From Acidimicrobiia bacterium (GTDB taxonomy: Bacteria; Actinomycetota; Acidimicrobiia; Spongiisociales; ZC4RG35): DNA of 64,000 nucleotides. The translations under genes and the position numbers were made by a program. Of the stretch, positions 1-64,000 are shown in pieces. The first letter of the stretch is position 1, and every line of letters begins with the position of its first letter. The notes beneath the pieces are model-generated. The model worked only from the letters and a program-made list of their open reading frames with translations, ran no database searches and was not told where the DNA came from. The stretch is taken from positions 1,664,001-1,728,000 of the forward strand of contig OZ244034.1 of NCBI GenBank assembly GCA_965215185.1. Direction: 5' to 3'.

Positions 1-158
1 GCGTACACGGCCGGGTGCGGCAGGTAGAAGTCGCAGTCAACCCGCGGGGGTCGCCCGAGGTCATCGGGCAGACTGGGAAGGACGAGTTGGAGTGCCTGTG
101 CCCGTTGCGGAGGGTGTCTGAGGCATGGCTTCAGGTGCGGGACAGAAGTCCGAGTTGA

Positions 159-193
159 ATAGCAATCCCACAATGAGTATGTGGGATTGCTAT
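159..193. promoter_or_regulatory. Perfect 14-bp inverted repeat, putative operator
   Basis: ATAGCAATCCCACA (159-172), 7-nt spacer, TGTGGGATTGCTAT (180-193); overlaps the ATG at 192. Confidence 0.55.
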
Positions 194-416
194 GATTGTA
201 CCCGTGAAAGAGAGGACACAAGTGGCGCTGTCAAAGGGTGGTGCTGTCACCTACACCGAGCGGGGAGCAATCGTCAGGCACCCTAGCGGGGGAATTACCA
301 TCAGATCCCAAGGGAGAGAATTGACTGAGGATCACCTCCAGCGCCTCCATGAAAGCGCGGAGGCTGCCGAGCGCATTCTCTCGGAGTGTTACGGTGACGG
401 GGAGTCTCTCGTCTAG
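192..416 (+). CDS. Small hypothetical protein (74 aa)
   Basis: ATG-start ORF behind a palindrome and convergent with a toxin-like ORF; no recognisable motif. Confidence 0.4.
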   Translation: MIVPVKERTQVALSKGGAVTYTERGAIVRHPSGGITIRSQGRELTEDHLQRLHESAEAAERILSECYGDGESLV

Positions 417-458
417 CGAAGGCGTGGTATCGGTACCCGCCATTGTCACAACCGCATG

Positions 459-917
459 TCAGGGGTTTACCCGAAGGTGCCTTCTGCGCTTTATATCGGA
501 CCGAGATAAACGCATAGCGTGAAACACGAAGCATTGGTAGGTCAACTCTCGGTCCCGAAGGCACTGTAGTTGATGCTGGTAACTGAGATTTTGTCTCAGC
601 GCTATCTCAATCCCCGTTCCCTTGTAGGGCTCCAAGGCAGATGCGTAGATGGCTCTGGTGCCCCCAAATTTTCCGTCTGCGTCCAAGTTTTCTTTGTTCG
701 GCCTGAAGGCAAACAGTTTGTCCGGGTCATGGCTTATTGCCCATAGAATTTCGCTCTCCGTCACACCCCCATCAGCAATACCCCTATCGAATATCCGCTT
801 GGAGATATTGATATCAACCACTTCGTAGGGAACGGGCCAGTAAAGCCAGTCGGTATCACCAGCAAGCCCCCGCGCCTCATGGTGGGTGGCAGGGGTCGCG
901 TTGATGTAACAGGGCAC
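459..917 (-). CDS. Hypothetical protein, possible BrnT/RelE-fold toxin
   Basis: GVTESEILWAI segment and C-terminal CFVFHAMRL resemble actinobacterial small RNase toxins; similar to ORF 7227-7523. Start uncertain. Confidence 0.5.
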   Translation of the reverse strand: MPCYINATPATHHEARGLAGDTDWLYWPVPYEVVDINISKRIFDRGIADGGVTESEILWAISHDPDKLFAFRPNKENLDADGKFGGTRAIYASALEPYKGTGIEIALRQNLSYQHQLQCLRDRELTYQCFVFHAMRLSRSDIKRRRHLRVNP

Positions 918-1061
918 GCCTCAAGGATACCTATCAGCGACTCCTTCACCCCTCCCATGTAGGTCACTTGCGGTGGTGTCTGGGGCTTAGCAGGGGGTTC
1001 GGGGAGGACGCCACAGTTTTTGAGAGGGGACACCACCGTTCGGAATTTCGCATTCAGCGTA

Positions 1062-1809
1062 TCATCTGGGAATGATCTTCGTGTAACCGCACGACGGTTC
1101 GGTCCGGTACCTGGAACACGCCCAGAAGCGTCCGTATCTGATCTTCTCTACGAGAATGCCTATCTCGCACTGTGGGCAGGCCTTTGGTCTATATTCGCAG
1201 GAAATGTTGGTGCATTCGGGTTGCCCACGCTCACCAGAGACCAACGAGTAACCGACTCTGCACCTAATGCATCGGGGTGCGAGATAGTCACAGGTCGGAT
1301 AGTTCGAACACCTCAGGTTCTTGCCACTCTGGGACCGGGTCAGACGGCCGCTTCGGCAACGGGCGCACTTCGGAGCGAGGTCGCCAAGTCGCGATATGAC
1401 ATTGGACTCGCCGAGTAGTTCGGTGACGAAGATGGATGGTCGCATGGGATCCGCGACCAGATAGGTTCCGATACGGGCGCGTGTCATCGCCACATAGAAG
1501 AGGCGCCGATCCTCGGCGAATGGGAACGCCTTTCCGCGCAGAGGGGGTAGCACTAGGTCCAGTAACGGGTCGTCGTCTACCCGGCATGGGAATCCCATGC
1601 GGTCATCCTTGAGGTCCACTACTACCACATAGTCGGCCTCTTTCCCTTTGGCACTGTGCGCTGTGCTGAACTGCACCTTCAACTGACCGGGCGGTCGGAG
1701 CGGTCGGAGGGCCTTTCGACTGGAGCGATAACGGCCGAGGACAAGCACTGACCGGCGTTCACCCTTTGCATGGGTTTTGATCTGATCAAGGGCTTGTCGT
1801 ATCCCGTGA
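1062..1809 (-). pseudogene. helD: DNA helicase IV (UvrD family) C-terminal part with topoisomerase-type C4 zinc ribbons, split by IS110
   Basis: STAHSAKGKEADYV, EDRRLFYVAMTRAR and repeated CxxC motifs; joins in frame with 3205-3550 when the IS is removed. Confidence 0.85.
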
Positions 1810-2951
1810 TGCTTCTATGTTCTCCAAATCGAAGCTTTTGGCGGGGAATGGGATTTTGAGCTTGTGGGGGTGTTGCGGCGTTTCCGAGTGGAACGGTGGG
1901 GCTGGTTCGGCCGGGGTTGGGGGCGGGTTTTGTAGGAGTCGGTAGAGGTGGCGGGCGATGTACCGTTTGAGGCAGCGGCGGGCTTCTCGGGTGGTTTTTC
2001 CTTGGCTGATGCGTTTGGCGATGTAGGCCCGGGTTTTGGGGCAGTCCCGAGCGCGGGTGATAGCGATGGTGTGGAGGGCGCGGTTGAGTTGGCGGTCGCC
2101 GTAGCGGCTTAGCCGGTGGCGGGTTTGTTGCCCCGAAGAAGCTTGGAGGGGTGCTACGCCGGCCAGGCGAGCGACGCGGCCTCGTTGCGGCATCGGCCTG
2201 GGTGGGACCAGGCGATGAACACCTGCGCGGCGGTGACCGGACCAATCCCGAATTGGTCGAGCAACTGCGGAACTGCGGCTGTGACCATTTCGGCGATGGG
2301 CGTTTTCAGCTCTGCTATTTCATTGTTGAGGTTGCGGATGCGTCTGGCTGTAGAACGTAGGGCTTGTTTGGTGGCGGTCAGTTCGTTGACGGAGGCGGGT
2401 CGGATTCGAAACGCCGCGCACTTGGCCACCAGAGCAGTTGTGCTCAGACCTCGGAGTTGGTCCCGAAGATCGACCGGAGCGGTCACTACCAGGGCTTTTA
2501 GCTGGTTGATGGCCGATACTCTGGCCCCTTGGGCGCCCTGGCGGGTGGTCTCCAACACTCGCAAGGCTTCGCGGTCTCCCCTAGCCCGCGGGACAGATGG
2601 CCAAGGACGGCCCAGCACCTGGCGAGCGGCCCGCCGAGCGTCCAGTGCGTCGGTTTTGGCGCCGTCGCGGGTAGGGGTGGGATCGTTGAACTCCACCACT
2701 AGTTCACCTCGGGCGGCGAGATAGGTGGTCACGCCTGCTCCGTAACTGCCCGAGCCTTCCACCGACCACACCCGCTCAGCCGTCTGAGTGTGCTGGTCTG
2801 CCCATTTCAACAACCGGTCATATCCCAGCCGGGTGGTTCCGAACACCGCAGTCGCTTGTTCTCCGGTGGTGGAAGTGTCTACTACCGCGGCGGTGACCCG
2901 GTCACGATCAGGATCGATCCCGATCACATGCTCTACCATTGTGGCCAACAT
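1786..2951 (-). pseudogene. IS110 DEDD recombinase/transposase with a 1-bp frameshift near 2174
   Basis: GIDPD, VEGSGSYG and KTDALDA (DEDD) in ORF 2154-2951; ARLAGVAPLQASSG...GDRQLNRALH...RCLKRYIAR continues in another frame. Confidence 0.9.
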
Positions 2952-3206
2952 AAGAAACCTTCTCTTTCTTGTGCGAACTGGGCTAGTGCCTCACAAGGCG
3001 CAAACCGTGACGGCAGGACTGTGATGAGTCACACCCCATGGGTGGACAAGCTTCTGATCAGGCCAGCAACGGAACGCCCAGGGGCGTCAGCGGCGGTGTC
3101 GGACATATCACGGCAAAGACACAAAGGTCAGAGTGGTCTCGGGTCACGACACCACCGCTGACGCCAATCCTGGCAGCCTCTACAAGGCCCCCCCAATACT
3201 CACAGA
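1808..3206 (-). mobile_element. IS110-family insertion sequence, about 1.4 kb, with 2-bp core at both junctions
   Basis: GA at 1808-1809 and 3205-3206 (TC on the element strand); removal restores the helicase frame D-T-T-H-G-I-R-Q; no terminal inverted repeats. Confidence 0.93.
2960..3200 (-). ncRNA. Predicted IS110 bridge RNA in the non-coding left end (ends approximate)
   Basis: 19-bp stem (3083-3101 with 3147-3165) enclosing segments that match both target flanks; a second loop matches both element ends. Confidence 0.8.
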
Positions 3207-3550
3207 GTGGTATCTGACTCGAATATGACGCTGATCCCGGTATCGTCTCCGCTGCTGCTCGAACGTAGTGGCCTTCGTGTCTGCTCTGGGTTGCGCCGCA
3301 CGAACGCGGTCGACGGGTCAAGGATGCCGCGACCAAAGCGGAAAGTCTGACTGAGGGTTCGCTCCGTGGTATAACCGAGATAGGCCTGACAGGTGCGCAC
3401 GAGACCCACATCACTACCGGCGAAGCGGTAGATGGACTGCCAGTCATCACCAACCAGGAACCAAGCAACATCGAACCGCGCGAGCGCCTGCAGCAACGCC
3501 ATCCGACCCCTGGAGATGTCCTGAAACTCGTCTACCAAGACATAGGCGCG
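3205..3550 (-). pseudogene. helD: DNA helicase IV central fragment (N-terminus missing)
   Basis: YVLVDEFQDIS (Walker B), VGDDWQSIYRFAGSD, LSQTFRF; homology is lost upstream of about 3550 and no Walker A is present. Confidence 0.85.
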
Positions 3551-3845
3551 ACAGCACGGCCTGTTGGCCACCACTTTTGACCTGGAACTCAATAGAGGTT
3601 CCAGCGAGGGCACCGCGATTAAATCGGGGGGTCGCCACGGTTGAAATACCATAAGTGGGCACCCACTTGAGGCCGTGTGTCTGGTTGTGTTGCTAGGGCA
3701 GCCTCCTTGCATAAGGCCCGGGCGAGCCTGAGGGATTTCCCCCCGACAAGGTTGCCCTATCCCCATGCATCCACGACCAGCGCCATCCGCCCATGTTTTG
3801 CGATATCGAGACCCGCCCACTTGGGCATCCGTTATGCTGTGATGT

Positions 3846-4190
3846 ATGGGCGAAGAGATTCTGAGGGAAATGGCTGGCGAAATGCTGGCAAGCATGACAG
3901 ATGCTGAGATCGCTGCCCTCCGCGAGGACGCTGAGATCATTGCTCGCTGCGAAGATCCGAGCGAGGATTTTGAGAACATAGACAGCCGCCCACTCACTCC
4001 CGAGGAGATCGCATGGGTGACCTCTCTGGCGGATGGCATGTTCTTCAATCTTTCTCCAGAAGGCCAGATTGACGACATCCTTCATCTGCCCGCACATGTT
4101 TCAGCGAGGCTCTTGGCCCAGATGAGCGCTTCAGAAAGAGAGAACATCCTTTCCCGCCTACCCGAAGAACTAGCGCAAAGCATCATATAG
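3846..4190 (+). CDS. Acidic hypothetical protein; C-terminus resembles MgtE N-terminal helical repeats
   Basis: 114-aa ORF with protein-like composition; ARLLAQMSASERENILSRLPEE pattern. Confidence 0.55.
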   Translation: MGEEILREMAGEMLASMTDAEIAALREDAEIIARCEDPSEDFENIDSRPLTPEEIAWVTSLADGMFFNLSPEGQIDDILHLPAHVSARLLAQMSASERENILSRLPEELAQSII

Positions 4191-4519
4191 GCCGCCTCCG
4201 TGAGAGTGGCCTGATCCTATTTTCTGGCGAAGAACGGGTACTCCCGTCCGCCACCAAGCGATTCTCCGAATACGACATTCGCTATGTTCTACTCAACCCA
4301 ACGGGGTGGCAGGCCGATTTTCCCCGCAAGGGCAGACTCGCTGTTGGCGGGTGGACGAAAAGCAATAACGTTCCAATGGTCGTGCTGATCAACATGAGGA
4401 TGGGTTGGGTGTACCACTCTCAGAGATACGAACAGAAATACCAAAGGCTTTTCCCCTAGTGGCGGGTCTGCGAGTCAGCGAACAGGTAAGGGCGGAGGGA
4501 AGTGGCCTCTCCCTAAGTT

Positions 4520-4710
4520 AGAAGAAGTCATAGCCCAAGCGGTGGCTCACAACCTGTGAGAAGCCAAAGGCTACGCCTACGGCACGCAGCCACTGGAAGA
4601 GGACGACAAGCAGCCGCCCGAAACCGAACCGCTCAGCACCCCCGAAACAGGCAAAAACGGAGAAACGGCAACTAGATGGCCCACACAAACAGCCACAAAT
4701 GGCCCAGGGG
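4520..4710 (+). repeat. Degenerate 3' remnant (copy A) of IS4-like transposase element
   Basis: Encodes AVAHNL*EAK (compare TVVHNLKELK in 7532-8188); shares CCCGAAA(A)CAGGCAAAAA and an AAATGGCCCA-like end with copy B. Confidence 0.55.
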
Positions 4711-4931
4711 TGGTGGCCTGAGGGCCACCAAACCTGACCTGGGGCTCCGCAGGCGTTCCCGGGAGGGTTCCACATTCGAAAGGCCGAGGCTCCACATTTG
4801 GACAGATCCCAGTGGGCCATCCATGCCCCTCACATGGGGGCTGTATCGTCGGGGGCTTCCCTCGTGCTCAACCAGGGATTATGGATCAGATGCCATCCGA
4901 GAGGCACATCTTTGTGGTGTTGCTTAGCGTT

Positions 4932-5129
4932 CTACTCGGAACCTGCACTACGCACAGGAGGAGAGTCGTGTCGAAAACCAACTTGACTCCCCTCGATTTC
5001 GTAGAGAGTGCCTCGCGCTGCTTGATATGCCGCTTTCATTTCATGTGGGGCATCGGCTACCGAACGCAACTCGCCATTCTCGAACGCTTCGAGAATATTT
5101 AGCTCTTCTTCGCTTAGTTCGTAGTCCAC
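4932..5129 (-). pseudogene. BrnA/CopG-like antitoxin, apparently lacking its DNA-binding C-terminus
   Basis: LSEEELNILEAFENGELRSV...AARGTL is typical of this antitoxin family; AGGAGG RBS; lies directly after a toxin remnant. Confidence 0.65.
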
Positions 5130-5134
5130 GATGA

Positions 5135-5212
5135 CTACCTCCTCTGGTAGCGTTTCATCGCCTTTCGGCTAGGAATGATAATTTTGAGGAATATGCCCCA
5201 ATCGGTTCTCGG
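5135..5212 (-). pseudogene. C-terminal remnant of BrnT-like toxin
   Basis: Manual translation gives GIFLKIIIPSRKAMKRYQRR*, matching the IFLKTIIPSRKAT toxin C-terminus; truncated at IS-like ends. Confidence 0.7.
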
Positions 5213-5224
5213 GCCGCTCTTGCC

Positions 5225-5283
5225 GGTGGTGGTTCAGTTTGGCTCTCTGACCTGCGGTCCACCACTCAAAGTGAACCACTACC
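5225..5283. repeat. Head-to-head IS21-like terminal repeats
   Basis: GGTGGTGGTTCAGTTTG (5225-5241) and CAAAGTGAACCACTACC (5267-5283), 15/17 inverted match, centred on GACC-TGC-GGTC. Confidence 0.55.
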
Positions 5284-5329
5284 CTAAAAAGGAACCGGTT
5301 GAACTGTGAGGAGTTCTCCCGGGCGTTGT

Positions 5330-6403
5330 TTACCAGGGAGGTTTCCACCCGTGCGGCGGTGTCCCGTCGGGATATAGCCAGTAGCGGGAGGACATCTGAT
5401 CGTAAATGGACGCAACCGTTCGGCGGACTCTGTTGATGCCTGTTCTGAGGTCTTCAGTGTTGGGTATCTCGCTCTTGGAAACCCGTCCTTCGACTATAGC
5501 CACGGCCGCTTCTGATATTGTGACCACAGCCTCTGTATATGCGACCGTGTTCTCCACCAGCAAAGATGCCAGGTTTGCTGTTTGATCGGCCACGGTGGCG
5601 GAGGCTCTGCTCAACTCCCAAGTGGTGTCCTCGCTTCGTTCCAAGTCTGCTCGGTGCGATCCCCCTGCTCTCCACGCTTCCACCCACTCCAGGTCAATGC
5701 CCTCGAGCCAGGAATCCAGATCGTCGAGTCCGTAGCGTTTCAGGTTGTGATAGAGCGGCAACAGGTCATGGGAGGTGACGCTGTACGGAGCCCCGATCAG
5801 GTGGCACAGCACAACGAAAGACTGTTCCACCGCCATGTGCAGGTGAGAGTTAATTCCTCCCAGCCTGACCCAGACCGCACTCCAGTATTCCTCTTGCTCC
5901 TGGTCGCGGGCAATTCCGATCTCCTCGCTACTGGGAGTCATGGCGTAAAGAGCCTGAGACAAGTCGGTGTATGTGTTGTTGAGAGAAGCCGCTACAGCGG
6001 CGGATCTTATCCGTTGCGGGACCATTTTCTTATTCCAGTTGACGCCGGGTCCGGGTGGTTGATGCTTCAGCCATATACCATCTCGGGAGGCGCTACTCTC
6101 CAATGTGGAGGGCCACTTTTTCCATGATAGCCATCCGGGCCAGTCCGTAAGGACCACTTCTACTTGCCGCCCGCACGCTCGTCTGGCCCGTTTCAACAAC
6201 GCCAATTCCATGCCTGCTCTTTCGGATGTTTCCACGTCGTCTACTACGCACATCAGGTCGATATCCGACCAAGGCCCAGCTTCGCCGCGTGCCACGGAAC
6301 CGAACAACATTACGCTCCCCGGGAGCACCTCGGCCGCCCGACGGGCATCGTGGACCGTCGGGGCGGGTCCGTCGCGGGCAGGGGCCTCGGTCATGATCTC
6401 CAT
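5330..6403 (-). CDS. Minimal nucleotidyltransferase (MNT) fused to a HEPN-like domain
   Basis: LFGSVARGEAGPWSDIDL is the MNT motif; HMAVEQSF...TSHDLLPLY resembles HEPN. Confidence 0.8.
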   Translation of the reverse strand: MEIMTEAPARDGPAPTVHDARRAAEVLPGSVMLFGSVARGEAGPWSDIDLMCVVDDVETSERAGMELALLKRARRACGRQVEVVLTDWPGWLSWKKWPSTLESSASRDGIWLKHQPPGPGVNWNKKMVPQRIRSAAVAASLNNTYTDLSQALYAMTPSSEEIGIARDQEQEEYWSAVWVRLGGINSHLHMAVEQSFVVLCHLIGAPYSVTSHDLLPLYHNLKRYGLDDLDSWLEGIDLEWVEAWRAGGSHRADLERSEDTTWELSRASATVADQTANLASLLVENTVAYTEAVVTISEAAVAIVEGRVSKSEIPNTEDLRTGINRVRRTVASIYDQMSSRYWLYPDGTPPHGWKPPW

Positions 6404-6535
6404 AGCCTAGATGTGCTTCCCCAGGGATGCGGTTGACAGTCTGGGGTGTCTGGTTGTCGAGTGCCAACTACGGGAATACGACACAGCTCGGAAGGTGGTT
6501 GTCGGTGGATCGGAAAGGACTCGGCTTGGCTCTCC

Positions 6536-6563
6536 GGTGGTGTTTCACTTTCGGGGTTACTCA
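6536..6563. repeat. IS21-like element end
   Basis: GGTGGTGTTTCACTTTC followed by 11 nt ending in CA; related to the repeats at 5225-5283. Confidence 0.5.
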
Positions 6564-6800
6564 CCCCCAGGGCACCGCCCGACTAGACCACAACGCCGCA
6601 CCCGCAGCGCCGACAGTAAACCCTTACTGTCGGCTTTAGCGGCGCCCGAAAAGACCCAAACCAGCCGTCAAAGCCTCCCAACACACCCAGAAGTTCTCAC
6701 GGCAGGCCAACAGGCACTAGAAATGCCCGAAAACAGGCAAAAAGACAACAAAAATGGCCTAACTGGCCCACTTATTTTTGATAAATGGACCAGAGGCCGT
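6564..6800 (+). repeat. 3' remnant (copy B) of IS4-like transposase element with hairpin tail
   Basis: Codes PRAPPD* (stop 6584-6586), then GCCGACAGTAA-accc-TTACTGTCGGC; 6604-6661 is nearly identical to 8209-8267. Confidence 0.7.
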
Positions 6801-6899
6801 CGGGTGGCCGGTGGTGACATTCTGACCGACGGGGAGCCACTGAGATGTGTATACTCCGGCCTATGTCAATCCTGTGGATGGATGAGAGGCACAAACAAG

Positions 6900-7226
6900 A
6901 TGACTGAGAGCCAATCCTTAAGTGACGAGGCTCTACATAGCTTGGATGACGAGGCCGCCCTGATAGATGCGGAAGGACCCTGGGATCCTTACGACACCAC
7001 CTACACAGTCCCGCATCAGCGCGACATTGGCCGGGTGGTTGAGTTCGACCTGCGCACAGTCACGATCGACGACATAATCGTTCAGTGTGGATATCCCGAG
7101 AGCGCCAGGCGCGAACTCGTCGAAATCCATCGGCGCATTGCCTCCAACATGCTCCATTACCACAAGGGTTCTATCAAAAGAACCATTCCCCTATTGGAGG
7201 CAACCCTGCAGACCGGCGTTGCCTGA
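6900..7226 (+). CDS. Hypothetical protein (108 aa), possible antitoxin partner
   Basis: ATG at 6900 after GAGAGG; acidic N-terminus; stop codon abuts the ATG of the next ORF. Confidence 0.55.
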   Translation: MTESQSLSDEALHSLDDEAALIDAEGPWDPYDTTYTVPHQRDIGRVVEFDLRTVTIDDIIVQCGYPESARRELVEIHRRIASNMLHYHKGSIKRTIPLLEATLQTGVA

Positions 7227-7523
7227 ATGCCGCTCGACTGGCCCAACCACCTACCCGAGCAGGAGATCGAGATCAGACCCTCGGCACTGGACTGGAATGT
7301 GATCGAGGAATACATATGGGAGGTTCTCCAGATTCCCCCGCACAGACTGGCGCGCATTACCCACGGGAAGACCCATGAGAGGAACGACCGTATTTACGGG
7401 AGTCGGAGCATCGTGGGTGTTGGTACAACCCGTAGGGGAGACCTATTACGCGTTGTCTTGCGTTTCGACAACAGGACAGGTTCCGACTACAACTGCCTGG
7501 TGTTTCACGCCGAATACCTCTAG
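7227..7523 (+). CDS. Hypothetical protein, possible BrnT/RelE-fold toxin
   Basis: VGVGTTRRGDLLRVV and CLVFHAEYL; similar layout to 459-917. Confidence 0.55.
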   Translation: MPLDWPNHLPEQEIEIRPSALDWNVIEEYIWEVLQIPPHRLARITHGKTHERNDRIYGSRSIVGVGTTRRGDLLRVVLRFDNRTGSDYNCLVFHAEYL

Positions 7524-7531
7524 AGCGCCGT

Positions 7532-8188
7532 ATGCCTGGGGTGATAGGAACCCAAGTGACGGTGCGTTGGCGGCTTGGAGACCCCACCATCGATATGGTG
7601 TCCGAGTCGGGGAGGCTGGTAGCCACGCATCGGAAGGCACCCAGGGGTCTGGGACGGGTGGTGCGTTTGCCCGAGCACACCTCGGCTTTGGTGAACGCCG
7701 TGTTGGCGGCGTTCACCACCAAACGGCCGTGCAAACCGAAACCGAACCGGCCGCCCACCACCGCCAAGACCCGCAAGCCCCGGACCGCGAACAGAAACGG
7801 ACCGCATCTGCCTATCGAAGACGAGGTCTGCTGTTTGGCTTTCGCCAGCGTCACCGTGGACCTGCTCGACTCCTTTCAACGCATCCCCTACGGCACGCTC
7901 GCTTGGAAACAGTCCTACGGCCGGCGCAACATCATCGAAAAAGCCAACTCAATGCTCAAAGACAAAGGCGGACTTAACGCCGGATGGTGCCGGGCTTTCG
8001 GCCTCGCCGCTCAAACCATCGGAGCCCTAGCCCTGACCGTAGTCCACAACCTAAAGGAACTGAAGCGCTTCCTCGGGCGCCAAAAACGCAACGGCACCGT
8101 CCCCAAGCCCGCTTTGAACGGAACAGGCCCTGCCAATCCTGCTGAGGAAGAACCCTCCGGCACCCTGTCAACCCGGGGCCCGCCCTAA
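7532..8188 (+). pseudogene. Chimeric transposase remnant: IS21 IstA C-terminus fused in frame to IS4-like DDE transposase C-terminus
   Basis: VTVRWRLGDPT...RLPEHTSAL...RPCKPKPNRPP is IstA-like; YGRRNIIEKANSMLK is the Y-R-E-K motif; ends in TRGPP*. Confidence 0.75.
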
Positions 8189-8214
8189 CCACCCTCAAGG
8201 GCCACCCGGCAGCA

Positions 8215-8244
8215 CCGACAGTAACCCCCCTTACTGTCGGCTTT
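8215..8244 (+). terminator. Hairpin downstream of the transposase remnant (terminator-like)
   Basis: CCGACAGTAA-CCCCCC-TTACTGTCGG followed by CTTT; U-tract is short. Confidence 0.45.
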
Positions 8245-8426
8245 AGCGCGCCCGGAAAGACCAAAACAGGCACCCCAACACCCCAACAGGCCTCCCGGAA
8301 CGCCTACGCGCCGTCCGAAACAGCCTGACACACCCCAGCAACGGCTGAAAACCCCCCAAACCCTCCGAAAACACCAATTTTGCTGCTAAATGGCCAACAA
8401 AAACGAAATAAATCGCCCATTGGCCG

Positions 8427-8780
8427 TGGTGGAGGTGCGGGGAGTCGAACCCCGGTCCGATGAGTTCTTCGTGTCGAATTCTCCGAGCGCAGCCGCCGGT
8501 GGTTTCTCGGCTCGTGGGATCACGGCAGCTATCTCCCACGGCCCATCCGGTTAACTTGGCCCGGCGGTCCCGGAAGTCCGCCAGGGGCATCCCGCATTAG
8601 CGTCGCCCTGGGCCAACGGGGCGGGAACCCATCGGACAGGACGGGCTACCTATCTATCAGGCAGCCAGCGCCATTTGTGGTTTGGCACTTGTTTGTTTAC
8701 CCAGTTGTTTTACGAGGTACCGGAAACCTCGGCTCGCTTTCGACACGGCGATTACTCAACGTCGAATCCAAGTCACCCCC
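8427..8780 (-). ncRNA. ssrA: tmRNA, tag peptide (A)AKPQMALAA
   Basis: 5' GGGGGTGACTTGGATTCGAC; 3' GGGTTCGACTCCCCGCACCTCCACCA; tag ORF 8657-8686; adjacent to smpB. Confidence 0.97.
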
Positions 8781-8853
8781 ATGGTTTTTTTGTGTTCGTA
8801 GAACTATACAGCCCTGTGGCGACAATCGCCCTTCCCTTTTTGACCTGCCTTGT

Positions 8854-9324
8854 TTAGTACCCTTCCAGGCGGCGACCCACCCTGCGCACTCCCCGTTCCA
8901 TCTCCCGCCGTTCCTCCCGCTCCCTGATTACGTGTCGCTTGTCTACTTTGCTACGTCCCTTGGCCAGGGCCAACTCCATTTTTGCCTTCCCGTCCTTGAA
9001 ATAGAGTCGCAGCGGCACCAGGGTCAAACCCCGCTCGGCCACCCGGGAGGTGATCCGCTCTATCTCCCGGCGGTGCAAGAGGAGCTTTCGAGGCCTGAGG
9101 GGATCATGCCCTCCATCCCGAGCGAAGGCGTATGGGGAGATGTGCATCCCCGTCAACCACACTTCACCCGATTTGATTGTCGCAAACGCCTCGCTGATAG
9201 AACCTCCATGGTTACGGAGGCTTTTAACTTCGGAGCCGACCAGTATCAGGCCAGCCTCAAAAGTCTCCTGCACGTCATAGTCAAATCGGGCCCGTCGGTT
9301 GGTGGCGATCAGTTTCACTCCCAC
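8854..9324 (-). CDS. smpB: SsrA-binding protein
   Basis: IATNRRARFDY, EAGLILVGSEVKSLR, RKLLLHRREI; start approximate. Confidence 0.97.
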   Translation of the reverse strand: MGVKLIATNRRARFDYDVQETFEAGLILVGSEVKSLRNHGGSISEAFATIKSGEVWLTGMHISPYAFARDGGHDPLRPRKLLLHRREIERITSRVAERGLTLVPLRLYFKDGKAKMELALAKGRSKVDKRHVIREREERREMERGVRRVGRRLEGY

Positions 9325-9331
9325 AAGTATG

Positions 9332-10576
9332 TCATCCCTGCAGGTATTTGAGAGGATCCACCGTGCCACCGCTCTCTCGCACCTCGAAGTGAAGATGAGG
9401 CCCGGTACAAAGTCCCGTGCAGCCCATGTATCCAATCACCTCCCCCTCACTGACACTGCGGCCTACCGAGGTCCCTAGACGGGAAAGGTGGGCATAGATG
9501 CTGGTCACATCCCCTCCGTGTTGGAGCACTATGGCGTTTCCGTAGCCGCCCCACGACTGAGCAAGAATCACTCTGCCTTCGGAGGCGGCCCGGATCGGGG
9601 TGCCCGTCGACCCGCCCAGATCCAGGCCGTTGTGAAAAATCCGCCGATTAAGAATGGGATGGGTCCTCCAGCCGTAACGACTGGTGATCGCACCATCCGT
9701 CGGCCACGACATTTTCCCCGGACGAAGGGCCCGCTGCAGGAGCACCTTCCGGTAGATGATCTCTTTGGCCAAGGCGGCGGCGGCCTCCTGCATGCCTTCC
9801 TTCGCCTCCTGGAAAGCGTGGATCTGCACCTGCACACCGGCAACGAGATCCTCCACCACAGACAGCTGGGAAGACGCCTCCAGGCGCAGTCTTTCCACCT
9901 CCCACAAGTCCGCGACCCTCACCTCCCGCTGTTCATCCAATAAGACAAGTTGGTCGGAAGCGGCAGTCTGCTCCTTCTCGAGAAGGGACTCTCTTTCCTC
10001 ACGGTCCTGGTCCAACGCATGCAGGTCACGAATCTCCTGATCAGCCTCGGCCAGCAGGTCCCCTCCGTAGACCCTCCCCAGGGTCAAGTCGATGACATCC
10101 TCCTGCTGAAGCACCGCCCATCTGCCCGCCGAGAAGAATTCCATGTACAGATCCACCGCTCGGCTCTCTATGGCGAGGGTTTTCTCCACTATGTGGGAGC
10201 GAATCGTGGCCAACTGCAGTTCCAGAAGGCCTATCCGGTTCTCCACTGCGGAAAGTCGGCGTTCCCCGGCAGCCACTTCCTCCTCGGCCAGAATCAATCG
10301 GACCCGCGCCGCATCCAAGTCCACCTTCACTTGGGTGAGACGATGGCGGGCGATGTCGACCTCTTCCTCGGTGGCAACCAAGACTTCCAGGTTCACATCT
10401 ACGGACTGCTCTACCTCAGAGATCCCCTCCCGGACACCTTTCAACTCCTCTTCCAGTTCCGCGATCCGCTGGGCGATTTCATCGGCCGTGTCTGCCTCAA
10501 CCGGGATACCGGGGGATAGTGACACGACAATCAACGCCAATACCACCGCCGCCCAACCTCCCCATCCCCTTTTCAC
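9332..10576 (-). CDS. M23 peptidase / murein hydrolase activator with coiled coil
   Basis: Signal peptide, coiled coil, HNGLD and HLHFEVR; follows ftsX; start approximate. Confidence 0.92.
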   Translation of the reverse strand: MKRGWGGWAAVVLALIVVSLSPGIPVEADTADEIAQRIAELEEELKGVREGISEVEQSVDVNLEVLVATEEEVDIARHRLTQVKVDLDAARVRLILAEEEVAAGERRLSAVENRIGLLELQLATIRSHIVEKTLAIESRAVDLYMEFFSAGRWAVLQQEDVIDLTLGRVYGGDLLAEADQEIRDLHALDQDREERESLLEKEQTAASDQLVLLDEQREVRVADLWEVERLRLEASSQLSVVEDLVAGVQVQIHAFQEAKEGMQEAAAALAKEIIYRKVLLQRALRPGKMSWPTDGAITSRYGWRTHPILNRRIFHNGLDLGGSTGTPIRAASEGRVILAQSWGGYGNAIVLQHGGDVTSIYAHLSRLGTSVGRSVSEGEVIGYMGCTGLCTGPHLHFEVRESGGTVDPLKYLQG

Positions 10577-10589
10577 TTGTGACCATCCA

Positions 10590-11486
10590 CTACGAATCAA
10601 CTTCCCGCAGATGCCGACTAAGCCCCAAGAGAGATCCTGCCACACCCACCGTAGCCCCGAACAGCACCAACACCAATCCCCAGCGGAAGAAGAACCTGCC
10701 TGGGATGCTGAGGGTGATCAATTGGATACTTTCTCCCAGGCTGTCGAGATTGCGAGAAGCGACCCAAACGGTTAACACTGCCATGAGAGCCCCGACCATG
10801 CCCTCGATCAAGCCCTCCAAGACGAACGGGACACGGATGAACCAATTGGACGCACCCACCAACTTCATCACAGACACCTCGTTGCGACGGGAGTAGATGG
10901 CGAGGCTGATGGTGTTGGAGATAAGGATCACCGCCGAGAGGCCCAGCACCAACGCCAATCCCCAGCCCAGCAGGTTGAGCACCCGAGAGATGGTTGAGAG
11001 TTGGTCTATCTGCTCCCCGAACGATCTGACTTCCCACACCACCGGATTCGCAGCGAGACGGAACTGGACATCGCGATACAGGTCGATGGTCTGCAGTTCG
11101 ATCCGAAGGGAGGCAGGCAACTTGAGTGGATCGGTCACCTCGATCAATTCTGGACGGGAAGCGAAGATCTCCTTGAACTCCTCATAGGCCGCCGCCTTGT
11201 CGACGTAGTTGACCGTCGCCACCTCTTCCCAAGACTCCACTTCAACCCGATAGGTCATTTGCCCGGCTGCGTCAAGACCGCCCTGGTCGGGATCCTTCAA
11301 AAAGGCGATGATGTGGGTGCCCTGCTGCCATCCGATGGTATTGAGACGCAGTAATTCGTTGACCACCAGTGCTCCGAACGCCAAGGTCAGGGAGATGAAG
11401 ACCGCCAAAACCGCCCCGGTGGCCACCAGGGCATTGCGCCGCAGGTTTACCAGCGACTCCCCTACCAAAAAGATCATCCTGCCCAT
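10590..11486 (-). CDS. ftsX: Cell division permease FtsX
   Basis: NTISLAIYSRRNEVSVMKLVGASNWFIRVPFVLEG. Confidence 0.95.
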   Translation of the reverse strand: MGRMIFLVGESLVNLRRNALVATGAVLAVFISLTLAFGALVVNELLRLNTIGWQQGTHIIAFLKDPDQGGLDAAGQMTYRVEVESWEEVATVNYVDKAAAYEEFKEIFASRPELIEVTDPLKLPASLRIELQTIDLYRDVQFRLAANPVVWEVRSFGEQIDQLSTISRVLNLLGWGLALVLGLSAVILISNTISLAIYSRRNEVSVMKLVGASNWFIRVPFVLEGLIEGMVGALMAVLTVWVASRNLDSLGESIQLITLSIPGRFFFRWGLVLVLFGATVGVAGSLLGLSRHLREVDS

Positions 11487-11498
11487 GGAAGTTCGCCT

Positions 11499-12284
11499 CT
11501 AAAGCTCCGACCGAGCGGCGCCGGAATCACCGGAGCCCGGCGCCGCTGGCGTGTCCGATGCGGAAGGAGGGGTGGAGTCCGGAATATCGGAATCCGTGGC
11601 CTCCTCGAATCCGCCTACCTTCTCGTCCCGCACTATTGCGCCCGCATCGATGGCCACCACCCGGCGCCTCATGGCGTTGACGATGGCATGATCGTGGGTG
11701 GCCATCACCACGGTGGTGCCAGAGCGGTTGATGCGATCCAGGATTCTCATGATCCCCACCGAGGTGGAGGGATCGAGGTTCCCGGTGGGTTCGTCGGCTA
11801 ACAGGATCAGGGGACGGTTTACAAAGGCTCTGGCGATGGAGACCCGCTGCTGCTCTCCCCCCGAGAGCTGATCAGGGTACCGGGCGCCCAGTTCTTCGAG
11901 TCCCACCAACTCCAGGACCTGATCAACTTGGGATCGGATCGCCGATCGGGGCCGGCCTATTACTTCTAAAGCGAACGCTACGTTTTCCGCAACGGTCTTG
12001 GTGGACAGCAGCTTGAAGTCCTGAAAGACGGTGCCCATTGATCGGCGTAGAAAAGGCACCTTCCATCCCGGAAGGCGGGTTATGTCTTTTCCCGCAACCC
12101 AGATCCTCCCCCGGGTGACCATCTCCTGGCGAAGCAACAATCGGACTAGCGTGGATTTTCCCGACCCGGAGGGGCCAACCAGAAACACGAACTCGCCTCG
12201 GCGGATGTTGAGGGAGACATCGCGGGCTGCCACGGTACCACCTTTATACACCTTTGTGACAGAATCAAGCCTGATCAAAACCAA
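11499..12284 (-). CDS. ftsE: Cell division ATP-binding protein FtsE
   Basis: [36 protein letters not shown]. Confidence 0.96.
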
Positions 12285-12355
12285 CTCTCCGACGGCTCAG
12301 GGAAGGGGCCTACCAACTGGCCAAAAATGATGCTACCACTCACAGGGACCAATAC

Positions 12356-13517
12356 TCAGGATCCCTTCTCAGAGAGAGTCCCCGTGCGGGATCGGCGCTC
12401 ATGGTTGGCACGCCGCCACTGCAGATAGGACTCCACCAGTGGCCCGATATCACCATTTAGGACCCGATGGACATCTCCGATTTCCAATCCGGTACGGATA
12501 TCTTTACATAGCTGAAAGGGCTGAAGGACATAAGACCTGATTTGTCGTCCCCATCCTGCTTCTCCCTGCTCTCCCCGGATGGCGTCTAGTTCGGCCTGGT
12601 GCTCTCGGCGGGACAACTCGGCCAGTCGGGAACGAAGAATATCCATGGCGCGGGAGCGATTCTGCAACTGAGAGCGCTCGTTCTGACACTGAACCACCAC
12701 CCCGGTGGGAAGGTGGGTGATGCGCACGGCCGAGTCGGTGGTGTTCACATGCTGTCCACCGGCCCCGGTGGATCGGTAGGTGTCGATGCGCAGATCGTCA
12801 TCATTGATCTGTATCTTCGACTCCTTTCCCATCTCTGGTGAGACATCCACACCGGCAAAAGAAGTATGTCGGCGGCTTTGGGAGTCGAAAGGGGAAATCC
12901 GCACCAATCGATGCACTCCTCGCTCCGATTCCAGATTTCCGTAGACTCTCTCCCCGCTGACCGTCAGGGTGGCCGACTTGATACCGGCCTCTTCCCCGGG
13001 CGTGATTTGAATCAAATCCCACCGATAGCCCCGGTCGGAGAGATAGCGCTGGTACATACGCATGAGCATTTCGGCCCAATCCTGGGCGTCCACTCCACCC
13101 GCTCCGGCATGGACGCTGAGAATGGCCGGATAGTCGTCGTACTCCCCGAAATAGAGGCTGGAGATTTCCAACTCCCCCAGAATGGATTCGGCGATACGCA
13201 ATTCGCCGGAGGCCTCCTCCAGAGCCTCATCGGCGCCCGCTCCTCCTTCATCAGCCATTCCCAGGAGCACCTCGGCGTCGTCCAGACGCTGGGCGAGACC
13301 GTCGAAAGCCGCGATCAGGCTTTCGTGTCCGGCTATGCGGCGACCGATCTCCCGAGCGCGTTCGGGGTCTGACCAGAATCCGGGAGCGGCCGAGGCGCGG
13401 TGTAACAGGATCGCCTCTGATCTCTTCTGGTCGAGGTCAAAGGAACCTCCCGGCTTCGTCCAGACGGAAACGTAATTCGGCGAGGATCGCCTCGGGGTCG
13501 AAGTGCTCTATAGACAT
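12356..13517 (-). CDS. prfB: Peptide chain release factor 2 with programmed +1 frameshift
   Basis: GGQ and SPF motifs; ATG at 13517; CTT TGA C at 13436-13442 preceded by GGGAGG. Confidence 0.96.
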
Positions 13518-13590
13518 AATCAGGCTTCTGGGTTGCTTGGTGGTGGCCGAACAACAAGGCTAACCCGACCACAGGCCCTTCCGGTTGCCT

Positions 13591-16206
13591 TTATGCCTTG
13601 GTCGCTACTTGGTTTCCATGGCAGCGCTTGAACTTTTTGCCGCTGCCGCATGGACAGGGGGTGTTGCGCCCCACTTTGGGGCCCCGCACCCGAGCCGAGC
13701 GTTGAGGTTGGGGAACGGCTGGGACCGCGGGGCGGGAGGGCTTGGTCGCCTTGACGTGAAAGAGGTAGCGAACCGCGTCCCGTTTAATGGAGTCCACCAT
13801 CTCCGCGAAGAGATCGTAAGCCTCCCGCTGGTATTCGGTAAGTGGGTCCCTCTGACCCATCGCCCTAAGGCCTATGCCCGAGCGCAGGTAGTCCATCTCG
13901 GCCAGGTGTTCTCGCCATTTGTGGTCTATAACCGAGAGCATCACCGAACGTTCCACCGCCGCGACGACCCGCGGACCCAATTCCTCCACCTTCTGGCGGT
14001 AAGCTTCCCGCGCCTCTTCCAGGGCCATCTCGGCGACCTGTTCCGAGGTGAGCCTTGTTTTTCCTCCGTTGGGGGACAGTTGGCTTGGGTAGTAGATCTC
14101 AAGTTCGCTGTTGAGTTTCTCCCAATCCCATTCGCCGGGCGCTAGAGCACCGAACTCTCCGGACACCACCCCGCCGATGGTCTCCTCCATCCATCTGCCC
14201 ATCAACCCGCCGGTCTCCTTGTTCACGAGGATCTCATTTCGCCATGCATAGATCCGCTCTCGCTGGCGGTTGATCACCTCGTCGTATTTGAGTACGTTCT
14301 TTCGGATCTCGAAGTTCTGCGCTTCCACCTGCCGCTGGGCTCTCTCCACCGCCCCGGTGACCATCTTGTGCTCGATGGGCACCTCGTCGGGGATTTTGAG
14401 CCTGTCCATGATCGACGCCACCCGTTCCCCCTGAAAACGACGCATCAGGTCGTCCTCCAATGACAGGAAAAACCGGGTGCGGCCCGGATCGCCCTGCCGG
14501 CCTGACCGGCCCCGCAACTGGTTGTCGATCCGGCGTGACTCGTGCCGCTCGGTTCCCAATACCAGCAAACCCCCGGCGCTGAGCACTTTCTGCCGATCCT
14601 CGGCGAGGTCTTCTTGAAATTCGGCGGCCATCTCCCGATAGCGCAGTTCGTAGTTGGGGTCTTGGAGGTCTACTCCGGCTCTGCGCAGATGCAACCGGGC
14701 CAGCGACTCGTGGTTGCCTCCCAACATGATGTCCACTCCCCTGCCCGCCATATTGGTGGCGACCGTCACCGCGCCGGGCCGACCGGCTTGGGCGATGATG
14801 TCTGCTTCACGGGCGTGATGTTTGGCGTTGAGCACTTCGTGGGGGATGCCCCGACGGGTCAGCGAGGTAGATAGACGCTCGGAGTTTTCGATGGAGACGG
14901 TGCCCAACAGCACCGGCTGTCCTCGCTCGTGGGCTTCGGCTACCTCCTCCACAACGGTGTGGTATTTGGCGCTCTCCGTTTTGTATACCTGGTCTCCCTG
15001 ATCGTCGCGGACCACCGGTTGGTTGGTGGGGATGCTTACCACCTCCAGGTTGTAAATCTGGGCAAGTTCGGGCGCCTCGGTCACAGCGGTCCCGGTCATG
15101 CCAGACAGTTTCTCGTACATGCGAAAGTAGTTCTGCAAGGTGATCGTGGCCAGCGTCTGGTTCTCATCGAGGATTCTCACTCCCTCCTTGGCCTCGATGG
15201 CCTGATGGAGCCCTTCCGAATAGCGACGGCCTTCCAGCACCCGCCCGGTGAATTCGTCCACGATCTTCACCTGTCCGCGATCGAGGAGGTATTCCTGGTC
15301 CCGGTGGTAGAGTTCCTTGGCTCTCAGCGCCGTTTCCAAATAGCTGACAAAATCCACCGCCGCTTGGTCGTAGAGGTTTTCCACCCCCAGGAACTCCTCC
15401 ACCTGAGTAACCCCCTCCTCGGTGGTCAGCACCTGTCTTTTACCCTCGTCCACCTCGTAATGGATGTCCCTGTGCAGCCGGGTGGAGATCCGGGCAAAGT
15501 CCCGGTACCACTTGGCGCTGTCGGACACCCGGCCCGAGATGATTAGTGGAGTCCGAGCCTCGTCGATGAGGATTGAGTCGACTTCGTCCACGATGCCGTA
15601 GTTATGCCCCCGCTGCACCATGTTGTCAGGACTCATCGACATGTTGTCCCGCAGGTAGTCGAAGCCAAACTCGTTGTTGGTCCCGTAAGTGATGTCACAC
15701 CGGTAGGCGGGACGGCGTTCGGCCGGAGACATGGAAGACTGGATAAGGCCTATTTCCATACCCAGGAACCGATGCACAGAGCCCATCCACTCCGCATCCC
15801 GGGCAGCCAGGTAGTCGTTGACCGTTACCAAATGAACGCCCCGGCCGCTCAGGGCATTCAGGTAGGCAGGCATGGTGGAAACCAGGGTCTTCCCCTCGCC
15901 GGTTTTCATCTCGGCGACTTTCCCCTCATGAAGGGCCCCCGCCCCCACTATCTGCACGTCATAGGGCCGCTGGCCCAGCACTCGGCGGGCGACTTCCCGC
16001 ACCACTGCAAACGCCTCGGGCATCAGGTCGTTGAGGCTTTCGCCTCGTTCAATTCTTTGTCGAAATTGGCCCGTCTTGGCGGAAAGCTCCGCGTCGGAGA
16101 GGCGCTCGGTTGCGCCTTCCAACGCGTTCACTCGCTGCGCCAAACCGGTTAGACGCTTGAGTGAACGGCTTTCCCCTGCCTTGAGAACCTTGCTGAGCAT
16201 TCCCAT
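13591..16206 (-). CDS. secA: Preprotein translocase SecA
   Basis: [28 protein letters not shown]-terminal [13 protein letters not shown]. Confidence 0.99.
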
Positions 16207-16267
16207 CCGATAACCAATGTTATCTCGCCCGAAGAATTATGCGGGAGCAATTGCCCCCGACCCATCC

Positions 16268-16798
16268 TCAGCCCTGTGACTCAATGAGACCCAACCGACC
16301 ATCGCGTCGACGGTATAGAACGCTGTGGCAGTTGTTGGTGGAATTGAGGAAAAAGAAGAAATCGTGGCCCAGCATCTCCATCTGCAACTGTGCCTCGGCC
16401 ACATTCATCGGCTTGATTATGAACCTTTTCACCCGCACTATCTCATCGGCTTCCGGCTCCAGGGTCGCTGGCGGCATCGATCCGGTGTGACGAGTTCGGT
16501 CTATCACCTTTGTTTTGAGCCGGCGGACGCGGCGGGTGAAACGGTCGGTGGCGGAGTCAAGCGCCGTCACCGGGGTGGGGGCGGCCGCCTCCGCTCGAAT
16601 CGTTCTGCCTAGTGCCTGGCCGGTCAATTCGACGCGAAAACGCGCTTCCGCCAATCGGGGATTGGTTTCCCGGATGATCTCCACGTCTACCGACTTGAGA
16701 TCGGAGAACACCCGCGCGGCCCGGTTCACCTTATCGGACACGGTTTGACGGAAGCCTGGGGTCAATTCCGTGTTCCGGGAGCTGAGTCTTATCTCCAC
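16268..16798 (-). CDS. hpf: Ribosome hibernation promoting factor (long HPF)
   Basis: IVRVKRF...AQLQMEMLGHDFFFF...VLYRRRDG; lies between comF and secA. Confidence 0.93.
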   Translation of the reverse strand: MEIRLSSRNTELTPGFRQTVSDKVNRAARVFSDLKSVDVEIIRETNPRLAEARFRVELTGQALGRTIRAEAAAPTPVTALDSATDRFTRRVRRLKTKVIDRTRHTGSMPPATLEPEADEIVRVKRFIIKPMNVAEAQLQMEMLGHDFFFFLNSTNNCHSVLYRRRDGRLGLIESQG

Positions 16799-16852
16799 TA
16801 TTGAGATCCCTTTTCTTAGGTGAGCACCTAAAGAGTAGCCCGTCCAACCCCT

Positions 16853-17422
16853 CTAGGAAGGACATCTAGGGGAACAGGTTGCGGTCACCGCCGTCTCCAC
16901 CCGGGATGTACCCAGCGTCGCCACGGCGGCTTCCAGGGTCATTCCGGTGGTGATCACATCGTCGACCAGCACCAAACCTTGCGGCGGAATCCATCGGCGG
17001 TGAAACCGCGGGACGGTGCGGACCGAGCGGCTCAGCCCGGTGTTGGCTGCGCCCCACAGGCGGGGGCCCAGCATATGGCATAGCTCATGGCCCGAGCGTC
17101 GGGAAAGCGCCTGCGCCAAAAGCAGGCCCGGGTCGGACCGGTATTTCAGACGGCGCGAGTAGATGCGGGGTATGGGGCCCAGCACCGAAGCGTCTGCGAG
17201 CAGCAGAGGCGCCATCACGGCCGCCAGCACTTCGGCTGCCTCCGGGCACAACCCTGGTATTTGAGGCGCAGCACCAACTGACGCCGCCGCCCGGTGTAAC
17301 AGACCCGAGGACACTCTCGTCCCCGAGTCCAACCTTCTTTGGGGCGGCGGTCTCATGGTGTGAACGCATGCCGGGCAAACAAACGATTCGCTGCTGGCAC
17401 GACAGGAAAGACACCAGATCAT
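16853..17422 (-). CDS. comF: ComF-family phosphoribosyltransferase-like protein (contains paired indels)
   Basis: N-terminal CxxC...CxxC; LVDDVITTGMTL; the LKY segment lies in another frame. Confidence 0.8.
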   Translation of the reverse strand: MIWCLSCRASSESFVCPACVHTMRPPPQRRLDSGTRVSSGLLHRAAASVGAAPQIPGLCPEAAEVLAAVMAPLLLADASVLGPIPRIYSRRLKYRSDPGLLLAQALSRRSGHELCHMLGPRLWGAANTGLSRSVRTVPRFHRRWIPPQGLVLVDDVITTGMTLEAAVATLGTSRVETAVTATCSPRCPS

Positions 17423-17514
17423 GTTGCCAATCTGATCTCTGCCTGTGACACACCGGCCCTCGGCGCTTCACCCACGCCGGCTAAGCCTGCTGCAACGGAG
17501 CCCAATGCGGGCTG

Positions 17515-19152
17515 CTACACCACCACTATCTCGACCAGCACCACCGGCCGCTGGCGTGTCTCGCTTCTCACCACCCGGGCCACGGTCCTTCTCGCCACCG
17601 CCCGCAGATGGCCCGGATCGGTCAAACCGTCCGCTACCCGCGCCGCTACCAATTCCGCCAGTTCGCTAACGGCCATATCCAACACCGCCACCGGGTCGTC
17701 CACCAGGCCCCGGCTCTCGATAGAGGGCTCGGAAACCAATTCGCCGGTCTCCCGGTCGGTCACCAGGGTCACCGTGACCACCCCGGCCTCGGATAGGCGG
17801 CCGCGATCCCGAAGCGCCCGGGTCTGCACCTCGCCCAGTGAGGATCCATCCAAGAACACATAGTCGGCTTCCACCACCCCGCGCTCCACCCACAGATCGT
17901 CTCCTTCCATCACCACCCGGTCTCCATCCTCCAAGACCTTGATCTGTTCCACCCCCACTTGTTCTGCCAATCGGGCATGAGCATGCAGGTGCCGGTACTC
18001 ACCGTGCACGGGCACAAAGGCCTCCGGTCGCACCAGTCGAAGCATGACCGCCAACTCGTCACGGGCGGCGTGTCCCGAGACATGTACTGGCGAGTTGAGC
18101 CCGTGAAACACCTCCGCTCCCAGGCGGAGCATGCCCGACACCAATTTGGAGACGGCCTTTTCGTTTCCGGGAACCGGGGTGGCGCTGATCAATACCGTGT
18201 CCCCATTTTGCAAAGAGAACTGACGGTGTGTCCCGTTGGACATGCGGGTCAGCGCCGAGAAGGGCTCCCCCTGACTGCCCGTGGCGATGAGCATCTGTTG
18301 TGAAACGGGGAGCCTGAGCAGCTCGGCGACAGTGACAATATGCTCTTCGGGCAACCAAAGCGCATCCAGTTCGGAGGCAATGCGGCTATTTCGCAGCATC
18401 GATCGGCCCGCCAGTGCTATTTTGCGGCCCGCTGCCACTCCCGCGTTGACGATCTGCTGCACCCGGTGAATGTGGGAGGAGAAACATGCGGCAAGCACCC
18501 GCCCTTCGGCGGCGGCGACGATGTCGGCGATGGGTTTGGACAATGATCCCTCGGAGGGCACGAATCCCGCCCGCTCGGCGTTGGTGCTGTCCCCCAGGTA
18601 CAGCCGCACTCCCCGATCACCGAATTCCGCCAGGGCCCCCAAGTCGGTGGCCCGGTTGTCGATGGGAGTCGGGTCAAGCTTGAAGTCCCCGGAGTGGAGT
18701 ATCACCCCCTCGGGAGTGTCGAATGCCAACGCCACCGCATCGGGAATGGAGTGACAGACCGGGATCAAGGTGAAATAGAAGGGCCAGTGGTCGATCTCCT
18801 CCCCGGTGGGGACCGGGCGAAGATCCGGAACCACCCCCAGTTCTTTGATCCGCTCTCCGGCTATTCGCAAAGAAAGCTCTGTCCCATAAACAGGAACGTT
18901 CACCTGCTGCAGAAAATACCCCAGCGCTCCCACATGGTCCTCGTGACCATGCGTCAACACCACGCATTCCACATCCTCAGACCTCTCCACCACCCAGGAC
19001 CAGTCGGGGAAAACCAGATCCACTCCCAGCATGTCGGCCTCCGGAAACATCAGTCCACAGTCGATCAGACAGATCTTTCCCTCCACCTCCAGGGCAGCAC
19101 AGTTGCGTCCGACCTCACCCAACCCCCCAAGGAACGTGATTTGTACGCTCAC
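17515..19152 (-). CDS. rnj: Ribonuclease J
   Basis: FLGGLGEVGRN, THGHEDHVG, HVSGHA, PVHGEYRH; GTG start overlaps the dapA stop. Confidence 0.97.
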   Translation of the reverse strand: MSVQITFLGGLGEVGRNCAALEVEGKICLIDCGLMFPEADMLGVDLVFPDWSWVVERSEDVECVVLTHGHEDHVGALGYFLQQVNVPVYGTELSLRIAGERIKELGVVPDLRPVPTGEEIDHWPFYFTLIPVCHSIPDAVALAFDTPEGVILHSGDFKLDPTPIDNRATDLGALAEFGDRGVRLYLGDSTNAERAGFVPSEGSLSKPIADIVAAAEGRVLAACFSSHIHRVQQIVNAGVAAGRKIALAGRSMLRNSRIASELDALWLPEEHIVTVAELLRLPVSQQMLIATGSQGEPFSALTRMSNGTHRQFSLQNGDTVLISATPVPGNEKAVSKLVSGMLRLGAEVFHGLNSPVHVSGHAARDELAVMLRLVRPEAFVPVHGEYRHLHAHARLAEQVGVEQIKVLEDGDRVVMEGDDLWVERGVVEADYVFLDGSSLGEVQTRALRDRGRLSEAGVVTVTLVTDRETGELVSEPSIESRGLVDDPVAVLDMAVSELAELVAARVADGLTDPGHLRAVARRTVARVVRSETRQRPVVLVEIVVV

Positions 19153-20039
19153 TCTCCGTCCAAACCGGCCAAAGCTTCCCTGACCGCCTGGAGGGTCCCC
19201 TGGGAGGAAGCAACCAGAGGAAGTCGAAGGCCACCCAGCGGTTCCCAAAGTTCCTCCAGGGCTCCTTTCACCGGACCGGGATTGGTCTCCAAGAAACACG
19301 CCACACACAAAGGCATCAGCGCATGGTGCAAAGCAGTGGCTTTCCCGTAGTCTCCCCGGGCCGCGGCATGCACCATCTCTGCCACCGTCCTGCCGGCCAG
19401 GTGTGAGATCACCGAGACCACCCCCACCGCTCCCACCGACATCATGGGAAGTGTGTAGGAGTCCTGTCCGGAGTAAACCGTCAGCCCTGGTGCGGCCGCC
19501 GCCGTGAGCGAGGTGAAGTCAAGGTCCATGACCGCGTCTTTGGTGGCGACGATATTGGGGTGTTCGGCAAGTCGGGCCAGAGTGGCGACTTCGATGAGCC
19601 GCGCCGAGCGGGAAGGGATGTTGTAAACCAACATTGGCAGTTCAGTGGCGTCCGCTATCGCCTCGAAATGCGCCACCAGCCCGTCTTGGGTGGGTTTGTT
19701 GTAGTAGGGGGTGACCGCCATAACTCCCCCACAGCCCAACTGGGCCGCTCGGCGGCTGAGCGCCACCGAGGCCGCGGTGTTGTAGGTGCCGGTTCCTGCC
19801 ACCACCATCGCCCGTTCGCCCACCGCTTCCGAAATCGCCTTGTACATTCGCACCTTCTCGTCGGTGGAAAGCGTGGGTGATTCGCCGGTGGTGCCGGTGA
19901 TGACCAGCCCGTCGGAACCGTTTTCCACCAGGTGCTGCGCCAGCCGACGGGCCCTTTCAACATCCAATGAGCCGTCGGGGGCGAAGGGGGTGACCATCGC
20001 AGTAAGGACCCGGCCGAAGGGCGGCACTTGAGAATTCAC
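19149..20039 (-). CDS. dapA: 4-hydroxy-tetrahydrodipicolinate synthase
   Basis: GTTGESPTL, PYYNKP, YNIPSR. Confidence 0.96.
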   Translation of the reverse strand: MNSQVPPFGRVLTAMVTPFAPDGSLDVERARRLAQHLVENGSDGLVITGTTGESPTLSTDEKVRMYKAISEAVGERAMVVAGTGTYNTAASVALSRRAAQLGCGGVMAVTPYYNKPTQDGLVAHFEAIADATELPMLVYNIPSRSARLIEVATLARLAEHPNIVATKDAVMDLDFTSLTAAAAPGLTVYSGQDSYTLPMMSVGAVGVVSVISHLAGRTVAEMVHAAARGDYGKATALHHALMPLCVACFLETNPGPVKGALEELWEPLGGLRLPLVASSQGTLQAVREALAGLDGE

Positions 20040-20069
20040 ACTGGGGAGGATAGCTACCGGGGCGAGGCC

Positions 20070-20831
20070 CTACTCATCGAGCAGAACCCCTAGCCCCACC
20101 GACACCCCGGCCCCCAGTCTGGCCACTCCCCGGACCGCCAGCATCACCCCCGGCAGAAAGGACACCCGGTCGTTGGAGTCATGCCGGATGGTGAGAATCT
20201 CTCCGGGGTTGCCGAACAGCACTTCCTGATGGGCCAGCAGCCCAGGTAGCCGCACCGAGTGAATCGGCACCCCCTCAACTTTGGCCCCCAGCGCTCCGGC
20301 ATAGATCTCTTCGGACAACACCTGCCGGGACTGGTTTCCGGTTTCGGCCATTTCCACCGCGGTTAAAACCGCCGTGCCCGAGGGAGCGTCGGCTTTCTGG
20401 TCGTGGTGGAACTCGATCACCTCCGAAGCTTGGAAATATCCGGCAGCAGCTTTGGCGAACCGCATCATCAGCACCGCGCCGATCGAGAAATTGGGAACGA
20501 TCAAACAATTGGTGGCAGAGTCGGTCCCCCACATCCGGTGGACCGAGGCGATCCTCTCCGAAGTAAAACCTGACGTTCCCACCACCGCATGGCAGTGCAT
20601 CTGTCGGTATCGGGACAGATTGTCCATCACCACCTCGGGATGAGTGAAGTCCACCACCACTTCGGCTGAGGCCAGGCCGCTGGCGTCCCTACCCACCGGT
20701 ACACCCGCCACCTCTCCCTCGAAGCGGTCAAACCCGGCCACCAACTCCATGTCCGGCTCTTGGGCAACCCTCTGTGCGATCACCGAACCCATCCGGCCCA
20801 GAGCGCCGGCCACCCCCACTCGAATGGTCAC
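20070..20831 (-). CDS. dapB: 4-hydroxy-tetrahydrodipicolinate reductase
   Basis: GALGRMG, EFHHDQKADAPSGTA. Confidence 0.96.
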   Translation of the reverse strand: MTIRVGVAGALGRMGSVIAQRVAQEPDMELVAGFDRFEGEVAGVPVGRDASGLASAEVVVDFTHPEVVMDNLSRYRQMHCHAVVGTSGFTSERIASVHRMWGTDSATNCLIVPNFSIGAVLMMRFAKAAAGYFQASEVIEFHHDQKADAPSGTAVLTAVEMAETGNQSRQVLSEEIYAGALGAKVEGVPIHSVRLPGLLAHQEVLFGNPGEILTIRHDSNDRVSFLPGVMLAVRGVARLGAGVSVGLGVLLDE

Positions 20832-22081
20832 GTGACGTATCCGGTCAGATCGGACTTCTCGAAGGGGCCCACCGCTGCCAGGGCCTTGGGGCCCGAGAAC
20901 ATCTGACGGGCGACTTCTATCACTTCCCCACGGTTAACAGCCAGAATCCGCTCCAGCCGCTCGTCCATCGAGTAGTGCTCCATGCCGGTGATCTCATCCC
21001 GACCGAGCCCGACCATCCGGCTTGGGGAATCTTCCATCGCTAACGCCAGAGCGCCCCGCGCCGCGCCCCGCGCCTTCTCCAGTTCCGCTTCGGTGATGCC
21101 ATCTTCCATCACAGTGGAGAGTTCGCGGTGGATGATGTCCATCACTTCGGCCGTTTGCCGCGGAGTGGTCCCCACATAGATTCCCCAGACTCCCAAATCG
21201 GCATATGACCGGTTGAAGCTGACAATGGAATAGGCCAAGCCCCGCTCCTCCCGCACGCTGGTGAAAAGCCGGGAGGACATCCCGCCCCCCAACACCAGAT
21301 TGAGAATCCCGAACGCCCACCGCCGCTCGTCGGCGCGGTCCATGCTTTCTCCACCCAATACCAGGTGGGCCTGTTCGGTGTCCCGCTCCACCAGACCCAC
21401 TGACGAGGACACTGAATTGGGACAGAAGTGGTGGCCCACCGCCTCTCCCGACCACTCGCCGAATAGCTGCTCGCTAAGCGCCACCGCCTCCGAATGTCGG
21501 ACCGCGCCGGCCAAGGCCACCACTACCGAGCGGGGACCGTACCGGCGCCGCCAGTAACCGGACAGGTCTTCACGGGTCATCGCCCCGATCGACGGGCGGG
21601 TTCCCAGCACCGGGCGGGCCAGTGCGTGACCCTCGTGAACCGTCCGGCTGAAGACCTCGAATACCGAATCCTGAGGATCATCCTCATGCATGTTGATTTC
21701 CTCGACGACCACCTGCCGCTCCGAGTCGATCTCCTTGGGCCGAAAGGCGGGCCGCTGCAGCATCTCGGATAAGAGCCCCATCCCCACCGGCAGGTCGTCG
21801 TCCACCAGCCGCGCCCAATAGCAAGTTTGTTCCTTGGAAGTGAAGGCATTGGATTCGGCGCCCATGCCGTCGAATGTCTCCGAGATCTGGCGGGCGGAAA
21901 GCTCTTCGGTGCCTTTGAACAGCAGGTGCTCCAAGAAGTGTGAGGCGCCCGCCTCATTGACCCGTTCATCTCGAGCGCCGGTGTCCACCCAACATCCCAC
22001 CGAGACAGAACGCAGAGACGGCATATGTTCGGATACAACACGCAAACCGTTGGGCAAAGTGGTTAGAGAAAAATGAGTCAT
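20828..22081 (-). CDS. M16 family zinc peptidase
   Basis: HFLEHLLFKGT (HxxEH); LGGGMSSRLF; ATG at 22081. Confidence 0.95.
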   Translation of the reverse strand: MTHFSLTTLPNGLRVVSEHMPSLRSVSVGCWVDTGARDERVNEAGASHFLEHLLFKGTEELSARQISETFDGMGAESNAFTSKEQTCYWARLVDDDLPVGMGLLSEMLQRPAFRPKEIDSERQVVVEEINMHEDDPQDSVFEVFSRTVHEGHALARPVLGTRPSIGAMTREDLSGYWRRRYGPRSVVVALAGAVRHSEAVALSEQLFGEWSGEAVGHHFCPNSVSSSVGLVERDTEQAHLVLGGESMDRADERRWAFGILNLVLGGGMSSRLFTSVREERGLAYSIVSFNRSYADLGVWGIYVGTTPRQTAEVMDIIHRELSTVMEDGITEAELEKARGAARGALALAMEDSPSRMVGLGRDEITGMEHYSMDERLERILAVNRGEVIEVARQMFSGPKALAAVGPFEKSDLTGYVT

Positions 22082-22127
22082 GCCATCGCAAAAGTGTAGG
22101 GGAACAGATGAGGGATAATAGGTAGTT

Positions 22128-24164
22128 ATGGCAACGCGCCCCGCAACCGTATTGCGTCGGTTTCTTTCTGCGGAGGAAACCACCATCGAAGAAGTGGTTA
22201 ACCGATACCAGCGGGTCGCCCCTGCCATAACCCGCTTCGCCCGCACCCTTTCCGGAGATCCGGAGCTGCGGGTGCGGTTGGGTTCCTATTCCCGCCAGGC
22301 CCCCGGGGAGGTGGTGTGTGACCCCCGACTCTTCCAAACCGCCTACCACCGCCGGGCGCCGGTCACTCCCGAGGAAGTGGCGGTGGCCTCGGCTCTCCAC
22401 GAGGTGGTGCATCTGATCTCCAGCCGGTTTGATGAGAAGAGACCGGTCCCCCTGCATTGGTCCCACCTGCTCGGCGAAGAGGCTTCCCGCCCCACCCCAC
22501 CCCCCGAACGCTCCGTCGACGTGCTGTCTGCCCTTGAGGAAACGGGCGGCGAGTTGGCGGCGTTGCTCTTCTTCGCCCTCGAGGACGCTCGCCAGGAACA
22601 ACGCGGGTTGGTCAACTATCCCGGCGCCCGGTCGATTTTGAACGACCTCTATCGGGCAGCAGCGCCATCGCTGGTATCCCAGCCCGCCATTTCCCAGTTC
22701 ACCGCCGGGTGTTTCCTGGCGGCCGCCGGCGCCTATCCCGCCCAACATCCCCCCGACTTCGTGAGCAGAGTCGTCGGGGATGCTCTGGGGGAAGCGGCGG
22801 AATTATTGATGGAGATCTCCAATCTGGACGATCCCTGGGCGGTGGGAGAAACGGCGCTCAACATGCTTCGGATCGCTATCAACCACAACTTGGTGCCCCC
22901 CACTCTTCCCCGGGAACCGGTCGCCGGGAAGGCCGTTGCAGAAAAAGTAAACCAGACTCTGGACATGATCCGGCTCCCCAGCCCGGTGGTTACCAACTCC
23001 GAGTCTTATCGCCAGGCCGTCGGCGCCGAGGGGGCTACCACCAGAGAGGTACGACTCTCCGAAGAAACCGACCGTTCCACCACCGATCAGTTGCTCCGAG
23101 TCGGCGCGGCCCCATTGATCCATCTTCCCAATGGCCAGAGCGGGCGACTGGTGATCTCCCCTGCTCCGGTGGCGTTCTCCCGTTATGCCGAGCAAGGACG
23201 CCAGGCTTATCACCAAGCCATTGAACGGTGGGGTGTTGCGCCACGACGCGTGTCGGGGGAGCTGTTCCATCTCTTCGCCGCCAACCAGCGGCGAGGGTTG
23301 AGATCGGGCTTCGATCAAGGCGATGTCTCTCCCTATGCAGCGTTATTCATCGGCGCCGGATTGTATCAGCGACTCTACGAACGGCGGCATTTTCCCTCTC
23401 GCCGCCGCTACGCGGTGAGTATTCTGGTGGACGGTTCGGCTTCAATGCTGCAATCTCGCGGCGTGGGCCGGTTTGAGACCGGATGGGGAATGGCCGCTGC
23501 TCTGCTGGGCGCTTGGACAGTGGCGGGGCTTTGTTATGAGTTGCAGATTGACTTTGAAGTGAGCATCTTCAACCGGTCCTTTGCGGCCCGGGAACAGGAC
23601 ACCGAGTGGTCCTACACTCGTTCTCTCAGCCAGTCCACGGCCGGTCTGAGGGCCACCCACGGAACTTCAGCCGATCGGCTCACTACTACTGTGAATCATT
23701 ATCTCATCAAACCATTCGACAAACGCTGGTCCAGCGCCGAGGCAGTGCTGGCGGGAATGCTGTGGACCGCTTTCGCTCCCCGCGAAGCGGCCCGGCAGGC
23801 TCGCCGGGAGCCCCGAATCGCCCCACCGGTCTCCATGTTCGACAAGGCCTCCAACGTGGATGAGTTGAATATCATCCACGCCGCTCACCGACTGGCCGGC
23901 CAAGGCGCCGAGACCCGACTCCTGATGGTCTTGGCCGATGGAATGACCCGAGGGTCGGTCCGCAATCTGGCCAACGCGGTCTCGGCGATCGAGAGAGGAG
24001 GCGCCACCGTGTTGGGTATTGGGATAGGTGACGACACCGTGGCCGCTGCCTACCCGCGTCATCAAATTGTGCAGCAACCGGAAGAACTGGCTCGAGCCAT
24101 GGTGGATGGAACCAAGGATCTGTTGCGAAAGAGCCTGATCAAACTGAAGGCGCCGGCGGCATGA
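22128..24164 (+). CDS. vWA-domain protein with N-terminal HExxH motif (CobT/NorD-like)
   Basis: ALHEVVHL, LEDARQE, MIDAS DGSAS, LMVLADG. Confidence 0.85.
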   Translation: MATRPATVLRRFLSAEETTIEEVVNRYQRVAPAITRFARTLSGDPELRVRLGSYSRQAPGEVVCDPRLFQTAYHRRAPVTPEEVAVASALHEVVHLISSRFDEKRPVPLHWSHLLGEEASRPTPPPERSVDVLSALEETGGELAALLFFALEDARQEQRGLVNYPGARSILNDLYRAAAPSLVSQPAISQFTAGCFLAAAGAYPAQHPPDFVSRVVGDALGEAAELLMEISNLDDPWAVGETALNMLRIAINHNLVPPTLPREPVAGKAVAEKVNQTLDMIRLPSPVVTNSESYRQAVGAEGATTREVRLSEETDRSTTDQLLRVGAAPLIHLPNGQSGRLVISPAPVAFSRYAEQGRQAYHQAIERWGVAPRRVSGELFHLFAANQRRGLRSGFDQGDVSPYAALFIGAGLYQRLYERRHFPSRRRYAVSILVDGSASMLQSRGVGRFETGWGMAAALLGAWTVAGLCYELQIDFEVSIFNRSFAAREQDTEWSYTRSLSQSTAGLRATHGTSADRLTTTVNHYLIKPFDKRWSSAEAVLAGMLWTAFAPREAARQARREPRIAPPVSMFDKASNVDELNIIHAAHRLAGQGAETRLLMVLADGMTRGSVRNLANAVSAIERGGATVLGIGIGDDTVAAAYPRHQIVQQPEELARAMVDGTKDLLRKSLIKLKAPAA

Positions 24165-25174
24165 ATGCCTCCGCCATCTTCGCCCACCCCTCCGGTTTAC
24201 CGCAGCGGCAGATCAGCCTGGCGCCTTTTGCCCTGCCCACTGAACTGGCCGACTACCAACAGCGGCGCGGCAAGATCCCGGTTCCCGATCCCTACTACGT
24301 GGATATGGGGATGCTCTACAGGTTCGCCACGTTGGAGAGGGTCCATCGTCTTCGACCTCCAGGTTATGTCCCCCTGCATGTCGCGGTCCGGGGCCACATG
24401 GGAACCGGCAAGGATCACGACATCGAACAATTCGCGGCCCGGTTGAGGCTTCCCTACTACCGCATACCCATGACCGGCGAGGTGCGAGACCTCACCCTGA
24501 TCGGGTCCACCCGGCTCCAAGGAGACGGCAAGGGCGGCACGGAGAGCCGGTGGGAAGACGGCGACATAACCCGCGCCTTGCGAGGGCCGGCTCTCATCAA
24601 CCTCTCTGAGTTGAATGCCGCCGGCGCCGAGACACTGTTCGCCCTCCACGGGCTGCTGGATCGCTACGCGGCTTTGGATCTGCCTACCGGCGAGACCATC
24701 CGGCTGCGAGACGATGTGCGTATCTTCGGAACCATGAACCCCACCGACCTGCGAGACTACGCCGGAACCCAAACCCTCAACAAGGCCTTTGCCGACCGAT
24801 GGGTGATCTGGGAGAAGAACTTTCCCACCGCTGCGCAGGTGCAGGCCATGCTCCACCTGCGCTACCCGAGCATGGCCTCACCGTTCGTCGATGCGATCGC
24901 CCGGCTCACCGTGGACGTCAATGCCTCATTCGAGGCTGCCGACGCCGACACCAGGGTGGAGACGCCGCTGTCGCTGCGAGGGGCGCTCGACCGCCTGCCC
25001 ACCGGCCTTCGTATCTTCGCCGAACACCCAGATCCCCTCCGTCGCGCCTGGGAGGAATTGGTGCTTCCCAGGGTGGATTCCCACGACCGGGATCACTATG
25101 AAACGGTGTGGAGAGCGGTGGTCCGACAGGGTCCCGAGGGCCCACCCTTCGTAAAACGATCTGCAAAATCCTGA
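24161..25174 (+). CDS. AAA+ ATPase, MoxR/CbbQ/CobS-like
   Basis: GHMGTGKD, WEDGDITRA, LINLSELN, GTMNP, LNKAFADRW; ATGA overlap with the vWA gene. Confidence 0.88.
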   Translation: MNASAIFAHPSGLPQRQISLAPFALPTELADYQQRRGKIPVPDPYYVDMGMLYRFATLERVHRLRPPGYVPLHVAVRGHMGTGKDHDIEQFAARLRLPYYRIPMTGEVRDLTLIGSTRLQGDGKGGTESRWEDGDITRALRGPALINLSELNAAGAETLFALHGLLDRYAALDLPTGETIRLRDDVRIFGTMNPTDLRDYAGTQTLNKAFADRWVIWEKNFPTAAQVQAMLHLRYPSMASPFVDAIARLTVDVNASFEAADADTRVETPLSLRGALDRLPTGLRIFAEHPDPLRRAWEELVLPRVDSHDRDHYETVWRAVVRQGPEGPPFVKRSAKS

Positions 25175-25178
25175 TAGA

Positions 25179-25904
25179 ATGAGGGTGGTGCGAACCATCC
25201 TCTCAGATCTGGTAGCCGAGCAACAGTCCCTAGATCAATTCCTGCAGAAAATACCGGTGCATGATTGGAGTCTCCCCACCGCCGTGCACGGTTGGGATAT
25301 CCGCGACACTGTGAGCCATTTGGCACATTTTGAGGAGTTGGCCGCCCAGACGGTGCTCGGGGAGCCCCCTCCCCCTCCCGAGGCCATGCACGATCTGCAT
25401 TGGGAGGGAATCCATCGAGGCCGAGACATCCGCCCTCAGGATGTGATCGAATGGTGGAGAAAGGGCCGCGCCAAACTGATCGAGCCCCTCTCGGAGATGA
25501 CCGCTTCCCAACTCACCCCGTGGTTCGCCGGTTCCATCTCTGCTGAGATGGTGGCGGCATACCGGCTGACCGACACTTGGGCCTACGGACTTGACATCTA
25601 TGAGGCGGTCGGTGAGGAGTACGAGGACACCACCCGAATTCGTCACATTTGCCAACTGGGCTGGTCGACGCTGGCCGGTCAGTTCGAAGAACACGGGGAA
25701 CCATACCAACCCATCCGGGTGGAGGTCATCGGACCGCAGTACTACAAATGGGTTTATGGGGAAGAGGAATCTTCCCACCTCATCAAGGGAAGCGCTTCCG
25801 ATTGGGCGCGACTGGCAGTGCACAAGCTGGCGCCATCGGAAACCCATCTGCAGTGCGCCACCCAGATAGCCGAGCGGGCGCTGGAGTTTGTCTCTATCTA
25901 CTAA
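25179..25904 (+). CDS. Maleylpyruvate isomerase (MDMPI/DinB) family protein
   Basis: PTAVHGWDIRDTVSHLA, WFAGSIS, RLTDTWAYGLD. Confidence 0.85.
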   Translation: MRVVRTILSDLVAEQQSLDQFLQKIPVHDWSLPTAVHGWDIRDTVSHLAHFEELAAQTVLGEPPPPPEAMHDLHWEGIHRGRDIRPQDVIEWWRKGRAKLIEPLSEMTASQLTPWFAGSISAEMVAAYRLTDTWAYGLDIYEAVGEEYEDTTRIRHICQLGWSTLAGQFEEHGEPYQPIRVEVIGPQYYKWVYGEEESSHLIKGSASDWARLAVHKLAPSETHLQCATQIAERALEFVSIY

Positions 25905-25953
25905 CCCGGTCCCACTGGCAGAACCTCGAACCACAGAAACAAGCCTCCGTCAA

Positions 25954-26589
25954 CTACCGCTGATCGGGATCAGCCAGCATTCCCCGGCAGACGACCTCGA
26001 CGGTCTGTCGTATCCACTCCTCAGACTCCTGTATGCCGAGAAGGCGCCTCGCGAACATCGACCCGGCGATGGCATGGACAACAGCCTCCGGATTGATATC
26101 CGGTCGGATCTCGCCTCGTTCCAGGCTGCGTTGCAACATCCCCACTACTTCGTCCCTGCGGGGCCCGAGAATCCTCTCTCTGAATAGTTCCAGCAATCGG
26201 GGGTGACGTGACTCCTCGACCAGCAAGGCGCCCATCAGGGCAAGGCCACGCTCCAAGAAGCCCAGGGTCGGTGACATCATCCCGACGAGGTCACTGTGAA
26301 TGCTTCCCGTCTCGGGGAGTGAAGGAGACTGGTCTCTGATAGTTCTGGCCGCCGCCACCACCAGTTCCTCCTTGGAGGCGTATCGTCGGTAAATGGTGGT
26401 CTTCCCCACCCCTGCCTCGGCAGCCACCCCCTCGACCGACAAGCCACCGTAACCCTGGTCCGCCAGCACTTTCAAGGTGGCCGCCACAATAGCCCGGTCG
26501 ACCTGCGGATCGCGGGGACGACCGGGCTTTGCATCTCTTTCTATCCCAATCTCTGATTCCTTCGCCACACTCATCTGGTGCTCTTGCAT
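25954..26589 (-). CDS. TetR/AcrR family regulator
   Basis: GRPRD, VAAEAGVGKTTIYRRY helix-turn-helix. Confidence 0.95.
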   Translation of the reverse strand: MQEHQMSVAKESEIGIERDAKPGRPRDPQVDRAIVAATLKVLADQGYGGLSVEGVAAEAGVGKTTIYRRYASKEELVVAAARTIRDQSPSLPETGSIHSDLVGMMSPTLGFLERGLALMGALLVEESRHPRLLELFRERILGPRRDEVVGMLQRSLERGEIRPDINPEAVVHAIAGSMFARRLLGIQESEEWIRQTVEVVCRGMLADPDQR

Positions 26590-28152
26590 CTACGCTGGAT
26601 CGGAAACTGGGGACGAGCCTTGGGCTTCCGGCAAATGGCGAGCCGGCATGAACCTGACGATCAAAACGGCGCCGATGAGGGCCACCCCCGCCGATACCAG
26701 CACGGCGAACCCCAGGGCATCACTGAACGCGGTCCTTGCCGCATCAGCCAATCGGGCCGCCGGCTCTGCGGGCAGGTTGGAGGCGATTCTGACCGCGGCG
26801 CCCACCGAGTCACTGGCGGCCTCCGCCGCCTGAGACGGGAGGCCCGCCACCATTTCAGTCATATTGTTCCGGTAAGCGGTGTTGATCAACGATCCCGTCA
26901 CTGCCACACCGAAAGCCCCCGCCACCATGCGGGTGACATCGTTCATCGCCGACGCTATGCCGGCATTGGCCTCGGGAACCGCCCCCATAACCGCGTCGGT
27001 GGAGGGCGCCATCAGATTGCCCATGCCGAACGCCATCAGGAAGAAACTGGACCCCAGCACCCAGTATTCGGTGCCGGGCGCCCAAAAGGACATGGAGATC
27101 AAAACCCCGGCCAGGATTGCCAGGCCCATCCCCACCACTTTGTTGGTTCCCAGCCTTCCAACCAGGCGATGACTCATACCCGCTCCCAACGCCATGCCCA
27201 GGGCTATCGGAACCATCCGCAGGCCTGCTTGAAGCGGCGTGTATCCCTGAACAAACTGCAGGAACAGCGTCAGCCCGAATATGATCCCGAACAGTGAGAA
27301 AAAACCGATGGCAATGGCGCCCGCCCCGGCGGAGAATCGCGGGTTCTTGAAGAAAGTGAGGTTGAGCATGGGATGCTCGGTCCTCCTCTCCCAGTACAGG
27401 AACATCACCAAAAGGACCACGCCCGCAACGAAGGAGGTTATGACCAGGCCATCGGTCCAACCAAGGGTCGGGGCTTCGATGATGCCGTAAACCAGGGTTG
27501 TCACGGCCGATATGGACAAAAGGGCGCCCGGTATGTCCAGCCGAGGGGTGTTGGGGTCGCGGCTCTCGGGTACCAGAAAGATTCCGGCCACCAGGCCGGT
27601 AACCGCCACCGGGATGTTTACAAAAAAGACCGATCCCCACCAGAAATGCTCCAGAAGGTATCCCCCGAGCAGCGGCCCCAGACCGACGCCCAGACCGGCG
27701 ACCGCCGCCCATACCCCGATGGCCTTTCCCCGTTCCTCTCGGGGAAAGACATTGGTAATGATGGACAGGGTGGATGGCATGATCAGCGCCCCGCCGATAC
27801 CCATCAGCGCTCGCCCTCCTATCAATTGAGCAGTGGAGTCGGCGTAGGCAGCAAAGGTGCTCGAAAGGCCGAAGAGTACGAGCCCGACTTGAAGAGCGCG
27901 TTTGCGCCCGAACCGGTCGCCGAGGGAACCCATCGTCAAGAGCAGACCGGCGAACACCAGAATATAGGCGTCGATCATCCATTGCAGCGAGGTCGAGGAT
28001 GCGTTGAATTGGCGCTGCAGGGTGGGGATGGCCACGTTGAGGATAGTGTTGTCAAGCCCGATGATGAGAAGGCTCGTAGACAGGGTGACAAGGGTCCACC
28101 ACCGCCTCCGGTAGATGGCGGAACCGGCTGAGGCTGAATTTGGATATGTCAT
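26590..28152 (-). CDS. DHA2 family MFS efflux transporter
   Basis: LDNTILNVAIP, GSLGDRFGRKR, WWGSVFFVNIP; ATG at 28152 with AGGAGG. Confidence 0.95.
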   Translation of the reverse strand: MTYPNSASAGSAIYRRRWWTLVTLSTSLLIIGLDNTILNVAIPTLQRQFNASSTSLQWMIDAYILVFAGLLLTMGSLGDRFGRKRALQVGLVLFGLSSTFAAYADSTAQLIGGRALMGIGGALIMPSTLSIITNVFPREERGKAIGVWAAVAGLGVGLGPLLGGYLLEHFWWGSVFFVNIPVAVTGLVAGIFLVPESRDPNTPRLDIPGALLSISAVTTLVYGIIEAPTLGWTDGLVITSFVAGVVLLVMFLYWERRTEHPMLNLTFFKNPRFSAGAGAIAIGFFSLFGIIFGLTLFLQFVQGYTPLQAGLRMVPIALGMALGAGMSHRLVGRLGTNKVVGMGLAILAGVLISMSFWAPGTEYWVLGSSFFLMAFGMGNLMAPSTDAVMGAVPEANAGIASAMNDVTRMVAGAFGVAVTGSLINTAYRNNMTEMVAGLPSQAAEAASDSVGAAVRIASNLPAEPAARLADAARTAFSDALGFAVLVSAGVALIGAVLIVRFMPARHLPEAQGSSPVSDPA

Positions 28153-28162
28153 GGAATGACCT

Positions 28163-28227
28163 CCTGGCCTACCCTTACGATACCGTAGCGTATCGTAAGG
28201 GTAGGCCAGGCTTCTCATCTGTGTCAA
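28163..28227 (-). promoter_or_regulatory. Sigma-70-type promoter with a perfect 21-bp inverted repeat (putative TetR operator)
   Basis: -35 TTGACA (28222-28227), 18 nt, -10 TACCCT (28198-28203); repeat arms 28163-28183 and 28190-28210. Confidence 0.8.
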
Positions 28228-28404
28228 GTCTCAAGACAAAGTGGCCGCCAAGGCTGTTTTGAGCCTTCAGACCACTGGTGAACTGTGTTTGACGAGTCAG
28301 CTCACCTCCTCCCTTCAGGTAGCAGTCCGGCGGGAACGCTTTGTAAGGCTCCAAATGGCCTGTCCAGGTTATATGTCACGGGGAGACCCTACCCTGATTG
28401 GACG

Positions 28405-31400
28405 ATGGATACTTTGGCGCTTGAGAAGTTCGCTCCCGCCACCCGGGCCTGGTTCGAGGCAGCTTTCGACGCTCCCACCGCCGCCCAAGCCCGCGGTTGG
28501 CCTGCCATCGCCTCCGGCGCTCACACCCTGATCCAGGCGCCCACCGGCTCGGGAAAGACACTGGCCGCCTTCCTGTGGACCCTCGATCAACTGTGTCACC
28601 AGCCGCTGCCGCCCTCTGCCCGGCGATGCCGGGTGCTCTACATCTCCCCGCTCAAGGCACTGGCATACGACATTGATCGCAATCTGCGGGCGCCCCTGAC
28701 CGGGATCCGCCACACCACCCTCCGACTGGGTCTTCCGCCACCGCCGAGTATCACCACCTTCATGCGCACCGGGGATACTCCCGCCTCGGAGCGCCAGCGA
28801 ATGCTGCGCCGGCCCCCCGACATCCTCATCACCACTCCCGAGTCCCTGTATTTGATGCTCACCTCCGCGGCCCGGCAGCGGTTGACCTCGGTGCAGTGGG
28901 TAATAGTCGACGAAGTGCATGCGGTGGCGGGAAACAAGCGGGGCGCCCATTTGGCCGTATCTTTGGAACGACTGGAGGAGATCGCCGAAACCTCCCCCCA
29001 GCGGATCGGGCTGTCAGCCACCCAACGCCCTCTCCAAACCATCGCCCAGTTTCTGGGCGGGGGAAACGTAGCCCAACCAGATGCTCCGTGGCGGCCCCGT
29101 CCGGTAACCATCATCAATGCGGAGCATCGCCGTCCCCTCGATCTGGAATTGGTGGTGCCCAGCCGGGACATGACCCGCCCCGAGGTGGGTTCGGACAACG
29201 AACCGGGGACCCGGTCCATCTGGCCGTCCATCTACCAGCGGCTGCTGGAACTGGTCAACGAGCACACCTCCACCATCGTTTTCACCAACAGCCGACGGCT
29301 GGCCGAACGAGTATGCGCTGAATTGAACAACCTCGCCGAACGAGAAATCGCCCGCGCCCACCACGGATCGGTGGCCCGCAGCCGCCGCCTGGAGATCGAA
29401 GACGGCCTGAAAAGAGGTGAACTGCGGGCGGTGGTGGCCACCTCCTCGCTGGAGTTGGGGATCGACATGGGAGCCGTCGATCTGGTCGTGCAAATCGAGT
29501 CGCCTCCCGGGGTGGCCTCCGGGCTGCAGCGGGTGGGGAGATCCGGCCACCAAGTCGGCGGAACCAGCCGGGCCAAGCTGTTTCCCAAATATCGCGGTGA
29601 CCTGCTCACTTCCACCGTGGTGGCCCAACGAATGCGAGATGGGGAGGTCGAGCACACCGTCATCCCTCGCAACCCCCTGGATGTGGCCGCGCAGCAACTG
29701 GTGGCCGCGGTGGTTACCGCCGAACGCACCGTCGACGACCTTCATCTCCTGCTGCGCCGCGCCGCTCCCTTCGCCGAACTCTCCCGAGAGGTGTTCCTCG
29801 CCACCTTGGACATGCTGGCCGGCCGTTACCCGTCCGATCTTTTCGCCGAACTGCGGCCCCGGTTGGTCTGGGACCGGGTGTCCGACGTCGTCACCGCCCG
29901 GACCGGGGCCAGGCAACTGGCCGTGACTAATGCCGGCGTCATTCCTGATCGGGGCCTGTACCGGGTGCAACTCCCGGACGGAAGTCGGGTGGGCGAATTG
30001 GACGAGGAGATGGTGTATGAGTCACGACCGGGCGACGTCTTTCTACTCGGATCCACCTCCTGGCGGATCGTCGAGATCACCCATGACCGCATCGAGGTCA
30101 CCCCGGCGCCGGGGGTGACCGCCCAGATGCCGTTTTGGCGGGGAGATTCCATAGGGCGCTCGGCGGAGACCGGGCTGGCCATTGGCCGGTTCCTCAGGCA
30201 AATGTCCGCCCTGTCTCCCCGTGAGGCCGAACGCCGCCTCATCGACCGTCAGGGACTGGACGAATGGGCCGCGCAGAATCTGGTTTCCTACTTGGAGGAC
30301 CAGCGGGCATCGGGAAGCGTTATCCCCAACGACCGCACGCTGGTGGTTGAACACTTCCGCGATGAGATCGGGGATTGGAGAATGGTGGTGCTCTCTCCCC
30401 TGGGAGCGCGGGTCCACGCTCCGTGGGCCATGGCCGTGATGGATCACCTCCGTCCCCGTTATGGAACCGATCTTGATGCGGCCTGGTCCGACGACGGCAT
30501 AATTTTCCGGTTTCCGGATTCGGACCAACCTCCCTCCGCTGACGAGATTCTGCTCAGCCCGGACGAAGTCTCCGACCTTCTCATGAAACACCTGCCGGGC
30601 ACTGCCCTGTTCGCCTCCCGGTTTCGGGAAGCGGCGGGGCGGGCGCTACTGCTGCCCCGCCGGCGCCCGGGACATCGCACCCCCCTGTGGCTGCAGCGGC
30701 GCCGAGCGGCCGACCTGTTGTCGGTTGCCCGGAGATTCGACTCCTTTCCGATCATCCTCGAGACTTACCGAGAGGTCCTACAGGACGATTTCGACCTGCC
30801 CTTCCTGCGGTCTCTGCTCTCTGACCTTCGCAGCCGAAAACTCCGCTTGGTGGAAGTCGAACTCCCCCAGGCGTCACCCTTCTCCTCCTCCCTCATGCAG
30901 GCCTTCTTGGCGGGGTTCCTCTATGACACCGACGGCCCCGCCGCGGAGAGAAAGGCCATGGCCATCACTTTGGATCGTCACCTTCTCTCCCAACTATTGG
31001 GGGAAGGAGAGATCGGTGAACTCATCTCCCCGGAGGTAACCGCCTCCCTGGAGTTGGAACTGCAGCATCTCACCCCGCAACGCCAGGTGCGCGGGGCCGA
31101 CGCCATCCATGACCTGCTTCGGCGGCTGGGACCTTTCAACCTCACCGACCTGGAGTTGCGGGCTGCCGGGGCGGGCCCTGCTTTAGATGAACTGAAGAAA
31201 GCCCGCCGAGTGATCGAGGTGCGGTTGGCGGCCCGCCCGGTTTGGGCGGCGGTCGAGGATGCCGCTCGTTTGCGCGACGCCTTGGGCTGCCAACTCCCGC
31301 CCGGGGTTCCAGACGTCTTCTCCACACCCGTGGAAGACCCGCTCGGAGATGTGGTCGCCCGCTACGCCCGCACCCATGCTCCGTTCCCCGCTTCCCAAGC

Positions 31401-32826
31401 CGCCACCGCCCTGGGACTGCCCACCTCGGTAGTGGAGGAAGTCCTGTCCCGATTGGCGGGCGAGGACCGAGTTGTCAACGGAAGCTTCTCCGTCGGTGGG
31501 CCGCCCGAATGGGTGGATGTCGAGGTGCTTCGAAGGTTGAAGCGTCGCTCCCTGGCCTTGCTCCGCCGCCAGGTGGAGCCGGTTGATTCCGCGGCACTCG
31601 CCCGGTTTCTCACCGGCTGGCACCGGATAGTCGAGCAACCCTCGGGCGGTTTGGGGTCATTGATCGGGACCATCTCCCAAATACAGGGTTATCCGGTGCC
31701 GGCCTCCATGCTGGAAAGCGACATTCTCGCCGTCCGTCATCCTCGGCCCTCCGGCAGGCTCGATCAACTCTTGGCTGAGGGAAGGGTTATCTGGATGGGA
31801 AAGGGAGCTTTGGGCCGTCGGGATGGAAAAATCGCTCTCTATCTTCGCCACCAATTCTCTCAACTGGATTCCGGGCCTTCGCCCGATCCCCCCGACCAGC
31901 CACTCCATAAAGCAATCCTGGACCACTTGGAGCGCAGAGGAGCGTCCTTTTTCGGGGAGATATTCCACGCCGCGGGCACCGAAGAGCTCTCGGAAGTGGT
32001 CGACTCGCTGTGGGACCTGGTGTGGGCGGGGTTGGTCACCAACGACAGTCTCCACCCTCTTCGGGCCCACCTGCACGCCCGGCGATCCCCTACCGGACGT
32101 CGCAGGAAAGTGTCGTTTCCCCCCGATACAGCCGGTCGCTGGTCACTGCTGCCCCGCCAACCCGTATCCGCCCCGGTCTCGGACACCGAGCAATACGCCT
32201 CGTGGGCCGCCCAGCTATTGGAGCGACACGGAATCGTAACGCGCTCGGTGGTGGCGTCCGAAGGGCTACGGGGAGGCTTTACCGCTCTTTATCCGGTGTT
32301 GAGGCGCATGGAAGAAACCGGGAAGGCTCGCCGCGGCTACTTCACAGAGGGATTGGGAGGCGCCCAATTCGCTTTGGCCGGCGCAGTTGACAGGCTCCGC
32401 GAAGAGCCGGAACCGGCACTGGTGATATTGGCCGCAACGGATCCGGCTAATCCCTACGGGGCGGCGCTTTCCTGGCCCAAACTCCCCGAGGTCCGATTTG
32501 CCAGGGCGGCAGGGTGTCATGTGGCTCTATGGGGCGGGAGACTGGCGGCCTTCTTGAACCATCATCGGCTGGCTGTGCTGGAATCAAGCGGCATTCCCCA
32601 GGAAACGCTGGCTGATGGACTGGCCACCCTGGCCGGTCGCAGTCGCAGGTTTCGGATCAACCGGATCAACCAGATGCCGGCCTCCGAGCACCCCCTGGCC
32701 GACGCTCTGACCAACCGGGGGTTCGTGATCAGCCTGACCGGCTTGGCTTTTCCCCCCTCCCTACGACGCTACCGGGCAGTCGTTTCGGAGGGATCCGGGC
32801 AGGGTCGAGACTCCGGCCAAGCGTAG
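28405..32826 (+). CDS. lhr: Lhr-family DEAD/H helicase (long form)
   Basis: APTGSGKTLAAF, ITTPESL, VDEVH, SSLELGIDMG, C-terminal ATDPANPYG; ATG at 28405. Confidence 0.96.
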   Translation: MDTLALEKFAPATRAWFEAAFDAPTAAQARGWPAIASGAHTLIQAPTGSGKTLAAFLWTLDQLCHQPLPPSARRCRVLYISPLKALAYDIDRNLRAPLTGIRHTTLRLGLPPPPSITTFMRTGDTPASERQRMLRRPPDILITTPESLYLMLTSAARQRLTSVQWVIVDEVHAVAGNKRGAHLAVSLERLEEIAETSPQRIGLSATQRPLQTIAQFLGGGNVAQPDAPWRPRPVTIINAEHRRPLDLELVVPSRDMTRPEVGSDNEPGTRSIWPSIYQRLLELVNEHTSTIVFTNSRRLAERVCAELNNLAEREIARAHHGSVARSRRLEIEDGLKRGELRAVVATSSLELGIDMGAVDLVVQIESPPGVASGLQRVGRSGHQVGGTSRAKLFPKYRGDLLTSTVVAQRMRDGEVEHTVIPRNPLDVAAQQLVAAVVTAERTVDDLHLLLRRAAPFAELSREVFLATLDMLAGRYPSDLFAELRPRLVWDRVSDVVTARTGARQLAVTNAGVIPDRGLYRVQLPDGSRVGELDEEMVYESRPGDVFLLGSTSWRIVEITHDRIEVTPAPGVTAQMPFWRGDSIGRSAETGLAIGRFLRQMSALSPREAERRLIDRQGLDEWAAQNLVSYLEDQRASGSVIPNDRTLVVEHFRDEIGDWRMVVLSPLGARVHAPWAMAVMDHLRPRYGTDLDAAWSDDGIIFRFPDSDQPPSADEILLSPDEVSDLLMKHLPGTALFASRFREAAGRALLLPRRRPGHRTPLWLQRRRAADLLSVARRFDSFPIILETYREVLQDDFDLPFLRSLLSDLRSRKLRLVEVELPQASPFSSSLMQAFLAGFLYDTDGPAAERKAMAITLDRHLLSQLLGEGEIGELISPEVTASLELELQHLTPQRQVRGADAIHDLLRRLGPFNLTDLELRAAGAGPALDELKKARRVIEVRLAARPVWAAVEDAARLRDALGCQLPPGVPDVFSTPVEDPLGDVVARYARTHAPFPASQAATALGLPTSVVEEVLSRLAGEDRVVNGSFSVGGPPEWVDVEVLRRLKRRSLALLRRQVEPVDSAALARFLTGWHRIVEQPSGGLGSLIGTISQIQGYPVPASMLESDILAVRHPRPSGRLDQLLAEGRVIWMGKGALGRRDGKIALYLRHQFSQLDSGPSPDPPDQPLHKAILDHLERRGASFFGEIFHAAGTEELSEVVDSLWDLVWAGLVTNDSLHPLRAHLHARRSPTGRRRKVSFPPDTAGRWSLLPRQPVSAPVSDTEQYASWAAQLLERHGIVTRSVVASEGLRGGFTALYPVLRRMEETGKARRGYFTEGLGGAQFALAGAVDRLREEPEPALVILAATDPANPYGAALSWPKLPEVRFARAAGCHVALWGGRLAAFLNHHRLAVLESSGIPQETLADGLATLAGRSRRFRINRINQMPASEHPLADALTNRGFVISLTGLAFPPSLRRYRAVVSEGSGQGRDSGQA

Positions 32827-33584
32827 AACACCCAGCAGGTAGGTTCCGGGATAGGTACGGACAAGCACATGGCCTCGAACCGATACCCGGCTTCGGTCAG
32901 GCCGGCAAGTATCACCCCCAAAGCGGCGACGGTCCGATCCCGGGGTCCGCCCCCATCATGGAGAAGCACAACCGACCCCGGCGTCACCCCTCGCAGCACC
33001 CTTCTTGCGATTCCGTCTGAAGAGATATCGGTCCAGTCAATCCCGCTCACATCCCACATCACAATATCCAGATCTATCTCTGCCGCCCATTGCCGCATTG
33101 TGGAATTGACCGCGGCATAAGGAGGTCTCATGCAGGTGGCCCGCATTCTGACTGTGTCCCGCAGGACGTCCTGCGTCCGATCGGTGTCGACCGTTAACTG
33201 TTTGAGGTTGAATTTGGTGAGATTGTCATGACCCCAAGAGTGCATCTGAAGCGAGTGTCCCTCGGAAGCGATACGCCGGGCGACCTCCGGCCATCTGCTC
33301 ACCATACTCCCCACCACAAAGAAGGTGGCTTGCACACCATAGGCAGCCAAAACATCCAGCACCTGAGGCGTGTAAACCGGATGGGGACCGTCATCAAAGG
33401 TGATATACACCACCGGCGCCGGGTCTGTTTGAGATCCGGCCTGCCCCACTTGGGCACTGTGATGGGACGCAAGCGCCCGGTCCGGAGGGGAGGCGGCGGC
33501 CACGCCCGACCACAGCATTCCCAAACCCAGCAAACCGGCCAAAAAGGCGGTTCCAACCGCCGGGATGCCCCTCAATCGGATCAC
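32769..33584 (-). CDS. Secreted polysaccharide deacetylase (CE4)
   Basis: TFDDGP, HSWGH, RPPY, LLHD; signal peptide. Confidence 0.92.
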   Translation of the reverse strand: MIRLRGIPAVGTAFLAGLLGLGMLWSGVAAASPPDRALASHHSAQVGQAGSQTDPAPVVYITFDDGPHPVYTPQVLDVLAAYGVQATFFVVGSMVSRWPEVARRIASEGHSLQMHSWGHDNLTKFNLKQLTVDTDRTQDVLRDTVRMRATCMRPPYAAVNSTMRQWAAEIDLDIVMWDVSGIDWTDISSDGIARRVLRGVTPGSVVLLHDGGGPRDRTVAALGVILAGLTEAGYRFEAMCLSVPIPEPTCWVFYAWPESRPCPDPSETTAR

Positions 33585-33773
33585 TACAGTGCCAATGCTA
33601 TACCCCCATTGGTAAGCCTCTGAAGAGCTATAACCTGGGCTCTCGGAGCGAGGACATCCACCTCAACCCTGGTGGATTTGCTGAGCACCCTCATCTGCCG
33701 GCCGTGCTCCATGATCGCCGCCTTCTCCCCGGAGACAGGCCCGACCGTCACAGTGACTGCGATCAACTCTCGT

Positions 33774-36341
33774 TCAGTTGATCCCCAACTCCTCCGGAAC
33801 AATCAGTACTTCCCTGGCCTTCGACCCCTGAGATGGTCCCACCACTCCGCGCCGCTCCAGAATGTCCATTAGTCTGCCTGCTCGGGCAAACCCCACGCGC
33901 AGCTTTCTTTGCAGCATCGAAGTAGAACCAAGTTGTGACCGTACCACCAACTCCATGGCGCGCTTGATCAACTCCTCATCATCATTGTCCTCAGGAGAAG
34001 TTTGAGTTGACCGTGCGGTCAAGGCATTGTCCAATACCTGGTCCAGCCGTTTATCGGGTTGACGCTGTTTGTTGATCCAGGAAACCACCGCGGCTATCTC
34101 CGATTCCTCCACCCACGCTCCCTGCACCCGCTGGGGCCGTGGGTGGCGAGCGGTCACCACCAACATGTCTCCCCGCCCCACCAGCTTCTCCGCTCCCACC
34201 GAATCTAGGATCACCCGGCTGTCGGTCTGGGAGGTCACGCTGAACGCCAGCCGGGAGGGGACATTGGCCTTGATGACCCCTGTGATGACATTTACCGATG
34301 GGCGCTGAGTGGCCAGCACCAGATGAATCCCCACTGCCCGGGCCATTTGAGCGATCCGCACGATGGCCATCTCCACCTCCCGCCCGGACACCATCATCAA
34401 GTCATTGAGTTCGTCCACCACCACTACCAGATAGGGGAAGCGATCGAATTTTTTCGGATCGAGCATCCCGTTCTTCCATTTGGCCGCATAGCCCGAGATG
34501 TCTCGTACTTTGGCCTCGGCCAACAGGTCATACCGGCGATCCATTTCCGACACCACCCACTTGAGCGCCTCGGAGGCTTTCTTCGGATCGGTGATCACCC
34601 GGGTCAGCAGATGAGGAACGCCTTGGTATTGCCGCAATTCCACACGTTTGGGGTCCACCAGGATCAATTTGAGATCCTCGGGGCGGGTTCTCATCAGAAG
34701 GGAGGTGATGATCGAATTGATACACGACGACTTGCCGGCGCCGGTAGCCCCGGCAATAAGCACATGGGGAAGCTCTCCCAAATTGAGCAGGGAAGGCTTG
34801 CCGCCAATGTCCATTCCCAGCCCCACCATCAGGGGGTGAGTATCCCTTTTCGCCTGTGGACTGGACAGGATGTCCCCCAGCCTCACCAGGTGACGCCGGA
34901 CATTGGGCACCTCCACGCCGATGGCTGATCGGCCCGGTATGGGAACGATCAGCCGCACGTCCGGTGTGGCCAAGGCATAGGCGATGTCATGGGAGAGCGC
35001 CGATAACTTCTGCACTTTTACTCCCGCCGCCAGTTTGATTTCGAAGCGGGTAATCGAAGGGCCAGTCACCATACCGCTGATCCGGGCATCCACTCCATGA
35101 TCGGCCAGAGCTTGGCGCAGCGCACCAGCCGTCCTCTCCAGGCTGTCCTCATCGCCTCTTACCCTTCCTCCCCTGCTTAATAGTTCGAGTGGGGGATGCT
35201 GGTAGGAAGTGGAATCGACCTTGTCGGAGCCGTGGACCTCTTTTTCCACCGAAGACGGTTTGGCCTTCGAATCGGCCGTTCCACCAACCCGCCCATTCTT
35301 CTCGGGGAGATCAGAGACTCTGGGAGGAGAGTCCTTTACCAATGCGAGACGAGGTCTTTGCGCATTGCCGACCTCCTCCTCCGCCGCCGGGTCTTCCTGC
35401 TCCATTTCCTGATCGGACGCCAACGGCTCCGAGAGTTCCTCCATCTCCATCGGCAGGTCTTCGTCCGCCGCCATTGGGCTTTCCACGTCCGCCACAGGAC
35501 CGGGCACCTGAATCACCGTAGCGATCGGCCAGGGACCCTCAGCAGCCGCCTTTCTTCCCCATCGTGAGCGGGGAGACCGACCGGACCTGCGAACGGATTT
35601 GGCCGGCGGGGCCTGCGAAGGTCGTCGGGAGACAGTTTTGGTTTGCTGGGTTCGGTACGCTTCCCGGCGCCGCCGAGAGGCTTGCCTTGTCAACTTCAAC
35701 AGATCGCCCCAAGCCAATAGGAACTCCTTGAGGGAGGTCTTGGTGACCATCAGGACACTGGTGGTCACACCTATCACCAAGATCACAAAGGTCGCCGCTG
35801 TGCCCATCGCTCGATGCAGGGGGAAGGCAATCAGGGCGCCCACCACCCCCCCACGGTCCCGGACGGCCTCGGCGCCGCTGGCCAGGGGCGGGGCGCCGGT
35901 CAGTAGATGGAAAAGGCCCAGAGTTGAAACGAAGAACACCGCCACGCTGAAAAAGAGCCGCCGTTTGCTCACGGCCGGCTTGCCCAGAACCAATACCAAA
36001 CCCATGCCCAGGAGAGCGAGAGGGCCGAGGGGCGACCACTGGCCCAACATGTAGGAAAGCGCTTCCTTTATCGCTCCTCCCAATTCGCCACCCGCACCAA
36101 CCAAGAAGAGGGTGGAGAAAAGCGAAAGCAACAACAGCACCCCTCCCCACACCTCGGACGATAGGTTGCCCATCCGAGACTGGGCGGCCGACCACAAACG
36201 GACACGCCAAGGCAATTTTGGCTTCGAAGGTTTCGCCGGTCGCTGGGGAGCCGATTTTCCCCTGACCGATTTCTTGGTTTTTTGAAGGGACTCCCGCCGC
36301 CGCCCGCTTTTCCTACGACGGGTGGGTGTCCGTGTTGTCAC
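33774..36341 (-). CDS. ftsK: DNA translocase FtsK
   Basis: N-terminal transmembrane segments; AGATGAGKS, ATQRPS, STSMLQRKLRVGFARAGRL. Confidence 0.98.
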   Translation of the reverse strand: MTTRTPTRRRKSGRRRESLQKTKKSVRGKSAPQRPAKPSKPKLPWRVRLWSAAQSRMGNLSSEVWGGVLLLLSLFSTLFLVGAGGELGGAIKEALSYMLGQWSPLGPLALLGMGLVLVLGKPAVSKRRLFFSVAVFFVSTLGLFHLLTGAPPLASGAEAVRDRGGVVGALIAFPLHRAMGTAATFVILVIGVTTSVLMVTKTSLKEFLLAWGDLLKLTRQASRRRREAYRTQQTKTVSRRPSQAPPAKSVRRSGRSPRSRWGRKAAAEGPWPIATVIQVPGPVADVESPMAADEDLPMEMEELSEPLASDQEMEQEDPAAEEEVGNAQRPRLALVKDSPPRVSDLPEKNGRVGGTADSKAKPSSVEKEVHGSDKVDSTSYQHPPLELLSRGGRVRGDEDSLERTAGALRQALADHGVDARISGMVTGPSITRFEIKLAAGVKVQKLSALSHDIAYALATPDVRLIVPIPGRSAIGVEVPNVRRHLVRLGDILSSPQAKRDTHPLMVGLGMDIGGKPSLLNLGELPHVLIAGATGAGKSSCINSIITSLLMRTRPEDLKLILVDPKRVELRQYQGVPHLLTRVITDPKKASEALKWVVSEMDRRYDLLAEAKVRDISGYAAKWKNGMLDPKKFDRFPYLVVVVDELNDLMMVSGREVEMAIVRIAQMARAVGIHLVLATQRPSVNVITGVIKANVPSRLAFSVTSQTDSRVILDSVGAEKLVGRGDMLVVTARHPRPQRVQGAWVEESEIAAVVSWINKQRQPDKRLDQVLDNALTARSTQTSPEDNDDEELIKRAMELVVRSQLGSTSMLQRKLRVGFARAGRLMDILERRGVVGPSQGSKAREVLIVPEELGIN

Positions 36342-36424
36342 GTTCTAATCTATTTTAGATGAGGTCCCCGCCTCACCGGCGGTTTTGGCCTGGGGAATGG
36401 TTTGCTCCGGTGTTGCGAGGCCGT

Positions 36425-37153
36425 TCAGGACGCCGAGTTTGCGAAGGGAAGCAGGCCCTGGGGGTCAGGACGTCGGTAACGGGGGACACCCGTCCACACC
36501 AATCCATCCATGAATACCCAGGACCGGCGGTGGATAACGCTTGGGCCGCAGGCGTGAAGAGCCGCCTTGTGGACCGGGCATGGATACCCTTTGTTGTCTT
36601 CGAAGTTGTAGGCGGGAAAGCGGGGGGACTCGTTCATCATGATGCGGTCTCGGGTCACTTTGGCCAGTATGGAGGCAGCCGCGATGGACAGTGATGTCCG
36701 ATCACCTCCCACCAGCGTTCGAGTATGGGGGTGACCCACGAAATCCCAACTGCCGTCCACCAACACTCCATCGACCGGAAATGGGAGGCCGGCCAGCGCC
36801 CGGCCAGCCGCCACACGTTGCGCCTCCGACATCCCCAACCGGTCACATTCGGCGGCGCTGGCATGTCCTACCGACCACGCTACACACCAGTGGGCGATGC
36901 GGTCGAACAGGGCCTCCCGCTCCTGGGGTCGCAACAGCTTTGAGTCCCTGATCTTGTACACCCTCCGGTCCTGAGGCACCACCGCTGCTCCCACCGTGAT
37001 CGGACCGGCCCATGCTCCTCTACCCACCTCGTCCATCCCCACCACGATCCGCCGACCGGTCTTCCACATTTCCCGTTCGACCTTCAACCCAGGAGGATGG
37101 GAAACAATGGATTTCCGTAGCCGGGGAACGGTGGTCACCACCCTGCCCAGCAT
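36425..37153 (-). CDS. rnhB: Ribonuclease HII
   Basis: GMDEVGRG, DSKLL, IAAASILAKVTRD, NKGY. Confidence 0.95.
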   Translation of the reverse strand: MLGRVVTTVPRLRKSIVSHPPGLKVEREMWKTGRRIVVGMDEVGRGAWAGPITVGAAVVPQDRRVYKIRDSKLLRPQEREALFDRIAHWCVAWSVGHASAAECDRLGMSEAQRVAAGRALAGLPFPVDGVLVDGSWDFVGHPHTRTLVGGDRTSLSIAAASILAKVTRDRIMMNESPRFPAYNFEDNKGYPCPVHKAALHACGPSVIHRRSWVFMDGLVWTGVPRYRRPDPQGLLPFANSAS

Positions 37154-37282
37154 AGGCGTTCAGAACCCTCCATCAGGTCCTTGCCAGCCCCATTGTGGCG
37201 CATTGCAACCCTCCGATTCTTGTGGGTGTGAAAGAACAGACTCATCGCTTTTGAAGTAACGGGATGCCGGACCCATCAAACG

Positions 37283-37437
37283 TCCCACCCCGACTGCGAC
37301 GCTGTCCACAGCAAACATCGATACCGATGGTCCGGGCGGTGCCGATCATCACCGAACATGGCTTCCCGGAGGACTCCAAGGACCCCGCCTGCACCTGATT
37401 CGGGGAACGGAACGGCGCCGGCGGGTCGGGATTGGGA
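37283..37437. ncRNA. Candidate structured ncRNA, 6S-like rod with central bubble
   Basis: Ends pair (CCCACCCCGAC with GTCGGGATTGGG); further stems flank an unpaired centre; intergenic; strand uncertain. Confidence 0.45.
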
Positions 37438-37512
37438 AACCCAGTAAATGGTTGTTGCGGGTAGAGATCGCCAAAAAAATGTCACCGTCCTGTCCACACG
37501 GAAGCGGGGCCT

Positions 37513-38049
37513 TTAGTTGAGTTGGGGATCAATCGGCATGGTGGCCAGCAGGGAAATCTTTCCACCTTGGCGGCCCAGCACCTCGGCCCACAGCCCGCCG
37601 GGCGAGGCTGAGAAGACATCTCTGGCAAATGCCGGCACACTTATCCAGGATTCGTCCTCCATCTCATCCTCCAACTGGCCTGGTCCCCAACCCGAATAGC
37701 CGGCAAAGACACGGAGGCGGCCTGGTATCGAATCTGGCGCACCCTCACCCAGGTTGACCATGCCCAATCCCGGAACTGAAGTTGTGTCCACCCCGGAATC
37801 GCCAGTCTCGCGCAGCCCAATCGCCACCTGCTGCTCCACCGGTCCGCCTTGAAAGACCACCGGTGGAGAGGCCAACCTATCCGTCCACTCGGGAAGATGA
37901 TCCACCACCATCTCCTCGGTGGGGCGATTGATGACCAAACCCATCGCCCCATGCTCGTCATGGTTCAATAGCACCAGCACCGTGCGGACAAAATTGGGGT
38001 CGATCAACCGGGGTGACGCAACCAAAAGGTATCCCGCCAGGTATGTCAT
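37513..38049 (-). CDS. YqgE/AlgH family protein
   Basis: DPNFVRTV, GAMGLVINRP, GGPV, GYSGWGPGQLEDE. Confidence 0.95.
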   Translation of the reverse strand: MTYLAGYLLVASPRLIDPNFVRTVLVLLNHDEHGAMGLVINRPTEEMVVDHLPEWTDRLASPPVVFQGGPVEQQVAIGLRETGDSGVDTTSVPGLGMVNLGEGAPDSIPGRLRVFAGYSGWGPGQLEDEMEDESWISVPAFARDVFSASPGGLWAEVLGRQGGKISLLATMPIDPQLN

Positions 38050-38090
38050 GCTCCTAATGTTGGCGGGAACCCTTTTCCAACCAAATTCAA

Positions 38091-39149
38091 ATGCTGCGTC
38101 ATCTTCCCAAAGTCATCCTACATGAGCATCTCGACGGAAGTTTGCGACCCCACACCCTCCACCAGTTGGCACTGACCGCCGGGCGCCGCTTACCGGTGGA
38201 GGACCCCGACCAACTGGGAGACTGGTTCCACCAATCAGGCGCTCACAGTCTGGAGAGATACCTCCAGGCCTTCGCTCACACGGTGGGAGTCATGCAGACC
38301 CGAACCGCCCTGCGACGGGTGGCCGCCGAGGCAGTGGAGGATCTGTCCTTTCATGGCGTGGTCTACGCCGAGATCAGGTTTGCTCCCCACCTTCACATCC
38401 ATGAGGGTCTCAGCCCCGTCCAAGTTGTTGAGGCGGTGGCCGAAGGACTGACGGCCGGCGCCCGGAGCACCGGTATGCAATGGTCTTTGATTCTCTGCTC
38501 CCTCCGTCACACCTCCACCTCTTTGGAGACGGCTCGGCTGGCCGCCAGTACCGCCCGATTGGGAGTGATGGGCTTCGATCTGGCCGGTCCCGAGGCCGGC
38601 TACCCGGCTGTCGAACACCTGCCGGCCATCGAAGCAGCGCTGAACTCGGGCCTCCGGGTGACCCTCCACGCCGGGGAAGCGGCCGGGGTGGGCAGCATCC
38701 GGGATGCCTTGGTGTGTGGGGCAGAACGGATTGGACACGGAGTGGAGGTGATCGAGGACTGCCGCATCACCTCTGGTGAGATTCGGAACATGGGACCGGT
38801 CGCAACCGAGGTGTATGAACGGCAAGTGCCGCTGGAGGTTTGCATCAAGTCGAACCTGGACACCAAAGGATGGAAGGCGGATCGCCATCCGGTGGGAATG
38901 CTCCATCGGGCCGGATTCGCGGTGACTCTCAACACCGACAATCGATTGATGAGCAGCACCTCTCCCACCGCAGAATTCTCACTGGCGGTTAACCACCAAG
39001 GTTTTGGGATCAACGACTTGGCCACGGTCACCCGTCGCGCCCTGGAAGGGGCTTTCTGCGATGAGCGCCACAAAGGCTACCTCTGGGAACGGCGGATCGC
39101 CCCCGCCTACCGGGCCGCTGGCGCCACTGTCACCCCTTGGAGTTCTTAG
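38091..39149 (+). CDS. add: Adenosine deaminase
   Basis: LPKVILHEHLDGS, HAGEAAG, RIGHG, NTDNRLMS. Confidence 0.95.
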   Translation: MLRHLPKVILHEHLDGSLRPHTLHQLALTAGRRLPVEDPDQLGDWFHQSGAHSLERYLQAFAHTVGVMQTRTALRRVAAEAVEDLSFHGVVYAEIRFAPHLHIHEGLSPVQVVEAVAEGLTAGARSTGMQWSLILCSLRHTSTSLETARLAASTARLGVMGFDLAGPEAGYPAVEHLPAIEAALNSGLRVTLHAGEAAGVGSIRDALVCGAERIGHGVEVIEDCRITSGEIRNMGPVATEVYERQVPLEVCIKSNLDTKGWKADRHPVGMLHRAGFAVTLNTDNRLMSSTSPTAEFSLAVNHQGFGINDLATVTRRALEGAFCDERHKGYLWERRIAPAYRAAGATVTPWSS

Positions 39150-39153
39150 CAGT

Positions 39154-39825
39154 TCACAGATCGGTGGAACTCCACACTCTTTCGCTGGCGGTTAATGACG
39201 TGGGGGCCGCTCCCCTGACCGCCTGTTGCACCGCCTCCACCACAGCGTCCAAGCGGGGCTTGGACTGCCACCAACCCACCTCGCAGAGCAACAGACCCGG
39301 CCACCCGTCGACCGACCGCCTGGGAACTACCAATTCCTCCGCCACGTCCAACAGAAGAGCGGGCGCCATCGGCAGGAGAATCGGGAAACGTCGGCCACAC
39401 CGGACGGAGGGAACCTGGACTCCCCGGATTTGGCGGATCCGGCGAACCAGATAGTCGGCGCCTCGCTCACAGCGCCGGGCAGCTTCCGCCAGGGACGGAC
39501 CGGACGGGAGCAGCACAGGGGAGGTCGTCCGATGTACCCGGGGGGCGTCCCGGTACGGTGAGCGGTGGGCGCACAGGGGGTCGGACCACCACCACACCTG
39601 CCCCCATTGCCCTCCGGGCGGGAGTCGTTCGTAGGCGCCCAATCGGTTGGGACAGGCCACCAACACCGTCACCTCTCGGGGAGGCGGCTCGCCCCAGACA
39701 GTTACTCCGCCCACCAACGGCAGACGCCGCAATCGCCCCTGTGAGACAAAAGAGAACCGCTCGGGGACATCGGAGGGGACTCCATCGGAGACCCATACCT
39801 CGGGTTGGCGGGACACTGACGACAC
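39154..39825 (-). CDS. Shortened, divergent GcvPA-like protein
   Basis: Directly after gcvT; PNRLGAYERL, GPSLAEAARRCERGADYL and RLDAVVEAV echo GcvPA. Confidence 0.5.
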   Translation of the reverse strand: MSSVSRQPEVWVSDGVPSDVPERFSFVSQGRLRRLPLVGGVTVWGEPPPREVTVLVACPNRLGAYERLPPGGQWGQVWWWSDPLCAHRSPYRDAPRVHRTTSPVLLPSGPSLAEAARRCERGADYLVRRIRQIRGVQVPSVRCGRRFPILLPMAPALLLDVAEELVVPRRSVDGWPGLLLCEVGWWQSKPRLDAVVEAVQQAVRGAAPTSLTASERVWSSTDL

Positions 39826-39832
39826 CCGGAAC

Positions 39833-40882
39833 TCAGTCTGGGCGGTAAAACGCCCTTTCCACCACCTGGGTCGCGACCCAGCGACCGCGAATCTCAACCT
39901 CCACCGGCTGGGAGGCGTCCCAAGGGGTGGAAAGGTACCCCATTGCGATCCCCACCCCCAACATGGGGCTGAAATTGCCACTGGTGACCGCGCCCGTGGA
40001 ACCCTCCGATCTGAGGGCATACCCCTCTCTGGGTATACGGCGGTCACCCATCCGAAAGCAAACGCGTCGCTTGGCAAGGCCTTCTCTTCGCGAACGTTCC
40101 AAGGCGGCGCTGCCCACGAAGTCGCGGTTGAATCTAACCGCCCAGTCCAATCCCGCCTCCAAAGGAGTGGTCTGCTCATCCAAATCGTGACCCCACAACG
40201 GCAACCCGGCCTCCAGTCGGAGAAGGTCACGGGACCCCAAACCGCAGGGCACCGCCCCGTCGTCGGTCAACTGGCGCGCCAAGGCCTCCCCGGTTTGCGG
40301 GTCGGTCACCAACTCCACACCCCGCTCTCCGGTGTAGCCGGTTCCCGCCACCCACACCTCCCGGCCCTGGTAGACCGCGTTCATTACCCGGAAATGGCCG
40401 GGAATGTCTCCCAGTAGAGCCTTCACACGCGACCGGGATTCGGGTCCCTGCACCGCCAGACTGACGGTACCGGGACGCAGATCCAATAGTTTGGCGCGTG
40501 GTTCGGCGGTCCGGAACACTTCCATGACCCGCAGATGATTCACCCCGTTGGGCATGACCATCACTTCTTCGGGCGTCCGCTTCCAAATGATCAAGTCATC
40601 GATGACCCCACCCCGGGAATTGAGGATCAGGGTGTATTGGGCCCGTCCGGGACCGATCCGTTCATGATCGTTGCACAGCAGCTTCGACAGGGCGGAGTCC
40701 CATCCTTCTCCGCTCCAGGAAAAGCGCCCCAGGTGGGAGACGTCAAACCAACCGGTCGACTCCCTAACCGCCCGATGTTCTTTCAGAACCGACGTGTAAG
40801 AAAGGGGCATCTCCCAGCCCCCGAAATCCACAAACCGAGCGCCCAGTTCCTGGTGGAGTTGGTGCATAGGAGAACGTGGCAT
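39833..40882 (-). CDS. gcvT: Glycine cleavage system aminomethyltransferase
   Basis: FGGWEMPLSY, FDVSHLG, GYTGERGVE, RDLLRLEAG. Confidence 0.96.
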   Translation of the reverse strand: MPRSPMHQLHQELGARFVDFGGWEMPLSYTSVLKEHRAVRESTGWFDVSHLGRFSWSGEGWDSALSKLLCNDHERIGPGRAQYTLILNSRGGVIDDLIIWKRTPEEVMVMPNGVNHLRVMEVFRTAEPRAKLLDLRPGTVSLAVQGPESRSRVKALLGDIPGHFRVMNAVYQGREVWVAGTGYTGERGVELVTDPQTGEALARQLTDDGAVPCGLGSRDLLRLEAGLPLWGHDLDEQTTPLEAGLDWAVRFNRDFVGSAALERSRREGLAKRRVCFRMGDRRIPREGYALRSEGSTGAVTSGNFSPMLGVGIAMGYLSTPWDASQPVEVEIRGRWVATQVVERAFYRPD

Positions 40883-40959
40883 GTTCTACTCAGCAGATCT
40901 CAATACGGGTTCGCAAACGGTGACGCCCAACGGACGATATCACCCCACCGGGCGGGTGG

Positions 40960-41445
40960 TCAGACAATCCCCGCCTGCGCGGTGGGAAGACGGTAACCCT
41001 CATCAATCGCGAATGTCCGGGCCAATCGATGAACTTCCCCCGTGATCTCCTCCACCAGCGGACCCAACACCACTCCCATCACAGCCTGACCCTTCTGAAG
41101 AAGATCGATGACTTCCTGGGGATTCTTCAGGGCATAGATCGAGGACCCGTTCGAGACCAGGGTGACCTCCCCGTCCGCCCAATTCCAAGAACTGTTTTTA
41201 AGTGACAACTCCGCAAAAGCCATCCTGATCCGCTTGAGATCCATCCCGGCGTCGAGCAGCCTCTTGATCACCTTGAGTTGCACCAGGTCGACGAAAGAAT
41301 AGAGACGCTGGGTTCCCGATCCCTTGGCTTGCTGAAGGGATGGCACCATGAATCCGGTACGGGCCCAATAATCCAACTGTCGATAGGTGATACCCACCAT
41401 GCGACACACCTGGGGACCACGAAAGCCCTTTTCGACTTCGTTCAC
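40960..41445 (-). CDS. MerR family regulator
   Basis: GITYRQLDYWART...GSGTQRLYSF. Confidence 0.93.
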   Translation of the reverse strand: MNEVEKGFRGPQVCRMVGITYRQLDYWARTGFMVPSLQQAKGSGTQRLYSFVDLVQLKVIKRLLDAGMDLKRIRMAFAELSLKNSSWNWADGEVTLVSNGSSIYALKNPQEVIDLLQKGQAVMGVVLGPLVEEITGEVHRLARTFAIDEGYRLPTAQAGIV

Positions 41446-41539
41446 CTGGTTACTCCTTTGTGATTACAGATTGGTGATTCCACCCAATCGTAACCATAGC
41501 ACCTGTTCCCTCCGCCTCCAACGCTCTCTGGGTGTCAGG

Positions 41540-42088
41540 CTAGGAGTTTGTTTCAGGAGAGGTCGGACCGGGCTGCGGATCGTCGGGACCCGGGGGACTC
41601 CCGGAGGAAAAGTCCTCCGGACTCACAGCTTCCAAGAATCGGCGGAACTCCTCGATCTGCTGCTCGGGTTCCTCAACGGATTTAATCATCACTCCGGCTT
41701 CGTCCAACACATCCCGAGAGGCATACATCGGCGCCTCGGTTCTAACCGCCAAGGCGATGGCGTCCGACGGTCGGCAGGAAACCGTCACCTCTCCCCCATT
41801 GATCAACAGCACCAACTCTGCGTAGAACACGTTGTCGCGAACTTCGGTGACCACCGCACGACCAACCTCGGCGCCCAGAGACTCCACCGCCATTCGCAGC
41901 AGGTCGTGAGTGAGCGGCCGGGGCGGGATCATTTCTTCCAGCGCCGCCACGATCGCAGTGGCTTCCACCGCCCCTATCCAGATGGGAAGGTAGCGATCCC
42001 CCTCAGCTTCTCTCAGCAACACCACCGGAGCGGCGGAGGAAAACCCTACCTGCACACCGTCAATGGCCATGGGAATCTTTTCCGTCAT
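41540..42088 (-). CDS. Bifunctional nuclease (DUF151) family protein
   Basis: LPIWIGAVEA, RPLTHDL, RPSDAIALA. Confidence 0.94.
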   Translation of the reverse strand: MTEKIPMAIDGVQVGFSSAAPVVLLREAEGDRYLPIWIGAVEATAIVAALEEMIPPRPLTHDLLRMAVESLGAEVGRAVVTEVRDNVFYAELVLLINGGEVTVSCRPSDAIALAVRTEAPMYASRDVLDEAGVMIKSVEEPEQQIEEFRRFLEAVSPEDFSSGSPPGPDDPQPGPTSPETNS

Positions 42089-42099
42089 GGTCTGCGATA

Positions 42100-42690
42100 C
42101 TACTCCTCGGCAAAGACCAAACGGTCAAGAATGAGGGGATCCCTTCCGAGGGCGGACGGGTCGAGCACCGCCCAGATCGAGGGGAGTCCCCGGTAGCGGC
42201 CCTCCCAATCAAGGCCATATCCCACCAAGAAGTCATGCCCCACCTCAAAGCCCCGGTACTCGACGGGGACATCCACCAGCCGGCGGACCTTACGATCCAA
42301 TAGCGCCACCGTGGTCACGGAAGCCGGGGACCGCCCGGCCAGCAACTTGTGAATGGCATCCAGGGATAGGCCGGTGTCGACCACACCCATGACGATGATC
42401 ACATCCCGTCCTCCGATGTCGGAGAAAAGGTCCATGGCGATGCTGATATTGGATCCTTCCCGGTAACGGTTGATCATCAGGAATTCAATGTCCATCTCCA
42501 GATCCATTTGCCTGACCAGGTCCGCCAGGAAGAGCACCGATCCGTACATGATCCCCACCATCACCGGTGAGCGATCCCGATAGTGCTCGGTAAGGGTTCT
42601 GCCCAATTCGACCACCCGCCGCTCGATCTCTTCGGAGGTGAACAACTCCGAGACCGCGCCCGGGCCGAACAGGCGTCCAGCATTACTCAT
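42100..42690 (-). CDS. hpt: Hypoxanthine phosphoribosyltransferase-like protein (altered PRPP motif)
   Basis: FLADLVR, VDTGLSL, FLVGYGLD...YRGLP. Confidence 0.85.
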   Translation of the reverse strand: MSNAGRLFGPGAVSELFTSEEIERRVVELGRTLTEHYRDRSPVMVGIMYGSVLFLADLVRQMDLEMDIEFLMINRYREGSNISIAMDLFSDIGGRDVIIVMGVVDTGLSLDAIHKLLAGRSPASVTTVALLDRKVRRLVDVPVEYRGFEVGHDFLVGYGLDWEGRYRGLPSIWAVLDPSALGRDPLILDRLVFAEE

Positions 42691-42813
42691 TGCATCTACC
42701 ATCTTATGCCCCCCATTCTGTGGGTGAAGTGTAGGGCTCTTTCACAAGCCGCGGATCGTACTTGCCGGAGCGCGTCTAGCATCTCAACAGCATGCCGTCG
42801 AATAGCTGCGGAA

Positions 42814-43548
42814 ATGGATGAGTCGGAAAGGGAGAAGGCGGTAGGCACTCCCGCCATCAAAGTCCCCTTCTCGGTTCTCATGCCTGCCTACAACGAAACG
42901 GCCGTGATCGGCCTCACCCTCACCGAGTTATTGGAGTACCTGCCCACTGACGCCGAGGTGGTGGTGGCCGCCGCCGACCGCCGGGACAACGAGCTTGTCA
43001 CCGGAGCGGGAAGCCCCACCGGCAGAAAGGCCTTGGAGTTGCAGGACCTCCGGGTGCGGGTGTGCGAAGGGGGAGGACTCACCGAGGCGGTCCGCAACGC
43101 CGCCCTTGCCGCCCATCACGATCTGGTGGTGGTGATGGACGCCGATGGGCAGCATGATCCGGCCGCGCTGGAGAAGATGGTCTCGGCGCTGGCCGACGGC
43201 TACGATGTGTGCGTGGGGGAACTGGAGCAACGGGGAAAGCAGTGGTACAGGATGGCCCTGACTCATACCGCGATCCTGCTCACCCGGCTGCGGATGCCCC
43301 GTAGAACCAAAGGCCTGCGATTCCCCCAGTCCGGCTATTTCGGTACCCGCCGCCTTATCCTGGCCAGGGCCTTGGAGGGGGTGGAGCCGTATTGTTTCAA
43401 GGTGCTCATCGCCCTGTTGATGTCAAAGCGATTGCGGGCGACCGGGGTCCCCACCGTGATTCGCGACCGGATAGCCGGCGAGTCCAAATTGAACTGGCAT
43501 ACCATCACCTCCGACACCAGGCTGCTGCTGAGAAGGTGCGGACGCTAG
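42814..43548 (+). CDS. GT2 glycosyltransferase (DPM1-like)
   Basis: SVLMPAYNE, VMDADGQHDP, RIAGESKL; start approximate. Confidence 0.88.
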   Translation: MDESEREKAVGTPAIKVPFSVLMPAYNETAVIGLTLTELLEYLPTDAEVVVAAADRRDNELVTGAGSPTGRKALELQDLRVRVCEGGGLTEAVRNAALAAHHDLVVVMDADGQHDPAALEKMVSALADGYDVCVGELEQRGKQWYRMALTHTAILLTRLRMPRRTKGLRFPQSGYFGTRRLILARALEGVEPYCFKVLIALLMSKRLRATGVPTVIRDRIAGESKLNWHTITSDTRLLLRRCGR

Positions 43549-43553
43549 GAAGG

Positions 43554-44648
43554 CTATCCGTCTGCGGAGGAGAAGAGGCGCAGCATCCAGCCCAGGACAT
43601 CGCCCAGCCCTTCCGGGGTTCTACCCACCCGGATCGCCACCAGCTCGCTGGTCACCGAGACTTCCACGGAAACCGTATCCGCAACTGTCTCGGAGGAAAC
43701 GGTGGTGGTGGTCAGGGGAACCGAAGCGGCCAGCACCTGCTCTCGATTCAAACGTAATTGGGTGGATACCAGCCCGGGAATGGCGCCCGAAGACTGGAAT
43801 CCATAGTCCAAAAGGGCCGTGGCGTCCGCGAAATGGTCCGTCGTTTTCATCACCACCAGCAGCAGTCTCTCACCTTGCCGCTCCGCCCCCGCCACCAGTA
43901 CCCGACCGGCATTATCGGTGTATCCGGTCTTTATCCCCAGGGTCCCTTCATAGTCGAAGAGCAGTTGGTTGGTGTTGGAGAAAACCCTTTCCTCGCCTGT
44001 GGGAGCTTCCCGAAGCGCGATCTGTCGAGTGGCCACCGCCTCGGCTAACTCCGGGTGCGTCAACACTTGCCTGGTCAGGATCAGAAGGTCCCGAGCCGTG
44101 GAGTACTGGTCTGGGTGATCAAGGCCGTGGGGATTGGCGTAGGAGGTGCTCTCCATGCCCAATTCTGTCGCCCTTTGATTCATCAAGGTCACAAACTCCC
44201 CCACGCTTCCCCCCACATGTTCGGCTACGGCGTAAGCAGCGTCATTTCCGGAGCGGATCAACAACGCTCTCACCAAAGTTCGTAGCAGAAAGACCTCTCC
44301 TTCCACCAGGCCCACTTCCGATTCCCCCACCGAAACGGCGCCCCCGCTGATCTGCACCGGCGAAGAAAGGTCCCCCAACTCCACCGCCAGAAGGGCGGTC
44401 ATCAATTTGGTGGTGGAAGCCATCGGCCGGGGAAAGTCGGCATTCTCCTCTGCCAATACCACGCCATTGTTGTCGTCGTACAGCAACCATGATTCGGCTG
44501 CGATGTCCGGAGGGTCGGACAACTGGGTCCAGGGAATGGGGGGTGGCTCGACCCAGAGGGGACTGGCCGCCGCGGCGCTGCCGATCGAGACGACCATGAA
44601 CGCCACCAGGCATAAGGCCTTGAGCCCGAGGCGAGCGGTGGTTCTCAG
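43554..44648 (-). CDS. D-alanyl-D-alanine carboxypeptidase (S11)
   Basis: STTK, SGN and KTG motifs; start uncertain (CTG 44648 or GTG 44606). Confidence 0.92.
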   Translation of the reverse strand: MRTTARLGLKALCLVAFMVVSIGSAAAASPLWVEPPPIPWTQLSDPPDIAAESWLLYDDNNGVVLAEENADFPRPMASTTKLMTALLAVELGDLSSPVQISGGAVSVGESEVGLVEGEVFLLRTLVRALLIRSGNDAAYAVAEHVGGSVGEFVTLMNQRATELGMESTSYANPHGLDHPDQYSTARDLLILTRQVLTHPELAEAVATRQIALREAPTGEERVFSNTNQLLFDYEGTLGIKTGYTDNAGRVLVAGAERQGERLLLVVMKTTDHFADATALLDYGFQSSGAIPGLVSTQLRLNREQVLAASVPLTTTTVSSETVADTVSVEVSVTSELVAIRVGRTPEGLGDVLGWMLRLFSSADG

Positions 44649-45328
44649 CGGCGTAGCTCTGCGCGGAGGGAGGCCAACAGTAACGCTCGATGAATGCTCA
44701 CCAGGGCGTCGGCACAGCCCACCAGCATTTCCCGGACATGCTCACCCCCGTCTCCCACCCACTGCACTCTCATCAGCGGCGCTGCCACGGATCGAAAGAC
44801 ATCAACCTCCCGGTCCACCGCCAGACGGATAGCCCGCAGGTGCCGACCCCCCAGGCCCCGGTCCATCAGCAGTTTGGACTCGGCAGCGACCGTTCCCGAT
44901 TCGGGGGGGAAGACATCGTCGTCCCCGGGCAGGGGGACCACCAGGCGATGCGTGATGAGGTCATCCAGTTGATCAGGGGTCAACCCGCTGCGCCGTAGGA
45001 CATCGGAGCGGTTGATCGGCTCGCCCGCTTCTTCCAGGAGGGAGGCTCCCAAACCCTGCGGATCCTGAGGATCGTCTCCCCGCTCCCAGGCTGCCAGCTT
45101 GGTTTTGATCACCTTGAGGGGAAGGAAATGTTCACGCTGCTGTCCCAGGATGTATCGAAGCCGGGCCACATCCGTCCGGTCGAAACGGCGATATCCCCCC
45201 TGGGTACGGCTGGGGAGAATCATCCCCTTCGCCTCCAAGAACCGTATTTTGGAGACGGTTACTTCAGGGAAATCCTTCCGAAGGGCCTTGACTGTCTCCC
45301 CGATCGAGAAGCTCTGCTGCTCAGTCAT
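44645..45328 (-). CDS. MerR family regulator (FtsR-like)
   Basis: DFPEVTVSKIRFLE...GGYRRF...FLPLKVIK. Confidence 0.92.
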   Translation of the reverse strand: MTEQQSFSIGETVKALRKDFPEVTVSKIRFLEAKGMILPSRTQGGYRRFDRTDVARLRYILGQQREHFLPLKVIKTKLAAWERGDDPQDPQGLGASLLEEAGEPINRSDVLRRSGLTPDQLDDLITHRLVVPLPGDDDVFPPESGTVAAESKLLMDRGLGGRHLRAIRLAVDREVDVFRSVAAPLMRVQWVGDGGEHVREMLVGCADALVSIHRALLLASLRAELRR

Positions 45329-45764
45329 TGCCTCGGACTACAACCAGGTGAAATCGTCCCACCATCAGTGTGTCCCCCGGATGCAGGGTGGAAACCTCCA
45401 TTCGCGCCCCGTTTAGATAGGTTCCGTTGGTGGATCCCTCGTCCTCCACCGCCAGTCGGTCACCCTCCACCGTTAGCACACAATGCCAACGGGAGACCGT
45501 GATGTCATCCAAAAGGATTCGACTTTGCAGATGGCGCCCCACTCGGGTTGTGCCTTCCGGCAACGGGTAGGCCCTGCCCGCCTGCGAGCCTCTCTCCACA
45601 AGAAGTCCCCATCCCGAGAATCCCTCCAGTTGGCCCAACGCGTCCTTTCGGAGCGTCGAATACAGATCGCCCGGCCTGAAGATGGCGGTTGGGTCAGTTC
45701 CACGGACATTTCCCGCCATCCCGGCGCTGGCAGGTGGTTCACCGGACAGCATGGGATTGGACAC
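45321..45764 (-). CDS. FHA domain protein (GarA/OdhI-like)
   Basis: GRH, LDDITVSRWH, GSTNGTYLNG; located after gcvH. Confidence 0.92.
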   Translation of the reverse strand: MSNPMLSGEPPASAGMAGNVRGTDPTAIFRPGDLYSTLRKDALGQLEGFSGWGLLVERGSQAGRAYPLPEGTTRVGRHLQSRILLDDITVSRWHCVLTVEGDRLAVEDEGSTNGTYLNGARMEVSTLHPGDTLMVGRFHLVVVRGND

Positions 45765-45822
45765 ACTCTCATTGTAACTGCCAACCTTCAGCCACGAAGG
45801 AGCGGATCAAGGACGGTTGTGT

Positions 45823-46212
45823 CTAGGAGATGAGATCCTGGTAGCCAGCCGCGTCCAAGAGCGTGGAAGGTAAGGAATCGGGTTGGGAGAGGTCCACAAT
45901 CCATCCTTCACCGTAGGGATCCTGGTTGACCAACTCCGGGCGGGTCTCCAGTTCCTCGTTCGCCCCCAGCACCGTTGCGTCAAAAGGTGCGTAAACCTCT
46001 CCCACCGACTTGGTGGACTCCAGTTCGGCGATGATCTCCCCTTCCGATACCTCGTCGCCCACTCGAGGCAATTGGGCGTAGACCACATCGCCCAATGCAT
46101 CCTGTGCATAGTCGGTGATTCCCAAACGAACCTTCCCCTCGGCGGTCAGCATCCACTCGTGTTCGGCGCTGTAGGAGAGATGATCGGGTGTCTCGGTAAG
46201 GTTTTCTGCCAT
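45823..46212 (-). CDS. gcvH: Glycine cleavage system H protein
   Basis: HEW, GITDYAQDALGDVV, lipoyl site ESTKSV, DPYGEGW. Confidence 0.97.
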   Translation of the reverse strand: MAENLTETPDHLSYSAEHEWMLTAEGKVRLGITDYAQDALGDVVYAQLPRVGDEVSEGEIIAELESTKSVGEVYAPFDATVLGANEELETRPELVNQDPYGEGWIVDLSQPDSLPSTLLDAAGYQDLIS

Positions 46213-46276
46213 AGGGACATACCTTATCAGAAACAGAGGTTACGGCGTTATAACTTCAGCCGCCGAATGCGGGATT

Positions 46277-46870
46277 TCACCCCGTAGTTGAACCTCCTCG
46301 CCTGCTAAGAAGATCCAGACCGTCTCGAAAATACCAACCTGCCGACCACCAGTAGAAAACCAACCCCACCACCGCCGTAGCCCAGGCCAGTACCCCAAGC
46401 CAGATCTGTAGGGAATCGGCGACATCGGAGGCAAAGTAGAAGATTGGAATGGCGATATAGAGCAAGGTGATGGCCGCCTTCCCGCTCATACGCACTTCAA
46501 TCGGGTTCTTCGTTCGAAAAAACACCCAGACCGACCAGGCGGACATCAAGGCGAATCTGAATAGGATGAACATCCCGATCCAGATTGGAACCCAGGTCTT
46601 GATCGTTCCCCCTAGCACTGCCGAAGCCATCATCAACGCGTCGCCGATCGGATCGAGGATCGCCCCCAGATCCGTCACCTGATCCAACCGTCGGGCCAAC
46701 CATCCGTCCAGCCAGTCGGTGGTGGCCATCAGTATGAGCAATAACGCCGCCCCGGTCGGGTAGTCGCCGACCACCAACCACCAAAAGACCCCGACCAGGA
46801 CAATCCGGAATAAGGAGATAAGGTTGGGGATAGTCAATACCCTCGAGCGATCAGCGCAGCTCCCGCTCAT
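46277..46870 (-). CDS. CDP-alcohol phosphatidyltransferase
   Basis: TIPNLIS, TDWLDGWLARRLDQVTDLGAILDPIGD. Confidence 0.94.
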   Translation of the reverse strand: MSGSCADRSRVLTIPNLISLFRIVLVGVFWWLVVGDYPTGAALLLILMATTDWLDGWLARRLDQVTDLGAILDPIGDALMMASAVLGGTIKTWVPIWIGMFILFRFALMSAWSVWVFFRTKNPIEVRMSGKAAITLLYIAIPIFYFASDVADSLQIWLGVLAWATAVVGLVFYWWSAGWYFRDGLDLLSRRGGSTTG

Positions 46871-47940
46871 AGTTCTACTACCGAGCAGAACAGTTCCGCC
46901 AGCCGGGCTCGCGGACGCAGATTCACCGTGGACAACTCGGCTCCCGCTCCCAGGATGAGATCGGCTGCACGAAGCGCCCGGGCAGGATCCACTGACAGCA
47001 ATCTCGCCTTTTCACCTAGGGTTCGGGTAGGGCCTCCCAAGGCCCGGGCGGCCGCGTCCACATACCATGCCGCCATGATCTCCAATCCCGCCACCCACAG
47101 CAACCGCCGTTGCCGGCGGGTCTCCCGCTGCGCCTGTTCTCTTTGTTTGCCAATTGCCTTCTTGGTGGGCCGCACCTGATCGAGCATTCGCTCACCATGG
47201 GTCAGGATCTCGTCAACCATGATCAATGCCTCACCCGCTCCCAAATGGTCCCGCTCGGCGAGGCGGGCGGCCTGTTCCAGCCAGGCGGCGCGAAACTCGG
47301 CCGCGGCGGTCTTGCCTGTAAGCCGAAGAGCCATTCCCGGCCGGCCGTTGGCCACCTCCGCTATCACCTCCGCCTCGGCGGGCTGCATACCTCTCTCCAC
47401 CAGCGCCTCCCGCAATTCGCCTGTGTCCACCTTGCGGAAATGAAAGGTTCGACACCGGCTGGCCACGGTTTTGGGAAGATCCTCAGTTGAGGCCGCCACC
47501 AGCACAATGACGGTGGAAGCGGTGGTCTCCTCCAGGGTCTTGAGAAGGACGTTGGCCGCCGCTTCGGTCATTTCCCGGTCGATGATGAATACCTTCCGTG
47601 CGGCCTCCACCGGGGTCCGGGATGCGTGGGCAACTAATGAGCGGGCGTCCCCCACCCCTATCCGCTGGCGTTGTGTGGGGCTCACTAGTACCACGTCGGG
47701 ATGGTGACCTGATCGGGCTCGCCGGCAGGATGAACACTCCCCGATGTGAGCGCCTAGCTGGGGACACACCAGCCGCTCCGCGAAGCGCCGCGCCACCAAG
47801 CTCTTGCCCACCCCCCGTGGCCCCACCAAGAGATAGGCGCCGGCGGGCGTGGCGGCGTCGGCGGTTAGCCACTCCCAATTGGCTCGGTGACCGATGATCC
47901 CCGGAGAATCCTCCGGGGTGGCTAGGAGTTGTCCATCCAT
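46867..47940 (-). CDS. holB: DNA polymerase III subunit delta'
   Basis: GPRGVGK, zinc cysteines, HPDV, AANVLLKTLEE, TVASRC; follows tmk. Confidence 0.92.
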   Translation of the reverse strand: MDGQLLATPEDSPGIIGHRANWEWLTADAATPAGAYLLVGPRGVGKSLVARRFAERLVCPQLGAHIGECSSCRRARSGHHPDVVLVSPTQRQRIGVGDARSLVAHASRTPVEAARKVFIIDREMTEAAANVLLKTLEETTASTVIVLVAASTEDLPKTVASRCRTFHFRKVDTGELREALVERGMQPAEAEVIAEVANGRPGMALRLTGKTAAAEFRAAWLEQAARLAERDHLGAGEALIMVDEILTHGERMLDQVRPTKKAIGKQREQAQRETRRQRRLLWVAGLEIMAAWYVDAAARALGGPTRTLGEKARLLSVDPARALRAADLILGAGAELSTVNLRPRARLAELFCSVVEL

Positions 47941-48542
47941 CCTCGCTCCTCAAGATACGACACCAACAGTGCGGCATTTCCTTCCGGCGGCCGGGCGGCG
48001 TCAATCCTTAGCATCCGTGCCGGGTCGGAGGCCCAAAGCCGCCGATAGCCCTCCCAGACCCGCAGGTGGACGGAAACATCCGAGGCTCCGATCCGGTCCT
48101 GTCCCTCCTGCCGGGAGAGTGCAATCCTTGGGTCGGTCTCCAGCCACACCACCAGATCGGGAAGGGTTCCGCCCAGTGCCGGGGAGTTGATCGACCGAAC
48201 CGGCCCCACCCCCAAGTGGCGGGCACATCCCTGATAAGCCAGGGACGAGTACAGGCACCGGTCGGAAACCACCCACTTTCCGTCGGTGAGAGCGGGCCGG
48301 ACCACCTGAGCCATCAATTCGGACCGCTGGGCGGCGAACAGCAGAGCCTCGGTCCAACCCGCCATGTCTTCACCGTGCAGGAGAACCTCCCGTATTCTGT
48401 CTCCCAGCGGGGTGCCACCAGGTTCCCTGACCCTCACCACTTCTATGCCGCGTTCCTCCAAACGGGAGGCCAGAAGGCCGCACAGGGTGGACTTGCCCAC
48501 TCCCTCCGTACCCTCCAGTGCCAGGTAGCGGGCCTGGCTCAT
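47922..48542 (-). CDS. tmk: Thymidylate kinase
   Basis: EGTEGVGKST, REPGGT, SDRCLYSSLAYQG. Confidence 0.96.
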   Translation of the reverse strand: MSQARYLALEGTEGVGKSTLCGLLASRLEERGIEVVRVREPGGTPLGDRIREVLLHGEDMAGWTEALLFAAQRSELMAQVVRPALTDGKWVVSDRCLYSSLAYQGCARHLGVGPVRSINSPALGGTLPDLVVWLETDPRIALSRQEGQDRIGASDVSVHLRVWEGYRRLWASDPARMLRIDAARPPEGNAALLVSYLEERGWMDNS

Positions 48543-49951
48543 GTTTTATCGGTTCGACGGTGCCTCAACATCCCCAACACCTGGCTGGTGTGTTTCATGG
48601 CACTGATCGTCTCGATGTCGAACACCATCCGCAATTGGGACCTCACCGCCCAGAGGGTCGCCAGACCGGTCAACAGCACCGCCACCCCGCTTATGAACAG
48701 AACGGCCCGGATCCCATTACTCAACAGGCCGGGGAGCACACCTTCCAGGGTGACCGCCCCAAATCCCGCCGCTGCCAGAGAGAGCAGCAAAGCCAACCGA
48801 CCCAGGGAATAGAGCGCGCCGAAAGTTCGACCTCTGATGCTGTCGGTCACCACCGAATGAAGCTGAGTGAACCCGGCCACATACGCCATCCCGGTCCCGA
48901 TTCCCAATATCAGTACCCAACCAACCGCCGAGAACACCGACCGGGAAAAGCTGGTGAAGATGATTCCCCCGCCCGCTGCCAGCAAACCAAAGGCAAAGAT
49001 CGGTTCACGGTGTAGAAGATTCTTGCCAAGTCCGGCCAAGAGCACCATGCCGATTGTCACTCCCAGGCCAAGCGAGGTGAGCAGCGCCCCGTATCCGCTC
49101 TCGGTGGCTTCCAAGACCTGTTGGGTGAAGGGTTGCCCCATCACGAACAATCCCCCTCCTCCCAGCAAAGCCACCGCCATCCCCCACACCAGCCGGCGCA
49201 CCGGGCCTCGTCTTCCCACCTGCGCCCATCCCTCAAGCAGATCGCGCACCGGGGCGGCCAGAGAACGACGCTCCAGCTTCATTCGCCGCCGCTCGGGCAA
49301 GGGCGTGGGCTTGATGGGTATGGTGAGCGTAATGAACCCCGAGACCAAGAAAGTCGCCATGTCGAACGTGAAAGCAGGTAGCACCCAGGCGCCAAACTGT
49401 CCTACCTCGGGAAGATATTTGCTGAATTCGGTGAGCAACGCGAACAGCGCCGATCCGATCGGCGCTGTTCCGTACATGGAAAGCAGATTGAGACCGTTGG
49501 CCATTGCCAAATGTCGGGGAGCGATCAGAGTGGGTACCACCGCTTCCCGGGCGGGTTGGCGGAACAGCCCAAGGAGTTCCACCAACACGATGACCATGAA
49601 CAGTTGGGAGAGGGTGGAGACGAACAGAAGAGTGCCCACCAATGCGGCTCGTCCGAAGTCGGAGACGGCCATGGTGAGCTTTCGGTTCCAGCGGTCCGCC
49701 GCCACGCCGCCCAGCATTCCCGCCACCATCCCCGGCAAGAACCGCGCCACCAAGGAAACGATTATCGCCACAGTGGAGCCGTCCCCTCCGCCGCCGATCC
49801 GGGCCGCCAGCGCCAAAGTGGCGAAAATGTTCACCCAGTCGCCCAGGCTGGAGACACTGTTTGCCCACCACAACTTGGCGAAAGGGCCGCGGCGGATCAG
49901 ATCGCGGCCACGGATTTGTTCCACATGATCCACTCGGGAAACACTAGCCAA
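48539..49951 (-). CDS. MFS transporter (type often linked to tmk in actinobacteria)
   Basis: SSLGDW, GVAADRWNRK, many transmembrane segments. Confidence 0.92.
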   Translation of the reverse strand: MASVSRVDHVEQIRGRDLIRRGPFAKLWWANSVSSLGDWVNIFATLALAARIGGGGDGSTVAIIVSLVARFLPGMVAGMLGGVAADRWNRKLTMAVSDFGRAALVGTLLFVSTLSQLFMVIVLVELLGLFRQPAREAVVPTLIAPRHLAMANGLNLLSMYGTAPIGSALFALLTEFSKYLPEVGQFGAWVLPAFTFDMATFLVSGFITLTIPIKPTPLPERRRMKLERRSLAAPVRDLLEGWAQVGRRGPVRRLVWGMAVALLGGGGLFVMGQPFTQQVLEATESGYGALLTSLGLGVTIGMVLLAGLGKNLLHREPIFAFGLLAAGGGIIFTSFSRSVFSAVGWVLILGIGTGMAYVAGFTQLHSVVTDSIRGRTFGALYSLGRLALLLSLAAAGFGAVTLEGVLPGLLSNGIRAVLFISGVAVLLTGLATLWAVRSQLRMVFDIETISAMKHTSQVLGMLRHRRTDKT

Positions 49952-50012
49952 AATACAAAAACCCTGATTCGGTTAGGTATATACCACCCGGGGCGGGTAA
50001 CTTGTTAGTCCG

Positions 50013-52568
50013 ATGAGCAAGGCACTGGTGGTAGTCGAATCTCCAACCAAGGCTCGCAGCATCTCCTCCTACCTGGGACCGGACGTGATTGTGGAGTCTT
50101 CCATGGGACATGTACGAGATCTCCCCTCAAAAGAGCTGGGGGTGGATGTCGAACACGGGTTCCAGCCCAAATACGTCACCTCCCCCGGCAAGGGAAACCA
50201 AATCAAGAAACTGCGAACCGCCTTGGCGTCGGCGGACTCCCTCTATCTGGCCACCGACCGTGACCGGGAGGGGGAAGCCATTGCCTGGCACCTCACCCAA
50301 TTGCTGAAACCCAAGGTGCCGGTGAAGAGGATGGTCTTCTACGAAATCACCCCAGAGGCCATCCGCCAGGCTTTTGACAATCCCCGCGAACTCGATACCG
50401 CCTTGGTCGACTCCCAGGAGGCCCGACGAATTCTCGACCGTTTGTACGGCTATGAGGTCTCACCAGTGCTATGGAGGAAGATCAAAACCGGACTCTCGGC
50501 GGGGCGAGTGCAAAGCGTGGCGATCCGACTGGTGGTGGAAAGGGCGCGAGAGCGCATCAAGTTCGTAAGGGCCGCCTACTGGAACATAGTGGGTGAGTTC
50601 CACCCCCAAGACCATCCGGACAACCATTTCGAAGCGCAGATCGCCTCGGTGGCGAAACGACGAGTCGCCACCGGCAAGGATTTCACATCTCGAGGAGAAT
50701 TAAAGAATCCCAAGACCCTGCATCTGGGCAAAGCCGACGCAGAACGTCTGGTAACCGAACTGGCCGACTCTTCTTTTGTGGTCACCTCCCTGACCAAAAA
50801 GCCTTACAAACGTTCCCCTTCTCCTCCCTATCGGACCTCGACTCTCCAGCAAGACGCCTCTCGCCGGCTCAGGATGGCGCCGGCCCGCGCCATGCGGGCT
50901 GCCCAGCAACTCTACGAAAACGGATACATTACCTATATGCGCACCGATTCGGTGTCCATTTCCTCCGCGGCGGTCAACACCACTCGAAACCTCATCCGGA
51001 GTCACTTCGGCGACGCATACCTTCCCGCCCGTCCCCGGATCTACCGAACCAAGGTGAAATCCGCCCAAGAGGCGCACGAAGCCATCCGACCCGCCGGAAC
51101 GACCTGGAAGACTCCTCAACAGGTGACCGCCGCCATCGGGGAGGGCGATCCGTCGCGGATCTACCAGTTGATTTGGAGACAGGCGGTTGCGTCCCAGATG
51201 AAGGACGCGGTCGGGGAAACGGTCTCCGCCACTTTGAGCGGCGCTTCGTCCTCGGGCCAGATCGTCGACTTTCACGCGGTCGGGCGGACCATCACCTTTC
51301 CCGGGTTTCTCAGAGTGTATGGGGCGGCTCCAGATCCCGGTAGTGCCAAAGCAGAGAACCGCCAAAAAACCCTACCGCCCCTCTCCAGCCAACAACCGCT
51401 GGGAATAACCCGCTTGACGGCCAAGGACCATCAGACCAGACCTCCGGCCTGGTACACCGAAGCTTCCCTGATCAGGACCCTGGAAGATTTGGGTGTGGGC
51501 CGACCTTCCACTTACGCCTCCATTATCAGCACCATTCAGGACCGAGGCTATGTCTGGAGCCAGAACCAGGCACTAATTCCCACTTTCACCGCCTTTGCGG
51601 TGGTCACCCTCCTGGAGGAGAACTTTCCCAATCTGGTCGACTACCAGTTCACCGCCAAAATGGAAGATGACCTCGACCGGATCGCTGATCGACAGGAGCA
51701 GACCAAACCCTGGCTCGAACGTTTCTACTTCGGCGAGAACGGCCTCCAAGCCCTGGTGGCCACCACCCTGGAAAAGGTCGACACCCGGCTCTCCCGGAAG
51801 ATCCCGATCGGGCATGACCCCGAGGGAGAAGAGATCGCCGCCCGCATCGGCAAATACGGACCGTACCTGCAGTGGAAAGGCACCAACGTTTCCATACCGG
51901 ACCGTTTGCCTCCTGACGAGTTGACCACTGAGAAAGCCTTGGAATTGCTCGCCGAGGGAGCTTCTTCAGGTGACCGCAAGATACTTGGAACCGATCCGCA
52001 GAGCGGATTGGAGGTGCTGGCTTTGGATGGCCGGTACGGGCCCTACTTGCAGTTGGGGGAAACCCAGGCCGCCAAGACCACACCCAAACGGGTCTCCCTG
52101 CCCAAGGAAACCGAGTTGGGAGGCCTGAGCCTGGATGAGGCTCTCCGCTGGTTGAGCCTCCCCCGCCTGATAGGGACAGACCCCCAAAACAGCGAAGAGG
52201 TATTCGCTCGCTATGGCCGCTATGGACCCTATATCTCCCAGGGGAAAACCAATCGCAATCTCTCTCAGATCGAACAGCTTTTCACCATCACCATCGAAGA
52301 AGCGCTGGAAATACTGAAGACCACGCCCGCTCGGGGCAAAACCCCCGCCCTGCGGGTCCTGGGGGAGGATCCCCGCACCGGCAAACCAGTGGAATTGCGG
52401 GACGGCAGATACGGACCCTATGTGAGCGACGGTGTGACCAACGCCTCTCTGGGAAATGTGGACACCGTGGACAGCATCACTGTCGAGCGAGCCAGTGACC
52501 TCTTGGAAACTCGCCGCCAAAAACGCGGCGCTACCAAAGGCCAGGCCCGCCCCCGCCGACGCAAATAA
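50013..52568 (+). CDS. topA: DNA topoisomerase I
   Basis: VVESPTKA, ATDRDREGE, SAGRVQS, YITYMRTDS, C-terminal GRYGPY repeats. Confidence 0.98.
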   Translation: MSKALVVVESPTKARSISSYLGPDVIVESSMGHVRDLPSKELGVDVEHGFQPKYVTSPGKGNQIKKLRTALASADSLYLATDRDREGEAIAWHLTQLLKPKVPVKRMVFYEITPEAIRQAFDNPRELDTALVDSQEARRILDRLYGYEVSPVLWRKIKTGLSAGRVQSVAIRLVVERARERIKFVRAAYWNIVGEFHPQDHPDNHFEAQIASVAKRRVATGKDFTSRGELKNPKTLHLGKADAERLVTELADSSFVVTSLTKKPYKRSPSPPYRTSTLQQDASRRLRMAPARAMRAAQQLYENGYITYMRTDSVSISSAAVNTTRNLIRSHFGDAYLPARPRIYRTKVKSAQEAHEAIRPAGTTWKTPQQVTAAIGEGDPSRIYQLIWRQAVASQMKDAVGETVSATLSGASSSGQIVDFHAVGRTITFPGFLRVYGAAPDPGSAKAENRQKTLPPLSSQQPLGITRLTAKDHQTRPPAWYTEASLIRTLEDLGVGRPSTYASIISTIQDRGYVWSQNQALIPTFTAFAVVTLLEENFPNLVDYQFTAKMEDDLDRIADRQEQTKPWLERFYFGENGLQALVATTLEKVDTRLSRKIPIGHDPEGEEIAARIGKYGPYLQWKGTNVSIPDRLPPDELTTEKALELLAEGASSGDRKILGTDPQSGLEVLALDGRYGPYLQLGETQAAKTTPKRVSLPKETELGGLSLDEALRWLSLPRLIGTDPQNSEEVFARYGRYGPYISQGKTNRNLSQIEQLFTITIEEALEILKTTPARGKTPALRVLGEDPRTGKPVELRDGRYGPYVSDGVTNASLGNVDTVDSITVERASDLLETRRQKRGATKGQARPRRRK

Positions 52569-52580
52569 CCCGAGGTCACC

Positions 52581-53351
52581 GTGAAGACCTCTCCCGTCGC
52601 CGCAATCGGAGGGGGCATGTGTCTGCTTTCGGCCTTGTTGTGGGCGGGAGCAGTCTCCAGCGGCGCCGGACCTTGGGATCCCGCCCAAACGGTGGTCCTA
52701 GTCGGCGGTTTGGTGTTACTGGCCACCGCGGCCCTGGTGGGAATGGTGGTGAAAGGCTCCCGTTGGGGCCGCCAACTGGCCGCAGGGCTGGCCGCAGCAG
52801 AACTGGCAGTGGCGATGCTCGCGCCCATCTCCGGTTGGTGGTGGGCCGCGGTTGGACTGTCCGGAGCAACCCTGGCGCTGGTTGGAGGACCTTGGCTTGT
52901 CACGGAGCAGGGCCGCCGCGCACCTTCGCTCGGCCCCCCTTCCCAGGCGGTCCTGCTTCTCTGCGTTCTGGCCTGTGTGCCTGTGGCCCTGGCCGCGGTG
53001 TCGGTGAACGGAATGGGAGGCGGTTGGGTGCTGGCGGCGCTATCGGCAGTTGTAGCGCTGGCCTATGCCAAGGCCCTTCCCGGGTCTCTGTTCTCCGCCC
53101 GTTTTCTGATTCCCGCCGTCGGGGTGGCGACCGCTTTCACCACTCCCTGGCCGGGGTGGACAGTGGCGGTGGGCGGAAGCTGCACAGCAGCTTGGGCTGC
53201 CTGGTCCGAAGGGGCGCGCCTGGCGGTGCATCCCCTGGTTGATACCCGACCCACCCCTACTCCCGGACCGACGCCGCTGCGAATCAAGTCGTCAAGAGAA
53301 ACGGCGGGGACGCGCCGCCCCGCCGGGAATACCGAGCAGAAGTCGGGATGA
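52581..53351 (+). CDS. Hypothetical membrane protein
   Basis: Multiple hydrophobic helices; GAGG before the GTG start. Confidence 0.7.
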   Translation: MKTSPVAAIGGGMCLLSALLWAGAVSSGAGPWDPAQTVVLVGGLVLLATAALVGMVVKGSRWGRQLAAGLAAAELAVAMLAPISGWWWAAVGLSGATLALVGGPWLVTEQGRRAPSLGPPSQAVLLLCVLACVPVALAAVSVNGMGGGWVLAALSAVVALAYAKALPGSLFSARFLIPAVGVATAFTTPWPGWTVAVGGSCTAAWAAWSEGARLAVHPLVDTRPTPTPGPTPLRIKSSRETAGTRRPAGNTEQKSG

Positions 53352-53608
53352 GACGCAGGCCCAACCCCTGGATCGCAATGCCGTCGCTGGCGGCCGCGCT
53401 GTTCGGTGGCGGTTTGGGATGGGTGGTGAATGATGTTGCGTGCCGCTCCGACCTGGGATCAACCTGTGTGGGGAAATCTCTTTTTTGGGGTGTGAGCGGA
53501 TTTTTTCTGGGATTGGTGGGGATGGCGGTGGTCATGGTGCTGGTATCCCGCTCCATAGCCGAATGGCGGGAATACCAGGGGCGGGGGCCCGAAGACCCCC
53601 GCCCCTAA
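53348..53608 (+). CDS. Small membrane protein
   Basis: Two transmembrane helices; ATGA overlap with the previous gene. Confidence 0.7.
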   Translation: MRRRPNPWIAMPSLAAALFGGGLGWVVNDVACRSDLGSTCVGKSLFWGVSGFFLGLVGMAVVMVLVSRSIAEWREYQGRGPEDPRP

Positions 53609-53637
53609 TCGTTTTCTTTAGTTCTGAGACAACTGAC

Positions 53638-54549
53638 TCAGCCGGAGACGAATCCTTTGTCTGCCAACCATTCGGCGGCGATGTCCGCCGGATCTTCCTG
53701 ATCGATCCCCGCCCGGCGGTTCATTTCGGTCAACTCCGGGGTAGTGATAGCCGCTGAAACCTTGTCCAACAGCTCCACTAGATCGTCACCGTAGGCGTCC
53801 ACGATGTCCAGACGCACCGCCGGCACGATGTTCTCCGCCGGATTGAGACCCCGGTCGTCATCCAAAAGCACCAGGCCCTTGGCGGCGATCACCCCGTCGG
53901 TGGTGAAGAGCACGCCCACATCAATGTCACCTGACACCAGGGCCGCCACCGTAAGAGGGCCCCCCACGTCCAGAGGCTTGAATTCGGCGAAGGTCAGTCC
54001 GTAGACACTCTCTAGACCCGGCAGGCAATTGAGCCGCTCTGGGCATTCCGGCGGGCCGCCGAACACCAGGCCGGAGGCGATGGGCGACAGATCGCTTACC
54101 TTCCCAAGCCCATAGGAGGCAGCCGTATCGCCAGTTACTACAAAGCCGTTCTTGTCCTGGGCAGGCGCGTAGCCCAACAAGGTCACGCCTTCGGGTTCGA
54201 AGGCATCCTTGACGGCTTGCCAGGTTGCCTGCTCATCGGCACTGGGTGTCACACCCAGGAAATTGCCCAGGCTTCCCGTGTACTCGGGGACCAAGCTGAT
54301 CTCACCCGATTGAAGGGCAGGTTTCACAACCTCTCGAGAGCCCAGACCGAGACTCCGTTCTACGGGATAGCCTTCGTCTTCCAACACCTGAGCATAGATC
54401 TCACCGAGAATGAGACTTTCTCCGAAATTGAAGGAGGCCACCACTATGGTGGGGCCATCGGCGTCGTCACCCGACCCGCAAGCGCCGGCCACCAAGGCCA
54501 TAGCTAACAGAGTCGCCCCAACAGCGCCCTTGCGCAAGAATTGCCACAT
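53638..54549 (-). CDS. Osmoprotectant ABC transporter substrate-binding lipoprotein
   Basis: Lipobox VAGAC; PEYTGSL, GGPPECPER. Confidence 0.93.
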   Translation of the reverse strand: MWQFLRKGAVGATLLAMALVAGACGSGDDADGPTIVVASFNFGESLILGEIYAQVLEDEGYPVERSLGLGSREVVKPALQSGEISLVPEYTGSLGNFLGVTPSADEQATWQAVKDAFEPEGVTLLGYAPAQDKNGFVVTGDTAASYGLGKVSDLSPIASGLVFGGPPECPERLNCLPGLESVYGLTFAEFKPLDVGGPLTVAALVSGDIDVGVLFTTDGVIAAKGLVLLDDDRGLNPAENIVPAVRLDIVDAYGDDLVELLDKVSAAITTPELTEMNRRAGIDQEDPADIAAEWLADKGFVSG

Positions 54550-54665
54550 GGGTATTTATCTCCTGTTAATAGGTTACTGACAGCAGGACATCCACAGGGG
54601 ACACCCGCCTGGTAATGAGATGCTACCCCACCTGGGAATGGTGCAAATCAGACGGTGGGTGGAGT

Positions 54666-55349
54666 CTACCGGCTGCCCTCACCCAAAGCCCCCCTTGGAA
54701 CAAGGCGACGTTGCCCGCGACTAAAGATCATCTCCGCCAGCACGGCCAGCGTAGCCACCAGCACTGCTCCTATCAACAACTCTCCCTGATCCCGTTGGGC
54801 GAATCCGTCCACTATGAAGCGGCCCAGGCCTCCCCCCGCCGCCAGAGCCGCCAGGGTTGCGGTGGCTATCACCTGGGAAACAGCGATCCGCACCCCTTCG
54901 GCGATCACCGGTAGGGCCAGCGGCAACTCCACTTTCAGCAGGACTGCCCTTCCAGTCATTCCCATGCCCAAGGCCGACTCCAACACTGCCGGGTTAACCG
55001 CCAGCACCCCGGCCACCGTGTTGGTGAACATCGGGGGCCCGCTCAAAGCGATCAAAGCAATCAGAGCGGGCCATGGACCCAAACCCAGCCACACCACCAC
55101 TATCACCAGAATCCCGAATGTGGGCACCGCCCGGCCGATGTTCACCACTGCAGATGCGGCCAGCACCCCTCGACGCCGATGGGCAGCCCAAAGGGCGGGT
55201 GGGATCACCAGCACTGATGCGACTATCAGCGCCGCGGCCGACAGCAACAAGTGTTCGGCCAGCCGGAGCGGAATGCTTCCCGTCCCCCACCAGGTGCCCG
55301 GGTCAACCAAGAACAACTGGATTTCTTCGAGAAGAGGCAGGTTGGTCAT
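54666..55349 (-). CDS. Osmoprotectant ABC transporter permease
   Basis: ESALGMGMT...VELPLALPVI EAA loop. Confidence 0.93.
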   Translation of the reverse strand: MTNLPLLEEIQLFLVDPGTWWGTGSIPLRLAEHLLLSAAALIVASVLVIPPALWAAHRRRGVLAASAVVNIGRAVPTFGILVIVVVWLGLGPWPALIALIALSGPPMFTNTVAGVLAVNPAVLESALGMGMTGRAVLLKVELPLALPVIAEGVRIAVSQVIATATLAALAAGGGLGRFIVDGFAQRDQGELLIGAVLVATLAVLAEMIFSRGQRRLVPRGALGEGSR

Positions 55350-55993
55350 GCCACCGATCGCCTAGTCCAAGGGGTGAACAACCGTTCAGCCCATAACAAC
55401 CCAACATCAATAACCACGGCCAGCACCACCGATCCAACAGTTCCAACGATGATTTGAGTCCAAAAAAAGCTCCGCAGACCCGCCAGAATGAAGAACCCCA
55501 AGCCTCCTTGGCCCAAAATCGAGGTGATGGTGACCAGTCCCACAGTGGTGACCGCCGCGATCCTGATTCCCGCCATGATCACCGGCAGAGCCAGGGGAAA
55601 CTCGGCTCTCCAAAAACGGCGACGGGGGGTGAAACCCATCCCGTCGGCGGCTTCTTTGACCCCTCGAGAAACCCCGTCAATGCCGGCCACTGTGTTACGC
55701 ACGATTATCAGGAGGGTGTAGCCGACCAGGCCTATCTCTGACGTAAGAGTGGACAACCCCGTAAAAGGAACCAGGAAAGCAAACAGCGCCAGGGAAGGAA
55801 TGGTGTAGAGAATGTTGGTGGCAGAAGTTATCGGCCCGTACCATCTTCGCCTTCGCACAGCCAACACCGCCAGCCCGATGGCGATCACGGTCCCTACCAA
55901 CACCGCCACTCCGGTCAGGAAGATGTGCTCCCAAGTCCTCTCCAAAACGGCGATCCAGTTGCGGGCTATCCACTCCCAGTTGATAAAGGTCAC
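55346..55993 (-). CDS. Osmoprotectant ABC transporter permease
   Basis: YTIPSLALF, EAADGMGF...PLALPVIMAGIR. Confidence 0.93.
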   Translation of the reverse strand: MTFINWEWIARNWIAVLERTWEHIFLTGVAVLVGTVIAIGLAVLAVRRRRWYGPITSATNILYTIPSLALFAFLVPFTGLSTLTSEIGLVGYTLLIIVRNTVAGIDGVSRGVKEAADGMGFTPRRRFWRAEFPLALPVIMAGIRIAAVTTVGLVTITSILGQGGLGFFILAGLRSFFWTQIIVGTVGSVVLAVVIDVGLLWAERLFTPWTRRSVA

Positions 55994-57138
55994 CCCCCGC
56001 CCTTCGCTTCACGGTGTTCCCCCAGTGCCTCTGACACCATCGTCAAGTCCACCAAACCCCAGTAAAAGCCATCCTCGGCCACCACCGCGATATCCCGGCG
56101 GGACCCCACCATCGTATCCACCGCCTGCCGCAGGGAAGCGTTTCGGCGGATGACAGAGAAAAACGGACGAGCCGTCAATCCTTCCAGTGACGAGACGTGC
56201 TCCAGGTCGGAGACCGGAATCCAGCCTCGGAGAAGCCCTTCCGACAGTAAGCCCACCCAATCCGTTCCCTCTCTACGAGCCGCTTCTCGGGCGACATGGG
56301 GAGTGGTGGAGACTTCCACAACCGGTCCCCATTTGAGGCGAAGCTCGGCAACCCTCCGAAGAGCCAGCCGCTGCAGATTCCGCTCCCCCCCGATGAATTC
56401 TTCAACAAACCGATTGGCGGGATTACTCAGAATGGCGGCAGGGGAACCCTTTTGCTCCAATACTCCACCCACATTGAGAATGACAATCTGATCACCCAGC
56501 TTCAAGGCCTCTTCGACGTCGTGAGTAACGAAAACGATGGTCTTGCGAAGCCTCTTTTGGAGATCGAGCAACTCATCCTGTAGCCGGTGGCGAACGATGG
56601 GATCCACCGCTCCGAACGGCTCGTCCATCAGAAGCACCGGCGGATCAGCCGCCAATGCCCGAGCCACCCCTACCCGCTGCTGCTGACCTCCTGACAGAGC
56701 AGCCGGATAACGATCAAGCAGCGACTCGTCCAAACCCACCAGCCCGGCCAATTCCAAAGTGCGTTCCGCGGTCCGCTCTGGTGGCCATCCCAATAGCTCG
56801 GGGACGGTACCGATGTTGCGCCGCACCGTCCAGTGGGGAAATAGCCCAACCTGCTGTATCACGTATCCGATCGACCGCCGCAGCAGGTGGGGCTCTCCGT
56901 CTCGGACCGGAGCACCATTCACTTCTATGTACCCCGAGGTGGGCTCGACCAGTCGGTTGATCATCTTCAAAACTGTGGTCTTCCCACACCCCGACGGTCC
57001 CACCAGAACCACGATTTCTCCACTGAGGATCTCCAGGCTCAGGCATTCCACGGCCGGGGATGCAGAGTCGCCGTAGGTCTTGGAGACCTCTCTTAAGGAA
57101 ATCATGGGACGGCTCCCAGCTTCACCCGACGTCATCAT
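55990..57138 (-). CDS. Osmoprotectant ABC transporter ATP-binding protein
   Basis: GPSGCGKT, IGYVIQQVGLFPH, LSGGQQQR, C-terminal CBS-like region. Confidence 0.95.
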   Translation of the reverse strand: MMTSGEAGSRPMISLREVSKTYGDSASPAVECLSLEILSGEIVVLVGPSGCGKTTVLKMINRLVEPTSGYIEVNGAPVRDGEPHLLRRSIGYVIQQVGLFPHWTVRRNIGTVPELLGWPPERTAERTLELAGLVGLDESLLDRYPAALSGGQQQRVGVARALAADPPVLLMDEPFGAVDPIVRHRLQDELLDLQKRLRKTIVFVTHDVEEALKLGDQIVILNVGGVLEQKGSPAAILSNPANRFVEEFIGGERNLQRLALRRVAELRLKWGPVVEVSTTPHVAREAARREGTDWVGLLSEGLLRGWIPVSDLEHVSSLEGLTARPFFSVIRRNASLRQAVDTMVGSRRDIAVVAEDGFYWGLVDLTMVSEALGEHREAKGGG

Positions 57139-58082
57139 CGGCAGGTTTGGTCAGAGCAACCGGCTACCGAACCGACTAGACGTCCCTGCGGGTCGATCAC
57201 CGGGATAGGAGAGTCGCCAAACCACTCGATCTGGCTCTGCAGATCGGACAGGGCGTCGACCATCCCGATGGAACGGGCCTTCTCCATGGCGTGGGCAACC
57301 GGGCTCTCCTCCCCAGCGACCAACAACGATGACCTGCGCACCAGTCCAACCAACCCTCCGTTTTCCGCCACCGCCAGCAACTCGTTGGAATGCAGACGCA
57401 GTACATCAGCGGCGTGATGGTAGGGACTGACAAAACGCGGGGCGTCCATGATCTGGAAGACCCGGAGAGGGGCGGACCGGACGATCACCACTCCCCCCGC
57501 GGCCCTCTGCCGCAGCCGGGCGCCCCGTCCGAACAACACCCGCTGAAACCAGTTGCCTCCTGGGGCGCCGATCACCAATAGGCACTGGGGGGGAAGCTGG
57601 GATATGAGATGTCCAGCGCTATCCGCGCCCATCAACCGGTACTCAAGATCGGGAACATGGGGGAACAGGCTTTCCACTACCGACACCGCCCCCTCCCGCA
57701 ATTCGTCACCGCGAAAGGCACAAGCCATGAATGAGGGGACCTGCAACCTCTCTCCCAGGCGGCGGGCCACCAACACCGCCGCGCGAGAATGCGGACCCCC
57801 TGCCACCGCGGCTACCACCGACCGGACCTTGCCGGGAACAAAATCGACAGGGACCACCACATTCAGCAGGGTGGAGTGGGGTAGCCTTCGAGAAACCAAC
57901 ACCGTGGAATGCCATTGCACCGCCGTGTCCACCAAATCTGAGACTACCCGCACCGGTTCATGGCTTCCAAGCAACTCCGCCAACGCCCGACAGCCCCGAC
58001 CACGAGTCCACAAAACCGGAACCGGCAGGCCGGTACGGGGAAGGGACAGTGCGGTGCCATCGAGAAATGACAAATCTGCCAC
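57135..58082 (-). CDS. USP-like plus CBS-domain protein
   Basis: VAAVAGGPHS and LLVIGA (USP-like); IPVIDPQGRLVGSV (CBS). Confidence 0.7.
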   Translation of the reverse strand: MADLSFLDGTALSLPRTGLPVPVLWTRGRGCRALAELLGSHEPVRVVSDLVDTAVQWHSTVLVSRRLPHSTLLNVVVPVDFVPGKVRSVVAAVAGGPHSRAAVLVARRLGERLQVPSFMACAFRGDELREGAVSVVESLFPHVPDLEYRLMGADSAGHLISQLPPQCLLVIGAPGGNWFQRVLFGRGARLRQRAAGGVVIVRSAPLRVFQIMDAPRFVSPYHHAADVLRLHSNELLAVAENGGLVGLVRRSSLLVAGEESPVAHAMEKARSIGMVDALSDLQSQIEWFGDSPIPVIDPQGRLVGSVAGCSDQTCR

Positions 58083-58155
58083 ACTAACCAGGTTAACGCA
58101 CCTGTAAGACCTCCCAGATCATTGCACGTTCGACTATCTGAGAAAGAAGCAACGG

Positions 58156-58758
58156 ATGGAGTTCAACAAAGTAATCAAAAGGAGGAGGATGGTACGCAAT
58201 TACCATCCCGGTCCCATCTCCTCGGAGGCAGTGGAGCGGATCGTAACCGCCGCGCTGTCCGCTCCCTCGGCCGGATACTCCCAGGGACAGTCCCTGGTAG
58301 TGATCACCGATAGACCCACCCGTGCCAATATCGCCAGCTTGGCCGACGAGCCTCGGTATGTGGCCCAAGGTTTTGATCCATGGTTGTCCAATGCCGCTGT
58401 CCACATTGTGTTGTGTGTCTCCGCCGAGGCGTACCAGCGCCGCTATCGGGAGCCGGACAAGATAGCATCCCGCCGATCCGAAACGCCATGGCCCGTGCCT
58501 TACTGGTGGGTGGACGCCGGCGCTTCGCTGATGGCGATACTGCTGGCGGCAGTGGATGAGGGACTGGCCGGCGGGTTTCTGGGCGCCCACGCTGTTCCCG
58601 GTTTGGCCGAGTTTCTGGGTGTGCCTGATCACACCACGCCGGTGGGAGTGGTCACCATCGGCTTTCCCGCTGCGGATCGGCGTTCCACCTCACTGAACCG
58701 GGGAAAGCGGCCCCGATCGGAAGTGGTGCACTACGGGCGCTGGAGCAGCCCATCCTGA
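58156..58758 (+). CDS. Nitroreductase family protein
   Basis: RRRMVRNY, APSAGYSQG, DAGAS...LLAAVDEGL. Confidence 0.93.
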   Translation: MEFNKVIKRRRMVRNYHPGPISSEAVERIVTAALSAPSAGYSQGQSLVVITDRPTRANIASLADEPRYVAQGFDPWLSNAAVHIVLCVSAEAYQRRYREPDKIASRRSETPWPVPYWWVDAGASLMAILLAAVDEGLAGGFLGAHAVPGLAEFLGVPDHTTPVGVVTIGFPAADRRSTSLNRGKRPRSEVVHYGRWSSPS

Positions 58759-58856
58759 CCACAGCTTTGGGTAATCCCAGGCGTGATCGACCGCCTCAAT
58801 CGGGGCATGCTCTCCACCCGGCGGCCTCGTGGCCACGGCGTAACTAGTCTGCAAAG

Positions 58857-59768
58857 ATGCTTCGTCGGGGGTTATTGGCTGGACTTGCGATGGCGGTGGC
58901 GTCTTGCATAGCGGTGGAGACACCCCCATCCACCACATCTGCCGCACCGACCAGCGCCGCTACCACCGCCGCTACCACCACCACTAGCGCCTCATCCACT
59001 TTCCCAACACCCAGTCTCACCACCTCCACCACCCGGCTCACCGAGACTGCACTCCCACCCATCCCTCCCTGTCTTACCCCCGAACCCGACTTCGGAAGTG
59101 AGGGCGAGATCAGCAATTACGATCCGACCGGCTCGGATTCCGCCCTTCTGGCCACTATCGACTGGCACTCCTGGGAAGAGTGCGAGCGTTTTTTGTTTTC
59201 TCTGGCCAGCACGGAGGGAGCGCCCACCTTGGTCCCACCCTCTGCGGTTCTGGTCTCCTTTTCCGAGGAAGGAGTGATGCGCCTTTCCCTAGGGCCGGAG
59301 GTCGGCACTTCAGCGATCTCCTTCCAACTGGTGAACACCCGACTGGTGGACCGCGTCTACGTGGTGAAAGCCTCCGGAGGAGGACTGCTGGTGGACCTTC
59401 ACTTGGCCGAACCGGCTTCCGCCAGGATGATCCCCAGTTCCGGTCCGGCCACCCTCACAGTGGACCTTCGGCCCGAGGGCCTGCCATTCTCCAATCAGCC
59501 GACGATCACCTCCAAAGCGGTGCTGTTCCTACCCGAGGGGGAGGAGTTCTACTACCCGTTCACGGTGAGTGGGTACCTGAGCCCCGGAACCGAAGAGTCA
59601 GTTGCCACCCTGAGCGGCGTGGGTGGAATCAGCACTGAAGCCGATTTCCCCTTGGCGGGCGCCGACGACCTTTGGTCGACTTTCGTGGCCGTTTTCCTGG
59701 AAGGCCCAACCGGATGGGCCACCCTCCGGGTTGAAGACGCCGAAGCCCGATTGTTCTTCGGGGCGTGA
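58857..59768 (+). CDS. Hypothetical lipoprotein with Thr/Ser-rich linker
   Basis: Lipobox VASC followed by a low-complexity Thr tract. Confidence 0.75.
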   Translation: MLRRGLLAGLAMAVASCIAVETPPSTTSAAPTSAATTAATTTTSASSTFPTPSLTTSTTRLTETALPPIPPCLTPEPDFGSEGEISNYDPTGSDSALLATIDWHSWEECERFLFSLASTEGAPTLVPPSAVLVSFSEEGVMRLSLGPEVGTSAISFQLVNTRLVDRVYVVKASGGGLLVDLHLAEPASARMIPSSGPATLTVDLRPEGLPFSNQPTITSKAVLFLPEGEEFYYPFTVSGYLSPGTEESVATLSGVGGISTEADFPLAGADDLWSTFVAVFLEGPTGWATLRVEDAEARLFFGA

Positions 59769-59831
59769 GCGCCGGCTCACAGCTTCAACAATACGAGGAA
59801 TTAACCTCGACGGGCCAATGTGGTCGCCAAG

Positions 59832-60362
59832 CTACAGCAACCCGGGAATGTCCGCCAGGGTGAGATACCCCTCTTCCAAGTTGACCGAGGGCACCAACTC
59901 ATCCACAAAGGGGACCTGCCGCGGCCCCGATTCCGTCTCTATCACCAGGCGCTGCTGGACCGCGGCGTATTCCACCTCCGTCACCCTGCCTACCACCTCG
60001 CCGGATGGGGTTCTGGCCTCCAGGCCTTCCAACTGATCCGGCCAAAACTCCTGGGAATCCAGGGTTCGACGCTGATGTTCCTCAATGAAGACCTCCAAGC
60101 CCCTTAGCTTTTGGGCTGAGACTCGATCAGAGATACCGGCGAATTTGACCAGCAGCCGGTCGGGGTGCGGGCGGATCTTTTGGACCGACATCTGCCTCCC
60201 AGCCACAATCAACCTGGAGCCAGGGACAAAGCGATGCGGATCGTCAGTGTCCGGCTGGACATAGACCGTTCCATCCAAACCGTGGGGAGGCCCTATCCGC
60301 CCCACCGGAACGTACTCAATCGAGGAATTCGATCTCAACGATCCAGTCATCGTCACAAACAA
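59832..60362 (-). CDS. rimM: Ribosome maturation factor RimM (start uncertain)
   Basis: VGRIGPPHGLDG, EFWPDQLEGL, VPFVDELVP. Confidence 0.93.
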   Translation of the reverse strand: MFVTMTGSLRSNSSIEYVPVGRIGPPHGLDGTVYVQPDTDDPHRFVPGSRLIVAGRQMSVQKIRPHPDRLLVKFAGISDRVSAQKLRGLEVFIEEHQRRTLDSQEFWPDQLEGLEARTPSGEVVGRVTEVEYAAVQQRLVIETESGPRQVPFVDELVPSVNLEEGYLTLADIPGLL

Positions 60363-60570
60363 TCTGGGCCAGGGTCCGGATAGCGTTGGCCGTCCTTCCC
60401 CGACGCCCGATCAGCCGACCCATGTCCTGCTTGGCGGCCCGCACTTCGGCCAGCACCTTTTTGGGTTGGTCTCTCACGATATTCACACTTACCTCGGATG
60501 GCTGCGCAACGATCTCCCCCACCAGATAACCGATCAGCCGCTCCACCCTTTCGGTGTCACGCATGCTCAC
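60316..60570 (-). CDS. khpA: KH-domain RNA-binding protein
   Basis: DMGRLIGRRGRTANAIRT; lies between rpsP and rimM. Confidence 0.92.
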   Translation of the reverse strand: MSMRDTERVERLIGYLVGEIVAQPSEVSVNIVRDQPKKVLAEVRAAKQDMGRLIGRRGRTANAIRTLAQIVCDDDWIVEIEFLD

Positions 60571-60576
60571 TGTACC

Positions 60577-60960
60577 TCAGGACGCTGAAGCGCCGACGGT
60601 GGGCTGTGCGGCGTTCTCATCGGAGGCCTGAGCCTCGTCGGAAACAGGATCGGCCGCCGCCTGGGCGGGTGCCTCATCGCTCACCCTGTGGGCTTTCTTC
60701 GCCACAACCCGGTAGCGGGACCAAGCGCCGGAGATCTCCATAAGCTTGCGTACCCGGTCGGAAGGTTGGGCGCCTTTTACCAGCCAGTCGACAGCGCGGT
60801 CGTTGGCGATCTCAATCAGGGAGGGTTCCGCCAGCGGATCGTAACGGCCGATCTGTTCGATGTATCGGCCGTCGCGAGGCTTGCGACTGTCGGTCACCAC
60901 CACCCGGTAACTGGGCTTCTTCTTTTTTCCCATCCTCATCAGACGGATGCGTACCGCCAT
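60577..60960 (-). CDS. rpsP: 30S ribosomal protein S16
   Basis: [26 protein letters not shown]. Confidence 0.98.
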
Positions 60961-60966
60961 GTTGTT

Positions 60967-62325
60967 TCACCTCTTACGTCGTCTTCGTCGGGTGCTGGCC
61001 GGTTGGAGGAGCCCTTCCATCCCCATTCCGGGAGTCTTCGCCCCGCCGGACAGCATGTTCATCATTTTTTGGGTCTCGGCAAACTTCTTAAGCAACCGGT
61101 TCACCGCGGTAACGGTGGTGCCCGATCCGGCTGCGATTCGACGCCGACGGCTGCCGGTGAGAATCCTTGGGTTGCGGCGCTCCTCCGGGGTCATCGAGTT
61201 GATGATCCCAACAGTGCGGCGCATTTCGTCATCGCTCAATCCGGAGATACCTGATCGGGCCCCACCGGGCATCATAGCAAGAACCGCGTTCAAACCTCCC
61301 ATCCGTCGCAGATTGTGAAGTTGCTCCAAGAAGTCGTCAAGCCCCAGACTCTGGGAGACGGCGCCCTGCACGAACCTGTCCGCATCCCCGGGCGCGGTGA
61401 TGGCTTCGGCTTTCTCGATCAGAGTAAGCACATCCCCCATTCCCAGAATGCGAGAAGCCATCCGCTCGGGATGAAACACCGAGAGCGCCGTCAGTTCCTC
61501 CCCTTCACCAACCAACTTGACCTTTTGGCCGGTGGCCTCGCTTACCGAGATTGCCGCCCCTCCCCGAGCGTCGCCGTCCAGCTTGGAGAGGACGATCCCC
61601 GTCAACTCTACGCTTTCGGCAAATCCCCGGGCCACATTCACAGCATCCTGACCGGTCATGGCGTCCACCACCAACAGCCTCTCCTGGGGACGGGCGATCT
61701 CCGTCATACCGGCCAACTCACCCATCAAACGCTTGTCAATCTGCAGGCGACCGGCCGTATCGATCACCACTGCGTCGTGGCCCGACGCGCGGGCCTGGCG
61801 CATGGCGGCTCGCACCACTCGCCGTGGGTTGGAGGATGCCGGTTCGCGATAGACCTCGACACCCGCTCTTTCTCCCAGCGCCACCAACTGCTCCACAGCG
61901 GCGGGCCGCTGAAGGTCCGCCGCCACCAGGAGAGGACGCTTTCCGTGACTCTCCCGAAGGTGAAGGGCCAATTTGGCGGCAGTGGTGGTCTTCCCCGAAC
62001 CCTGCAATCCCATCAGCATGATGGTCAGCGGCGATCCCTTGACTATCAGGGGCGCTGGATCCTCTCCCAGGGTTTTCACCAATTCGGAATGGACGATCTT
62101 GATCACCTGCTGTCCGGGAGTGAGGCTCTTGGAAACCTCTGCGCCGCTGGCCCTTTCCTTGATCCGCGCACAAAGGCTGCTGACAACTTCCACATTGACA
62201 TCGGCTTCCAGCAAGGCCAGCCGCACCTGCCGCAGCGCCAACCGCAGATCCGACTGGGTCAACCGGCCTTTCCCCTTCAACCGGGTAAAAATCGAGGAAA
62301 ACTGGTCGGTCAGGGACTCAAAAAT
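60967..62325 (-). CDS. ffh: Signal recognition particle protein (ATT start)
   Basis: GLQGSGKTT, DTAGRL, KLDGDARGG; (M)FESLTD N-terminus from ATT behind AAGGAG. Confidence 0.97.
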   Translation of the reverse strand: MFESLTDQFSSIFTRLKGKGRLTQSDLRLALRQVRLALLEADVNVEVVSSLCARIKERASGAEVSKSLTPGQQVIKIVHSELVKTLGEDPAPLIVKGSPLTIMLMGLQGSGKTTTAAKLALHLRESHGKRPLLVAADLQRPAAVEQLVALGERAGVEVYREPASSNPRRVVRAAMRQARASGHDAVVIDTAGRLQIDKRLMGELAGMTEIARPQERLLVVDAMTGQDAVNVARGFAESVELTGIVLSKLDGDARGGAAISVSEATGQKVKLVGEGEELTALSVFHPERMASRILGMGDVLTLIEKAEAITAPGDADRFVQGAVSQSLGLDDFLEQLHNLRRMGGLNAVLAMMPGGARSGISGLSDDEMRRTVGIINSMTPEERRNPRILTGSRRRRIAAGSGTTVTAVNRLLKKFAETQKMMNMLSGGAKTPGMGMEGLLQPASTRRRRRKR

Positions 62326-62424
62326 CGCGGGACTCCTTTTCGATCATCGTTCCGTCATATTCTGGCATCCTTCGGCCCCCACCGACCAAGCCGGTAGCCT
62401 GGCGATTGTCCGACAGGGAGCAAT

Positions 62425-63216
62425 ATGGAACGGCGACTACCCACTATCAACATTCAGCGTACCGGAAACGTGCTGATGGCTGTCATAGATAATCCTCGTT
62501 CCCACCTCAACACCGTGGATGGCCAACTCCATGAGGATCTGACCGCCCTGTTCAGAATGCTGAAGCGGGAAGACCAGGCGAGGGTGGCGATCCTCACCGG
62601 AAGTGGAAGGTTCTTCTCGGCAGGAGGAGATTTCCGGTGGTTCCCTACCCTGCGGGATACCGAAAAACTCGATCATCTCCGCCGGGACGCCAAACAACTC
62701 ATTTGGGATTTGGTGGATATCGAGATACCCATAATCGCCGCCATAAACGGCCCCGCCGTGGGTTTGGGCGCCTCTGTTGCTCTTTTGTGCGATGTGATTT
62801 TTATGGCCGAAGAGGCGATCATCTCCGATCCGCATGTCCGAGTGGGCTTGGTCGCCGGAGACGGAGGGACCGCCATCTGGCCCCTCCTGGTGGGTCCGGC
62901 CCGCGCCAAGGAATACCTGATGACCGGCGATCCACTCTCTGCACAGGAGGCGGAGCGGATCGGCCTGGTGAACCGGGTCTTCCCCGCCGACCGCCTCCTT
63001 CCCGAAACCCTGGCCTTCGCGCAGCGCTTGGCCCGGGGCGCTCCCCTCGCCATTCGTTTCACCAAGATGGCGGTGAACAAGCTGATCAAAGATGCTCTGA
63101 ACGTGGCGTTCGATTCGGCTGCCGGACTCGAATTGGTCACCTTCCTCTCCGAAGACCACGCGGAAGCCCTGCAAGCGATCTCCGAAAAGCGCTCCCCCGA
63201 ATTTCGAGGCCGCTGA
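62425..63216 (+). CDS. Enoyl-CoA hydratase/isomerase family protein
   Basis: FSAGGD, AINGPAVGLG, DPHVRVGLVAGDGG. Confidence 0.94.
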   Translation: MERRLPTINIQRTGNVLMAVIDNPRSHLNTVDGQLHEDLTALFRMLKREDQARVAILTGSGRFFSAGGDFRWFPTLRDTEKLDHLRRDAKQLIWDLVDIEIPIIAAINGPAVGLGASVALLCDVIFMAEEAIISDPHVRVGLVAGDGGTAIWPLLVGPARAKEYLMTGDPLSAQEAERIGLVNRVFPADRLLPETLAFAQRLARGAPLAIRFTKMAVNKLIKDALNVAFDSAAGLELVTFLSEDHAEALQAISEKRSPEFRGR

Positions 63217-63291
63217 GTTGACCGACCCAGTGGGTCAACAACGGATCGAGTTGGCCTCGAAGATGCATTTATTGATTGAGTCCGATACGAG

Positions 63292-64000
63292 TCAGACAGT
63301 CTCCAGATAAGCTCGTCCGGCGGTGGCGGCGGTGTGCAAGGCGCCGCCCAGCATGGATTGGAGGGAGAGAATTCGGCGGTAGTAGAGGTGCAAGCCGTAT
63401 TCCCAGGTGAATCCGATTCCTCCGTGCACCTGGATGGCCGACTCACACACCTCTCGGGCGTACGCTGGAACCGCCCAGAGCAAACCAGACAGGAAAGTGG
63501 CGTCCGATGCGCCCTCATCCATTAGAAAGGCGAGGCGGGCCACGGCGGAGCGCATTAACTCCAGGCGGGCCTTCATCTCCGCCAGGCGATGGGTCACTGC
63601 CTGAAACCGGACCAGGGGGCGGCCGAACTGCTCCCGGACCCGGGCATGGGACACCGATAGCTCCATAATCCGCTCGGCGCCGCCCACCAGGTCGGCCAGA
63701 AGACCAGCCAGCCAACCGGCGGCCACTTCCCCCCCCTCCGTCCACCCCTCCAGGACCACTTCCGGCACAACATCTGTCACCCGCAGGACGTGAACACCCT
63801 GGCCCCTGTCCAGAGCGTCAGCCTCCTCCAAGCGCACCGCCGGGTCCTCCAGGGAGATAACCGCCGTCCACCGGGGATGGGCAAGCGCAGCCAGCCTCGC
63901 CCCCGGCGAGAGTCTCACCCCCACCCCGGAGGCCGACAGCTTTCCCGCTCGAAGCGACGCCGACCCCTCGATGGCGTACCCCGCCCCACCGGCCACCGCA
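63292..64000 (-). CDS. Acyl-CoA dehydrogenase family protein (partial, 5' end outside window)
   Basis: REQFGRPLVRFQAVTHRLA, IQVHGGIGFTWE. Confidence 0.92.
   Translation of the reverse strand, partial: AVAGGAGYAIEGSASLRAGKLSASGVGVRLSPGARLAALAHPRWTAVISLEDPAVRLEEADALDRGQGVHVLRVTDVVPEVVLEGWTEGGEVAAGWLAGLLADLVGGAERIMELSVSHARVREQFGRPLVRFQAVTHRLAEMKARLELMRSAVARLAFLMDEGASDATFLSGLLWAVPAYAREVCESAIQVHGGIGFTWEYGLHLYYRRILSLQSMLGGALHTAATAGRAYLETV

What the first reader, a model, noticed from the sequence alone, without database searches (positions are those of the whole stretch)
1804..3211. IS110 element whose left end encodes readable guides for its own target and donor (bridge RNA, TC core)
Seen: removing 1810-3206 restores the helicase frame, giving target ACCAC-TC-ACGG and circular donor AGAAGCA-TC-TGTGA on the element (minus) strand. 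The 250-bp non-coding end has a 19-bp stem (3083-3101 with 3147-3165). Its single mismatch is a G-U pair only on the minus strand, which supports RNA from that strand. Inside the stem are ACCACTC (3131-3137), identical to the left target plus core, and CCGTGA (3108-3113), complementary to core plus right target, with a small hairpin between them. A second loop carries AGAAGC (3050-3055), matching the element right end, and TCACAG (3019-3024), complementary to the element left end. The base after CCGTGA pairs only with the post-insertion junction, like a handshake base. Established: this is the two-loop layout of the IS621 bridge RNA. Inference: a programmable RNA-guided recombinase variant with a TC rather than CT core and imperfect donor pairing at the core.
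Basis: partly seen in the sequence, partly recalled or inferred. Interest (0 to 1): 0.85.

Follow-up and report, generated by a model that had tools for sequence, protein, structure and literature searches.

The report
IS110 bridge-RNA element, single-C crossover
A 1.4-kb jumping gene of the IS110 family sits inside a helicase gene and carries a guide ("bridge") RNA that spells out both its insertion site and its own ends; in this group of elements the element and its targets share only one letter (C) at the crossover, not the usual CT pair.

Summary
Window 1810-3206 (minus strand) is a 1397-bp IS110-family element. Removing it restores a UvrD-like helicase frame. A public metagenome contig carries the exact empty site.

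Its 253-nt left end folds into the two-loop bridge-RNA layout. Across 38 relatives 95% of cells pair, against 34-49% in slid controls, and 24 of 39 pairs show compensatory changes. The target guides covary with the flanks of other copies: left 6.4 of 8 against 2.6 shuffled, right 3.9 of 6 against 1.7, with 0 of 10000 shuffles reaching either value.

The window copy has a frameshifted recombinase gene. A 98.6% identical copy elsewhere in the genome is intact.

The "TC core" reading is only partly right. The circle junction reads ATA-GAAGCAT-CT-GTGAG-TAT. That is the IS621 donor layout, with A6 T7 C8 T9. The targets share only C8. The base before C8 is read by the left target guide. The base after it is read by the right target guide and is rarely T. 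The crossover therefore lies at that C.

The element is a new member of a known kind. Its clade looks like a variant with a one-letter shared core. RNA expression and the circular form were not shown.

The parts
1810..3206 (-). IS110-family element, 1397 bp, counted with one copy of the TC that stands at both junctions
   Evidence: Excision restores the helicase frame. An empty-site contig skips exactly 1397 bases. A 98.6% identical full copy lies elsewhere in the genome.
3205..3205 (-). The shared C at the left junction. Its twin at the right junction is window 1808. It is the only base common to donor and targets across the clade.
   Evidence: The base before TGTGAG is C in 38 of 40 non-redundant flanks. 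The right end finishes in TC in 43 of 43 cases.
2952..3204 (-). Non-coding left end that encodes the bridge RNA
   Evidence: Fold z-score -4.2. Consensus structure with covariation across 38 relatives.
3196..3204 (-). Left terminus TGTGAGTAT. It holds the right donor arm (T9 GTGAG), the TAT sub-terminal repeat and a TGT-GAGTAT extended -10-like box.
   Evidence: TGTGA is invariant in 38 of 38 relatives.
3083..3165 (-). Target-binding loop domain. The outer stem pairs 3165-3147 with 3101-3083.
   Evidence: Helices 2 and 3 are 94-96% paired, and 13 of their 20 pairs show changes on both sides.
3131..3140 (-). Left target guide GAGACCACTC, same sense as the left target
   Evidence: It matches its own flank GATACCACTC at 9 of 10 positions and copy B's flank CAGACCACTC at 9 of 10. 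Family permutation test.
3118..3129 (-). Small hairpin between the two target guides
   Evidence: Helix 4: 5 pairs, 3 with changes on both sides.
3109..3113 (-). Right target guide CCGTG, complementary to C-ACGG of the target top strand
   Evidence: Family permutation test.
3107..3108 (-). Handshake guide of the target loop, A then U. It pairs with donor T7 and A6.
   Evidence: G96 and A97 are invariant. The second base covaries with the donor base: T:A 14 and C:G 9 of 27.
3011..3065 (-). Donor-binding loop domain. The closing stem pairs 3065-3062 with 3014-3011. The inner hairpin is 3047-3028.
   Evidence: Helices 5 and 6. Alifold of the sub-alignment.
3047..3056 (-). Left donor guide CAGAAGCUUG, same sense as the right end ...AGAAGCATC
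   Evidence: AG-AGC-TG is invariant. Positions 6 and 8 do not match the donor.
3019..3024 (-). Right donor guide UCACAG, complementary to C-TGTGA of the circle junction
   Evidence: Invariant in 38 of 38 relatives.
3017..3018 (-). Handshake guide of the donor loop, U then C. In this subfamily it pairs with neither target base 7 (T) nor target base 6 (C).
   Evidence: Family-wide it pairs with target base 7 in 39 of 48 cases and with base 6 in 33 of 48.
2154..2951 (-). Recombinase gene, first frame (265 aa, DEDD RuvC-like domain)
   Evidence: PF01548, E 1.3e-13.
1786..2193 (-). Recombinase gene, second frame (Tnp domain with the catalytic serine). This frame runs out of the element into the flank.
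   Evidence: PF02371, E 6.8e-11. A one-base deletion near 2174-2175 relative to copy B. The missing base is present in part of the contigs of all four runs laid, 91.9 of 175.5 depth in X1.
1808..1833 (-). Conserved right terminus CGATTTGGAGAACATAGAAGCATC. It holds the -35-like TTGGAG (1827-1822), the ATA sub-terminal repeat (1818-1816), the left donor arm GAAGCAT (1815-1809) and the shared C (1808).
3207..4078 (-). Upstream part of the interrupted UvrD-like helicase gene
   Evidence: PF00580. The frame continues after in-silico excision.
1062..1807 (-). Downstream part of the interrupted helicase gene (UvrD_C and a Top1-type zinc ribbon)
   Evidence: PF13361, PF13538 and PF01396. Frame restored.

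Best explanation
This is an IS110-group insertion sequence that moves by bridge-RNA-guided recombination.

Shown from sequence:
- The element interrupts a helicase gene at ...ACCACT-C-ACGG....
- Its left end encodes a structured RNA with two internal loops.
- In the first loop, GAGACCACUC repeats the left target up to a C, and CCGUG is complementary to that C plus the right target.
- In the second loop, AGAAGC repeats the right end, and UCACAG is complementary to the C plus the left end.

Inferred, by analogy with IS621:
- The element excises as a circle whose junction reads ATA-GAAGCAT-CT-GTGAG-TAT.
- That junction brings a -35 box from the right end 17 nt upstream of a TGT-GAGTAT box in the left end. 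This switches on the RNA and the recombinase.
- Recombinase loaded with the RNA pairs the donor junction with a target and exchanges the top strands.
- After the exchange, the two bases 3' of each right guide (the handshake guides) pair with the other DNA.

Specific to this clade:
- Donor and targets share only the C. This is position 8 if the donor is numbered as in IS621.
- Target position 7 is free and is read by the left target guide.
- Target position 9 is free and is read by the right target guide.
- The sequence crossover is therefore at that C. This is one base 5' of the IS621 top-strand cut as measured against the conserved donor motif.

The window copy cannot make full-length recombinase because of a one-base deletion. 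Its guide loops are identical to those of the intact copy B, so it could be moved in trans.
For: Element and ends:
- frame restoration, and an empty-site contig that skips 1397 bases with a 2-letter ambiguity.

Protein (intact copy B):
- PF01548 and PF02371.
- NF033542 'IS110 family RNA-guided transposase' at 172.6 bits against a cut-off of 140.
- Homology to the ISCro4 and IS621 transposases, with the D, E, D, D and S columns kept.

RNA structure:
- 39 pairs are 95.2% paired, against 34-49% when the partners are slid.
- 24 pairs show changes on both sides, and 0 of 500 shuffles reach the observed values.

Guides:
- Left target positions 1-8 match the element's own guide at 6.43 of 8, against 2.56 +/- 0.28 shuffled (0 of 10000; 40 pairs).
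- Right target matches at 3.92 of 6, against 1.66 +/- 0.20 (0 of 10000; 36 pairs).
- Diverged copies in the same genome (76-92% identical) have different guides that match their different flanks.

Handshake:
- In the target loop, the second handshake base against donor base 6 gives T:A 14 and C:G 9 of 27.
- The donor-loop handshake pairs with target base 7 in 39 of 48 cases and with base 6 in 33 of 48. It pairs with its own donor T7 in only 5 of 48.

One-letter core:
- The right end finishes in TC in 43 of 43 cases.
- The flank base before TGTGAG is C in 38 of 40 cases.
- The target base before that C is A 16, T 10, G 12, C 2 of 40, and it equals the left target guide in 34 of 40.
- The first base after the C at the right junction is A 17, G 10, C 4, T 3 of 34.
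- The empty site of this copy reads C-A.
- An uninterrupted target of a sister subfamily reads ...TTTTGA-C-ATAGGAGC... at three genome places.

Donor layout as in IS621:
- IS621 has dA6 dT7 dC8 dT9 and donor ACAGTAT.CT.TGTAT (passages).
- ATA and TAT trinucleotides flank the donor (figure legend). Here there are exactly 14 nt between ATA and TAT.

Junction promoter:
- 31 of 31 reconstructions have TTGnnn 17-18 nt before TGT-GAGNNT, and 17 of them have TTGACA.
- No sigma-70-like site was found in the integrated copy.
- The same hybrid promoter is described for IS621 and ISPpu10 (passages).
Against: - No RNA evidence. The only RNA library laid (X20) gave six contigs 90-95% alike, so they come from relatives.
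- No circle junction was seen. I laid the linear form only.
- Rfam 15 gave no match. I do not know whether it holds a bridge-RNA family.
- The window copy is frameshifted.
- In this subfamily the handshake is unfavourable by IS621 rules. Target base 7 equals donor base 7 (T), so the target-loop A can pair before the exchange. The donor-loop UC pairs with neither target base.
- The left donor guide has an invariant G opposite the shared C, which the simple model does not explain.
- The crossover at the C is read from junction sequences. It assumes that one strand's exchange fixes the product. Cleavage sites were not measured.
- The related sequences are not independent events, so the permutation figures overstate significance.
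- 9 of 55 rows were dropped from the left-target test because my anchor pattern missed their guide. Some rows keep mis-anchored left guides, but its handshake counts do not use them.
Confidence: 0.85

Rival explanations
1. This is a bridge recombinase whose core is a fixed dinucleotide, TC, shared by donor and target in place of CT. The geometry is otherwise that of IS621, with the cut after the second core base.
For: In copies A and B both junctions carry TC, and the empty-site ambiguity is 2 letters. The right target guide always ends in GA, the complement of TC (G96 and A97 are invariant). If the cut always follows core position 9, the C would be position 9 and the T position 8.
Against: The target base before the C is not T in 30 of 40 non-redundant flanks, and it then follows the left target guide. 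The donor-loop base opposite that position pairs with the target's base and not with the donor's T: 39 of 48 against 5 of 48. That is handshake behaviour, not core behaviour. With this numbering the ATA and TAT repeats no longer flank a 14-nt donor symmetrically.
Confidence: 0.12
2. The chemistry is the canonical IS621 chemistry: CT core, top-strand cut after T9, bottom-strand cut 4 nt away. The one-letter overlap seen in genomes is produced afterwards by biased mismatch repair or replication of heteroduplex junctions.
For: IS621 products are expected to carry mismatches next to the core that the cell must repair (passages from the discussion of PMC11208158). Donor numbering, the AT-CT motif and the 'CU' at the end of the left target guide are canonical.
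Against: A cut after position 9 would put the target's base 9 at the left junction and the donor's T at the right junction. The opposite is seen here: T at the left junction (TGTGA is invariant in 38 of 38 left ends), and the target's base (T in only 3 of 34) at the right junction. To obtain this by repair, positions 6-7 would have to be fixed from one strand and position 9 from the other in every event. Preprints report mainly top-strand transfer (passages).
Confidence: 0.1
3. The left-end structure is not a guide RNA. It would be a DNA or mRNA-leader element, such as a recombinase-binding site or a translational control. The matches to target and ends would be leftovers of earlier insertions.
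For: No transcript was shown. The recombinase gene follows directly, so any transcript of the left end is also a leader.
Against: The G.U pairs are allowed only on the minus-strand transcript. Guides change together with flanks in many subfamilies while the stems keep pairing through compensatory changes. The left guides are in top-strand sense and the right guides are antisense, as in IS621 (passage).
Confidence: 0.02

Closest known systems
IS621 (E. coli) bridge recombinase and bridge RNA (Durrant et al. 2024, PMC11208160; Hiraizumi et al. 2024, PMC11208158; passages read)
   Same: DEDD RuvC-like domain plus a Tnp domain with serine. The non-coding RNA lies in the left end, upstream of the gene. 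The target loop comes first and the donor loop second. Left guides pair with the bottom strand and right guides with the top strand. Two-base handshake guides lie 3' of each right guide. The donor is 14 nt with A6 T7 C8 T9 between ATA and TAT. The promoter is split across the circle junction.
   Different: The protein is only distantly related (E 2.6e-9, partial alignment). Targets here lack the T of CT. Positions 7 and 9 of the target are free and only the C is shared. The inferred crossover is at the C. The right target guide reads 5-7 bases. The left donor guide carries a fixed mismatch at the C.
ISCro4 / IS622 (Citrobacter rodentium; PDB 9t56; preprint 10.1101/2025.05.14.653916, passages read)
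   Same: Best solved-structure relative (E 7e-11). The catalytic columns are aligned. The guide and handshake scheme is the same.
   Different: It recombines between CT cores. The host is a proteobacterium, while this clade is in Acidimicrobiia and other Actinomycetota.
ISPpu10 / ISEc21 and other IS110-group elements studied since 2024 (10.64898/2026.03.19.712850; PMC11187229; passages read)
   Same: A hybrid junction promoter with the -35 box in the right end and the -10 box in the left end. No target duplication. The non-coding left region is needed for circle formation and insertion.
   Different: Those papers describe a conserved CT core. ISPpu10 adds recognition of a target stem-loop, which I did not examine here.
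IS1111 group / seekRNA elements (PMC11187229)
   Same: The same recombinase superfamily and an RNA-guided choice of target.
   Different: Their RNA lies downstream of the gene in a long right end, with long sub-terminal inverted repeats. Here the long non-coding end is upstream.

Membership tests
IS110 family, IS110 group (bridge recombinase elements) | Recombinase with a DEDD RuvC-like domain (PF01548) and a Tnp domain (PF02371) carrying the catalytic serine | tested here: met
   The window copy has both domains, split by a frameshift. Intact copy B has both in one frame. It scores 172.6 bits on NF033542 against a cut-off of 140. The D, E, D, D and S columns are kept against ISCro4. Mapping them to IS621 D11/E60/D102/D105/S241 uses the residue list and an offset of 3 that I counted myself.
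IS110 family, IS110 group (bridge recombinase elements) | Long non-coding left end upstream of the gene, short right end, no long terminal inverted repeats, no target duplication beyond the core | tested here: met
   The left end is 253 nt before the ATG. The gene runs to the right terminus. Only 2 letters are ambiguous at the empty site.
Bridge RNA (IS621 type) | Two internal loops, each closed by stems and holding a hairpin, conserved by covariation | tested here: met
   95.2% paired, and 24 of 39 pairs with changes on both sides.
Bridge RNA (IS621 type) | First-loop guides covary with the insertion site: left guide in top-strand sense, right guide antisense | tested here: met
   0 of 10000 shuffles reach the observed match, for either side.
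Bridge RNA (IS621 type) | Second-loop guides match the circle junction (right end, core, left end) | tested here: met
   AGAAGC and TCACAG are invariant and match the conserved termini. The match is imperfect at donor positions 6 and 8 in the left donor guide.
Bridge RNA (IS621 type) | Handshake guides pair with the non-cognate DNA at positions 6-7 | tested here: met
   Met family-wide. In the window's own subfamily the donor-loop handshake pairs with neither target base, and the target-loop A can pair with its own target T.
Bridge RNA (IS621 type) | [quoted passage not shown] | tested here: not met
   The donor junction has CT. Targets share only the C. The base after it is T in 3 of 34 right junctions. 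The empty site of this copy reads C-A. An uninterrupted sister target also reads C-A.
Bridge RNA (IS621 type) | Short ATA and TAT sub-terminal repeats flanking the 14-nt donor | tested here: met
   ATA-14 nt-TAT in the window's junction. CATAG is conserved in the right ends. TAT, AAT or TGT stands in the left ends. The feature itself is taken from a figure legend.
Bridge RNA (IS621 type) | Promoter rebuilt at the circle junction | tested here: inconclusive
   By sequence only. 31 of 31 junctions have TTGnnn-17/18-TGT-GAGNNT and 17 have TTGACA. The window's own boxes are weak: TTGGAG and GAGTAT.
Bridge RNA (IS621 type) | The RNA is made and is needed for recombination, and a circular intermediate exists | not testable with these tools
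   Only contigs of public runs were available. The RNA contigs came from relatives.
Rfam families | Match to a curated covariance model | tested here: not met
   No relevant hit at E <= 1 in window 1500-3500.

The most novel reading that the evidence does not exclude
This Acidimicrobiia/Actinomycetota clade may be a natural bridge-recombinase lineage whose only fixed requirement in the target is a single C. Both neighbouring bases would be programmable, and the top-strand cut would be shifted one base relative to the conserved donor motif of IS621. If so, it shows that the 'CT core' is not a universal constraint of bridge recombination. It would also offer a scaffold with a wider choice of target sites.
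Probability: 0.45. Interest if true: 0.65.

Novelty: new variant of a known kind. Interest (0 to 1): 0.5.

Why it matters
Bridge recombinases are being developed as programmable tools for inserting, deleting and inverting DNA. All the characterised ones I found are described with a CT (or NT) core that limits which sites can be addressed (passages).

A natural clade in which donor and target share only a C would bear on this in two ways. The two neighbouring bases are read by the guides, so the clade gives a direct comparative test of what the core is for: enzyme contacts or strand-exchange register. It also suggests orthologues with looser site rules.

The genome offers a built-in data set. 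It holds several diverged copies with different guides, empty sites in public metagenomes, and elements that target each other's ends.

For the host, the element is an ordinary polymorphic insertion that knocks out one helicase gene.

Tried and rejected
- Rfam search of window 1500-3500 at E <= 1. It returned one irrelevant weak hit, to a human lncRNA model.

- Public runs. The single RNA library, X20, held 0.04 of the sampled words. It gave six contigs 90-95% alike on 2111-2427, 2639-2693 and 3010-3067. These are relatives, so this is no evidence that the element is expressed. No circle junction was looked for, because only the linear stretch was laid. Parts without cover say nothing.

- Promoter and terminator scan of the integrated left end, window 2900-3300: 0 sites of either kind. 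This fits a junction-only promoter but is weak evidence, since the scan uses an E. coli consensus.

- RNAalifold on the whole left end paired the terminal UGUGA with the right donor guide. I set this aside. It is the trivial consequence of the guide being complementary to the left end, and the inferred transcript start lies downstream of it. That start is an inference. I re-folded without those five columns.

- A CT core shifted within the target (ACCA-CT-CACGG) was rejected, because it predicts a left junction two bases shorter than the one observed (reasoned).

- My first anchor pattern mis-placed the left target guide in 9 of 55 rows. Those rows were dropped. The second attempt still mis-anchors about eight rows (L047, L050, L051, L061, L068, L082, L084, L088), so I cite for left-guide counts and only for handshake and right-flank counts.

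- Copy F, and rows L030 and L058, were left out of the right-target counts because the first right-end match found was not their own terminus.

- Copy F has AATTTGAC on both sides. I could not explain this.

- I did not build a covariance model or search other collections. The scan of genome contigs was used once.

- Literature. A search for 'TC core', 'non-CT core' or 'core nucleotide' together with IS110 and bridge RNA found only the engineered non-CT cores of Durrant et al. I read passages, not whole papers.

Full report
WHAT IS THERE

Window 1810-3206 on the minus strand is a 1397-bp insertion sequence inside a UvrD-like helicase gene.
- Its two reading frames carry the DEDD RuvC-like domain (PF01548, 2951-2154) and the Tnp domain (PF02371, 2193-1786) of IS110 transposases.
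- The helicase pieces on either side carry UvrD N- and C-terminal domains and a Top1-type zinc ribbon.
- Removing 1810-3206 in silico gives one open helicase frame...SVIFESDTT|HGIRQALDQ....
- The boundaries are confirmed by data independent of this assembly. A 1201-nt contig of public run X6 matches the flanks without a mismatch and joins window 1807 to 3205. It skips 1397 bases, with two letters that fit either side. A contig of run X1, from another study, shows the same joint with a short side of 28 letters.
- The insertion is therefore polymorphic in nature, either by gain or by precise loss.

Every string and coordinate is as stated.
- The 19-bp stem pairs 3165-3147 with 3101-3083 and has one G.U pair, which would be A.C on the other strand.
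- ACCACTC (3137-3131) is identical to the left flank up to the junction. CCGTGA (3113-3108) is complementary to TCACGG at the right junction.
- AGAAGC (3055-3050) repeats the right end. TCACAG (3024-3019) is complementary to CTGTGA at the left end.
- In 200000 shuffles of the left end, the 7-mer followed within 60 nt by the 6-mer occurred 23 times.
- The left end folds with a z-score of -4.2.

OTHER COPIES

The window's genome is one contig of 3.12 Mb and holds more copies.
- Copy B is full length, 98.6% identical, and has an intact 428-codon frame.
- Diverged or broken copies C to H are 71-92% identical.
- There is also a 67-bp solo left end.
- Relative to copy B, the window copy lacks one base near 2174-2175. 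This separates the serine-bearing Tnp domain from the RuvC-like domain. The missing base is present in part of the contigs of all four runs laid, 91.9 of 175.5 depth in X1.
- The window copy also has an extra T at 3089. This T pairs a base that is an unpaired A in copy B and in the close relative L029. The same place is a G-C pair in 31 of 38 relatives.
- Its four guide segments are identical to those of copy B.

The diverged copies have different loop sequences and sit in different sites, and the two agree.

| Copy | Left guide | Left flank | Right guide read as DNA | Right flank |
|---|---|---|---|---|
| F | TAAATTTGAC | TCAATTTGAC | not compared | not compared |
| D | ACAACAACCA | CCAACAACGC | TCCCTAT | CCTGT |
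| H | CCAAAACCC | ACCAAACCC | not compared | not compared |

I then fetched 66 loci that encode relatives. Most are from Acidimicrobiia metagenome-assembled genomes. The most distant, at about 41% protein identity, are in Actinomadura, Actinoallomurus and Mycobacterium. The termini C|TGTGAGTAT and CATAGAAGCATC are recognisable in most of them.
- Left target. Over 40 non-redundant pairs, positions 1-8 equal the element's own guide at 6.43 of 8 places, against 2.56 +/- 0.28 when guides are dealt out at random (0 of 10000). Nine of 55 rows were dropped because my anchor missed the guide.
- Right target. Over 36 pairs, the first six bases match at 3.92 of 6, against 1.66 +/- 0.20 (0 of 10000).
- These sequences are related to one another, so the figures overstate independence. 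More than ten distinct guide groups are present, however.

RNA STRUCTURE

An alignment of 38 left ends gives a consensus with six helices:
- a long outer stem;
- an internal loop with a small hairpin (the target loop);
- a closing stem;
- a second internal loop with a hairpin (the donor loop).

On the 39 pairs, 95.2% of cells are standard pairs, against 34-49% when the 3' partners are slid by 1-3 columns. 24 pairs have changes on both sides. None of 500 shuffles reaches any of the five measures. Rfam has no matching family. This is the layout described for the IS621 bridge RNA: left guides pair with the bottom strand, right guides with the top strand, target loop first and donor loop second (passages).

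THE CORE

- Across the clade the right end always finishes ...(A/G)TC (43 of 43), and the base before TGTGAG is C in 38 of 40 flanks.
- The target base before that C is A 16, G 12, T 10, C 2. It equals the corresponding base of the left target guide in 34 of 40 pairs. The T of 'TC' therefore belongs to the donor and is not shared.
- On the other side, the left end always begins with T. The first base after the C at right junctions is A 17, G 10, C 4, T 3 of 34, and it is read by the right target guide.
- The empty site of this copy reads ...ACCACT-C-ACGG.
- The uninterrupted target of the F-type subfamily...GATTTTGA-C-ATAGGAGCTCACC, stands at three places in the same genome. It matches the occupied junctions ...AATTTGA-C-TGTGAG and ...GCAT-C-ATAGGAGCTCACC.
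- Only the C is common to donor and target, and the sequence crossover lies at it.

COMPARISON WITH IS621 NUMBERING

The circle junction reconstructed from the two ends reads ATA-GAAGCAT-CT-GTGAG-TAT.
- IS621's donor is ACAGTAT.CT.TGTAT (passage), with dA6 dT7 dC8 dT9. It is flanked by ATA and TAT trinucleotides (figure legend).
- The donor here has the same 14-nt frame and the same AT-CT. In this numbering the shared C is position 8.
- The right donor guide UCACAG pairs with A13 to C8 and is invariant.
- The next two bases pair with target positions 7 and 6 in 39 and 33 of 48 cases, and with the donor's own T7 in only 5 of 48.
- In the target loop, the right guide ends in an invariant G, opposite C8. 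An invariant A follows, opposite donor T7. Then comes a base that is T where donor 6 is A (14 cases) and C where it is G (9 cases), with 4 exceptions.
- This is the two-base handshake described for IS621, where these guides pair with the non-cognate DNA after top-strand exchange (passages).

What differs is position 9.
- IS621 cuts its top strands after T9, and both partners carry that T.
- Here the left junction always has the donor's T and the right junction has the target's base. The top-strand crossover must therefore lie 5' of position 9.
- Two preprints report that IS110 elements transfer mainly the top strand (passages). That makes reading the crossover from junctions reasonable, but it remains an inference.
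- The alternative numbering, with the C as position 9 and a core of 'NC', describes the same facts. It fits the handshake and the flanking repeats less well.

THE WINDOW'S OWN SUBFAMILY

Its target has T at position 7, the same as the donor. This is why TC appears at both junctions. By IS621 rules that arrangement is unfavourable.
- The target-loop A can pair with its own target before the exchange.
- The donor-loop UC pairs with neither T7 nor C6 of the target.
- I cannot tell whether this lowers activity or changes the balance between insertion and excision.

PROMOTER

- In 31 of 31 non-redundant reconstructions, a hexamer beginning with TTG lies 17-18 nt upstream of TGT-GAGNNT across the junction.
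- 17 have a perfect TTGACA. The window's subfamily has TTGGAG and GAGTAT.
- No sigma-70-like site is found in the integrated copy.
- The same split promoter is described for IS621 and ISPpu10 (passages).
- The expected start lies downstream of TGTGA, so the RNA would not contain the sequence that its own right donor guide matches.
- All of this is inferred from sequence. The one RNA library available held only relatives.

PROTEIN

- Copy B passes NCBIfam NF033542, 'IS110 family RNA-guided transposase', at 172.6 bits against a cut-off of 140.
- It aligns with the solved ISCro4 (E 7e-11) and IS621 (E 2.6e-9) transposases.
- The aligned columns keep the aspartate of GID, the glutamate, the TDxxD pair and the serine of SG. 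IS621's catalytic residues are named.

VERDICT

- The element is a new member of a well-described kind.
- The window copy is defective for recombinase, but its guide RNA gene looks intact and an intact partner copy exists.
- The claimed 'TC core' dissolves into something more interesting: a canonical CT in the donor, with only a C shared with the targets.
- I did not find this described in the papers I could search (passages only; supplements closed). I therefore rate it a new variant of a known kind, with moderate interest, pending biochemical mapping of the cut.

Noticed in passing
G000:C1:374093-375216 (copy C, in L003) and G000:C1:978291-981097 (copy F, in L005/L010): Both copies are interrupted at the same element position (about 1125, in the recombinase gene, at ...CGCCAACTCAAC-C...). 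In C the insert is another IS110-type element, whose own left end holds AAACTCAACC in a loop-like context that matches this site. In F about 1.5 kb is inserted. One IS110 element appears to target a conserved coding motif of another.
   Followed up: partly
G000:C1:984062, 1647195, 2652773 (and a variant at 1753607): The F-type subfamily's target ...GATTTTGA-C-ATAGGAGCTCACC stands uninterrupted in a repeated sequence that looks like the right end of yet another IS110-like family (TTGACA box, then ATAGGAGC). Right-end fragment J (G000:C1:1621754-1621891) is inserted in such a sequence.
   Followed up: partly
G000:C1:978291-981110 (copy F): Copy F has the 8-mer AATTTGAC on both sides. A right-end-like sequence lies upstream and a 23-nt right-end remnant lies downstream. 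No simple one-step insertion explains this. It may be tandem or half-match events.
   Followed up: no
L002:1755-3041 (copy B); window 1786-2193 (-): The recombinase frame has no stop codon inside the element and runs into whatever flank it lands in: 141 nt further in copy B, 24 nt in the window copy. In the circle it would run on across the junction into the left end. Where it stops there was read by eye and not checked by a call.
   Followed up: no
G000:C1:2697870-2697936: A solo fragment holds the first 67 bases of the element at 100% identity. It is preceded by ...ACCCACTC and followed by unrelated sequence.
   Followed up: no
window 3089: An extra T in this copy turns an unpaired A of the outer stem into an A-U pair. 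The T is absent from copy B, and one base is left out at this place in contigs of three runs: all of the depth there in X1, 82.3 of 163.9 in X5 and 70 of 85.3 in X6.
   Followed up: partly
G000:C1:2341294-2345151: An IS-dense stretch. Copy B, copy H and several right-end fragments lie within 4 kb. The left flanks of copies B and G and of L030 share a longer sequence (...GGTGGACAGACC(A/G)CTC), so this subfamily's usual target is itself a repeat.
   Followed up: no
window 1062-1748 and 3200-4078 (-): The interrupted gene is a UvrD-like helicase with a C-terminal topoisomerase-type zinc ribbon. It is intact in part of the natural population.
   Followed up: partly
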